Assembly (NCBI GenBank): GCA_965202585.1
Contig: OZ241829.1
Span: forward strand, 21,700,001 to 21,764,000
From: Thalia democratica
Lineage: Eukaryota
Reading direction: 5' to 3'
Length of the DNA: 64,000 bases
Below are positions 1-64,000 of this stretch, one piece after another. Made by a program: the position numbers and the translations under genes. The notes under the pieces were generated by a model, which had not been told where the DNA came from, made no database searches, and saw only the letters and a program-made list of their open reading frames with translations. The number at the start of each line of letters is the position of its first letter. Position 1 is the stretch's first letter.

Positions 1-488
1 TTTAAGAAATACAGCAAAGCTAAAAAAAAATCTTTTACATGGACGTACGTTTAAATAACGTCTGAAAATTTAGTTTACATATCATCTAACAAAAAACTAA
101 GTTAATAAAGAGTTTAGTTACCCTTAATTATACCACTTTTTAAATGAAGGATCGTTTTTTTTATAAACAGTTTAACGCTTTTATTACTTTTTTAATACTT
201 GTTAGTTAATAGTTTGGCAAATAACAAATTTTTTCGGTGTACACTAACACAGAAAATTTAATTTTATGCTAGTTTTCAACACCTTAATTAAGGTAAACTA
301 GAAAATTTTAAATATATAACGATTAACATGCAACGTACAAAAACTATTTGCTTGTAATAAGTTATTTATTTGAATTCGAAAAAACAAGAAAAAAGGCTTC
401 AACAAAATCGCTTGACAACTAAAACAAATATATATAGAAGGCGACTAAATAAAACAGAATAAATCAAAATAGTAATCAGAGTTCATAT

Positions 489-1401
489 TTACACAAATTT
501 GGTCGAAATAAAAACTCGTTCATCTTCAATCTTCAATAAATCGCCTGAAAACTGCTTGATTTCATCGTTCAAACCTTCAACAATTTCTTTAATATTCAGC
601 AAGTTCGTTGTATCATTTACTAACAACGACAACGACTGCGTTGCCCTTATGAAATCAGCTTCAATTTTGTTTTTGAGTTCTTTCCATCGATATCCATCAG
701 CAAATAAGACTTCAGCTCCATCGGCAAGCTTACGAAACCCATTAGACAGTCTACCGCAAACCTCGGCTAAAATAAGGATTCTCCACTGAATGACGAAAGT
801 TTGTTCCAAGCTTGTATTGTGGCGATTGTCACGGACGGGTTGTATGATGTTGTAAAACAGCAGATGAAAATTATTAAGAGCTTTCTTCAACGTTTGACTG
901 GACACTTGGTGCCTAAAAACACTTCTTTTCCACTTCTTTTTCTAATTCAAACATGGCACCCAGCAGTTTAGATTTGTTTTCGGTATTTAACTTGCCCACT
1001 TCAATCAAACTTTCGTCGCACCATTCAAAAAACGTTGCCAATCCTAAACTTTCGTCTCTGATCAAGTTCAGTCTTTCCTGAGGGCTAATACGACCAGCTC
1101 TTTTCATTGAAACAGCTGATTTGCTGTTATTACCCTTGTTTGCCTCAGTAAGAAGTGTTAGATCACCAGAAAAAGACGAATTTTTATCTGAAGGTGATTC
1201 TTGTGGTGCATCCCCGTTTTTATATTCACGTTCTTGAGGATTCTTCGTTTTGTCTCTAAGACGTCTGTCAAGTGATAATTCTGAAGGTTTTCTTTACTCT
1301 GTTGGTCTGTTAATTATCTTGTAGAAGAAATAAGTTAAAACAGCACAGACCACTAAAACATCAAGCCATCCCGAATCGATTAGTTTTTTTATAACTACCA
1401 T
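489..1401 (-). pseudogene. Orphan signal-anchor protein, copy A (disrupted)
   Basis: ATG at 1401 reads MVVIKKLIDSGWLDVLVVCAVLTYFFYKII, nearly identical to the 6665 ORF start. In-frame TAA at 1294-1296, then a ~2-nt frameshift with TAG near 913; ORFs 913..1107 and 489..905 are its pieces. Splice acceptor CAG at 1417-1419. Confidence 0.8.
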
Positions 1402-3250
1402 GATATTACCGAAAACCTGTAGAACTTATTTCAAAATTATGTTTTAATAAATGTTAGTAACTTAGTGGAGTAATATAATTTACAATGAGAATAAAATCAA
1501 AACATAGAGGTTTTTAAAATTAGCAGTGTAAACATCTTTAAGAAAAATATTATTGTTTAATAATTACTGTTATTGATAGTTGCTATTATTTTGACAAGAC
1601 TATCTATTTATCTACATTCGTAAATTAACTTAATAAAATATTTGTTACCATGTCGATAAATTGTTGCTGATTTTTTTTTTCAATGAATATACTTTTCATA
1701 ACTGATTGTTTAATAAAATCAAAATATTTGAGAGATTTTTAGTTAAGTCTTCATGTGTAGTGTTTTATGCTGTGTTTACATAAACTTCTATTTGTTTAAA
1801 ATTTTTGATATTTAACTTAAAAACTCGAAAATTTTGTAATTTTTTTAATAGCAAAACTAGTTGTATTTAAAGAATAGAACAATATTTTGAACTTTGATAA
1901 AATACTTTTTAGTTGATTATAAACTGTAAAAGTTTTTAGGCATTTTAAAAAATATGCTACAAATAGTTTTGATGCTTGCTTGTTTTGATAAAACATATTA
2001 ATTGTAAGCTTAAAATATTAACTCAAAGTATTCTTCTTTGAAGTATATGTAATTTGAAGTGGTTAATTGCGTGCTAGACTTCCATTCTCTAATGCTTACT
2101 TTATTAGAACAAAAGAAATTTTGTTATAAATTGAAATTAAGTTTTAAGTTTAATAAATCTGTCTTTAATTATTCTAAACAATCTATTATTTTAAAATATT
2201 ACTAATTAAATCTTAGTTTTAAAAAATAAGTTTTGATTTAATAAACCTTACAAAAAATTATTTTACTACAATCTCATTACATAATTATTGCTGTCAGAAA
2301 ACATAAAGTATTTTATTTCTAGTAACAACTTACTATTTGAAAAGACCGAGAAAAGTATTGAAAATAAGTACAAAACGTATATATTCAAATCTAAAAAACA
2401 AAGAAAAGATAAAGTTATTGATTTATACAAATATTCACTTAAACTATCATTTTTCTACCATAGAACTTTTTTTATATAAAAAGTTTTTGCTAACAAAACT
2501 AACTAAAAATTATATCGCATTTTAAAAATTTTATTCCTTCTACTTAAACTTTGTGAAAATAGAATAAACATTTTCTAGTTTTTACAAAAATTCATTACCT
2601 ATAAAAAAATGGTACCTTAATTACTAATGCTTGATAAAAAAGACATGTTTCAAGTTTGTTTAAAAGTATGATATGCATGAAATTCATAAACAAAACGACA
2701 AAAAAAACACTCATAGGATTTTTGTTATAAAGTTTTCTAAAATTAATTTAAATCATTGAATAACTCATTCAGCATTAAAAATTATAAATAAGTTTGCATT
2801 AATGAAGCTTATTAAACGTTTCTGTGTTCTTTTAGATTTTATCTTACTGGACTGCGTTATAAATGTAAGCTTTAGAGTTTGTTTGATTCGTGTGGTAAAT
2901 CCATCGATTTGCTTTCAAAATTGTATTTAGTACAAAGTTGTATTTATCAGTCGAGTATATTACTTAAAGCTCAACAACTTGCACTTTGGTGCTTTTTATT
3001 TAGTTGTACCGAACTCTTTACATGCATTGTGAATTAGTAATTAAACTAAGTAAAAAAGTTATAAAATGTTAGTCAATGCTTCACGGAAAGTTACTCTGTA
3101 GCGAGTTATTTGAACTCATTAAACTTAATTGGGGAAATCCCCTAAATTGAATAATTAGCCTAATGTAGTAGCATATAAGTACTCTTGTTGGTCATCCCTA
3201 AGAGATGACCAGGTCAACTATGGATAAGAGTCAGGTGTCAGAAAAGCAAA

Positions 3251-3318
3251 AAGGGTCACTTTTGCACGACTAGTAAGTTATGATAACATCTCATAATAAG
3301 AGTGACTTCGTGCAAAAC
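3251..3318. mobile_element. Small remnant of the TTGCACGA foldback/MITE family
   Basis: gggtcacttttgcacga ... tcgtgcaaaa inverted pair; same motifs as the 49.1-49.9 kb element. Confidence 0.4.
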
Positions 3319-4900
3319 ATATATTAGTCCCGATACATTGAACCTTATTTTAGTATCACTAGTTATTAAACCAAGTATTTGCTTAAAGTACGTATCTACA
3401 TACTTAGTTTCAGTTCAAAAAAATGTATTACGGACTATTGATAAATAATATTAGATAACAATTAGATATAACCAGACCTATTAATTAAAGTGCAATAACC
3501 ATTAAAACATAACTAATTATGGTTATAATTTAGTATATTTACCACAAAGTGAAATTTTGAAGTAGTTTTTGGTCAACTGAGTCACTAAATTTATTAAACG
3601 GATACAAACTGCACTTTTATTCGGCCGTATGATAAAATAAAGTCAATAAAGAAATCTACACAAAAAAAAGAGTTTTGACACAAGTCTTCTACATAATGGG
3701 CTCACAAGCGGCCATTGACCATTTTAGTGACTAAAAGTATTCAACCAAGACGTTCAACCAATAATTGATTTTGTTTCTGTTGTATTATAAGTGTTTTAAA
3801 AGTTATGTAAGCTTAAGTGTATCAAATTTTTGCTTTTTTAGTGTTTTAAAGTAAGTCAATAAAACTTAAGATTTTTGTAAGCTTTATGCTTAATACAAAT
3901 AAAATTTCATTTTTTTATTTATGGTCAATAAAAATGTAAAAATTGTTTGAGTATTACAAATAAAAGTATATTTCTCAACAACTGCTTAAACATACTAAAA
4001 TTTTTAAAAAGATAAATATACTAATTGCGTATTAGATAATTTCTTTATGATTTAGGAATTAGTTTAAGATGAGAATTTATAGAAATTTTTATTAATAGGC
4101 ATATAACTTATTTTTTGGTTTTTTCAAACGAAAACTTAATTCTAATTTACTTTTATTTTGAAAATTGTCAACTAAAAAAAAGTAAAAAAAAAAATTATTT
4201 CATTTATATAGTTTTTGATACATAACGTAACAATTTAAATAAGCCGTATAAAAAATTCTTAAATAAGTGTTTTAGGCATTTTTGTGCAATTGTTTCCAAT
4301 CAAACTTTTAACAAAATCTAGGAACAATTTGTGTAATTATCACACTGTAGAAGCTAAAAACTGGTTAGATTTTAATTTATATTACCAATACTTGAAGAAA
4401 AGTAATAAAAATTATACAATAATAAATAAGTAAGAATGAAACAAATTATACATTTCTTTGTCTTACTATGTTTAATACTTAGTTGTTCTATTCAGCAAAA
4501 CTATTTTTTAGTCAATGGGAAATTCAATCCCGTTAACAGCCCAGAGCTTTGTTATAAATTTTCTATAATTCTATTCTTTAGTTAGGTGGTTACTAAAATG
4601 TCAGTTAACCAAGATTCGTTGAATGTACTTTGTACACAGCTTTTATAGCAGATTATATCTATTACCTATTATCAAATTATGGTAAATATATAACTTTTTA
4701 TTTACTATATACATAAAGTATTTGATAGTGGCATTTTATTTATTTCCATTCCAAAAAAAACAAGAGAGATGACATAGACAAAAGCGCTAGACTACATAAG
4801 AAAAGCAGCAATGCACAAAATAAATTAAACTGAATAATTAAATAAGTAATCTAAGTTCAAAATCAGATTCAGTTTATCAGAACATAAAACTCATAAACCT

Positions 4901-5092
4901 TTAATTGTGTGCTACCGATGTTGGTGGCCCAACCTCTAAAGCCTCAGTTGGGTCAGGTTGACTTTCTGTGGACAGATTGTCAACCTGACCTTTTTGTTCA
5001 TACTTTTCCTGCAAGCGGGGTGACCTTCTAACAGGCTTATTTTCAGGACCCGCTGCAGGCAACTTATCATTAATATTCTCTAAGTTGGACAT
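4901..5092 (-). CDS. 63-aa disordered micro-protein with RRSPRL motif
   Basis: ATG-initiated ORF, GC-richer than its flanks, KPVRRSPRLQEK then an acidic/Pro tail. TATATAAA-like boxes upstream on the minus strand (~5176-5185, ~5214-5223) and a CCAAT/CRE-like island at ~5545-5625. Confidence 0.5.
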   Translation of the reverse strand: MSNLENINDKLPAAGPENKPVRRSPRLQEKYEQKGQVDNLSTESQPDPTEALEVGPPTSVAHN

Positions 5093-5744
5093 AGTACTAT
5101 AACTAATTTATAAGTGCTAATTTGTTATTATCAGTGGACAATAAATATAAAACACTTAATGCTACTCTAGGCTACTTTATATAAATCAGACAGACAGTTT
5201 TAAGTGATGAATCTTTTATATAAAATACAACAAGAAATACTAGCATATATAAAATTATTAATTACTTTGGTAACACTTTAAAAACTGGAAGCTATTTAAA
5301 TCTATATCAAAAGACTTAAAACAATAAACTAAAAATTAAATAAAACTTTTAGTAAAGAAGAAACTGTAAAAGAATAAACTATTAACTATAAACCTGGCTT
5401 AAATATTTAAACAATTAAATTCCAGTTAGAATATTCACTTTTAAAACAATACTAACAATAACATTCACAAATAAGTTCAAGATAGTTGTTGCTTTTAGCT
5501 GCAAACAAAACTAACCAACTGCTTACAAATAAACTGCCTGTCACGCCTTGACGTCTCGTTGCATCAGTATTTAGCTTAAAACATTACATCAGATGATTCT
5601 CATTGGCTCGTGCAATGACGCGTATCTAACTCAAAATATTCTCTGAGCTCAACTTTATATAATGAATAATGCACGTATTCATTACACAATCTTCAACACT
5701 TCATCAGAAAACTGCTCGATATCAGCGTTCATGCCTTAAGCAAT

Positions 5745-6665
5745 TTATTCAATTTTGAACACGTTCTCTTTATCATTTCCTCTTTTGAATTCACGCCATC
5801 GATTGTCTATCCCGTCGGCAAACGAGTCACCGCATCCGTCCGAAAATTTACGAAAACCTTTAGACAAGGTGTAGCAAACTATTCCTAATAAACTGAATCT
5901 TCCCTGAACTGAATAGATCCGCCATAAATCTACTTCTGCAGGTTCTTTGATTTTGATGAAGAGCAGTTGGAATTTTAGCAGCACTTTTGTCACCCTTTGA
6001 CTGGGCTGTTTGAAAAAACTGTTTACTTTAATTTCCAGTTCTTTTTCCAAACCAAGCATGGCACCTAGCAGTTTAGATTGGTTTTTGGTGTTTAACGAGC
6101 TCATTTCATCTAAACTTCGACGGAACCAATTTAAAAACGATGCCAATCCTAAACTTTCATTTCTGATCTGGTCAAGTCTTTCCTGAGGGCTCATACATCC
6201 GGCTCTTATAATTGAAACAGCTGAGTTGCTATTAATACCCTCGTTTGCCTGAGTGAGTGGTGTTAGATCATCAAAAAAAGGCGCAGTTTTTTCTAAATGT
6301 GGTTTTTGTGGTGCTGGTTTGCTATCATCAACCTTAGTATGATCAGTAGAAGAACTTTTAGCGTCCAAACGTCGCTTAGTTACAGCATTCTGCTTTCCTT
6401 CATTTACAGAACTTTCACTTTTGGAATGCAACTCAGTGCTTTTTGTCTCTCCTTCGGAGTGAGGAACTTTTTCATCCCCGTTTTTATATTCACGTTCTTG
6501 AGAATCATTCTTTTTGTCTTTATGACGTCTGTCAAGTGATAATTCCGAAGATTTTGTTTGCTTTTTTGGTCCGTTAATTATCTTGTAGAGGATATAAGTT
6601 AAAACAGCACATACCACTATAACATCAAGCCATCCAGAATCGATTAGTTTTTTTATAACTACCAT
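5745..6665 (-). CDS. Orphan signal-anchor protein, copy B (306 aa; N-terminal TM, charged linker, helical domain; C-terminally truncated)
   Basis: Long ORF with hydrophobic WLDVIVVCAVLTYILY segment; paralogous to 489-1401. Homology continues past its stop (GMNADIEQFSDEVLKI at 5688-5735). Acceptor CAG at 6681-6683. Confidence 0.75.
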   Translation of the reverse strand: MVVIKKLIDSGWLDVIVVCAVLTYILYKIINGPKKQTKSSELSLDRRHKDKKNDSQEREYKNGDEKVPHSEGETKSTELHSKSESSVNEGKQNAVTKRRLDAKSSSTDHTKVDDSKPAPQKPHLEKTAPFFDDLTPLTQANEGINSNSAVSIIRAGCMSPQERLDQIRNESLGLASFLNWFRRSLDEMSSLNTKNQSKLLGAMLGLEKELEIKVNSFFKQPSQRVTKVLLKFQLLFIKIKEPAEVDLWRIYSVQGRFSLLGIVCYTLSKGFRKFSDGCGDSFADGIDNRWREFKRGNDKENVFKIE

Positions 6666-7832
6666 GATATTACAGAAAACCTGTATAATGTTTCAAAATT
6701 TAGATTTTAATACATGTTAATTGCTTGGTGGAATAAAAATTACAATGAGCATTCAGTTACAACATCTAGAGAATCTAAAAATTAGCAGCACAAATACCTA
6801 TAATTGTTGAACAACTACTGATAATTTTTACAAAAACATTTAAATTAAAAGTGTTTTTAATTTGATCATGTATTTGTGTTCAATAATTTATTTGTGTCAT
6901 CTATAATTTTAAATTAAAATTTAAAATAATAACACAAAAGGAAAACATTTTGTTTTTATTACTAATTTAAAAGTATTTATAATTATAAAACATTAGTGCT
7001 ATTTATGGTTTTAAATCATTATTTATTTTCTTGATGAGAATAGAATTTAGTTGTGTATAAACTACTATAGTTTTTAGACTAAAAAAAATGCTTCTTTTGA
7101 AAAAAGTTGTCAGTTACAAACTTATAACATAAATTTGTAGTTACAAGAATGCTGTTGAATAACCATTCTCTAATACTCGATTTATTCCAATCAAAGACAT
7201 TTTGTCTTAGATGTATACTGTAAATTAAGTTATTAATTAAATTATACCAAATTCAAAACACGTTTCATTTCAAGAAAAAAACATACTTTGTTGAAAAATG
7301 TTTTTACACTTATTTTAAGCAAATAATTTTTTTTTTGACAGTAACTTTGGAACAGGTTTAAATTAGTATTTTATTTTCAATTTTATTGTTTATTGAATGA
7401 CAAAAAAAGGCGCTCAAAATATTTAGTTCTGGGACCTGACGCACGAAGAACCTTACGGTTATTGAGTCGCACACCGCAGGTTACCTTTTTAAACCTATCT
7501 TACGACATTTAAACGCTTAAGAAAATTACTTTGTAACTATTAATTGAAGTAGAGTAAGTAGATCTTACTATTTACAATATTTTTGGAACTTTACGACTAA
7601 AGTAACTACAGCTAATCGTAAACTTGTTTGAGTTGTTATAATGATTGAAACAGTATACTGTTATGAATAAAACAGTATATTAATCTTTGTAGTTATTAAA
7701 ATCTTTTAAATGTTAGACACAAAACAACTAAACTTTCGGTTGTTTATAATATTAAATTAAAACTTTTAGGTTATAAACCAGGTACCGCAAAATATTCTTT
7801 ATAAAATTAGGTGAAATATCTAACTTTTAGTA

Positions 7833-7900
7833 CAGGGGTCGGCAGGCATTTAGTGGTCGCGGATAAAATTTTGAATTTAAAAAAATTTCACGGGCCACAG
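7833..7900 (+). mobile_element. hAT-type MITE left-end fragment
   Basis: caggggtcggca terminus typical of hAT/Charlie MITEs; no matching right end found. Confidence 0.35.
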
Positions 7901-8214
7901 TCGTAGTTTTAGTTTTTACTTTTCATAGCAGAACTGAAACTATCTATTGTACGTTTCGTTGTCACTATAAACTTTATCTAAAACCATTTTTTGCATTTAG
8001 CTTCAATTTTCAGAATATCTAGGGCAAGTTTCAATTAATTAATCAATCAAATTATTAATCACTGATTAAAAAACGTTAGCAGTAAGTTTTTTATAAAACT
8101 TTATTTTTAAATTACTAAACACTTAAAAATAAATTTAATTTCAAGGTTTGTTTTGTACATAATTCAAACAGCGAAAATTCACTTATAAACGATAATAAAA
8201 TTTCTACAAAAATT

Positions 8215-8370
8215 TTCCGCTCGTAAAGCTGTCATCGGTGAAGAAATGAAACCAGCGATGCGTAACGACACAGTGCGAAACTGCTTACAAGCGAAAGTGC
8301 GAAAGTGCAAAAGCCGCTGTTGTTTTGCTGAAGTTGCTGGTGTCTCTCATATAAATTGATTAGCTTGCTG
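8215..8370 (+). promoter_or_regulatory. GC/CpG-richer island upstream of CACNB (candidate promoter or alternative first exon)
   Basis: Local CpG enrichment, repeated GCGAAA motifs, 37-aa ORF at 8246-8359. Confidence 0.3.
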
Positions 8371-10368
8371 CTGTCTTTATTTGCTTTCAAGAAAAAAAGA
8401 AGTTTTTTATTCAGTTGTTTTTTTTGTTGAAGTGTTTTTTTTTTTGTTTTTGAACACAAAGTTTGTAGGCAGCTTAACCGATAAAAACTTGCTTTTTTAT
8501 TGTAAACAGCATTTTTTAGCTTTATGAAATTAATAAAAATGTTCTGTTACTTTCTTATTCTGTTTTATAAATTTAAACTGCAATTCCTTAAGTTTAAAAA
8601 TTATTTTGTGTAAAGATCTTTTGAAAAAGAACTTAATTAATTAGTTTTTTCTAAGTTATATCAAACAAACACTTTTTATTTTTACTTTTAGTAAAGCATG
8701 GAAATTTGACATACTTTAGTGTTCTAAGATAGTAAAATATTACCTAAATTATAAAAAATAGTAAAACTAGATGAATAAAGCTGTTTAGAGTATAATTTTT
8801 CGTCTATAGTTTGAAGTAAGCAAAAATAAATGCATGTTTTATTTTAAGTTGGATTTTTTATTACTCAACTTAAGTGTATATGATGATTCTAAAATGTATG
8901 ATATAAATTTATATACCAATCTTAAAAGGTATTGAAACTAAACGATAGTAAATAACCGTGAAATTTGACATTTAATACTTATACAGTATTATAAAAGATG
9001 TTTGTTAAAAAACAATAAACAGGTTAAAGTATGTTTTTTAATGCTTATTAGCTTGTTTAAAAAGGTTTAAAAAAACTATAATTTACTATAAATATACTAA
9101 AATAGTCACCAACTTAAAGTAAAACAATTGTTAAGTTATTAGTATGAGTTTTATTAGAACATCATTATAAAAAAAAAATATATAAAGAATCATTGAATGC
9201 ATATTATAGTTTGTAGGTTTTTTTTAGTTTTAAAATATGAAAACTGTTTATTTACAAAAAAAACTTAATTAGTTGTACTTGGAAAATATTTCAATTTCTA
9301 CAATCTAAACAAGTATCATACTTTTACAGATAGTTATGAATAGTATAAAATCAAAAGAGTCGTTAGTATAACTATAAAAAGGTTAGTTTTAATAACCTAA
9401 TTAAATTTACTTATGATAAAAATTAATATTTAGTTTAATAATAAGCTCTTTTTACTATGGCATATTTCATTTTAACTTTCATATTTTTTATTTAAAGCTT
9501 TTAAGCAGAGCTTGTTAGGGTAAATATATAATTATTTAACTTAAAAATAAATTACTATTAACATAGAATATTCTTAGTTTTAGTCAAATCGAACGAACAC
9601 TTGTTTTTATATAATAATATTACCATAAAAAACATTTAGTTTAAACTATAACAAATTGACTAAATTCATACTTAATATGTAAAAAAAAACAAATTTAATT
9701 AGGTTTAATTTTTAATGATTTTAAAAATAATAACTGAACTTTTATTAATATCTTAGTTAAAATTTTTGTTTTTAATTTTACTCATGCATACAATTTTTTG
9801 AAGGTTTTGAAGTAGTTTTTCGATTTAGCAAGGTTTAAAAGTAAAAGAAATTGAATTCTACATTTAAAGCTTTTGTTATAATGATAGGTAACAATATTAT
9901 TTGTCCTTTTTCGCTTTGAACTAATTTTTTTTTGAACAGAACGACTAATGAATACAACCAAGTACAAAGAATAAATCTGCAATAGTTTTTAGGTATTTAA
10001 TAGTTGATATTTAAATTATAACTATTATGCTTTGTGTTTCAATGAATATTTTATTTGAAAATGAATACTAATACTTGATTAAAATGTATACAAATTAAAT
10101 TACTTTATCATTTTAAAGGCAAGCTAAACGTAAATTTTAAAACTTTTTATGGAATTAAAAACCTTTTGTTTTCTTATAAATTAAGAAAATTAAAATTGAA
10201 CTAAATGTTTTTGTGCTTATAAACAAAACTAACAACAACATACTTTACTGATTTGTATTTGAATTCATTTTCAGAAGTAACCTCATTGCCATTCGTCTCA
10301 TTTAAGCAACTAATACGTCACCTGCTTTTTATTTTACGTCATCAAAATCAGCATTATTACGTCACGAC

Positions 10369-10431
10369 ATGAAAACCGCTCGTCACCACGACTCGAGTCT
10401 GAGCGGATCTTCAACAAACTCTGGGATTCGG
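10369..10431 (+). CDS. CACNB: CaVbeta exon 1 (MKTARHHDSSLSGSSTNSGIR)
   Basis: ATG 10369; phase-0 donor GTGACT at 10432 matches the phase-0 acceptor at 11546. SGSSTNSGIR|GS resembles vertebrate SSDTTSNSFVRQ|GS. Upstream acceptor TTTTCAG ends at 10274. Confidence 0.7.
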
Positions 10432-11545
10432 GTGACTTTTATAGCTTATATATTTATACAGATAATTAATTATATTATAAATTACTCATTTTTATTCTTT
10501 AAATGTGATGTTTAGGTTTAATCAATATCAAATCTTAAAAGTAATATTTCTCAAGTCCTCTAAAGTTTTTGTGTGTTAATTTCATGATATTTAATTTCAA
10601 TAGTTATTAGATATGGTCATAATATCAGATTTGGACTAGAGCAGTAATATATTAAAGGTCTTGTGTAAACAGTTAATTTTTAATTTTTTATTTTATGATA
10701 TAATTATAACAGTGTTAGCTAAAAAAGGTAGAGTACAAATGCTTAAAATTTCAATTAGAATTAAAAGTCCTAAGTGGTACAAAATCCTAACTTAACCCTG
10801 AGAGGAACTTTCCTCATCAATAAAAATCTAGTTTAATCTTTTAGTAGTTACAGTGCATTTCTAGTTTTAGTTGCCTTACACTTTTATTAGATAAGCAAAA
10901 TAATAAACAGTATTTTTTTCTGTATTCAATTAGCTGCTTTATCCGAAAGGCTTATTTATTATGTAGTGTAGTCCTTCAAAACGTTTTATACTTAATTATG
11001 TTCTAAATTTATTTTAGTTATGGCAAACATGTGACAAAATTTTACTTTTTTGTCTAGGCTTTTACATAAGTTATTTTTAGTAAACTTGATATGAATCTTC
11101 ACTAAAAAGAAACACACAAGTTATACAGTTGTTTGAAAAAAATGAGTTGAATTTTTAAATAACATAAGATGTAAACAGCAGCACTTGATCAATTAAATAT
11201 GTAAATAAATAGTTACATAACGTTTTTCTTTTACTTCATACATAACAAAATGAGTAAAATTAAAAGTTTACCAACGTTGTTTTAAGATACTCTTTAGCTA
11301 CAAATCAGCTAAAAAGTGTCAGTTTACCAATTAATATAAAATAAGTTTGAATAAAGCTTTTAACTCATTCAATTGAAGATATATTTTCCCTTTTTCGGGG
11401 ATCAAAACAGTCTTTAGGGAGCAATTCACTAAGTAAAGGAAAATAATGAAACAATATCTTATAATATTCACATTTAATTAAAAAATATAACTAACAAAAA
11501 TTACTCATACAATATTCACATTAAAACATGTGAATCCCATGACAG

Positions 11546-11785
11546 GGATCAATTCAGTCTTTGGGCAGCCAGTCCGAGATGTACTCCGCAAACTACCAGC
11601 AGGACCAGGGCTCCAACTACCACGGGGACGAAGGGAGATCCCCTAACTACCAGGGTTCCGGTTACCAGGGAAGCCCCTCGGGTTACCAGGGAAGTCCTTC
11701 CGGTTACCAGGACGACGATCAGGGGGCGGACCGGAGCAAGGAGGTGCAGAAGGAGCTGGCCATGGAGAAGCTGAGAAAAGCGGAG
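11546..11785 (+). CDS. CACNB: CaVbeta exon 2 (N-terminus with YQG repeats, helix EVQKELAMEKLRKAE)
   Basis: ACAG|GGATCA acceptor, GAG|GTTTGT donor, high GC3; ends at the same position as vertebrate QLEKAK|. Confidence 0.88.
11651..11712 (+). repeat. Coding 21-nt tandem repeat (GYQGSPS)n
   Basis: ggttaccagggaagcccctcg / ggttaccagggaagtccttcc / ggttaccaggac. Confidence 0.9.
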
Positions 11786-12171
11786 GTTTGTGACGTCATA
11801 GTTGTTACGTCATAAGTATGTTGTTTGTGACGTACACTTTAGTCATAGAGATTCTAGGACTTTTGCGTTTTAATAAAGTAATGTGAAATATGTAGTCCTA
11901 CCCAAAATGTCAGCATAAGAAATAGTTTTCAGCTTTAACAAGTTTTTTATTGATTGTCAGCAGTATTTTAAATAGTGTTTAAAATAAATTTGCAACCGAA
12001 TTTTTGTTTTGAGAACGCAACGTTTGCTGTTCAATAAAATTGTACATTTGTACATAATTTACTAAAATTGTTCTGTGTTCACAGTTATAACATGTAGCGT
12101 TTGCAACGTGGCACTGATGTTTCTAAGAAGGACAAATACATACATATTTACACAATTTACAACTTTTTCAG

Positions 12172-12294
12172 CTTCAGCACGTGGCGTTCGCAGTTCGCAC
12201 AAACGTTTCGTACAAGGGCAGGGACGATGATGACGTTCCGGTTCCGGGCACCACCGTCAGCTTTGACGTCAGAGATTTCCTGCACATCAAAGAG
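12172..12294 (+). CDS. CACNB: CaVbeta exon 3 (SH3: [14 protein letters not shown]...DFLHIKE)
   Basis: Canonical VAFAVRTNV and FLHIKE motifs; 123 nt, phase 0/0, AG/GT. Confidence 0.97.
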
Positions 12295-12889
12295 GTATAA
12301 ATGTTGATGTTCGCTTTTCTTTGAAATATCATTACTTATATGTACTTGTAGCTTTTGAAAGAAATTCATAACGTAAGAGCCTACTTTGATATTTAAGAAA
12401 CTGAAACTAGTTTGAAATTTTTCTGGCTGTTGAAAAACTCAAGGTATAAAAAAATTTTTTTTACGTATTCTCAGTTAGTTTTTATGACCTAGTATCCAAG
12501 CTTGATAAATAATGTTGTTTCTAACTCTTGGTTTTAACTATTTAAAAATTTCATATCTTTTATAATTTAGGCTGACTCATGTTAGTTTGTCGTTTAGACT
12601 TTGGTCACACAGGCTGGCTTTTACAAATCAAAAAGTAGCAACTTTAGAACAAGATTATTTTGATTTACGAGTTTGATACATTTTGATAATTGTTATACAA
12701 CTAGTACGTTTTAAAAATATATTACGAAATAATGAGAACATAAATGTTAATATGTACACATTATCCATTTACAACATGACGTAACAATAAAAACACGACG
12801 AGTAATGTTGCATAGGGAGGCTGGTGAAGAAATAAATTGTTACAATACAAATAAACAAACTTGTAATCGTGACGTCATTATTGTCGCAG

Positions 12890-13082
12890 AAATACGACGA
12901 GAAGTGGTGGATAGGGCGGCTGGTGAAGGACGGGTGCGGGATCGGGTTCATCCCCAGCCCCCAGAAGCTGGAGCAGATCAAGCAGCAGCAGGAGAACTCC
13001 AGGTTCTACAAGAACAAGTCGGGTGGAACGAGCAACTCCTCCATCGATGGATACTCGAGAAAATCGACTCCTCCCACTAGCT
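12890..13082 (+). CDS. CACNB: CaVbeta exon 4 ([13 protein letters not shown]...GFIPSP...STPPTS)
   Basis: WWIGRLVK and GFIPSP SH3 motifs; GCAG acceptor, phase-1 donor GTTAGT. Confidence 0.97.
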
Positions 13083-15850
13083 GTTAGTTGTATTTGGTTA
13101 CGTTGTAATGCATATACTCTATATTTTATACAACTTGAACAGGACATCTACACTATTTAAACATGCTTTATAGCTGTCAGTTTATTTGGTTGTAATGTAC
13201 ATTTTTGATACTGTTTAAAGTTTGAGAAAAATACTTACTCTACTTGTATATATTTTATACTAATACTTATATACACAAAAAAATCGACTACTCCTTCCAG
13301 TTATTAAATGTTAATTAATTTTTTATAAGTACAGTTATTTATTAGTTTCTTTTGATTTGATTTTTAACTGTTTTTGAAAGTTTACTTAATAATCCAATAT
13401 CACCGACCAATTAATAATTTTGTATACTTTTGTTGGTATATTATATACATGTTTTTTTAAAAACTCTGTTATGAAATATAGCTTTAAAAAAGTTATTTTA
13501 CATTATAAATAGGGCTACGTGCTTCATTAGTTTAAGTTAAAAACAACTTGTTTTTTTTTAATTGATTTTATAATTTTTATAATTATAACCGTAAAATATA
13601 TATATATATAAAATAATAATATAATTTATATATAAATTAGTAGCACATACTTTAATTTAATATAGTTAGTATATCTTTTTAGATTATTTAAACAGCTTAT
13701 AATAAATACAAGTTTTTATTTAATTTTATCTTATTTATCTTAACTTAGGAACAAATTTAACTAAAACTACTTTTTAGAATTATTATACTATCATTATTTG
13801 TTTTCTTTAAACTATTTATCAAACATTTTTATACTAAAAAATAACTAACTAATACTACTTATTTCATATTAAAATAATAATAGTTGAAAACAACTGTAAA
13901 TAACCGCTACCTACAACTTTCCTTATTTTCAAACTTATATAGATATAACGATCGCAACATCTACATTAAACTTAGCTGACTTACTGAATATTGGCATAGT
14001 AGCGAAAATATACTACAAAATAGATTAAATTCAGGAGAAACCTTGTTTTGATTTTGGAGTTTTTCTTTCACAACAATCAAATGACTAATGATTTTTTTGA
14101 AAACTTTTAAAGAGTTGTATAAAAACTGTTCATAGTCATAAAAGATACCAGAAGTTTTTTTTAGGATGATTTGATTTGAGAAATGAGTCTAACAAATAGT
14201 TTAATTAATTCTCAACTAAAAAACATTTTGATAGTTCTTGAGGTCTAATTTTACTACATATTTAAAACAGTTGTACAACCTTAGAAATTTATTAAATGTG
14301 TTATCAAACTAGCTTCAATACATTTTAAGTTAGGTTATAATACTTAATTTGCTTAATCTAGGATGGGTTTGTACGTTTGTTTAATTTATTTTTCCATTCT
14401 TATAAAGATATTCTAAAATTTCAATACTAAAACTTCACAATTTATAGAAAAAATATACTTTTGTTTCTATACTGATCTAAGGTTTGCATATCTAAAGCGT
14501 TAATAGTTCTTATGTAAATAGTTATAGAACATTTTTTAATGACAGCTTAAAAAACTTGTAGTTTATCTTTATTCATAGAAACTGCTATCATTAAAAAATT
14601 GTTTCGTAATTTTTTTGTTTAGTGCTTTCACGTTAAGTTAAAATTGACCAATAAAAGTAAAGACCCACCAAGCTTTACCACTACAAACATTTGTTAAAAA
14701 AATTTTTTTTTTTTAATTTAATAAACTTCATTTCAAACTTTAAAAAACTTAGCAAACTTACACTACTGCTTTTAAAATTCAAGTAAAAAAACCTCAATTT
14801 TCTTTTTAATATTATCAGTTCGTACTATCTCCCAAACGAATTGAATTTCCACTCTAACTCAAACACTATTAGCAACTACTACTAGCCATAGCAGTCTGCC
14901 AGCTATTAAAATTTCTTACTTATGAATCATCATTATTATGAATTGAAATTTGTTGTGGTAGTTTATTGATAGTTTACATAAATTATTAGTTCTCAGTTTG
15001 TCTATGAAAATTGAATTTTGCATATAAGTTTTCATTGCTTCACAATGGCTCTAGTCTGTAAGCTGTTCAACTCAATTACTATCAAAATATCTCAGGGGAA
15101 TTATGACTTGGTTTAAATACTTGTAGTACTTTTTACTGTAACCACTTTTAGCTATTTGCATAAAAGCTTCAGTTATAGTCAGCTTTTTTAGCTCGAGTAT
15201 GTTGTTGTTTGAGCTCTACATTATGAAAAATTTGTTTATGCAGAACTTTTAAACTTTTTTTTACAAAGTTTCCATGATATTTAATTAAGGTTTAAATTAT
15301 AAAGTAAATTTAATTAATGCAAAAACTAACCGTGTTTTGGTTACAGTTTAGTATTCTATACATTTTAAGTTATAGCGCTTAGAAATTTTTCTCACAATGG
15401 ATTTAACCGAAAACCAAGTACTGACACTTTTTAATTTTTTTTAAACCGGTGGATATACAATTTAACACAAGCGTAATTAAATTATTGCTTTACGTAGAAA
15501 CTTCAAGTGTTTGTTTGAAGGTCTGTACATGGTATAAAAACATTTTTAAACAGTTCTAAAGTATTTTATTGGAAAACCACAGGCACAGACCAAGGTAACC
15601 AAAATACTCCGTGTATTTTTAAGATTTTTTTTAGCGATCTTAAATAAATAGTTTTTTGCATAATTTGCGTATTTTCTGTATTTTATTAGTTATTTATTAC
15701 CTAATGAACTGTATATAATTTTATCGTTTGTTCACACCTATTTTATATCTTATTTACCATTATAAATATATTATATACTATCTTTTTTAATATTGACACA
15801 GTTTGTATTATTATGTTGTATTCTATTAACTATTAATTATTACTTTTAAG

Positions 15851-15896
15851 ATATGGACGATGTAGATGATGATGAAGACGGCGTGAGACAATTCGG
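15851..15896 (+). CDS. CACNB: CaVbeta exon 5 (46-nt HOOK exon, YMDDVDDDEDGVRQFG)
   Basis: TTTTAAG acceptor and GTGAGT donor. Bridges the phase-1 end of exon 4 to the phase-2 start of exon 6; acidic like long vertebrate HOOK exons. Confidence 0.8.
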
Positions 15897-16141
15897 GTGA
15901 GTTGTAAAAAAATATTTAATAATTAAAATAAACTTAGTGTGAGACAACTTGGGTAAAAAAACTTGAAAAAATGTTTACAAATAAAATATGGTGTGAGTCA
16001 ATTTTGGTGAGTGAAAAATTTAATCATTAAATTAAAAAGTATAAACGAAACCACGGGTTAGCCAAACTGGGTGAATTTAAAAGCAAAATTTAAATACAAA
16101 AAATATGAATAAAATATTGTGTGAGACAATTTGGGTGAGTT
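15881..16141 (+). repeat. Minisatellite of five ~23-bp cores spaced 54-64 bp; first core spans the exon 5 donor
   Basis: gcgtgagacaattcgggtgagtt (15881) with copies at 15937, 15991, ~16055 and 16119. Confidence 0.85.
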
Positions 16142-16225
16142 AAAAATAACATGCGCATGAAACAAAATGTATAAAAATTGATGATTTTCAAACTATGAAT
16201 GCTGTTAATGTTGGCCTATAGACCC

Positions 16226-16365
16226 CAGGGTATTCCGAAAGTCAGCGATAACTAGCAATGGACGCAAAAATAAATTGACTGGTAAATGGGCCACTTATAA
16301 TAAAGTTGGTGATTTAAGTTTCTGCCAAAGGGATCAATTATGAAAACGAGTTTGGGAAATCCCAA
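16226..16365. mobile_element. Degenerate hAT MITE related to 34054-34408
   Basis: Left cagggtattccgaaagt, right gtttgggaaatccca; no clear TSD. Confidence 0.45.
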
Positions 16366-17929
16366 CGTACGTAAAAACTATTTATGTTTTTTATTTATTT
16401 TTAGTACTACAAGAACATTGATAGGATCACTTAAAATAAAAAATAAGTCTATTCAGTAAGATAAATTGATGAAAAATCAGTTGTTACATGTTTGGAATGT
16501 TCATAGAGTTTTAAGTGTTTTTGTAGAATTTTATTTTTTAGCTGACAATTTATTATTCGACCGTGAACTGATTCAGCCTTTTGGTACACCAAATTTAAAA
16601 GCAAAGCTCAAAAAATTATTTCAATTGATATTAAACAGCACATACAAGACCGCAATTGTGTCATTAAATAAATTTTATGCTCTAAAAGTTTTGCTGTAAA
16701 GGCAATACATTAGAAAAATCAATCAAACTAACTTGAAATTGCGTGAACACATTCTGTTGAAAATACTTACACAGCATTTGCATTAAAAAAATTCTTGTGC
16801 TTGAGTTGGTTCTCTAAAGTTTCAGAGAATCGAGTTTAAAAGCTTCTAACTTTGTAGATTTATTCATATATGACATTCTTGAAAAAGTTGTAAGCTACTT
16901 TATAAACTGAGATAAACAAATTTCAGCTTTGTTTTATTGTTTGATAAAACAATCATGAATATTATTTATAGATAAATTTTTTACAGTAATTTGTTTTATT
17001 TTTACTTTTAAACATTTCAAAAACATACGTAGTTTAGTTGTGTCTATATGTTATTTTTGCTGCAGTTATTTTGATTGCAGCAGTTTAATTAAATTAAGTT
17101 TGTATATATTTATATACGACTTACGTGTGCAAAAAGTAAATTTACCGTAAATTTTTTTTTACAAAAACCACTTATTTCTGACGTCAACGTATTGAAAATT
17201 TTAAAATAATTTTTTCATACAAATACAAATATATTCCAGACAGTTGCATAATGATTCGTTTTTTAAAAACGTTTGATTAAACCTTATAAAGGTGTGTTAG
17301 TTTTCGCTAATATAAACAGCACATTTTAAAATTAGTTTTTCTGAGAATTTTTATATATTGTTTATCAAAAAAAAAAAAAAATAAAACGCTCAAGTTTTGG
17401 TCCTAAGACCTGGTTTAAAAAAAAATTTCGGTAAAATATGTGTCCCTTAGTTAAATTTTGTTTATAGTTTATCATTATGAATAAACCTGAAAGACATTGA
17501 AGCCATGCAGAAAGTAGTCTTAGTAATTAATGTAATAAATTATAAAAAAAATCTCTTTCTGTGAAGTTTAGAACTCTAATTGCTTAATTATCAACTTGAT
17601 GCATAATATTTCAAAAGATTTGACTAAGAACACAAAAAAGCTTGCTTTTGATAACATGGTAAAAATAGTAAACTTGCTTTAAACATGGAAATAGGAGAAA
17701 CTTGAATTTTTGCTATTCAAAAAATCCCTAAAAAGAGTTATACTGGTTTTCTCGCGTTTGGAAACAACAGTTTCTCTTATGAAAGAGTGTTCATTAGAAA
17801 AAAGTAATATAATGAAAGTGCATGTGATAAAGTGGTAAAAATAGCAAATTCAGTTCACACATGCACACAGGAGAAATTTGAATATTTATTTCTGCAACTG
17901 TTGCAGACTTGCTATTGATTTATAATCAA

Positions 17930-18830
17930 ACAAATTCAAAGACTATTTATGCAGTTCTGTTTATTTTTATCCTATTTGCAATACTCGAGTCTTTAGGAGA
18001 ACGAACCCAGTCGTTTTGGAAAACTTTCTTTTTACTTGAAAAAAGCTTCTGACTTTACTCATTGTAATATTAATAGTATCAAAGTTGAATGAAACTTTTT
18101 TATGCTATTTTTAAACTTTTGTTTTAGATAAGACTTTATTAATTTTAAAGCACGTTTGGCAATTTTTTAAACACTATATTTATGTGATTACAATAAACTC
18201 TGTAACTGTTTTGATTAATATCAACTGATTTATATACAACTAAATTCTGTTATTTCTATCTCTGTTATTTTTATTCTTTTTGTAATACTTTAGGAGAATG
18301 AACAGCGTATTTTTTGCAAATTTTCTATTATTTCTGTTTAAAAAAAAAAACAGCTTCTACTTTACTTATTATAATGTTGATTGCACAAAAATAAAACGAA
18401 AATTTTTAGCGCTACTTTAACTTTATATTTAGAAGGAGACTTTACTATTAGACTTTTTTACCAATGTTCTATTCTTTTCATCTAAATTAAATAATTTTTT
18501 ACTTAACAACTATAACGTAATAGTAACAGTAGTATCAAAATTTGCTATTTTTTTGCTACTTTTAATTTTCAGTGTATTTGCTTTACTTGTAGTACTTGAG
18601 TCTTTAGAATTGGTTGTTTAAAATTTTTTTTTTCTTTTTACCTCAAAAATAAAAAATCTCTATCTTTAAACAAAACGCAATTTTTTTATTTATTATTTAG
18701 GTTATTTTTAACTTTTTTATAAGATAAAATTTAAACTATTTATGTTTGTTAATTTGTATAAACTATTGTTATTTTAATATGAACTCAGCTAACATAAAGT
18801 CTATTGCTTTTGCAAATTTTTAATTCTTTC
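17930..18830. repeat. Degenerate ~300-bp tandem repeat
   Basis: ctttaggagaa(c/t)gaac at ~17991 and ~18289, weaker copy ~18601, with shared flanks. Confidence 0.45.
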
Positions 18831-20559
18831 TACTTAAAAAACAAACATTTTTTGTCTTTACACAAGTTAGTCGTATCGAAATAGCTATACTTTTATTTAG
18901 TAGAAAATGTCGGTTTTTCAAATTTTTTTTTCTTACAGGTAGCTATGTAAATGTATTATACAATCTTAAGTACAGCACTTTTATATATAAAAACAGAGCT
19001 TTAATAATACCACTTTCAAATGATAAACCTACCTAAGTGTTACATGTTTGATTGCTGCAAAAACAATGCAAATGAAAATTTAAAAAGTTGTTACAAAATA
19101 TTTGATTAAAAATTTTATATACGTTACTTTGAAGATACACTCAATATTTGCAGTAACATTAATTACGATACATTTGAAGAGTTTCTGTTCTTGTTCGCTC
19201 TATTTAAAATTTTCACTACTTTGATATTTTTTTAATTGTGTTAATCTCAAGTGTATTGATGTAGAGAGTTTAAAAACCATAACAAATATTAAGGGGTGGC
19301 TCTTTGCAATTTGCCAGGGTAGCGTGTATACTTCTTACAAATGTAAAAATTTCTAATCTCTAAAGACTGTTGTTCACGGTCAAATACGTATGATTTTAGT
19401 TTTCTTTTACTTGTGTCTGAAAACTTTTAAGTCAACTTGTGCCTCTATTTATTCACAAAAAATAAACAGTGCTTCCCTTAACTCATTGCCTAGAGTGGCC
19501 TTTGGAATTTTATAAGTTACTTGAAGGCTTAAACTAAAATCAGTAATGAACGTTTATTGTAGGGCTTTAAAACTTTGACCCAAAAAGAAATTAACTGGAC
19601 TCAAAAAATTGAATCATGTGTATTTGTGCGTTTTACTCACAAATAAAAAAAAACAATTATTAGTTAACTATTCAAGTTAGCACGTTTAGTTTGTGAGCAT
19701 TATAACAAAATTGCTCAATGCGTTACGGTTAATTCGAGTTAATATTGGAATTATAATTGCCGAGGTCGCATTTACACTTAAGAGGTTAATGAAAATCAAT
19801 TGCAAGTTCAAAGAAAATTCTTATATATATATATATATATATGTATATATAACTATGTGTTTAAGTATATAAACTTATAAAGTTTAGCTCCTTGTTTTAG
19901 TAACTGGTCGCATTTAAACTCTTGTATATTGCTATGAAAATATCTTAGTCAATTATATTTTGATATTTAAAGCCTACCTTTTTCAGGTTTTGAAAGAAAA
20001 CACAAACACTTCATGTAAATGCAAGTGTGCTTTAAATAGGCAAAACCAAACAGTAATATTAGATTTTTAGAAGTAAGTTTTATATGTTTTAGTTGTTTTG
20101 AATACCTTCACGACTAATTAACTTGGTTTGTAAAAGTCTTCAAATACTAAGGTAGTTGTTTCTTTTATAAGTTTTTCTCTGTCAAAAATACAACTTTTAG
20201 AACTAGATTCGATTTTTTTTAAATTTCTGTTGTAATCTGTATTAAAATTAAACTTTTAAACATTACATTTTTTTCGTAAAATTAGTATGCAGTTCATTAT
20301 TTTAAATTTGAAATAAGATGAACAGTTTAACAACAGAAGCTGAAAAAAACAATTTAGCAGAAAAGTTGTATAATGACATCTACAGCATAAAAACAAAAAC
20401 AATTTAAACCATACCAGTTTGTAGTACATAGTAAACTTTCGATTTGTTCATTTTAACAACGCCACCGCACCGTATAATGAATCTTGATTAAAACTGGAGA
20501 AATTCAGAGTAAGTTTTATTGATTTTAGTCATCGCTCGCAGGCGTTTTAAGGGCACGTC

Positions 20560-21320
20560 GATAAATTACATATTTCGCTGAAATCTAATCGAGTGAGAGT
20601 TGAGAACTTGCGAGTGATTTTAGAGGGATGTTAAAAGTTAAAGAGTTGTTTTGTGGTTTTAATTGAAGAATCGTACAACTTTGATCATTAATGTTGTTTA
20701 CTTTTACGATTTAAATAGACTACATATTTTACTGATATAATCTAGTGAAAGTTGAGAACTTGCGAGTGATTTTAAAGGGATGTTAAAAGTTAAAGAGTCG
20801 TTTTGTATTTTTAAGTAAAGAATCGTACAACTTTGACCATTAATGTTGTTTACTTTTACGATTCAAATAAAATACATATTTTGCTGAAATTTAACCGAGT
20901 GAGATTGTAGAATTTTTTTTGAGATTTTTAGGGGGATGATAAAAATTAAAGATTTATTCGATCACTAAGCATGGTAGAGTCTTTTTTGAATATCTAATTT
21001 ACTGTTTACGGTTTGGGTAAGACTTTTGTCCGTAAAATTTGCGCTTAAATAAATTAAAAGATTCACTGCAATTTAATCGAGTAAGGGTTGAAAATTTTTA
21101 AGTTTTAAAACTTGTAGTGGGATTTAAATTAGCAGAGTTATTAATACTTTAAGTAAAGTTTGAAGTAAAGTTTTTTTTGAGAATCTACTTTTTCGTTTAC
21201 TTTACGATTTGAATAAAATTTGTGATATAAAATAACAACATTTTTCACTGCACTTTATTGAGTGAGATTATTTAGAAAAATGTTGTATGTGACGCACCTT
21301 TTAACATTTTGAAAAGAAGA
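20560..21320. repeat. Intronic satellite with ~152-bp (later ~180-bp) period, about 5 copies
   Basis: gttgagaacttgcgagtgatttt at 20599 and 20751; degenerate copies ~20903, ~21086, ~21266. Confidence 0.85.
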
Positions 21321-22744
21321 ATCGTATCAGTTTGATTGTTTGTTTAATTGTGTAGTTTTGATAAATAAAACTTGTAGTTGTAATAATAACAATAACTCTA
21401 ATTATAGCCTTGTTATTTCGAAACCGATTTTTTTGGATATTTTAAATTTTTGAATATTTAGGATGCTGTAAGATTTTTCTTAGAACTTAATTGATTAAAA
21501 GAATGAAATGGTATAAACTTCTTCAAATTTCATTTTTTTAGATAAGAAAAGTTTTTTAATTGGATTAATAGATTTCATCGAACATCATAATTGAATGTGC
21601 TGGTAAAAAAATAATTTATTTTCTTTTTTATAAATCTGAAATGTATTTGCTATGAAAAACTTGGTGATGTTTTCAAAAGTTGTACTTTTGTCTAGTAAGT
21701 GCTTTGCGATGAAAAAAACACAATAAGAATTTAAAGCTTTTTGAATAAAACAAGAAATATTTTTTTATTTAATTTCTATTCTTTTTAGTTTCAATCTACG
21801 TAAGCTACCTTAATGGATCAGTTCAATTAAATTATTTTAAATGTTAACCTTTTTTGTTGCAAAGAAAAGAATTTTGTCTTACACAAGCAAAGTAGTTGTA
21901 AAATTCATCAATTTAATTGCTTTATAATACTTATGTCAGCTGGTTTTTCTTATGTGTTTTATAACAAGTTAAGTTTAATTTAAGCTTCAGAAAAAAAAAA
22001 ACTGTATTATATACGTCAACATACCCTTTTTTTAAAGCCAAAAGTTACGTTGAAATTTACGGGGTGCTAGTTTTTAAAGAAATTGTAGTTTATACCCCTT
22101 GGTGCTACCATTTTTATTTGTCTATTTTTCTAAGTTGAGGTATCAAATTTTTATTACTAATAAATTAGCTTTTATAAAGATAAGGTGCTTAAAAATTTAT
22201 TTTTAAACATGAAATTTGTTAACTTTTCTTTACAATGCTCTTACAGTTTTTCTGTTTATTATAACACAAACTCGGAGCTTTGTTCATACTTTTATCCAGT
22301 TTCAACAAACTTGACATAAAATATACCGTGTAAAATGTGAATTTTTTTTTCTTGCGTCTAAAGCATACTATTTGGTTATTAATTTGTAAGTTTTTAGTTG
22401 AAACCATATCATAAAAAAATATCTATCAAGTGTGACGTTCGTTTTACCACAATAATTTTGTTAGTTTGAATAGAAAAATGTATTTATGGTATTAATGATA
22501 CTTATGTACTTGATTTACTGAAATGAATACTTAATCCTGAAAGCAGGGTTGCCATAAGTTAAAAACTCATGCACGTATATAAAAAAAGTAAGCACTACTT
22601 GGCTCTACGGTTGGGGCCGTTACAGTAAGTGTCTTAAAAATTCCAAACAAAAAATTACCACAATCGTTACTGTAACAAAACATCTTTTGACACAACAGAT
22701 AGTACATAATGACTATTTACTAGCTCCCGTGCTTCTTCTTTATG

Positions 22745-23065
22745 TTTTATACCACCTACGAATCCTACTTCTAAACGTTGACAACCATGTTGTTAAGAGC
22801 TACTTGTTCATAATTTGTTATACCATGTAGAGTTACATATATACTTTCTTTTCTCAATTTTCATTTAAACAGAAACAGACTTGTTAGTTCATAGGCTTCT
22901 TCGTCAATATACAAAATGTAACCACCGCCTACGAACTTTTTTCCATACGAAAATGATAACTTGTTGTTGAGAGCTACTTATTCATTATTTGTTAAACCAT
23001 GTACAATTACACATACATTTATATATTTTTTACTTAATTTTCTATTTAAGAGAACAGAATGACGT
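22745..23065. repeat. Two-copy ~175-bp direct repeat upstream of exon 6
   Basis: cctacgaa...gagctactt(g/a)ttcat...accatgta blocks at ~22755 and ~22928. Confidence 0.8.
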
Positions 23066-23178
23066 TATCCAAAAACTGTGTTGTTTAGATCTACTCATTT
23101 ATCTTATTATTTTATTGTCCTTCAAACTATATGCAATACACACTTACTGTAATAATTGTTTTAATTTTCCCCTAACAG

Positions 23179-23347
23179 CAACAAAATGTCGTCGTCGTCT
23201 CTGCAACAGGGAATTCCCCTGAAGGAGATGGGTGGAGGGGGCGGGAGGAGAAAGTTCTTCAAGAAGCAGGACCCCGTTCCCTTCTATGACGTAGTTCCCT
23301 CGATGCGACCCGTCGTGCTGATCGGACCCAGTTTGAAGGGATACGAG
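23179..23347 (+). CDS. CACNB: CaVbeta exon 6 (HOOK end, SH3 beta5 and GK start: [25 protein letters not shown])
   Basis: Diagnostic [17 protein letters not shown]; CTAACAG acceptor, GTTTTA donor. Confidence 0.97.
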
Positions 23348-23717
23348 GTTTTATATTATTATTTATTATTTTTCTATTTATTTTTGTAACTAGTTTCCCT
23401 GTCGTGTTGACCGCACCATGTTCAAAGGTGGCCAAGTATAAAGTTTTATATTTAAAACAAGCATGTGTTTAACGAATCTTTCTGAAGATAATTTGAATGT
23501 TTTCTACTTTTTTAATTGCATTATTTTCGCTCCACGCGAATCGTCTACATATGCTGTTTTGTCACAATGTGTGAGATCTTGGGACATTATAATTTCTAAC
23601 TTGTTTGAGACGTCACAGTAAATTAATTGCTTTATTAACAACATTTGGCCCTCATAGTGCAGAAAGCACCATGTCATTAAGGCTTATGGTATAAATTTCT
23701 AACTACGAAGGTGTTTT

Positions 23718-23948
23718 CACAAACTTATTTATGACCTTACACACAAACTTATTTATGACATTACAGACAAACTTATTTATGGCGTCACAGATAATTCATT
23801 TATGACTTCACAAAAGCTTATTAACTTAATGTTATATGCGGACCAGAAAGTACTAAACATCAATACTTATAAACACCTCTAATCATTTTATAGTTGATAC
23901 ACACATTTATTTATGACATCACACAAACATACTTATGACGTCACACAG
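23718..23948 (+). repeat. ~22-24-bp tandem repeat leading into the exon 7 acceptor
   Basis: cacaaacttatttatgac(c/a/g)t(t/c)ac units; the last unit ends tgacgtcacacag|exon. Confidence 0.8.
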
Positions 23949-24114
23949 GTGACGGACATGATGCAGAAGGCGGTGTTCGACTACCTGAAGCACAGGTTCG
24001 AGGGGAGGGTGTCCATACTGAGGGTGTCGGCTGACATCTCGCTGGGAAAGAGGAGCGTTCTGAACAACCCGACAAGGAGGGTGGTGGAGAAATCGATCGC
24101 AAGATCCAGTCTCG
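23949..24114 (+). CDS. CACNB: CaVbeta exon 7 (GK: [20 protein letters not shown]...RSSL)
   Basis: [17 protein letters not shown] motif; phase 0/1. Confidence 0.97.
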
Positions 24115-26774
24115 GTTGGTTGTTTTGTTGTATTTAATAGAAAAATTTATAAAAATGTAAAAAATATTTATTTGTAAGTTTTTGTTAAAAAAACCGTAAC
24201 ATGATATTTTTTGTTATAAATTATTCAAAATTAACCACAAGATGTAGTATAGGTTAATGAAGTTGTGTTGTAATTGATATAAAATCTACAAAAAGTTGAT
24301 TACTTGTTTTTTTGTATTTAATAGAAACGTTTATGCCAAGATCTAATACAAATTACTAATATTGGTAACATTTAATGCACAGTCTACACAACATCAAGCT
24401 AACACTTGTAACTTAAAGTAATTGAAGAAAAATCAACAGCAAGATCCGGTCTCGGTTTTATACTTTGTAGCAATTGATTTATAATGTATATAAAAATAAG
24501 TCCTTCTTTGTGTTTTGTAATAACAAATGGAAATTTTTTTAAAAACAAGACATTATCTGTACTTGTAAAATTTTGACTTTTAAAATGTCAAGTTTTTGGT
24601 TATTTAATACAAAATTGGTTGAAATATCCACCACTAAAACTAGTCTTGGTTTAGTGTTATTTAAGTAAAGAAAAAAAAATATTATGGAGGTTGTTATTTT
24701 AAATTAAAACGTACCCAACATACTAATCCGAAACTTTAAAAAGATTAAAAATAATTTTGTATACGTAAAAAAAAAAATTCTTACCAAGTTATCTTAAACA
24801 CTATTTTATTTTCATACGATACTTAACTTAATGGGCAAACCTGCTCTTAGGAAACCTCCACTTTTTGCCTGATGTTTATATCTAGAGCAAGAATGTGACT
24901 TGAAAATTATTTGCTAGATTAAATGTTTGTTATCTTAATATTTTTTAATATTTTCAATTTAATACTTAGTATATGATTCATAAAAATTGTTTGCAAGTCC
25001 AAAGTTTTTACAATGTATCAATAAAAGTCGTTAATTTTTGCATTAATAAATTAATAAAACTTGATGATTTAAAGCAGCTTTTATGCAAAACAGTAATCAA
25101 TAATACAGAATAATGAATCAAGTTTTTACAGCTGAAATAATTCTCGACTCAAATTTTATCATCGCATAATTAGTTCATTAATATTTCACGATTTCATCTA
25201 TTAATTTCAAGATCAACTCAAGTTGTCCATATAAAGATGTTGATAAAAGTGTTGTTTTGAACATATACATGCTCTGTTGAGAAATGTAAATGACTTTTTA
25301 TTCTTCTATATTTAAACAAAAACTTGAGACACGATTCATTCAAAAAATTTTTTAATGAATTTTTCTCAAGTTTTTATATAATATATGTATTAAAAAGTAC
25401 TTAATTTTTTTTTGTTTGAAAAACAAGATTGATAGTTTTAATTTGTAACAATAAAATTATTAAAAAGTTTAATATATTGACATAACTATTTAAAATAAAG
25501 AACCTTTGGTTACAAAATGCATTATGTGTTTTTTTTTTTACAATTCACAAGACAATAATTTTGATTTGTTTCTATAATAAATTAAATCAATTTCTACAAC
25601 AGTAAATAAATACGCTTATAAATGTCTTTATAACATAAATAGTAAAAAACTTAGTAAGTTTGATAACTTTATTATTATAATTATCAAAAACAAACTAAAA
25701 CAAATTTCCACTATTTTCTTATTTAAAATAATTTAAAAAAAAAATTATTGTCTGGTTTTAAAACACATAAGGTCTCGAGACATTGTTAAAAAAGTTTTCG
25801 CTTTGAAAACGTTGTTTTTATTTGTATTTTGTTGCATTTTAAACGTGCCTTGTATCTTTGTTTTGACCAAAACAAAGAAATAAATTTACCGAAAGTTACA
25901 AACTCACTCTTTTTAAGTTTTAACATGCATTGAATTTTTATGCTAAAAAACACTTTATAAGATTGATAAGTTTAGCTGAACCAGTTGCAAATGTTTTTAA
26001 ACTTTTTTGAACTCGTTTTAAAGGTTTCATGTTTGTGAAAATTTTGTTTTTGTTTTTCAACCTTTGAGCAAATTTACATTATAAATAAAGTTTCAAACAT
26101 TTGTAATATTGTTTTTTTTTACAATTAAGAAATTCAAAAATATCAATATAAAACACTTTAAAATATACTAAACTTGTGTGCTTTTTATTTTTATCAAAAT
26201 TTTTATATAAAATTATTCAAAAAATTTCCAGAAATTGTTTATGAAGTAAAAGTTTTGTTTTGTAAAATAAAAATAAAAACATATGTAAATTTAGTTTTAT
26301 AAAACATACTAATAATAGTTTTTGTGACCAAACTGTTCTTTATACTTTAGCTATCATAAATTTACAGTAAAAATATCTAAATTTTAAAAGAATGATTTAA
26401 ATACTTTTTATATACTATAGCAAATGCCAACTTATGCAGTTAGAAAAATTAAAACATTTTTTCAAAAACACAATTCTTACAAGTCTTTATTTAAAAGCCT
26501 CTTGTTTTTAGTTATTTTTGTAAAATTTTAACATGTTCAATAATTAAAAAACAAAATTATAAGAAAGTTTTCAAAATTATTATTATCACTAAAGTAAATA
26601 CAGTAAAAAAAGTAAAGTTTCTGCTAAAAACGATATCTTATTTTTTCAGAACTTGCAGAAGTTGCGCTCGAGGCAATTTATTATTTATAAGTTTTTTCGG
26701 TCCTTATGACGTCACAACGAGCTCGAGTAGAGTATATCCGCATCGCAATAACGTACAAAACACCTGATATATGT

Positions 26775-27120
26775 ATATATACTTATTTATATGTTCTTTT
26801 ATTTATTTGCATTTACACATGTATTTATCTATAAGCCTGCTTAGTTTTGCTTATCTACGTCATAGTTGTAAGATGTTTTTTTACAGCTTGTTGCTTTTAC
26901 ACTTACTGTATAAATTGCAAACCTTGTATATATATGTATATATATCTATACCTATTTATATGCACTTATACATACATATATACTTGCATTTTCAAAATAA
27001 GCTGGCTCAGACTAGCTAGTTTTGCTTATCTACGTCATGATTGTAAGATGCGTTTTTACAACTTATTGCTTTTACTACTTACTGTATAAACTGTAAACCT
27101 GCTCTATGTGTATGTATATA
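26775..27120. repeat. Two-copy ~180-bp direct repeat
   Basis: tagttttgcttatctacgtcat...gtaagatg...acttactgtataaa at ~26841 and ~27018. Confidence 0.85.
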
Positions 27121-28490
27121 TGTGTATTTTTTGAGTTTAACTATTGTTAATTTATTTACATATTCATTTTGCTTGATAAAACTAAAGTTGTTTTCTGTCC
27201 ACTCATAAGCTATAAACATTTTCTTCTGTTTTCAGTATTTGCTTTCAAAGTTTGAGAATAAACTATTATCTGTTTTTGTATGAGGTTAATGAAAAGTAGG
27301 CTAGTAAAGTGTATAAAATATAATTAAAGTGTGTTATTTAATTTTGGTTCACAAATCATATACATTATGATAAATATACAATAAAAAATAAAGTGAACAG
27401 ATTTTTTACTTGCACATTTGTGATGCAAGTGGTATATACTTAAAATTTTATGTTAGTGGTTTGAAAAGTTGCAGTTTACTTAGAAATACTTTTTGTCATA
27501 TATTCTATGACAGAATAAAAGTGCTTTATTTAAGAAAAAAAACTTAATTCTTTATCTAAATATTTCATGATTTATTTACACTTCATACTTGCATGTAACT
27601 GCAATCTGTGTATTGAACATTTTAAAGTTTTTATCTGTTTTTAAGACGTAAAGCAGGCATTTGACATTTTAATGTAAATAAAATTTTGAGATTTTATTGT
27701 TGTAGTTATTTCGTGCTTACAAACTATGTACTTGTATTTCAAAAGTTATGCTTTGCTTAAAGGGAATTTTCGGTTGTATAATTGTTTTTATTTATTTCAG
27801 TTAGTATTGCAATATCTGTTATAATTTACTGTATTTATAACAACAAAAATTCTTATGTTTTAAAAAGAGTAATATTTTAAAGCATTATAAGAAAAAAGAC
27901 TATTGTGTTACTGATATGTTGCGTTAAATTTTCTGTTTAAGTGGTTCAGGTTTTGATGCAATAGTCTAATAATGATGTACAAAAAAACTCAATAATAATA
28001 AACCTTCATTCTCGGAAAGTTTTTGTTCCTTTTACCTTTAAAAGCCACTAAAACTTATCAACGCAACGTTAAACAATCAAGGTTTGGAAACCCATACACT
28101 CAAATATGTTACATATACTCATTTTATTTCAATTAGCTTTAACAGTACACAGTGTAGATTTTAAGCTTAAATCAAAAAAGAAAAACTATCACAACTGAGG
28201 TACAGAAGGATATAGATGTAGATTTAAAGTTAGATTATTATTAAATGTACAAGATTCAGGAGCTTTACACATTTTAATGTGCATTGTACCTGGCTTATTA
28301 GATTTGTAATAATAATATTCTGAAATGATAACTTTTCATGGTTTATGCATAACAAAAATCCAACACAAATAACAGCTGAGGTCCAACGTGAGATAGACAG
28401 AACATACATTCAATTTCATATCATAAATACATAAAGTTTATAACGTATGTTTATAAATATTACAACGGTAACAACAAATAAAATTTACAG

Positions 28491-28642
28491 CCGAGGTCCA
28501 ACGTGAAATAGACAGGATATTCGATTCGGCGAGATCAATGAGACTCATCGTGTTGGATGCGGACACCATCAATTATCCCAGCCAGTTGTCCAAAACCTGC
28601 CTCGCCCCAATTGTCGTCTGCATTAAAATATCCTCGCAAAAA
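28491..28642 (+). CDS. CACNB: CaVbeta exon 8 (GK: [11 protein letters not shown]...[12 protein letters not shown]...KISSQK)
   Basis: AEVQ.EI.RIF and LDADTIN.P motifs; phase 1/0, AG/GT; not in the ORF track. Confidence 0.95.
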
Positions 28643-29686
28643 GTAATTTTATAACTTTAATAGTTAAATAAATGTTTTTATTTCAATTAAATCGGTATCT
28701 CTGCATCCCAATACCAAAGCAAAAAGTAATTTTACTAAAAAAACTTTTTACTTCCGAGTATAAGTTAAAAATATTTCAAATCAATTTTAACTTTTGGTTG
28801 AAAAGATATATGCACCAAAGCATATTTTTACTAAAAGTAATTTGTTTCATAGAAACTTATTGTTAAAAACATTTTAGTTTTGATAATGTTATTCACAATT
28901 CTTTGACAACTGTAACAATAAATAGAAAAGTAATTTATCAAACCTTCATAAAAATGTAACAAAAAAAAAAGACAAAGTGAGATTTGATAAAATTTTATAA
29001 CTTTCTAGATTTTTATAAAATATGTCTTTTTCTTTACCAAATTTAACTTTATTTAAAAAATTACTTTTTATGTGTTGAAATCAATTTTTTTATAGTGAAA
29101 CTACATAATTTTGTCAATTTATCAAAATATACATAAAATTTTAAACGTCTAGTCAAGATTGTTCGACTAAATTCAGTAATGTATTTAACAACTTTATAAA
29201 GTATTAAAATGTCTTTTTTAAAACAAAATATATGTAGGTCTATACAGTACAGCGAACAACATTATAAATTATATTATATGGTACATTTACGTGAGGTGTT
29301 TTTTGTAAATTAACACAAAAAACTAAAGAACATGTGAACTTGTTTATTAATTTATTTTCTCAACACAATCAGTGTTGTAAAATAATTAAATAATACTGAT
29401 GTAATACATTTTATATAATAAACTAAAGCCAAACATATTATTTCATTTAATCTATGAAAAACATTATTTTTTTCTAAATTGTTTTACGTTTTATTGATCT
29501 ATTAAACTTAAATGAGCCTCTATAAAATTAAAATTAAAGTAGTGCGATTCAAAATATTTAAATACTTTAGAGGTGCTACAAAGATTTTTCAAATTCCAGT
29601 GTTGTTTTATTAAAAAACTATTTTATCAAACATAGTTAAATATTTATAAATTTTAACGTTTTCTAAAATTTTGTACACAACTTAAG

Positions 29687-29782
29687 GTGCTACAGAGATT
29701 GATCAGAACGCGAGGAAAATCTCAGATGAAATACCTGACAGTTCAGATGGTAGCTGCTGAGAAGTTAGCTGCTTGTAATCAG
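29687..29782 (+). CDS. CACNB: CaVbeta exon 9 ([13 protein letters not shown]...[10 protein letters not shown])
   Basis: VLQRLI..RGKSQ motif; 96 nt, phase 0/0. Confidence 0.95.
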
Positions 29783-30829
29783 GTACAAATATATATAATT
29801 TGTAAAAATTTAGTTTATTAAGTTAATAAACTTATTTCTATATACATATACATATATTGTTTATAAATGTTAACAGATGAGAATTTTTTAAGTTCATAAT
29901 AAATATAAATTTACTTTTTTTTTCTCGTAACTATAAAATTTTATTTTTTATTAGAAATTTCAATACAAGACTGTTTTTAAGTACTTTAAGATAAAACTAC
30001 TAATTTGTAAACTATTTCAATCTTTTAGAAATTTCATCAAGGTCTCTTAGTAAGAGGTTAAACATTTGCATTAATTTTTAGCGTTTTCACTTAGTTAGCT
30101 TAATCTTAAAGTTTAAGACAAACCAATTAAAATCACCATTTATATTTTTAGCTGTAATAAAAAGGTAATTATTGTACTAAAAATTAATCCAAATTTTGTT
30201 GACGAATGTTCAGTTAATTATGAATTTTAACCTTTTACAGTTAAATTGAGCAAATACTTAGCAGTTATATTTTTACAGTAACCTGTTAGGAGTTGTTGGT
30301 TAAACTTTGGCTTACCGTTTTTGTAGAACTAAATTAACTAAATAGAAAACTAGCCTAGTTTATTTTGTAATTTCAAAGAATACTAAATGTTTAATTGATT
30401 TGCAATCATTGATTGTTTGAAAACTTTACAGTTTTGCAACTATTGGACTAAAATAATTGAGTTCTAATTTAGATATTCTACAAATAATTAAGTTAAAACA
30501 AAACATTTTGCTAAATTTTTGAAAAAAAAATTCTGTCTAATAGTCTAGCTAGATAATTGTTTAAGATTAGAGTTGAAGAGTATTTGTTTTTTGTCAGTCG
30601 AACAGTATCTTGTGCTGCAAGTAATTTTTCTTGATACTATTTCCTACAAAAACCTGTATTAACCTTTCAAAAAAAATTTTTGTGTATTAAAAATAAATAA
30701 AAAATCACCAACATGACTTATTTAGTGTTTTCACTGTTTGTACAGTAAGTTGTTAAAAGTAACTCTAAACAAAAAACAAATATTTTCACAAAAGATTTTT
30801 TTTATGTACTTGTAACTCCTCACCAACAG

Positions 30830-30973
30830 GACTTGTTCGATGTGGTGTTGGACGAGAACAAGCTCGAAGACGCGTGCGAGCATCTAGGGGATTACCTGGA
30901 CACGTACTGGAGAGCCACTCATCCGGAACAGAGGTCCCAGCAGCAGCAGCAACAAAATAACTCTTCGTTACAG
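30830..30973 (+). CDS. CACNB: CaVbeta exon 10 ([19 protein letters not shown]...YWRATHP...SSLQ)
   Basis: [24 protein letters not shown] motif; phase 0/0. Confidence 0.96.
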
Positions 30974-32724
30974 GTGGGAAAAATATCAAATAACAGCACT
31001 TTTTTAAATTTAAAACACAAATTAACTCTTCATCGCAGGTAAAGTAAAATAAAATAAATTCTTTCTAAAGGTTAAAAAAGTAAATGAAAAAAAAAAAAAA
31101 TAACAAAAATCAAAAAAACATGTTACAGGTCAGTTAGAAAAAAAAAAGGAGAATCATTTTACACTTTAAAATAAAGTTTCATTACAAAATGTTAATTTTT
31201 TAAGGATTAGTAAAACCTTTATTTTTAAATTTAATAGAATATTATTTAAAGTTAGTAACTAAGAGTTCTTAAAAAAAGTATATAACTTAAATTTCGTATA
31301 TGAAAAGTCTGCATGTTAATTTACGATTGTTTAAAGTGATAATTTTTAACCTGTACTTTAACATTAGTTGAAATCAAAATACTTGTTAATGTAGGCAAGG
31401 CTCTTAAAAATGTTGGAAAATACAGATTTGTACATTTGTATGATCAGTTATGTAATGTTAAAAGTAGACAAAGTGTTAAGCTGTTAAATTAGTTTTGATA
31501 AAAAGTCAAAGCTAAATCCTACTTGTAATTCTGTAATTAGAAATTGTAGCACATTTTAATTGTTCTTTTTAAAAGAAGTTCTTACTATTTTTCTTAAAAA
31601 AGCTGTACTGCTATAAATAATTTTACAACTTTTTTAATCCAACTTTTGTTCCAAAACGTTTTTAAACTAAATTTAATAATTGATTTTTGTTCGACCAAAT
31701 TTGTTTTAAATAAAAGTTTTTAACTTTGTTTAAAACAATTTGATTAAAAAAGTTTGTTCAGTTTATAGTTTAGTTTTGTTTAATTTGAATGTTTTATAGT
31801 CTTTTCAGTCAATTTAAAATTTGTATAAGTTAAGATAATATTACTTAGTAAAAAAATGTTTTAAAATATCGAAACTAAATATTTTAATTTCCTTTATAAA
31901 ATTCAAACTATGTATTTCGTTTTTGTTTACACAGTTTTAAAGGTTGTTTTTAAATTTTTTGAATAAAAAAAATACTTATACAAAGGTGTGTGTATCAATA
32001 TTAACCTTTTTTACAAAACTTAAAAACTGTTTTACTCGTTTAATGGTAGTTTATTTTTAAAAATTAACAAAATTAATTAAATAATATATTAAGCTAATGT
32101 GTTAGTACACTTTTTTTTTTTTTTCGTTATTATTAAAATTTTACAAATTAAGTCAAGGGTAGATAACTGATTATTAATATGGACTGGATATACGAGACAA
32201 AGTTTTTCTTTACGGGCCAAACTAATCTAAAATTGATTTTCCCTGATGTTTTAATATTTACCATAGTAAAATAGTAAACTTTAATGTATAACATTTATTT
32301 TAAAAACATATCGTTACTTTTCACAAGCAGTTTTTTACTAAATGTATTTTATTTCTGTATGGCCTGAGTACCTTGATTTGCTGACTCACGAGTTATTTGT
32401 TTTTACTTTTCTACTTAAAACACATACTTAGTTGTTTGGTCAAAAAGTAATCAATATTTTTTTACTATGTTTATATTGTGATCTAGATACTGAACTTTTC
32501 GCTTATTTGTTCTAAAATACAAGTGCAGTCAACGTTCTTAAATGTTTCGCATCTTAAAAAATTTGACTGTATTGCATTATGTAACTTAGTAAAATTTCTG
32601 CATAACTTATGAGTTTTGTTGATATAAACTTACTTAAATTTTCTAGTACTGTTGCATAAAATTAAAATACTTAAACTAATAAAAACTTTATAATAAAAAC
32701 AATTAATTATTTTTATTCTCACAG

Positions 32725-32784
32725 TTAAACGTCATTTCCTCTTTGAAGCGAAACTTAAGCTTTCGTTCTTCGAGTCCTCATTGA
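32725..32784 (+). CDS. CACNB: CaVbeta exon 11, terminal (LNVISSLKRNLSFRSSSPH*)
   Basis: Strong acceptor TTTTATTCTCACAG, phase 0, TGA at 32782-32784, AATAAA at 33068. Similar to mammalian beta1a VQVLTSLRRNLSFW. Confidence 0.8.
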   Translation, partial: LNVISSLKRNLSFRSSSPH

Positions 32785-34053
32785 CTTTAAACAAAACACA
32801 AAATCAACCGGAAACAGAAACAAAAGGAAGAACATCTATGACGTCATAATAAGACACATTTGACGTCACAGAAAGTTTTGAAAAATTATGACGTCACAAT
32901 TATGACGTAATGACTAAATTGCATGCTTCATCGCTGTATATGGTGTTATGTGTATAGTTTTTATTTTTAATTTGTGGTGAAAATTAAGTGAACTTTTTTT
33001 CAATTAGAAGTTTTGGTAACGTTCTCCTGAATTAAATTTGTTGATTTGAAAATTAAGTTTCTCTATAAATAAATCTTGTATAAGGTGCTAGATATCAAAA
33101 CTCAACACAGCTGTGCAACTGACTTGAAGCATTTTTAGATATTTTTTATACACATTTTTTATTTTCGTACTTTTTTATATATCGGCACTGCAGTTTTTTT
33201 ATATTTATTTTTAATCGATGCATTAATGCTGCGAAATCTAAAAGTATTTTGATATTGTTTTTACCTGAATGCAAACTGAATTAAAATATTTCAATTAAAC
33301 GCAACAATTAATGCTTAGTTAAATTAAAGTAAATAGTAGTTAATTAATCTAGTAAGTGTTTTTAGTGTTATGAAGAAAGAAAAAACGTTCTTCAAAAAAT
33401 GTTAGTAACATATACTGTATCCGTTTGGATATTTAATGGTATTTTTACACCTTTAATCTGTAAAAGTTTGGTTTTGAAAAACTTATCAATATTTTTTGGA
33501 AAAATAATAATTTCGTAACTGAATGAGAAAAGTATACGTGATTCTACTGGGGTACGATCATAAAACTTATAAATGTTTCAGTTTCAAAAAATTGCTAACT
33601 CTGTCTTTAAGTTTAATTGCAACCTTAAGTTCCAACCAAAAATAGACATGTTTAACAGCATTAAAGATTTAAGTATAAAAAAAGCTTTTCTTAAAAAAGT
33701 ACTAATTAGTAAAAATAGTTTACTAGATAGACACCTTAACTTCACGAACTCAGACGAAGCCATAGTTTTTTGAATAAAATTAAGTACCCAACAAACTTGC
33801 ATAGGTTTACGTGTTGCGATTTATATCATGTAAATCGAGTATTTATATATCGTTCAAAATTCATTTTAGTAGTGGAAACTATGTGATATGTCATAAAAAA
33901 AAAACTTTTAATGGTGAACACTTAATTAATTTAGTCATGAACTGTGCATAATTTTTCGGAGTGGATAAAAAAAAAAGTTTTTTTTTATTTAATTATACTA
34001 GTGAGATCCTTACTTACCAAAACAAGCTAGACAGCTTAGTTTAGTGTTTAGCA

Positions 34054-34408
34054 CAGGGTTTCCCAAAGTGGGCCATGACAGATACTCAGGGGGCCATGAG
34101 CAGCAAAGGGGGAAGAGGGGGGGGCATGAGTAGTAAAGGAGCCACAGGGGGGCCATAAGGCCATAACTTGAAACACTTACACTAGATATTCTTGAGTTGC
34201 AGATGAAGAGCAAAAAAAAAGGTCTTATGTGTATTTTATGGTAGTTTAGAAACTTACACTAGATATTCTTGAGTTGCAGATGAAGAGCTAAAAAAAAAAA
34301 AAAGGGTCTTATGTGTATAGTTTATGAGTAACCTATATGTTAAAGGGGGCCATTGCTTTTTCAAACTCTTTAAAGGGGGCCATTTGCAAAAAAGTTTGGG
34401 AAACCCTG
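34054..34408. mobile_element. hAT (Charlie-like) MITE, 355 bp
   Basis: Perfect 14-bp TIR cagggtttcccaaa/tttgggaaaccctg; perfect 8-bp TSD gtttagca on both sides; GGGGGCCAT subterminal repeats; internal ~70-bp direct duplication. Confidence 0.95.
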
Positions 34409-37400
34409 GTTTAGCACTTCATCGATATTTGAATAGGATTCATAAAGTAGTTTATTAATACAAGAAAACCATAATATAGTAATAAAACCATAATATAGTA
34501 TAGTATAGTTCAGTTATCTTTTAAAATCTAATAAACCTCATAACTAAACAAGCGATATTTACACTCGCGCATTTTATTAATCATTCGTTTAAGTTCTTCC
34601 AACCTACAATCAGACGCAGGAAAGGATCTAAATTTTAATCTTTTGCTGGTAAAGCTCTTTTTAAGTTTTAAATAACAAATCTTAGTTTTTCATTTATTTT
34701 ACTTAATATTTAATAAATAAAGTGTTTCTTATTCAATAAGTTTCGTCGTAGAACATAATAATGTATTATGTACTCAACATAACTTATTTTCATTACTTGA
34801 TTTAGTTTTATAAAACACTCTATTGGTTAGTGTAGAGAAAATGGGTTTTAAAAGTTTTGTATGTTTTAAGTTGAAAATATTGTGGTTACAAAAAATTTTT
34901 TACATTAAAGTGCAAAATATTACAGGCATTTAGGGAATATTTTTTTAAAGTTTTAAATAAAGCTTTTTCATCCATGCTTTAAGTCTATACAATTTCAGTG
35001 AAGGCCTTACAACTTTGTACATAACATTTTAAAGATTGTTTAAAAACTATTAAAAGGTTGTGTATAATCAAATATCAATTAAAAACTAAAATAACTATTA
35101 TAAGTATATAAAACACATTTTTTTAATTAGAAGAAACTTTGTTGTTGTTATTATTTTTCATTGTTATTGTTTTTCTCATTAAGTGCATAGTGTGTAAATG
35201 TTACACAACTTATTTTTATATCATAATTTATAAAACACAACAATTTCTTTTAAATATATATTTATTTTTATATAAACTTCTTAAAGTGTTTCAACAAAAA
35301 TATTGAAAACAAATAAAACGTAAATTTTTAGCATAAAATACCGATAAAGTTTAACGTAAAATTTTTTAGCTTATCACAATTTAACTTCTTTAAAAAAGTT
35401 GTGACCTATATTTTAAGTATTTTCATGTCTGCTATTAGTATTGTTTATATCGTTTTATAAATTAAACTAAAGTTAACTTTTTAGGTCTAAAAATGTTCTC
35501 TACAGCTATTTTTATTCTTTTAAATTTTTGGCTTAGACTGCATTTTAATTTTTATGATAATAGACAAGTTTTTGAGTACATTATGATATAAAAAAAATAA
35601 GTAAACACATAATTTAGTTAATTTTCGTATAACTTTCTTTTGCTGAATTTCATATTATTAATCGTTTAATTTCCTAAGGTTTGAAAGTTTAAAATCAAAA
35701 ACGTATTTTTAGCTCGTAAGATATTGTAAAAGCGTGTGGTGTACGACAAGTAAACTGAAAGTTTTTATCGTACCCCAGGTCCTTAGACCAAACTTTTTAA
35801 GCGTTTTTTTTATCGTTTACTAAACAATATATGATACTTAATGCATAAAAACACAGTCAGACGTGCTAATAAATTGATCAACTTATAAACGTCATAAGTT
35901 AAGTTTAATTTTGAAGTGTAACAATTTTAAAGAAAAGCTTCCTCAAGAAAGGTGTTAAAACGTATAGTTTATTTTAACAGTTTATAAAATCGCATCTAAA
36001 TATTTAATGACACAATTTACATTCAGAATTCTAAAATAGATAGTTCTATTAAAACTGATGATTACAGGACTTAAATTGTCTGTGTTAATTTTGATACCTC
36101 TAAAATGAGAAAATACAACAATGTATCTACTATTATGAATATTTTTTATAGAAATTGAATTAAAAACTGTAAATTTAGTGACCAAAAAAAAAACTTTTGA
36201 TACAAACAATAAACAAAATTTTTACAACTGTAAATTTATTAAACCTAATATTTAAAAGACTTTAAAGCTAAAATGATATATATTAGAATATTGAAAACAC
36301 TTTACATTAAAGTTAATACCATAGTATATTCAAGTAATAGATTGAATACATGTGATTTTTAATTTTCTTACATATTATGTTTTTGAACACATTAAATTCG
36401 TATTCACTAAATACTTTTTAGTTGCAAGATAAAATTACAAACACATTAAGTGTTTTGCATTGTACCGATGGTGTGGGAACTCTTAAAAATATTTTATTAC
36501 GGGAATCATAAGTAATAAATGTTTTATTATTTTAGGGCGTGGGAATATTTTGTAAAAATAATGCACTTTAATAAGCTTTCCCACAATAAAATTATTTATT
36601 TGAGAGAACTCATGCGTTTTTTAATGCATATATAAGCAGTTTCGGTAGAGCATTCGGCGGTTATTGGTGTGCTTTAAGTTAAGATGCATTTCAAACATGT
36701 TAAATTTAAGATTTTTTCTTGATTAAGTTATTAGATACTTATTATAATTGTATTAAAATTTGTGTTTAAATATATTCCTAGTAAAGAGTGATGTAATTGT
36801 ATCTTTGTGTTGTTTAGTTTATGTAAATAAAATATAAGTGTTGTTTTGATTGTTGTACTAATCTACTTTACTAATCTCTATTACCCTAATGACAGCTGTG
36901 TAGTAACGGGATAGCATATATACTATATTAAACAAGCATAAATTTTTAGTTTTATAATTTTTATTACGATTATATTATAGAGAAAATTCTTATATGAAAC
37001 GATCATAAAAAATTCTATTTTACTTTAGATATATTTTATTCCGGGTTTTACCTAACATTTTAATAAGATACTATATGATAGAATATATGTGATATATGAT
37101 AGAGTATATATGATCTATTATATAATAATAACAACGATGAGACAATGTACTAATACTGATTTATAAATCAGGACTAAAATTTTAAAAAGTTAAGGTTTGT
37201 TTTATCGTAAATTTAAATTAAACTTCAATGAAAAGATTCAGCAGTTTTATTTTAATTAGTATACGTATTTTCTTTATTGTATAGGGGATTGAAAACTTGT
37301 AACCAAAAGATTTCATGCATAACAGTTTAAGACAAACAGATTATTATATATTTCGTAAGATTAAAAGTTTTAACTTCTGTGGTTTTAGGTATGCTGGATT

Positions 37401-37800
37401 ACGGTGCTAGTTTTATTGAAATTATAAAGCATAAACACGAAAATTTGTATTAACTTATACTTTTTAAGAACAATTTACTTGGAGCTGAATAGAGAACACA
37501 GTAAATGTAAAGATGAAATACTGTTAAGCATATGTTGTAAGAAAAAAACAAAGTAGTATTAAACATGTATTTAAGCTTTGATAATGTAAATTTTTACTAC
37601 TATCAAATCTTTATCATCTATTTTGAAGTAATAACATTTTAAATAATATAACCAACGTTCAACTTTTATTCTATTTATTCTACAAAAAAGTCGAATCAGA
37701 AGACAGCAAAATAATACAAAAGTTGCAAAATCTTAGTTGCAAAAGAACATATTATTAATAGAAACTGTCAATAGACTTTTATTTGTAATATTGCTAAACT

Positions 37801-38131
37801 TTACAAATCGCTTAGTCCATGCTGATTAAAGCAGAGTCTAAAAAAGGGTTCAAAAAACTTTTCTCTTTCATTTTTCATAGAGTCACACAACCAACTGACG
37901 CAAGTGTTTGACTTAAAGTATTGTTTGATAATAGATTTTAAAAATCTCACGTTCCTTATATAGTTCCCCGTGCTTCCTTTTTTGTTGACGGACCTCAACA
38001 GCGATTCATAGAGGTCTTGCATGAACTCGCTGTCATAATGTCTTCCGCTTGGAAATGACGTCCCAGGTTGAACAGGTCTTACTGAACTTGTAGCAGTTGT
38101 GGCTCTTGTTTGTACTTCAGCAGGATTTGGT
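37801..38131 (-). CDS. Orphan nuclear-like protein, exon 2 (predicted helical C-terminal domain); spliced product 289 aa
   Basis: TTTTACAG acceptor; a 170-nt intron (38132-38301) fuses ORFs 38280..38840 and 37801..38142 in frame (NPQVR|PNPAEV). Confidence 0.7.
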
Positions 38132-38301
38132 CTGTAAAACATAATTACTTATTTTTATTTCGTATATTCTCTTGGAAAATCCTTGTAAATATTGCATTAA
38201 TTGGATACTAAATTTGTAAAATAAACAACTCAAGTAAAAAATCTTTAGTTTAAACTCGAAATTACACTTTCTAAACTAATTAATACAAAAACGCTACAAA
38301 C

Positions 38302-38840
38302 CTCACTTGAGGGTTACCGGTTGGTCGAGACAATAATGCTAGCCTTAACATTTCTTCTAGAAGTTCAACTCTTCTTGAAAGCAATTCGTTTTCAGTGTTG
38401 CTGCCTGACGATTGACTAACATGCGAACCATTATTCACTGGCCTCCCAACATTGTTATTTGCAGCGCTGACCTCTGCAACCGCTGGTCTCGCAACACTTT
38501 CTTGGACAGCACTGTCATTTTCGATGCCCTCATCAATGGACATCCCGGAATAACTGGAGTCCAAAGACAGTGAATCTTCAGCAACTTCATCGGGTCTACG
38601 GAGCACTTGCTCATCAATACGTTCTGCTTGACTGGTCAAGCCATTCCTTTTGCTAAGAGCTTTCATTCTAGCTTTAAATTGTTTTTTGATACTAGCCATT
38701 GTTTTTTTATAAATTTTCGTTTCAATCGCTATAGCTCTTTCAATGCTGTTACCTGACGATTGGCTAACATGCGAACCATCAACTACTGCCCTCGCTTTTT
38801 TTGCAATTGGTAGTTGCCTTTCTGCTTTCTTTTTTGCCAT
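38302..38840 (-). CDS. Orphan nuclear-like protein, exon 1
   Basis: Basic N-terminus MAKKKAERQLPIAKKAR, internal GSHVSQSSG duplication, coiled-coil-like ELLSRRVELLEEML. Phase-2 donor AG|GTTTGT; TATATAAAG ~165 bp upstream (~39003-39011). Confidence 0.7.
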
Positions 38841-38864
38841 GATTGTAACTTGTATGTTTGAAAT

Positions 38865-40560
38865 TAATAAAGATTCTAATTATAATGATTATTTGTAATG
38901 TTGAGTTCATCTTAACAAAAAGCACCAATAAAAGTTAGTTTAAATTACGGAATACTACACTATTAAAGTAACAACACAAATACACTTTTGGTTTATTGTT
39001 TACTTTATATACTTGATTTACCTAATTTAAATCAAAAAATTATAAAAAAGATAGTTTGTTAAGATTGTTTAAATTAACTTCTAAAGACTGATGAATTTTC
39101 ATATAGAACTTGACTTGGTTTGAAAATTTTTTCAATTCTTTGAACCTGAGCTTGCAAATTTTAAGAAAAAATTGATTAATGATCTTGTGTTATTTCTTAA
39201 AAATTGAGAATGTGAACATATCAAATGACCTATCAAAGGGTTAATAAAAGATTTGAAAAATGTTATTCCATAATTGAATCATAATTTATATGTTTACATT
39301 TGATATCTGAACTCAAAAAAGCAATAAATTGATATCTATACTATCATATAACTTTATGACTTAGATTACAAAACATTGCCTTTTGAATTTTTAGTGTTAT
39401 CAATTAAAAATTTACTTAACTTGTAAAATATTTCTGACAACTATGAACTTTTGAGATCTGTATTTACATAAAAATTAATTAAAATAGATAGCCCTTTTAT
39501 AAACACATCATAAATTTATAACTTTTCAAATTAACTTTTACCTGTAATCAGTGTTTGGCAACAACTTTAACTTTAATCTATTTATAACGTAAGGCAGCTC
39601 TAGTGCCTACTAATGTACATAGTTTAAAAAATTATTTAAAATCTTCTACGTGTGTATGCACTGCTTACAGTGCGAAAGTAATATTATTTAATTTTAATGT
39701 AATCTATTAATTTATTAAAATCAATTTTTTTTATTATCAATTAGTGCTATCAATCTTGTTTAAGTTGTGTTATGATATAACTTACAGAGACTACTTGGTT
39801 TCTTTTTAGTTATTTATTAAAAATAATACTTGAGTAAAAAACCAGCTTGTAGATAACAATTCTTTTAAATACGCGATTGTTTTAAATATAAAACTTGTTT
39901 TTTTTTTCATTTTCATTTGTCTTCTGCTTTAAAACGGAAAAGTTTTTATCTGAGATTTTCAGTTTAATATTGATAGATATTAAGTTCTTATTGTAACAAT
40001 TACAACAAAGGTAATTGGTTTTTACACATACTATTAAACCAGTTTAAAACCTTTGTAATTAAGTACAGAATGTTTAAAAGTCCACAATACTTTATGACAG
40101 ATTGTATAAAGTAATACTCAATTCCTTTTGACTTTTTTTAACAGTTTTAATAGTACAAGTATCTCAATCATACTGACACACAAATTGAACTAGTAAATAC
40201 AGCTTTTAATTATAAACAAAAATAAATGCTCATCATACAAGTTCTTAAACGTAGTAAACAACGTTAAGTAAATTAAATAATCAAATTATTTATAATAACT
40301 AAAGTAGTACATGATAACTTATAATCGCGAAACAGATATAAGACAGGTTCAAAATAAGAATTTAAAACTTAAGTTAGAAACTTATGCATGATCGACAAAC
40401 TGCTTTCTGCGGACTAATTGTGGCCCGAAAAGTAATTACTTTTTAGATGTAAAAATGTTTGTTTTGATAACTGTTAGAAATTTTACTTTATTAAAAAAAA
40501 TTACGTTTATGCTCGAAATCTAATAAATTGCTTTACCATTATTTTCAGCTAATACGAAAA
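38865..40560 (-). repeat. Inverted duplication arm A1 (partner 50635-52380)
   Basis: Reverse-complement matches throughout, e.g. gcggactaattgtggcccgaaaagtaatta (40408) vs taattacttttcgggccacaattagtccgc (50757), and catcatacaagttcttaaacgtagtaaaca (40231) vs ~50990. Confidence 0.9.
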
Positions 40561-42577
40561 TATTTTAGTTTTGTTTCATTCCTATAAAAACTTACTGCTA
40601 CTGTCGTTAAATATGACTTATTTTATAAAATATTAAACTTTTGCCTACGTTAAACTTCTTAAATGGAATTTTTCCTTTTAAAAACATTTTGTGAAAAAAC
40701 ATCAGTGGTTTTAAATAAAAAACATCAAATAAATGTATTGACTTTTGTAACAAATGTATTAGGAAATTCGTTGGAAAAGTATTTACTTATTTTTCACTAT
40801 TGTGTTACAACTTCAACTAATTGTGATACAATAATATAAATAAGTGTTAAATCCACAAAATATGATATTATCCTAAAAATAAAATGGTTAAAACTGATCA
40901 AACAAGCGTATACTACAATCTCGCAATAATCTGATAATGACTTAGACCTTGAGATGCGAACGATTTATCTGCGTAAGCTTTGTCGCAACAGTCACTAAAG
41001 TTTTTATGTTTTTTAGCCCTCTGTGTCAAATCTTAACAGCGGTTTTTTTTGCAATTCTGCTTGACTGATGAAACTATTAAAACAGAATTGGTCATTGGTT
41101 GTCTTGAATGTTGTTTTTTCTCGTGTGGTGAAGCTTTGTTATGTTTTATCTGTTTTATATAAGCTTTCACTTAACTTCCCCTAACCCTCTTTTAAGTTCG
41201 CTTTAGACTAATTGTATCATTTTAAAACACCAAGTTATTTAGTGAAAAATCGATGTTGTATAATAATAAACAGTATATTACAAAAATATGTTGTAATGAT
41301 AATAATCATGTTTTTTTTTAAATACCACTTATTAAGTTAGTAAATTGAAGACTACTATTTAAGTTACGATGTAGTTTTGCTTTTTACTATTTTACTTTTA
41401 AATGAAACCATAGAGAAGATTTTAAAAAATATACCAGAAAATAAGATAGGAAGAAAATTTTGTCTAACATGCTGAAAATAGTTATTGGAGGTTTATTAAA
41501 ACACAATAAGAGATTCAATATACAAATGATGGCGTGAGTATGGGTATTTCATTATCTCCCTGATTTTTTAGTATGGAAATTTTCAAAACAAATACTTAAA
41601 AATGAAAATAATCACGCCTTATATATTCGATCCTTTTCCTATTTAAAGAAACTATAACTAGCTCACTTGCTCAATTTTTTTTTTCGTCAAGAATGTTGCC
41701 GAGTTGACTTTTGTATAATTTAATTTATTTATTTTCGTTAGAGTATAACATATTTACAAAAAAAATTTTTTGTTTTATTGCAAAAACACTCAAATTCAAT
41801 GTTACTGTTACCAAAGAACTGTTCTTTTAAATAGTTTTTTTTAGCATTTAATGCTCCCTTTAAACACAAACACGAGTGCAGAAGTAAGAAAACTAATCGA
41901 GCCGTAGTAAACGGACGGAAATAACTTTTGAGGTAGCAAAACTTAACTTCAAAAATATAAGACTCATATATGTGTGCAAAAGTAGAAAAGTTTAATATTT
42001 TTCATAATAAATAAATTCTGTTCAGACATTAACACTTATTTTATGTTTTTATCAAGCAGCTTTAAAGCAGTGTTTTCAACATCTACATTGTAAAATGACA
42101 CAAAACTTTTACTGTTAGCAATAAAAACTACTAAGGGTGAATTTTTTAAAGTATGCTTACTTCTAATTAACTTTTTGTTACCTGGAATAAAATAGTTATG
42201 TTATTGTAAAGTACTAGTCATATCTAAATGCTTAAGTTAGAGGTTAACTTTAGCTTTAGATTTCGTAAACTATCAAAAATGTATAATGATAGTTTTCAGT
42301 ATAATCGACAGGTTTCATAATGTATGTATACACTAACCAAACTATGCATAAAAATCAGTATTTATAAGTATACTAGAAGTATACTAGAAGTCAGCGGCCT
42401 AAAAACTTTTTCTCAGTACATTTATAGATTTCTGTAGAAAAGTTTACTTTTTATTTTCAAGTTTATAAGCTTTCCACTACTCAGTTTCTGTACAGAGCAC
42501 CCAATCAAGCGATACAAAGTTATAGAATTAAAAACTTTAGTAGAAAGTAGTTTAGTTGTTTAAATTTTAATTTAGTA

Positions 42578-43215
42578 AGTGGTCGTCAAGGTGTACACTG
42601 GTGCACACTAGTGTACTCAAAATTTATTTTGGGGTACACGGGATTTTTTGGGTACACAAAACTTATTTTGGGTTTTTAATTTTTCAGGTTGCACTGAGTA
42701 AAAAATTTAGCTTTTATTTAGTTAATCAACTTTTATAAAAATGAAATTTTACATTGAATTACCTAAATCTACATTTTTTTTTTATTTATGAAGTTTTTTA
42801 TGTCCCATAAGTTAAACTTAAGTTTTTTTCGTTTTTTCGTAACTCAAGTTTTTTTCGTAGTTCCTAAAATATCTAATGTAAGTTTTACCTCTCGCGGGCC
42901 GGATTCCACTTAAATAATGTAAGTATTTTCAGATTGGTAATTTTCTATATGGTTTCTAAAGAAAGATTCGAGCGATGCAAATAAGAATATTGTAAACTTT
43001 TTTTGGAAACATAAAGAAGTGCATAATTTTGTGGGAGTTTTCCATGAACAAACAAGCTAGGTTCTAACAACAAAGCGCAGAAATTGCTGCAGTATCCTTA
43101 TAAAGAAAGTTAAAGTTATTCACGGGTTCCTACCACTACCGGCATAACTTAGGGGTACACTGAATTATTTTTCTCAGTTTAGTGTGCACAGAATTTTATT
43201 AGCCTGACAACTACT
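42578..43215. mobile_element. Degenerate hAT-like non-autonomous element
   Basis: Imperfect TIR agtggtcgtcaag / cctgacaactact; GGGGTACAC-type subterminal repeats at both ends; no clear TSD. Confidence 0.5.
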
Positions 43216-43544
43216 ATTTAACAAAAAAAATAGAAAGGTTATATCAAGCTAAACATTGTAATATTGTTAGTTTTATAACAACTGCCACAAAAACTATTAG
43301 TTTAGTAAACTATTCTATGGTTGCCAATAATAAATTTCAATGGTAAACTATGTTGAGTGTCACAAACGATCAAAATTAGCTATTTTTTAAGATTAAACTA
43401 ACAGTTTACTTTAACAACACTTTGTAAATTAATTTAATATTTATTAAATCAATAATACGATGACCTAAAATACAAATCTATTTAAAACCACTTTCTACCA
43501 AATATGTATTGTAGAAATCCTTTTTTTCAACATGTTTTTAGCGT

Positions 43545-43756
43545 TTATTTTTTAATTTGAATGACGCCATATTTTTTCGGGTCTGCCTTCAACTTTTCGT
43601 CTATCTCTTGTTTAATATCAGGGAAGAGTTTTTTGAACTGTTCATCATCACTGCAGTGTTTGAGAGACTTGAGAGCGAGCTGCCTTCTTTGCTCTCCAGT
43701 TTGATTGATACCTCCGATGTGGTTACATTCGTTTTCAGCCATAAATGAGATGAATC
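43545..43756 (-). CDS. UBE2J: Ubc6/UBE2J-like E2, exon 3 (GFISFMAE...IGGI...QIKK*); total 179 aa
   Basis: G..SFM and .G.I motifs; TTCACAG acceptor, phase 1; stop at 43545. Confidence 0.88.
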
Positions 43757-44415
43757 CTGTGAACAATTTCATTTGAAAATTTCCAAAAAGTTGATAATGT
43801 TTTACTCATAATATCATTTTTTAGTTCAAAACTTTTTTAATTAAATTTGTTTTAAAAGACTAAGTTTTGTAATAACATTATAAAAAAATTTCATGAGCAA
43901 GGTTTCTCAAAATGGGGCTTATAGTTCCCTTGAGGTTTCGTAAAAAAATTACGAAACCAAAACCAAAAAGGGCGTGACTAGTAAAAATGCCGTAAGAAAT
44001 CATAGTTTCATAAATTGAATATTGTACTAGATATTTTTGAGTTTATAAAAAATAGCAAAAAAAAAGTCTTAGATGTGTATAAAAACTTACATCAGTTATT
44101 TCTGTTTAAAAAATTTTTTTATAGTACTTCTTGACGTATTAAAGTGGACCATTATAGAAAGTTAACGGGGTTATAGGGAAATAATTTACATAATAACTAT
44201 CATTAGATATACTGAGTAAATTAATAAGGTCAAAAACAAAAAGTTTTAGAATTTTTATTTTAATTTTTCACGAAGAAGACGGCCATAGCTTTTTTTAATT
44301 TTTCAAAAAGGAAAATAAGGAAAAAAATTGAAAAATCCTAAACTAGATTTTGCAAGAATATTTACTTAACTAAATCACTTATATCAAACATTAAACGAAA
44401 TATTCTGTAACTGAC

Positions 44416-44623
44416 CTCTGAGAATGGTGCCAATAGTCCAGGTTGAAGTCCAGCTTTCGGGATGAAAACTCGAAATTGACAGGCAAAGTTTTTTGTTGAC
44501 TTCATACCTTCCGTTAGGCGTCATCATGCGGATTTCCGGCGGGGAGAAAGGGTAGTTGGAAGGAAAGATCATCGACCCGTGGTAATACCCTTCTTCGTAA
44601 GGCGTTTCCGAAGGACCTTGTAT
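44416..44623 (-). CDS. UBE2J: Ubc6/UBE2J-like E2, exon 2 (GPSETPYEEGYYHG...TPNGRY...LCLSISSFHPESW)
   Basis: Family-specific TPNGR replacing HPN, and catalytic Cys in LCLSIS.FHP; phase 0/1. Confidence 0.93.
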
Positions 44624-45125
44624 CTAAAAAAAAAGGTATTTAGTCTTTTTTTACTTGAAGAATTGTTTAATAAGTTTTTCATCAAAAACTTTTAGTATCA
44701 ACAAGTACAATTACAAAAACTTAACTTTTACTTTAAATACATAGTCTTTCGTTGACATTATTTACCCAAGTTTATCACTTTTTATAGATTTTTTTGTAAT
44801 CTAATTTCTTTTATTTTATACTTCTAAACCAATTGTGTTTACTCTATTGTAGTTCACTAAATAAAAAAAACAAACGATTTGTAGGAGTAAACGAAGAAAC
44901 CGATCAGTTCCTACCCGCGATTAATTCCTACCCGATCACCACTCATCGACCAAGGTTAAGGGTTAATGGTTTAAACGATAGTAAAAAGATCAATGAAAAA
45001 CAAAGTTAAACAATATCACTATAAATAAAGAAATACAAAATTGTTTGTAATTGTAAGTAAACCGAATATTATGTGTTAATGTGATGCGTATAATTTTTGT
45101 TAAAAAAAATGTAAAATAAGCTTAC

Positions 45126-45245
45126 ACAGAAATGACATTTATGAAGATTGCTATCCAAAGGTCTCACTGCTTTGACAAATTCAACAGGCTCCTTCTCTAG
45201 TCCTATATACTCCTTTGTTAATCGTTTGGTGGCAAGTTTGGTCAT
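45126..45245 (-). CDS. UBE2J: Ubc6/UBE2J-like E2, exon 1 (MTKLATKRLTKEYIGLEKEP...)
   Basis: A.KRL.KEY..L...P E2 helix 1; phase-0 donor GTAAG; missed by the ORF track. Confidence 0.88.
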
Positions 45246-46374
45246 TTTGTATCAGTATTATTTCTATTTTATTTAATTCTTAAATAAATTTTTAAAACTT
45301 GATTTTTTAAAATACTGCTTTGTTTTTCTTTTCTTTAAGTTATTATTTACTTGCGTAACATACGCGCTTATCATAAGTGAAATTTTTACATAACTTTCCT
45401 ATAGACTCTTTACTAATGGTTTGTATATAAATAATATTTTTTTTATAACAAAAGTTGTTAAAATTGATATAATGCTAAGTTTTTTACTACCCATGTATTC
45501 TAAAACATTCTAATACGAAAAAAAAGCTTTTTTTTCTACCATACAAATTTTACTTTCAATTTTATTTTATTTTATATAAAGAATTTAGACACAATTCAAA
45601 ATTTATCAGCTGCTTTTAATTTTTGAAAACAAATTTACCAGGTAAGTAGTCATTAATTTTAATCTGTATCATAAATATAGAGATTTCATTAACAGTCATA
45701 CAAATATTTTACCAGCTACACAGAAATTACAACTTGTGAAAATAGAAAGTATAGCAAATTAAGTTTTGTATAAATTTTTGTTTTAAAATTTGATTAAATA
45801 TTAAATTAATGTTTTTATGTTAATTTTATTGTTGATAAATATATAGTTAATAAAAAAAAAATCACTTCACTTATCTTATTATGATTGTTTACATTCTCAA
45901 AAAATAAATATTATTTATAATCTAAATAATTTCTTTTAAACTTGTACTATACTTGGCTTTAAAATAAAATCAAATTAATTCTGACATCTTATCTTAGTTA
46001 ATTTCAACAAATAAACTATTAAAATGAATTAAATATACTATGTATTAGAGCTATATTATGACTCTAATTAAAAGCCAACAGTATAACTAGAAAATTTTAT
46101 TAACATTAATAGGGACAAAACTAATTATGTAAATGTTTAATGAAACTTGCCATATTTGCTTCATTTCCCAATACTAACTAAATTAATATTAAAATCAAGG
46201 ACAAAACTTGAAACTTAGATGTTTACTAAAATTTGCCCTAGTTGCCAATAACAATAAAATTATGGAAAACAACGAAAAACATTATATATAAAAATTTTCT
46301 ATGTGAGAAAACAATATTAATACAAACTACAAAAAAAAGTTGAGCAAAAAGTAATTTATATTAAAAATTTTTGT

Positions 46375-46860
46375 ACTAATACAGCAAAATATTAATGAAA
46401 AAAGTTTTAAAAAAATTTTTGGTTTTTAAATACATAGTTTATAAAAAAAAGAGAAATAATATTATAACAATCTTTTCCATTTTTTTATAAATTCATTTTT
46501 AACCTTTCGGTCCTCATAAGATCATTTTTTATTCTAGTTTTATTAAAAGCATTTGTTAGAAGCCATAATAAGACCTTTTATATATTTTTATTTTTTTTAT
46601 CCTGATTAATCAAAGTTGCCACTTTTGGAAGAAAAAAGCATGGGTAAGTATCAACCATTTATTAATTTGTGTAGTAAACGCAAAAAAAAAACTCTTATTC
46701 AAGCTTAAATACTGAAAAAAGGCACAAATAAAGGATAGTGTATCTAAAGAAGTGTATCACTTAAAATTTCATTAAAGTAGCACAAGACTAATAACTTGAG
46801 TTGTCCTTTTATTAAACCTGTTTAAACACATACATAATCTTATCAAATATAAACTAAATA
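46375..46860 (-). repeat. Inverted duplication arm B1 (partner 54355-54845)
   Basis: cctgattaatcaaagttgccacttttggaagaaaaaagc (46601) is the reverse complement of ~54585-54625; flanks also align. Confidence 0.88.
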
Positions 46861-49135
46861 TTGCAAAAAAAATTAATTAAACCTGATAAATTTTTAAACT
46901 TGTAAATGAAAACCTGTAATAATTTAGATTTACTAAAATAAAATAACTATAACTAGAAAGAGTACATTATTATGAATTAATAATAAACTATTGTATATTT
47001 TCTTTATTTTTAAATAAGTAACTAGTTTTAGCTTCAGCAAGAATTGAACAACTTAAATTCATGAAATAAATAAAAAATCTTTAAATAGTGATATGGTCAT
47101 TTTAAAGCTAAAGTTAATGATTTAGATTTTTCAGCTTAAATTTTGCCAATAATACTTTAAACTAATATCAGGATTATTCATCAAAAATTAGGAAGATATC
47201 TAGGAGATATAAGTTACACTAAACATTTTTATAAAGCTTACTAGTTTTAAGAGATCTTTAACAGTTAGAGCTGCCCTAAATTACCTAACTGTACAAAGGG
47301 TTAAAACCATGCTACAAGCATTATTTTCTGATAATTACATTTTATTATACTAATACTTAAAAAATATATTCAAAGAAATTCTATGACATTTATTTTTTTT
47401 TTATTAACTATGAACAAACTACCATTAGATTTATATTTATAAAAAAGTGTCAACTTTTGTTTAGGAACTTACAGCTTTTATTAAGAACTCAACACTGTTT
47501 AAAAAAAAACAAAAAAAAACTAGAATAATTATATTGCTACCTAAATTATATAGGTAAAGTCCTTGATAAAAATTATTGTAACTAAAAATAAGATAAGGAG
47601 TATTGAAAAAATTAAAGATATTTATATAAAGCTTTAATTAACTTAATTTTATAGTTGATATCAAAAAACAAAAACTAAAAGTTTAATAATCTTTCTAAAA
47701 AAATAAAATTACTTTTAATCAGCTGAAAAAAACTAAAATTATTGTTAAAGTCAAAAATAAAAGTATTTAATGCAAAATAAATTTAAAAAGTTTCTTAAGG
47801 TTTTTTGAAACTTCAATTTAAAGTTAATATGAATCTAGTTAGTAATACTTAAACTACTTTAAAAGCCAAATTGTTTAAAATTTTCATCAGAAGTTTTGAG
47901 GTGATAATACTTATGAGGAAACAGAACTTATAACTTAAGAAGATGACTGATAAAAATGTTTTTATTAGTTGTTAACAGCTTTCCAATCTTGCACTATGTA
48001 TTTTTAAATAAAAAAAACTTTAAGAACTAGGTCTTTAAATTTGTCTTGTATTAAAACATGTATATGATGGGAAAACTATGAAACATTTATAAAACCATTT
48101 GTGGTTACTTGGTTCTCGCATCATATTTAAAAGAAAATACAAAAATTTGCACTTTTTTAATGTTTAACAAAATATAGTTATTAGTGAATGAAATTAGATT
48201 TTCTTTAAAAAACAGAGTTTGACTAACAAACAAGTCCATAATTAAAGACAAAACTCAAAAAAAAAAACAAAAATGGCCTATATCTCAAAGAGTATTAAAT
48301 CCATTATAAAAAAATTCACTTACAATAAAGCTAATTCACTGGAGAAAATTTATTTTTTAAATTAATGATATCTGTGTTTTTGGATATATTTTGCAAAAAC
48401 AAAAAAAATAGCCATAATGTTTCACTTTTTAAATGGAGTCTAGCTCCGACCCAATAAACCCAAATTCAAAAAAAAAAGTTTGATTAATCAGTTAGTGACA
48501 AAAATATGTAAAAACTAGTCTTTAAGTTTTTTTTTTAACGATTATCGTGATATAACTTTAAACTAGCTCGCTGTTTAATGTTATAATAAGTAGAGGGTAT
48601 AAAAATCACTCCGGTTTTGTTGAAATGTAATGATAACTTCATAAAAACATCGTAGTATTTAGTTTTATTCAAAATCCTTTTTTATGTTCAATCCTAGTTT
48701 GGTTTCAGTTAACTATCCTTTAAAAACTACGGTATGTTAGACCCTTAATTATCAAAAGTTCTTTTTTATGGTTAAATGTTTAAGCAATAAAGTTTGTTTA
48801 ATAGTGAATATGTTTAGCTTTAGGTATGCTTAAATTGTATAATTAGAATGATTTAACAGTTAACATGTACTTTGGAAACTAATTACAAAATGTATTTATA
48901 AAAGTTTATAATTCATAAAATCAATCATGCATCTGTTTATAATATCTATTTAAACTTCACTATGTTTTTTCTTTGATAAAAATTATGTTTAAAATAAATT
49001 AAAAACTAGGTAATAGTTTTAATTTTTACTTAATAATTTTTTCTTTTAAATTTCAACTGGTACAAGACTAATATCTAAAATTTGAAATACTTTGTTCCAC
49101 TTGATTGTCAAGTATACGGTTGCTAAAAAGACTGG

Positions 49136-49947
49136 GAATGGGTCATAATGTATGAAGACAAAATTGCATGAGATTACTAAATTGCACGAAGGGACTAAAT
49201 TGCACGAAAACAAACTTATACGAGAGTCCTTTTGTTGATGAGACCAAAATCCCATAATATTTGCTGAGTCGGCATAGAAAAATTATAAAAGTTTTATGTT
49301 TTAATTAGTTTTTAATATGTTTGGGTCAGGTGGGTTAGGGTTAACTGTATAAATATTTAAAAAAAAGTTAATTGATGATTCAGAAAATATAGGGGAAGTA
49401 CCCTTGTTTTAAAATTGGACCTCTTGCACGAGGCGAAAAAATGACATTAGGGCGAAATTGCACGATGATACTTTTGCACGTAGACAGTTTTGCACCAAGG
49501 GTCATTTTTTCACGAGAGTATAAAAAAAGATAAATATATATAAAAAATGCAGAAAAAAAAAACGAAAAAAAAGATAAATTTACTGACCGAAGGTAAAGGT
49601 TAGGTGTAACAGTGAAAGTAAAAAATATATAATAAAAATTGTTTAAAGAAAAAAATTAGTTAAAAAACTATATTAATTAAAAAGAAAAAACAAAGCTACC
49701 GACCGAGGGTAAGGATTAGGGGTAAAAATGATAGCAAGAAAAAAGAAGAAGAAAGGGTTCGGGGTAACAGTGATAGTATAAAAAAACTATTAAAAAATAA
49801 TTTCAACCCGTGCAAAATATCTCAGTGCATAATTGTCTGCTCATGAAAAAGTGTCTTTGTGCAAAAGTGACCTTTCGTGAAAAAGTGTCTTCGTGCAATT
49901 TTATTTTCGTGCAATTTTGTACGCTCGTGCAAACTTGACAGCTACCC
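49136..49947. mobile_element. Composite foldback-like/MITE element with (A/T)TTGCACGA arrays in inverted orientation
   Basis: TTGCACG repeats at 49160-49210 and 49420-49520, TCGTGCAA repeats at 49808-49932; centre has GGTTAGGG-like and ggtaacagtgatag direct repeats. Confidence 0.7.
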
Positions 49948-50634
49948 ATGATTTACACCCCTAGGTAAAATAAAACTAAACTTCAAATCAAACTTTTTTT
50001 AACTGGTAAAGTTAATATGATTGTATAAAACATGATTTTATGTTGAACTAATTTCCAAATATTTAAAAAAAATTGTATTAATGAAAAACTAACACAACAA
50101 ACTAAAAAGGGAAAAGTAATTAGTACTGTAATGCTAGCGAAAATGTTAACTGATAAGTTGATTTAACTAATTAAGTTAACTTCTCCCTAGTAATACCGTT
50201 ATCATTTACTTTTTCCATATTAGTATACTATGTTCAAATTATTTATTATTTTAACTAAATCAAACTAAAACAGTCATTGATTTAGTGAAGTAGGTATATA
50301 TTTAATAACTACTGTATACAAACCTTTCTAGTAGATTGACCTGTATGCAAATTTATTCTCTGTTTGATTATATATACTTTATCTGAGCAAAATGAGAAAT
50401 AAAACTGTAAGGTAAATTTTTTCGTACGCATAAAAATTACTTAGAAACAAAACACAACAAATATAATAATCGCAAAATAAATAGAATCATTTTGAAATTT
50501 AATAATTTCTATCGGCCATATTTTCTATAAAAAATTGCTAGAGGGCCGTAGTTATCTTTAAAAATCTAGTAATCGATATAAAATTACTAGTTTAAGCAAA
50601 ACATGTTATGAACTAAGTAATTCAAAAGCGCTAC

Positions 50635-52380
50635 AAGGAGTATTAGCTGAAAACAATGGCAAAGGACTTTATTAGATTTCAGCCTAAACGCAAGTTTTTT
50701 CAAAAAATTGAAATTTCTAATAGTTATGAAAACAAGTGTTTTTACAGCTAAAAAATAATTACTTTTCGGGCCACAATTAGTCCGCAGAACGCAGTTTGTC
50801 GATTCCTGCATAAGTTTCTAACTAAAGTTTTAAATTCTTATTTTCACCTAGACTTATATTTGTTTCACGATTACAGATTATTATGTACTAGAAAAAGTTT
50901 TTATTTTTTTGTTGGATTAAACTTTTGCACAATTATTGATAGGTTATTAAGTTATTATATATAATTTGATTATTTAGTTTACTTTACGTTGTTTACTACG
51001 TTTAAGAACTTGTATGATGAGCATTTATTTTTGTTTATAATAAAAATCTGTATTTACTAGTTTAATTTGTATGTCAGTATGATTGAAAATCTTCTATTAT
51101 TAAAACTGTTAAAAAAAAAGTCAAAAGAACTGATTATTACTTTATACAATATATCATAAAGTGTTGTGGACTTTTAAACATTCTGAACTTAATTACAAAG
51201 CTTTTAAACAGGTTTAATAGCATGAGTGAAAATAAATTTCGTTTGTTGTAATTATTACAATAAGAACGTGAAATCTATCAACATTAAACCCAAAATCTGA
51301 GATAAAAAGCTTTTCCATTTTAAAGCAGAAGACAAATGAAGAATATAAGAATCCAAATTTTATATTTAAAACAAGCGCATATTTGATAAAATCTTATCTG
51401 CAAGCTGGTTTGTTATTTAAGTATTATTTTTAACAAACAACTACAAAGAAACCAAGTAATTTCTGTAAGTTAAATTATAAAACAACTTAAACAAGTTTAA
51501 TAGCACTAATTAATAAAAAAAGAAACAAATATTTATAAAATAATAGATTACATTAAAAAGAAATAATATTACTTTCGCACTGTAAGCAGTGCATACACAC
51601 GTAGAAGCTTTTAAATAATTTTTTAAACTATGTACACTAGTATGCACTAGAGCTGTCTTACGTTATAAATAGATTAAAATTTAAGTTGTTGCAAAACACT
51701 GATTACAAGTAAAAGTAAGTTTGAAAAAATATAAATTTTAGATATGTTTATAAAAGAGCTATCTTTTTTAATTTTTATATAGATACAGATCAAAAAAGTT
51801 TATAGCTATCAGAATTGTTTTACACTTTAAGTATGTTTTTATTCGAAAATTAAGATTTAAAAGATAATATTTTGTACTCTAATTCATAAGAAATATGTTA
51901 ATATCATTTTAATTAATTTAATGCTTTATTAAGATCATATATCAAATACATTTGTATGAATTATGATTCAATCTTGGGAATACATTTAAAAGCTTTTTCA
52001 TTAATCCTTTCAGAGGTCATTTGATATGTTCATAGTGTTTATATTTAAGAAATAGTACAAGAACATTAATCAAATTTTTCTCAAGATTTGCAAGCTAAGG
52101 TTCAAAGAATTGAAAAAATTTTCAAACCAAGTCCAGTCCTGTAGAAAAATTTATCAGTTTTTAAAGTTAAACTAAGCAATGTTGGTAAACCATATTTTTG
52201 AGAAATGTTTTGATATAAATTAGTTAAATCAAGTGTATTAAGTAAACATTAAACCAAAAGTGTACTTGTGTTGTTTCTTTAATAATGAAATACTCTGTAA
52301 TTCAAACTAACTTTTATTATTGCTTTTGGTAAATTTGAACTTAACATTATAATTTACCATTATAATTATAACCTTTATTA
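50635..52380 (+). repeat. Inverted duplication arm A2
   Basis: Diverged reverse-complement copy of 38865-40560. Confidence 0.9.
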
Positions 52381-52981
52381 ACTAGGGAGGTACTAAGTTA
52401 ATTAAATGTACCAATATTTGGTAGTGATTTTCAATACAAAGTAAGTTGTTAATAGCATGTTATCTACATTAGATTTAGATAACATAAAGTTGTTGTCAGT
52501 GTATTTACGATTTGTAAGTGAGAACATCTTTTTGCTGAAACTGTTATAAAAATTTCTCTTGATTAAACTACCTGTTTAGTTCTTATGACAAACTGTCATT
52601 ATTTAGGATTGACTGATTTGAAAATATCAGTAAAATATTATTAATATTAACGATAACTAAAAAAATTCATAGAAAACTTATATTTTTTTATCTATAGCCT
52701 TAAATATTTAATTGACTTAGATTTTTGCATTCTGTGTCAACTGTTGTTAAATTTACCAACTTTTATTTAGTTTTACATTCATCATGAAGCATACTACCAA
52801 GACAATGATAATAAGCACTTTAATACTAAACACTGAAGTACTTAATTAATACGTATATATTTAAAGCCATAACTTATTGTAAACCTACACACGGAATTTT
52901 TTTCTTAAGTATTTAACATGAAAAATATCATTGAGCTAAAGGAATTTTTCCAAAGAAATGGATAACCATTGACCAAAATAA

Positions 52982-53094
52982 AACAAAAGAGCCTTTGGAA
53001 CATCAAACGGTCAGTGGGAGGCGTACTTACAACACAGGCTGGACAATGGCAAGCACAACTGGAAGTACATAAGTCCGCTAGGAAAAGAATATCG
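52982..53094 (+). CDS. MBD-like domain exon (start uncertain; possibly pseudogenised)
   Basis: Frame reads ...GQWEAYLQHRLDNGKHNWKYISPLGKEYR; phase-2 GC donor CG|GCTAGT. In-frame ATG at 52958 is followed by TGA 52970 and TAA 52979. Confidence 0.6.
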
Positions 53095-53463
53095 GCTAGT
53101 TGACTTATCAATTATTGATATTCTAGTAAAATTAAGAATACATTATAATAAAAATATTTTTTATCACTAAGACAAGCTTTACTAAAACATCAAACTGAAT
53201 ACAAATAGAAATGTATTGTAATACATTTAAATTAGCTAACTGTTTTTAAAATTAATAAGTATCTCACTCAAGCTCTTCCCAATAATGTAATTATTATTTT
53301 AAAAATCCGCTATGTTGTTCATTTATTAGTATTTTTTTACACACATTTAGAGATTTATTGTTTAAAAATGTAAAAAACTCTCAAGAAATGAAGTTGTTAG
53401 TATTTTTTTCTTTAAACCTAGTTAATTTTTTAAATAGGGTTATAAAACTACTAATATTTACAG

Positions 53464-53757
53464 ATCATTGTCAGAGGTTATCAGAGAGTACAGAATGCAT
53501 CATTTGAACAACTTCACAAACTTTCTCGATATCCGATCAGTGAACAATGGGCAGGTTGCACTGAGTGAAATTGATTCGACAACGGATGATGATGAAGACT
53601 TGCAAGATGAAGAAGAGACTACAGAACCTGCGCAAGAGGTTGGTGGCAACAGCGCTAATGCGACCCGCACTGATCCTGCGCAACTGGAAGCACCAACGGA
53701 GAATGCTTCGGTTGCAAATGGAAAGACCGGAAAAGACGCTGTAGGCAGTCCAGGCAA
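53464..53757 (+). CDS. MBD-like gene, next exon (SLSEVIREY plus acidic low-complexity linker)
   Basis: TTTACAG acceptor completes YR|SLSEV. Donor is either AA|GTAAAT after 53757 or AG|GCAAGT after 53753. Confidence 0.7.
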
Positions 53758-54844
53758 GTAAATTTTTGAAAAGTCTAAGAAATGTGTCAATTGGTTGTGC
53801 GATCATCAGATTATGTTTATATGTTATAATCTCACTTCTTATGCATTTTAAGTTGTAGCCACAGGTGTAAATTTTATGTTTAAGTTACATTTTTAGCATT
53901 TTACTAAGTGTTTATAAAGTACTGAATGTCTTTTTATAAGTTTGTGTTTATATTGAAAGTTGCTTACTAACAATTTATTAGTTACAGTCATATTTTGTTT
54001 TTATAAAATGTGTTTCTTTATAATGTGTCATATTGTCTTATTTTTTGAATAAATAAGTATATATAAACAATATAAATATGAATATATAAATATTATTTTT
54101 TTTAGTTGTTAATTTTTGCTTAGTTGTTCTACATATTTATATATTAAAGTAATAGTAAGTAATAATATTGTTATGCATCATACAGTTTTCAAATCAAATT
54201 TAGTTTACCAAAAAAAAATATTTAGCTTGGCTTGAGACTGACTATAGAGAAAAATTTTTATTAATAAACACTTTAATGGTTGTTAATGCTATATATTTAT
54301 AATGCTATCCGAAATTTTATAAATCATAGTTTTAAACTTTATAAAACTAATAATTAAGTTTAGTTTATATGTGATAAAATTATGTATGTGTTTAAACAGG
54401 TATAACAAAAGATCAATTTAAGTTATTAATCTTATGCTAGTTTAATAACATTTTAAGTGATACATTTCTTTAGATACACTATCCGTTTGTTCAGCTTTTA
54501 CAGTCCTTAAGCTCGAATAGTAAGAGTATTTTACTTTTTTTTCGAGTTTAGTTCACATATTAAAAAACTTTTAATGCTAATCCAAGCTTTTTTCTTCCAA
54601 AAGTGGCAACTTTGATTAATCAGGATTATAAAATACAAAGAGTCTTATTATGGCTTCTAACAAAAGCTTTTAATAAAACTAAAATAAAAAATGATCTTAT
54701 CAGCACCAAAAACTTTAAAAAATAATTTTTATTAAAATGAAAAAGATTGTTATAATATTTTTTCTGTATTTTTTTAATACTTTGTACTTAAAAAGCCAAC
54801 AGTGTATTTTAAACCTTTTTTTAATAGTTTGCTGTATTAATAAT

Positions 54845-56960
54845 TTGTGCTAAACAATTTCGAAATGAGATGAATTGGATTAATATATAAGCAAAGTCTT
54901 TCAGTAAATACTCAATTAATTCATTAACCAGAAATCACGAAAATAAGACCTGCTTCAAATTCAAACTTTTTTAGTGGTTGTTACTACTGTAAATTTAGCA
55001 TGAACGTTTAACAATACTAAAAGTTACGTTTTATACATTAATATAGTACTTATCATTGTACTAGATTGCTCAACTTAAATTCAACTTTTGTTAAATCTAG
55101 GATATTTAAGTTTTTTTGAGACTTATATTTTTATACAGTTTAATGAATACTGTTTGTATTTATCAATACATACATGTAGAATGAAGATAAATAGTATGTA
55201 CACACTTATTACTGATAGTTGTTTGTGGTAATTAAATTGGGCATCTTTCGTTTTCAAACTTTGATAAGTTGTTAATACTTAAAGCAAAATAACGTTTGTT
55301 GAATTTGAACTATTTGCGTACAAATAGAATAGTTTTGCATAGATAACTTATATTGAAAATAATTACTATATTAATACAATTAAAACCTGTAAAATATCTA
55401 ATTGGAATACTGATGTAAATAATTTGTATAACTGAAACTTATAAGCTTGTAATCTTTTGTTTAATATACCAAGAAATGTTATTCGATTATTTTTATAAAA
55501 ATGTAATGTCTTACTAATAATCACAAAAAATTTAAAACTTTAATACTTTTTTTTATAAGATCAGAGCAACGATCTAAAACTATGAATTAGTTAGACTGTT
55601 ATGACTTATAGTTTTTTATAGTATAAAGTATATTTAAAAGTTTAAAAAAGTCTTTTTCATTATTATAAAACTTTTTATTTTTTTAACTAATTCTCTAGCA
55701 ATAGCACTATACATTTTTAATTTTAATTTGAATTTATTTATAATTTTTTGCATTATTGTTTTTTCTTAAGTTTGTCCATCGTCTTATGTTTATTTTATTT
55801 AACAGGCCTGAAGATCCCTTAGGGGAGAAACATTGTAGCCTTTGTAAATAAATAAATTTAAAAAAAAAAAAATTAACTTATAGTTTTTAAGTTTTCTAAA
55901 CTAAATTTGACAAAAACAAGAACAAAAAAATTCAAAAGTAGTTTTAAATAGTTAAAAAAATGTTGTGGTCATTAAATTATTTAGATACAAAGGTACTAGT
56001 TAAATTGATATTAAGTTTAAGTAAGATAGTATTTGTAAATAACTAATTTCAAGAACTGAAAAACTAAATAATTTTAAAAACTCTTCAGAATAAAATTAAA
56101 TTTATACGCATCACTAAAACTACATTCTGTATGTTAATATGAGGTAAAAAAAACTTTCTTACTTATAATATCTATTTTAGACAATTCTAAAATAAAAAGT
56201 TTACCAAAAACCATTAAAATTAAATTTAACTTAAAATAAAAGCAAAAAACAACTTGAGTTACTTTGAAATAAATAATACTTACTAGTCTAAGAATATTTT
56301 TAATATATAATTATACTTGCTGTGGTCATTAAATTTATAAAGACATAAATATTTTAACAAGTAAAATATGTTTTTTGCTACAGTAAAAAATTAAAAGGTA
56401 AATTGTCAAAGTTTAATTGTAAATATTAAGTTGTTAAACAAAACTGTGGCAATATACCTAACCTATTTTTAAAACAATATAGTTATTCGAGATCATAAAT
56501 TCATGAAAGTTTAAGATTTTAAATTAAAATATTTTGCTATTTACAAACATCACAAAACTCTAATAAAAGTAATGCATTTAGTTTATAAAGTTTTTAAAAA
56601 ATACTTAAAGTAAACATTTTGAATATTTTTATAACTAAAATTTCAATGTCGCGAGGTTGAATAGCTTAGGATAAAAGTTCTTGTAATCGTAAAACCGACA
56701 ACAACGGATATTCGAGCTAAGATACTTATTGATTATGAATATAATGTTATTTTCGTGAACTTTAATCTATGTTACAACTAGCGAAACAAAAATGCAAAGA
56801 AAATATTTTCTAAAAATCGAAAAGACTAAGAAAAGCCTTTGGAGAAAAGTAAAATATTTTTACGGCTAAAGTAAATGTTTTAAAGTTGCCAATATGCTAG
56901 TGCAAAAAAAAAAACAAATGAATAAACTTATTTTAGTTAATTTGTTTTTTATACACTATA
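54845..56960 (+). repeat. Direct duplication C1 (partner ~62120-64000)
   Basis: gcatgaacgtttaacaatact.aaagttacgtttt at ~54999 and ~62276; aagaaaagcctttggagaaaa at ~56828 and ~63864. Confidence 0.9.
55806..55851 (+). CDS. Candidate terminal exon of the MBD-like gene (PEDPLGEKHCSLCK*)
   Basis: TTTTATTTAACAG acceptor; phase-2 reading is compatible with the GT donor after 53757; local GC island. Confidence 0.4.
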
Positions 56961-59900
56961 AAAAAACAATAGTTTTAAAGAAAGAAAATATAAACTTTAT
57001 TCAAACATACATAAATAGCAAACAAATACCAACCTACTAATGCAATCAAAAGTATGTTATGCTACTTTCGATCACTGATGTAAATGTTTCTACTGTGTCA
57101 GAACAATTTTAGAGTTCAAAAGAGGTATAGTCGAGTCGAGTTTGCTTATTATCTATATTCGTTACTAAAAAAACGAGAAAAACCAAAAAAAAAAAAAAAA
57201 ACACAAATAGAATCAAACAGAAAATAAGATTTATTGATATTTTGAAAAAATATTTTTTTTTAATACAAATATTAATAACTTTGTCTTAACACCAGTTTTA
57301 GTTAACATAAAAGAGCAAAACCTGAAAAGCATTAAGCATTTTATTAAATTATAAATAATGCAAAATGTATTGATTTGAAGTAGCAGTTAGTATTTTTTGT
57401 ATATGAAATTTATTTCGATAACAGAACTAAACAACAATAGTTTTTTATGTATAAAAAACCAAATTACTAACATTCAAAATTTCAAGTTCTGAATTATAGT
57501 ATGATTATAAAAAAACAATGTTTTCAGATTATTCTTAAAAGTACGAATCGATAACTGGAAAGTTTTTATGTATACTATGTCCTAAAACCTTAACTTTCAA
57601 GCGCTTTTGTTGTAAAACAAAATATATATAAAAAAAAATTTAACTAGTAGTGTTTTGTGATTTTATAAAAACTGTTAACAAACTAGGGGAACTTTATATA
57701 AAAGCTATGTGTACAAAATTTATGTCTGTACGATGCATATGAATTTAGAAATTTTGCTTTAACTTTTATACTATAAATTATTTAAAATTCTAGCTAATAT
57801 AATGTCTAAGTTCTTTTTAATAAGTTTTTATACTTTTTATCTTTGAGAACAGTAACAATTCTTCAAATACTTTTCAAAATCCACCAAAAAAAAAAACAAT
57901 AATGTTGCTATGTAATTATTACATATATTGCCAAAAATATACATATATGCCAATTAAAAAAATTATAAGTAGATGCAAGATAAGTTACTTTAAGTATTAA
58001 TGAATAGTCTAACACGGTCTATTATTTTTTTTTTACAGTTTCAGACAAATATATAATGTAAAACTCTTTAAAATTAAGTTAAAACGTTTATTGTTGTAGG
58101 GTAAAAATTAGTCTGATGTTCTTCTACCATAAAAAATTGGTTGTTTTCTTTTTGGGCTAAGTTTTTTCAAATTTAGGTTACTATAGGTCAATACTCTGAT
58201 TTACTCGGTTGTTCAGCAGGTTTAGTTTTTTTATAGTTTAAATATTGGTAAATAAAATTAGTATGCAAGCTAAGTAATTTTAGGACTACCAATTCATAAC
58301 AAAACTTAAAAAAAAATACATTAAAAAAATCACTATTTTAGACATGTCATTGCTCCTAAAAAAACGGCTAAATTGCAAAAATAAGGTAAGTATCATTTTA
58401 ATTAGACCTTCAAGTATGCACATATAAAAATCAAATGTTCTCAGATGAAAATGAATGTTTAATGTTTTAATTTTAAGTAAAAAGATGGTATTTAATATTG
58501 AAAAATAATAAAATGGCAAAAATCGTAAATAAAATTTTAAAGCAAACAACTATTTTTTTACCCTAATTTAACATTTTAGATCCGGTTAACCCCAAGAAAT
58601 TTTATATTTTTTTGTGCTATTGTTGAGTACGATACATAACTGTGTATAAAACTCATTAACAAAAAAAAAAAATTAATACGTTAAAAAAAAACGTTTCATA
58701 TTTTCTTTTCATTATTGTTTAAAAGATTACTGCAAAAATTCAGCTTTTCTTCAAGTAAAATTTTAAACGGCCATAATAATACTAATGTTTTTTTATTAAG
58801 AGGCCGTAACATTAGATTATAACTTTAAAATTAAAATATTTTATTAAGAATCGTTAGTCCTAAAATAACTTAACCAGCATAAAATAGTTTATTTATTAAT
58901 TTTTAAGCTAAAAAAATTAGCCTGCTGAAAAACTGAGTAAGTCAAAATATTGATCTATAGTAACCAATATTCAAAAAACTTAGGCTAAAATAACATAGCC
59001 CAAAAAGAAAAAAAATTGACAGCTCTTAAAATAGTAAACATTTTTAAGTTGTGAAACTTTAGTTTTGCAATCAAAGTTTTATAGATTTTGGTGTTTTTGA
59101 AAGCAAGTTTCACTACTCTTTGTGAGTAATTGAAGTCAAGATAATAGCTTTAGCGGAAAATATAGTACTCTTAATAAAGTAACTCTTTTCAATGAACATG
59201 TTTGTGTTTTATGTTTTGTAAAAATTATAACAGTGTTTTAAAATTTCCGAAGTTTATTACTTTTAATTTTTAAATATGTCGTGATGATTGAAGAGTTTTA
59301 ATATGCTAAATAAAATAAAACAGAAAACCAGTTTGATTAAAAAAAAATTAATAGAAGTGTTTACGATCAACAAACATACCAGACGAACTTGAGCTAACAA
59401 GTATTATTTCACATTACTACTAACACCTAAAAAACAAAATTAATTTAGCAGGTTAGAATACAAGTTGGTTTTGTAGCACGTAATAAAATTAACTTGCAAA
59501 TTTATAAGCATAATATCTACAATAGATTTTAAAAACTAAAAAAAAATAATTAATTTTAGTAAGTTATGGTTTGAGATTATAACAGCTTTAAGCGTGGTAA
59601 TTAAAGTAAACAACTTTTATTTTTTTGAAAAAAAAAAGTTATCATAAAGGTTTATATACCTAAAAAGTTTGAAACTTAATGTTGAAATGTTTTTCAAAGT
59701 TCATAAAAATTTACAGTTATTTGAAAGTATAAATTAGCATAAAAACTAGCTCTGAATCGGGTACAGTTTACATAAAAAAAAATAAAAAAAATAAACAAAA
59801 CTTTTAGTTGCTGTACTATTGATATTCTGTTGTAGGTATATTTTAACTAAACTTTATTTTGTTTTATAGTTAGAGTTTACTAGTCTTAATAAAATTTAAA

Positions 59901-61544
59901 ATACATATGAAGTTAAGAGCACGATTTTAAGTTTTTATTAACATTTATAAAAATAATATCAACTTGAACTTAGTAAAAGTTATTTGTCTGCATATTTTAA
60001 TGTATTACAAATTTATACTTAAAAAAATACTTTAAATATTAAAACTTAAACTTTTAATTGATTAAAAACATTGCAGAGACACTTAGTAACGTCATTTAAA
60101 AGATAAGTGACGTCATAAAAAAAATGCACGAATAACAGCTCCAGTCGGGTATTTATATTAAAATATCGTTGCACTATAAAGGAAATTTACTTTATAAACC
60201 GAAATTTGAAGCGAGTAATTGATCCTTTATATCATTCTCGTAAAGATATATAAACTCGTTATAATAATAATAATAGGTTTTAAATAAGTTAAGATTAAGC
60301 TTTTAACATGAAAAAAAAACTGTTTACTACACGACTTTTTATAAATAACTAAAGAGTAACTTAAACTACTTGTCATAAAAGAACTTTGACCTTAAAAAAT
60401 GTTTACACAAGTTTTAAAAGAGACAAAGTCGTTTATTTTAAAAAGCAAATCAGAAGATGAATGTTTTAGTCAAAAACTAGCCTGTAAAACACAAAGTAAA
60501 TAAACAAACAAACAGATAAAAAGCTTATACATGAACAGAAAACAAATATTATATGAACTTAATAAATATTATAAAAACTTAACATTTTAAACCATAGTTT
60601 AATACTTAATCATTTTTTTGGAAAATATGTTTATAACCTCAAAAGATTAATAAAAAAAGTAAGTTGATCACAAAAAATAATGAGTCTTTAAAGATTTATC
60701 CTTAGTAATTATGAGTAGCACGACAAATTCAATATTTATTAATAAGTTTTATTTTAAATTTTAGTAACAAACGTTAGATTGAAATAAGTTTATTTTTGAA
60801 CTAATTAGAATTTTAATCAAAAACAAACGTTGAACAGATTGTTTAGCAGTTAAAAAAATAAAGTATTAAAATAAGAAATACAAGTTGTTTTTAAAAAAAA
60901 ATAAAATAAATTAAATCAAACAAAATTGTTTTATGTTTTTATTATTGTAACTTTTCCTTTACAAAATTGTATGAACTAGAGTTTAGCATGAAAAGAATTT
61001 AAATTACCAATAAAAAAATTATTAAGACGTTTTTGTAGGACATACAAAAAAACAACTAAAATATTAATTTTGTATATGTCAAAGTAGTAAAACAAGTTTA
61101 TAATAGCTAAACTGGTAGCAAGTATTTATAAAAAAAACTATCCTTAATCTTTGTTTAGTGAAAATGAAGTATAGTTTTTTGTAATATTATAAGACTGACC
61201 TATCTTTTAAAATGTTTATGATAATTTTTTCTGAACTCAATTTTCAAATTGTCTTTGTATTCTATTAAACACGTAAATGAAAAAGAAATATATTTTAATA
61301 AAATATATTTAGGCATAAAATTCAATAAAATTTACAAATCATTTAAACAAATATTGTTTTAAATTGTAATAAACATATCAACAAACTAAAATTTAAGTGA
61401 TAAAATATTGATATTTTTGTTATATGTAATGACGGTGTTGCTAATATTTTTAGTTTTAGTTCAAGTATTTAAGTCTAAAAAGTTAAAGTGGTTAGAAATA
61501 GCACAGCATCTATAAAACAGTCTACACTTGATAATTAGAAAATA

Positions 61545-61817
61545 ACAGGGGTACCACCGGCTGAAAATAAAAAAGATTTCAAAGAATCCTCAGTGGTAAG
61601 GCGTGTCTTCAGGACCCGAAAGTGAAATTTCTCACTGCGACAAGCTGTCTTTTATCCGAAATGTAAAGTACGAATGAAGATCGCGAACGATCTCTCCGAG
61701 CTCCCTATGCAGTTTTTTGAAATTTGGAGATGTGGTAGCCGGATTCGAGCCGAAAATGTTTTCGAGCAGTTTGTTTCTCCGGCTTTCTTCTGGTGGGCGT
61801 TTGCTTGCCGAAGACAT
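61545..61817 (-). pseudogene. Ubiquitin-conjugating enzyme (UBC fold, UBE2D/E-like) pseudogene fragment
   Basis: MSS...FKKLHRELGEIVRD...DSLSQ*EISLSGPEDTPYH*GFFEIFFIFSRWYP matches KRL.KEL.....D....W...I.GP.DTPYEGG.F......YP, with TGA at 61632-34 (Trp) and 61590-92 (Gly). Acceptor CAG 3 nt before the ATG. Confidence 0.78.
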
Positions 61818-62119
61818 TACCTGTTTAAGATTAATCTTTATCTGTTGAATAAGGTTAGTTAAATAAATATAGTTAAAGCACCAAAGTTTTTATTGATTTG
61901 TGATGTTTAAATTTTCTATTAAAAATTGTCTTTTGAGGTAAACTAAATGCATGACAGTCAATGAATATACTGGTGGTAAAATTTTTAATTGTATGTAAAA
62001 TCGTTTTATAATTTAATGTTCACTATTTATTTAAGCAAAGCCAATAGAAATAGTTCATTTAATATAAAAGAGTGTTTAGCAATTGAAAAAATTGATAAAA
62101 AATTAGGATAATTTAATTG

Positions 62120-64000
62120 TAAGTAGAACTTTTGCTAAATATCTGAATAATATGATGAATCAATTAAGCAAAGTCTTTTTGTAAAATATTCAATAACTTC
62201 ATTAACTAATATAATCTAAAATAAAAAGTGCTTCAAATTAAGACTTTTTAGTGATTGTTACAACTTTAAATTTTGCATGAACGTTTAACAATACTTAAAG
62301 TTACGTTTTATACATAAAGAAAATACTTGTCATTGTACTAGATTGTTTTTTTTATTTAATTTAACTTTTATTTTATCTAGTTTATTTTAGCTTTTCCTTT
62401 AGACTTATATTTTTATACAGTCTAATGCACCTCTGTTTGTATTTATCAATACATATGTTTAGAAAGGGGATAAAAAGTACGTATACACGTACTACTGATA
62501 ATTATCTGTGATTGTTAAATAGGGTATTTTATGCTTTTTAAATTATGAAAAGTTATTAACCTAAAAATAAACTAACGTTAGTCGAATTTGAACTATTTGT
62601 TTGTTGAACTATTTGTTTACTATTTGTTGAACAACTCGTAAAGTTTTACATATATAGTTTATATTAAAAATCTTTACTACATTAAAACAGTTAAAACCTG
62701 TAAAAAATACTAAATAGAACAATGATGCAAATAAGTTGCTTGTAACAGTTTTGGTAACAGTTTGTAACCTTTTGTTTATTAAACTAAGATACGTTTTTAG
62801 AACATTTTTATAAAAATGTCTTGTATTACTAACATTCACAAAAAATGTAAAGCTTTAATGCTTTGTGTTATGAGATCAGAGCAACAATGCAAAAATATGA
62901 ATTATTCAGACTGTTATGAATTATTTTTTTTAAAGTTTTTTTAAATGGGTTATGACAAAAGTAAGAATAAACATATTTGCAAAGTAGTTTTAAATAGTAA
63001 AAGAAAAATATTGTGTTCAATAAATTATTTAGATACAAAGGTATTAGTTAATTTGATATTAAGTTTAGATAATATAGTACTTGTAAATAACTAAGTTTAG
63101 CAACTAGAAAAAAAATAAAATTAAAAAACTCTTCAGTTTTAAGTTAAACGCATTACAAAAACTATATTTCCAAAAAATAGATCATATGTTAATACGAAGT
63201 GAAAAAAAGACATTATTATTTATAAGTCATATTTTAGAAAAATAAAAGAAAATATTGTTTTTTTACTAATCATTAACATTTAATTTAACTTAAAACAAAA
63301 TAAAAAACTACTTCAGTCACTTTGAAAAAACATATTACTTACAAATCAAAGAACTTTAAAAAAAAATAATTATACTTGCTGTGGTCGATAAATTTATAAA
63401 GACCTAAATATCTTAACAAGTAAAATATTTTTATTGCTACAGTTGAATTAAAAGCTAAACTGTAAAAGTTTAATAAAAAAAAATTAAGTCGGTAATCAAT
63501 ACTGAAACAATAAACCAAACTTGTTTTTAAAACAATATACTTATTCGTGACAATAATTTAACAAACGTCTACGGTTTATAATCTAAATATTTTGCTGTTT
63601 ATAAACAACACAAAACTTTGAATAGAATAATGCACTTAGTTTATAAAGTTTTTAAAAATAATACTAAAAGTAAACTTTTTGAAAAATTTTATTACTAAAA
63701 TTTTTATGTCGTAAAAATTAATAGTTAGAAATAAAAATTTCTGTAATTGTAAAACCGATACATATTGATTATAGATATAATATTATTTGCCGTAAACATT
63801 AGATCTATGTTTTCAATAGCAAAATCAAGATGTAAAGAAGATAAATTATAAAAATCGAAAAACTAAGAAAAGCCTTTGGAGAAAAATAAACTATTTTTAC
63901 GACTTATTTAAATGTTTTAGAGTTGTCAATATGCTAGTGCTAAAACAAAATATAAAAAAAGATTAATGCCTAGTTTTAGTTAACTCTGTAAAAAATGATA
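62120..64000 (+). repeat. Direct duplication C2 (runs to the window end)
   Basis: Collinear diverged copy of 54845-56960 lacking the ~290-bp segment that holds the 55806 candidate exon. Confidence 0.88.

Follow-up and report, generated by a model that had tools for sequence, protein, structure and literature searches.

A probable recently disabled member of a multicopy gene family with a distant MBD-like module in Thalia democratica

The window analysed here is a 64,000-nt stretch of contig OZ241829.1 of Thalia democratica, and all coordinates are positions within it unless a scaffold is named. It holds two exons that are homologous to exons of a gene family with some 40 members in the genome and that flank an intron at the position conserved in this family. 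At this copy the intron begins with GC, a frameshifted allele is carried by the reference, and the locus has been rearranged. Our preferred reading, to which we assign a probability of roughly 0.6, is that the segment 52956-53761 represents the 5′ part of a family member that was under selection for most of its history and has recently been disabled; we infer a loss of function for this copy. An initial annotation had proposed a stand-alone MBD-like gene, with a decaying gene as the alternative. It is this alternative that best fits the GC donor, the deletion, the lack of a start exon, the short exon 2 and the inverted C-terminal half described below.

A two-exon locus within a multicopy family

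The exon pair was examined by direct reading and translation, which yield the following features.

52956 to 53094, plus strand: exon 1, encoding the N-terminal module, entered at the acceptor ccaaag/AAATGG (AG, 52955/52956)
52982 to 52984, plus strand: frameshift site, where the reference is one base short of the family frame (sample contigs compared)
53095 to 53463, plus strand: intron of 369 nt, phase 2, with donor GCTAGT and acceptor tttacag
53464 to 53761, plus strand: exon 2, shortened; its first base completes an Arg codon, followed by SLSEVIREYRMHHLNNFTNFLD, an acidic stretch and TAA at 53759-53761
55624 to 55925, no strand assigned: very high-copy repeat outside the gene, defined by word depth

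The frame NKRAFGTSNGQWEAYLQHRLDNGKHNWKYISPLGKEYR that had been reported to end at 53094 is present, as are CG/GCTAGT at 53094/53095 and TTTACAG/A at 53463/53464, and the joined peptide, which contains ...GKEYRSLSEVIREY..., stays open up to the TAA at 53759-53761. Use of the nearby GT at 53099 would shift the frame and lead to a stop after 34 codons, in line with the early stop that had been noted. An ATG at 52958-52960 followed by in-frame TGA and TAA is likewise found, but it is not a start codon, as the family frame enters at the acceptor 52955/52956. The proposed ‘HCSLC end’ (55806-55851) has to be abandoned: it lies inside the high-copy repeat, and its phase does not fit the sole plausible donor, a second GC look-alike (CAG/GCAAGT) in exon 2 at 53753/53754. 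Word depths in the repeat are 27,862 and 42,889 in X1 and 25,709 and 46,049 in X3, compared with about 40-240 elsewhere.

Exon 1 and exon 2 have GC contents of 0.51 and 0.60, respectively, in surrounding DNA of about 25% GC. These GC islands, along with conservation in paralogs and another species, place both exons beyond chance, and both are genuine coding sequence. Specifically, a genome search with exon 1 gave 35-45 matches, or about 45 copies, and a profile search found that these matches all end at the same intron point, with no intronless copy among them. The two exons belong together; their join coincides with the conserved intron position of the family, with GC replacing GT here. Window exon 1 matches the family profile with an E value of 1.2e-14 (positions 11-49) and carries the family motif W..(I/L)(D/S)Q..V..AFG...G.W.A.......D......P.

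The closest point of reference is a paralog 75 kb downstream (G000 C5:21,827,810-21,834,500), which has an exon 0 (MVKAKKTG...) and an exon 1 whose donor, CG/GTAAGT, occupies the same place, and which continues with an exon 2 of 592 codons and a final ORF of 113 codons. The two exon 1 sequences are 77.5% identical in DNA, and exon 1 was also aligned with nine other copies. A Tara Oceans contig of a relative (L035) has exon 1 acceptor and donor positions identical to those of the locus. Exon 2 matches its counterpart in the paralog only at 53443-53529 (76%) and 53578-53702 (93%). For exon 1 of the window copy and the paralog, dS is 1.36, with silent sites saturated, dN is 0.158 and dN/dS is 0.12; with the relative as outgroup, lineage-specific amino-acid changes counted by hand number five in the window copy and four in the paralog. 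These values suggest a copy that would have been under selection through most of its past, and the low dN/dS implies that inactivation, if real, was very recent.

The locus is one of about 45 copies rather than a stand-alone gene. Members of the family encode, in their N-terminal part, a module of about 70-80 residues that is predicted to run in the order strand, helix, beta-hairpin, conserved intron, helix. Their normal architecture adds a linker, long and charged, and in many members a three-helix module at the C terminus. Exon 2 had no match in a set of 5.8 billion proteins. Among 1.84 billion representatives, the exon-1 profile found only seven exon-sized metagenome ORFs and no annotated full-length relative; bacterial repeat proteins that matched it there were judged to be chance matches. 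The family appears to be a lineage-specific tunicate one.

Resemblance of the spliced module to MBD and DUF7028

Profile matches of the MBD type require both exons to be joined, because the exon pieces taken singly match nothing in Pfam at E ≤ 10. Reversed control sequences gave zero Pfam matches. All five spliced members match DUF7028 (PF22970) with E values of 4.7e-5 to 0.018 and 15-24 bits (scores of 23.7, 22.8, 21.3, 15.4, 22.2 and 19.6), all below the gathering cut-off of 27 bits. It is the top Pfam match in four of the five (E 4.7e-5 to 9.3e-4, profile positions 46-81), and in L011 it is outranked by MBD. The MBD profile (PF01429, gathering cut-off 21 bits) is matched by up to four of the five at E values of 8e-4 to 0.12, with 17.1 and 19.3 bits for the window copy, 12.4 for the paralog, 17.5 for L011 and none for L012 and L015. 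The HMMER check that had been suggested for the spliced peptide hence returns an MBD match, but one that falls short of the curated 21 bits. The bona fide MBD2/3 of this genome scores just 25.1 bits against the same profile.

Also consistent with an MBD-like core is the hhalign result of 65% (P 6e-5) against the genome's own MBD2/3, obtained over the stretch from beta3 through beta4 to the helix. Its register reproduces the C-terminal part of the residue mapping in the initial annotation and, together with reading of the alignment, indicates that the equivalents of the mCpG-contact residues R111 and R133 are kept in the window copy, D121 is N and Y123 is K. In L012 and L015, W or T stands at the R133 position. 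A language-model comparison places exon 1 next to MBD clusters, a weak match at 0.82. Furthermore, DUF7028 positions 46-81 coincide with MBD positions 12-51 on L027, a protein of the same genome, and one Atlas cluster contains both MBD and DUF7028. A literature search on DUF7028 found no paper.

Other searches did not recover the relationship. Scanning the genome one exon at a time with the Pfam models for MBD and DUF7028 did not pick up the family, and family profiles matched no solved MBD among PDB sequences; P450 and dehaloperoxidase rows in the latter search were dismissed as chance. An AF2 model of exon 1 only, which lacks the module's other helix because exon 2 encodes it, shows a strand, a helix and a hairpin (pLDDT 84), and this half model matched no MBD, and nothing else beyond noise, in Foldseek pdb or pdb_via_wide (best Z 2.9). 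Scores below curated thresholds and absence from the PDB-sequence and exon-1-half fold searches are observations that speak against an MBD link. Taken at the profile level, the MBD-likeness of the joined module appears real yet sub-threshold, and its hairpin-plus-helix part is best described as a putative, distant MBD/DUF7028-like element. Such an element would suggest binding of nucleic acid or chromatin as a probable function of the family. C5-methyltransferase genes are present in the genome.

Donor, alleles and rearrangement

In a survey of copies whose donor could be read, in which L018 and L019 are near-copies of L012, the donor is GT in nine other copies (L008, L010-L017) and in L035, and GC only at this locus. 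Variants at the conserved position include GTAAGT, GTGCAC, GTCTGT, GTTAGT, GTTTAG, GTTTGT and GTGAGT. The window copy retains the position and phase of the family's phase-2 intron after an (R/W/T) codon and carries GC in place of GT, so the conserved donor appears to have mutated from GT to GC. GC donors can function, and their usual context is AG/GCAAGT. Exact splice-junction strings of the window copy and the paralog were absent from metagenome contigs, a result that is uninformative.

Exon 1 measures 139 nt in the reference, against 140 nt for the paralog, the Tara Oceans relative and the X3 allele. Read from the acceptor, the reference exon meets a stop at TAA 53070-53072. In run X3, an A to G change at 52982 and a T inserted after 52983 restore KWITIDQNKIKRAFGTSNGQWEAY..., and an X3 contig spanning 52298-53637 carries both changes at full depth. 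In contrast to X3, an X1 contig (52104-53681) and one X4 read (52843-52993) equal the reference at 52982-52984, which places the frameshifted allele in two of three samples (X1 and X4) and the intact allele in X3. The two stops after the ATG are thus explained by one base missing from the reference near 52982-52984, and by comparison with the family this 1-nt deletion is the derived state. In X3, exon 1 and exon 2 are fully open, exon 2 is identical and the GC donor is kept. The open X3 exons speak against inactivation, as do the intact acceptors, the intact exon 2 frame and the ability of GC donors to function.

A homolog of the paralog's exon 0 was not found in the window, where the only matches are 12-nt chance ones, and there is no GC island within 3 kb upstream of exon 1. 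GC islands at 49.4-50.0 kb were considered as exons and rejected as repeat-derived. A short AT-rich first exon may have escaped the search.

Many of these observations could also be accommodated by a live short gene, in which carriers of the intact allele splice the GC-AG intron, a putative upstream exon supplies the start and the reference is a segregating null. The product would then be a shortened ‘reader-only’ paralog, made up of the MBD-like module and an acidic tail some 150 residues long. In favour of such a gene are the intact exon 1, the same GC donor and the identical exon 2 of X3, the dN/dS of 0.12, the near-equal lineage-specific change counts and the two retained acceptors. Family donors are loose beyond GT (GTGCAC, GTCTGT, GTTTAG), which suggests a tolerant spliceosome, and highly non-canonical introns are spliced in some tunicate lineages (PMC13326754). 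However, the null allele occurs in two of three samples, a start exon was not found, and the locus is without the linker and C-terminal module that 11 other loci retain. Its donor is, moreover, the sole GC among those examined, in a context (CG/GCTAGT) far from AG/GCAAGT. None of the runs recorded as RNA contained the stretch, which weighs weakly against a live gene. We regard a live gene as unlikely.

Evidence for the preferred reading, a recently disabled copy, extends to sequence upstream of the exon pair, where three further features were identified.

50640 to 52381, no strand assigned: right arm of an inverted duplication, ending 575 nt upstream of exon 1
38864 to 40555, no strand assigned: left arm of the inverted duplication, ending 23 nt from the ATG of a minus-strand 186-codon ORF
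37801 to 38840, minus strand: 3′ half of a family member, comprising the 186-codon ORF (38840-38280) and a 113-codon ORF (38142-37801)

Over 1758 nt, the right arm matches the left arm (38864-40555), taken as reverse complement, at 82% identity. The minus-strand 3′ half shares 87.5% DNA identity with the 3′ part of the paralog (dS about 0.1), with a dN/dS of 0.2 in the last ORF and 0.87 in the 186-codon part. In an AF2 model, the 113-codon ORF holds the C-terminal three-helix module of the family, a module that occurs in at least 38 copies and matches no Pfam family and no AFDB cluster. The canonical order, seen at 11 other loci, has this module and the MBD-like exon on one strand, with the module 0.9-8.3 kb downstream, whereas here the module sits 15 kb upstream and on the other strand. 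Neither half contains about 780 nt of the exon 2 of the paralog. A scenario in which one inversion broke within exon 2 was dropped because the duplicated inverted arm was found.

A long-selected copy thus now looks recently disabled in several respects: its donor has changed from GT to GC, the reference allele has the 1-nt exon 1 deletion, no start exon is recognisable, exon 2 is shortened, and the C-terminal half lies inverted 15 kb off, beside an inverted duplicate of the copy's upstream region.

The same arrangement could instead reflect fission, in which the whole gene and 1.76 kb of upstream sequence were duplicated head-to-head and complementary losses produced two expressed genes, the right copy having kept the MBD-like half and the left copy the C-terminal half behind its own ATG. 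Two live half-genes would now each lie behind a 1.76 kb copy, one encoding the MBD-like part via the GC-AG intron and the other the linker and three-helix module, with the null allele segregating. The arms, 82% identical over 1758 nt, do stop 575 nt short of exon 1 and 23 nt short of the ATG that opens the 186-codon ORF, the halves are complementary relative to the paralog, and the last ORF of the left copy has a dN/dS of 0.2. Against this, the frameshift, the GC donor and the missing start weigh on the right half, the 186-codon part of the left half has a dN/dS of 0.87, and the roughly 780 nt of exon 2 are absent from both, so that we consider either form of this scenario quite improbable.

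That no gene was ever present, only fortuitous open frames that happen to resemble an MBD, as Pfam matches under the curated cut-offs might suggest, is refuted by comparison with the paralogs and with another species, given exons and boundaries conserved over about 45 paralogs and another species, the GC islands and the dN/dS of 0.12.

Significance and comparison with known systems

Taken alone, the locus is probably a gene relic of minor importance, and the family is of greater interest. In this pelagic tunicate there are about 45 copies of a module with an MBD-like core, in which two of the four residues that make the canonical contacts are missing and to which an N-terminal element is added. 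If this module binds DNA, the family would be a large set of chromatin readers that evolves fast and has expanded in a lineage-specific way. At the window copy the conserved intron confirms the exon join, and the GT to GC donor change occurs alongside a segregating frameshift. The locus also records a recent inverted duplication and thus may serve as a natural experiment on how far this species tolerates GC donors.

Compared with DUF7028, the N-terminal 45 profile positions never align in family members. In the comparison with the MBDs of MeCP2 and MBD1-4, GxW...R, a shorter loop and then (W/V)KY-I-S-P-x-G-x-x-(Y/F)-R-S-x-x-E/x-V align to beta2, beta3, beta4 and helix 1, and the window copy retains residues equivalent to both arginine fingers. 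Animal MBDs are split by an intron, and the family module is likewise split. Unlike MBDs, the family has a loop that is three residues shorter and an additional conserved N-terminal strand and helix (W-x4-Q...AFG).

The donor of the window copy, which is otherwise ordinary, differs by the same one-base change as human GT to GC donor variants. Of such human +2T>C donors, only about 15-18% still yield any normal transcript (PMC8375439), a figure that pertains to human genes and may not hold for this tunicate.

The neighbouring paralog shares with the window copy exon 1, the position and phase of the intron, the start of exon 2 and the acidic stretch (93% identical). Relative to this paralog, the window copy has GC rather than GT at the donor, an allele with a 1-nt deletion, no exon 0 and a shortened exon 2, and its C-terminal module is inverted and lies 15 kb away.

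Exon structure and the family intron

The cryptic gene proposed in the initial annotation can be read directly from the reference sequence. We found an ATG at 52958 followed by TGA and TAA, an exon 1 frame that runs through GQWEAYLQHRLDNGKHNWKYISPLGKEYR to its last base at 53094, a donor CG/GCTAGT at 53094/53095, an acceptor tttacag/A at 53463/53464, and an exon 2 frame that is open across an acidic stretch up to a TAA at 53759. Translation from the alternative GT donor at 53099 shifts the frame and meets an early stop. With GC contents of 0.51 and 0.60, exons 1 and 2 are the only GC islands for several kb around in a genome of 802 Mb with a GC content of ~25%. The window (C5:21,700,001–21,764,000) holds other genes, including a CaV-beta gene and a UBE2J-like E2.

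Features of the locus (window positions)
52956–53094, plus strand: exon 1
53464–53761, plus strand: exon 2
38840–37801, minus strand: 3′ part of a family gene (186-codon ORF and 113-codon ORF)
38864–40555 paired with 50640–52381: inverted duplication, 82% over 1758 nt (1.76 kb)
55624–55925: very high-copy repeat, word depth 27,000–46,000 in two DNA runs versus ~40–240 nearby

The proposed last exon (55806–55851) is not credible, because it lies inside the high-copy repeat and is in the wrong phase for the sole donor look-alike closing exon 2. A second GC donor look-alike, CAG/GCAAGT in near-perfect context, overlaps the exon 2 stop codon (53753–53761), and no plus-strand exon was found downstream of it.

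A DNA search of the genome located a paralog 75 kb downstream with a clean gene structure.

Parts of the paralog
Start exon: MVKAKKTGKSDLVPEDPAKQVPAV, donor GTAAGT
Exon 1: 140 nt, acceptor cag/AGATGG, RWIPIDQKKIDRAFGLTKGRWEAYFQHRLDNGQHNWKYISPKGEKY
Exon 1 donor: CG/GTAAGT, exactly at the junction proposed for the window copy
Exon 2: 592 codons, acceptor ttacag/A, opening with SLSMVIREHHMHHLNNFTNFLD
Last ORF: 113 codons

Protein and profile searches recovered a further 35 to 45 exon 1 copies, which form tandem clusters spread over several chromosomes. All matches end at one shared intron position, and the family has no intronless copy. The donor is GT in all nine other copies with a readable donor, leaving GC to the window copy alone among copies whose donor was read. 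GT is also found in L035, a marine metagenome contig of 582 nt (Tara Oceans contig k127_939472, ENA ERZ907808) that bears an exon closely related to exon 1 with the family's boundaries (acceptor cag/AAATGG, donor AG/GTGAGT), so the family extends to at least one further pelagic species. The shared intron end and the GT donors show that the two exons were joined correctly, at an ancestral position. The GC donor of the window copy is a derived T-to-C change at +2. On C1, two near-identical MBD-like exon copies lie on the same strand 831 nt apart (94,422,805 and 94,423,636); exon 2 is cut to 56 codons behind the first copy and is full, at 133 codons, behind the second.

The family-wide GT donors suggest that splicing in this genome is ordinary; extreme non-canonical splicing among tunicates is described from the Fritillaria lineage (PMC13326754). 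In humans, GC accounts for roughly 1% of donors (10.1101/829010), and ~15–18% of GT>GC variants retain some normal splicing (PMC8375439). Metagenome contigs contain the exact junction string of neither the window copy nor the paralog.

A frameshift allele at a rearranged locus

The family frame enters exon 1 at 52956 (ccaaag/AAATGG), and the reference exon measures 139 nt versus 140 nt in the paralog, the Tara relative and a contig from another sample (X3). The X3 allele carries A>G at 52982 and a T inserted after 52983, yielding KWITIDQNKIKRAFGTSNGQWEAY... and a fully open exon 1; it retains the GC donor, and its exon 2 is identical to the reference except for one synonymous change at 53530. 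Translated from the exon 1 acceptor, the reference reaches a stop after 38 codons. Because the reference allele is matched by an identical 1.6 kb contig from run X1 and by one read of a third sample (X4), it represents a real derived 1-nt deletion rather than an assembly slip. The two stops behind the ATG, once taken to mean a missing upstream exon or decay, are present in the reference but caused by this deletion.

The intact exon 1 allele differs from the paralog by 16 synonymous changes over 25.5 sites (dS 1.36, close to saturation) and 16 nonsynonymous changes over 112.5 sites (dN 0.158), a dN/dS ratio of 0.12. Exon 2 gives a similar picture over its first 23 codons (dN 0.147, silent sites saturated). 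With the Tara sequence as outgroup, five amino-acid changes are specific to the window copy and four to the paralog. The window copy thus stood under purifying selection during nearly all of its history; inactivation, if any, would be recent.

Paralog exon 2 is matched by the window copy only at 53443–53529 (76%) and 53578–53702 (93%), and its remainder is absent downstream. The minus-strand 3′ part is 87.5% identical to the paralog (dS ~0.1) and is a recent copy of that gene's 3′ part. Its 113-residue ORF, which holds the C-terminal module of the family, a predicted three-helix bundle (pLDDT ~85) with no relatives in Pfam or AFDB, itself forms a family with at least 38 copies. The same-strand order, with this ORF 0.9–8.3 kb downstream of an MBD-like exon, occurs at 11 loci. 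In the window the ORF lies 15 kb upstream and on the other strand, an aberrant arrangement by comparison.

In the inverted duplication, the left arm reaches to within 23 nt of the minus-strand ORF's ATG, and the right arm stops 575 nt upstream of exon 1. A whole-gene inverted duplication with later complementary losses fits this placement better than simple inversion does. The arms flank ~10 kb holding the UBE2J-like gene. The 3 kb that precede exon 1 contain neither a counterpart of the paralog start exon nor a GC island. Short 'TKLHE/NCTK' type ORFs at 49143–49950 sit in an inverted-repeat pair (49182–49223 and 49891–49932) and resemble a repeat element rather than exons.

The exon pair and the family are real, and the join is correct. 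The most probable reading (about 0.6) is a family member that has been rearranged and recently disabled. We consider a live stand-alone reader, the initial proposal, unlikely. Half of a fissioned gene is less probable still.

Possible relationship to methyl-CpG-binding domains

The separate exon pieces match nothing in Pfam. The joined peptide matches DUF7028 (E 4.7e-5, 23.7 bits; cut-off 27 bits) and, in the profile check suggested initially, MBD (PF01429; E 0.004, 17.1 bits; cut-off 21 bits), both across the exon junction. Among five spliced members (the intact allele, the paralog and three members just 40–50% identical to those two), DUF7028 matched all five (E 9e-5 to 0.018) and MBD four, while three reversed controls gave nothing at E <= 10. 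All family scores lie under the curated cut-offs; the bona fide MBD2/3 of this genome itself reaches just 25.1 bits on PF01429.

A 234-codon ORF beginning MEFPRGWRIEVKT... (L027, C5:61,151,382–61,152,083; 26.5 bits DUF7028, 13 bits MBD) is another MBD-like gene outside the family, and in it DUF7028 positions 45–78 and MBD positions 12–51 map to the same residues.

In a local hhalign run, 14 family sequences aligned with MBD2/3 plus three close relatives at 65% probability (P 6e-5; 41% with a thinner profile). The alignment pairs GKHNWKYISPLGKEYRSLSEVIREY with GKCQVRFTSPDGEVFYNKSQLVKKL and reproduces the residue register assigned initially. In language-model space, exon 1 has MBD clusters as neighbours, at a weak score of 0.82. 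Family profiles did not find solved MBDs, and structure searches with a half-module model (strand, helix, hairpin; pLDDT 84) returned no match. We put the odds at about two in three that the module is true, distant MBD-superfamily kin.

C5-methyltransferase genes exist in the genome: three tandem single-ORF, full-length domain matches of 873–878 codons each (C1:49,968,705–49,997,951), and a further multi-exon match at C6:56.53 Mb. Tandem intronless copies of this kind are unusual for an animal.

Several sequence differences also count against MBD kinship. Compared with the MBD of MeCP2, the D121 equivalent is N and the Y123 equivalent K in the window copy, and some family members have W or T in place of the R133 equivalent. 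The strongly conserved N-terminal W...Q...AFG element of the family is without an MBD counterpart. Canonical methyl-CpG specificity of the family module is unlikely.
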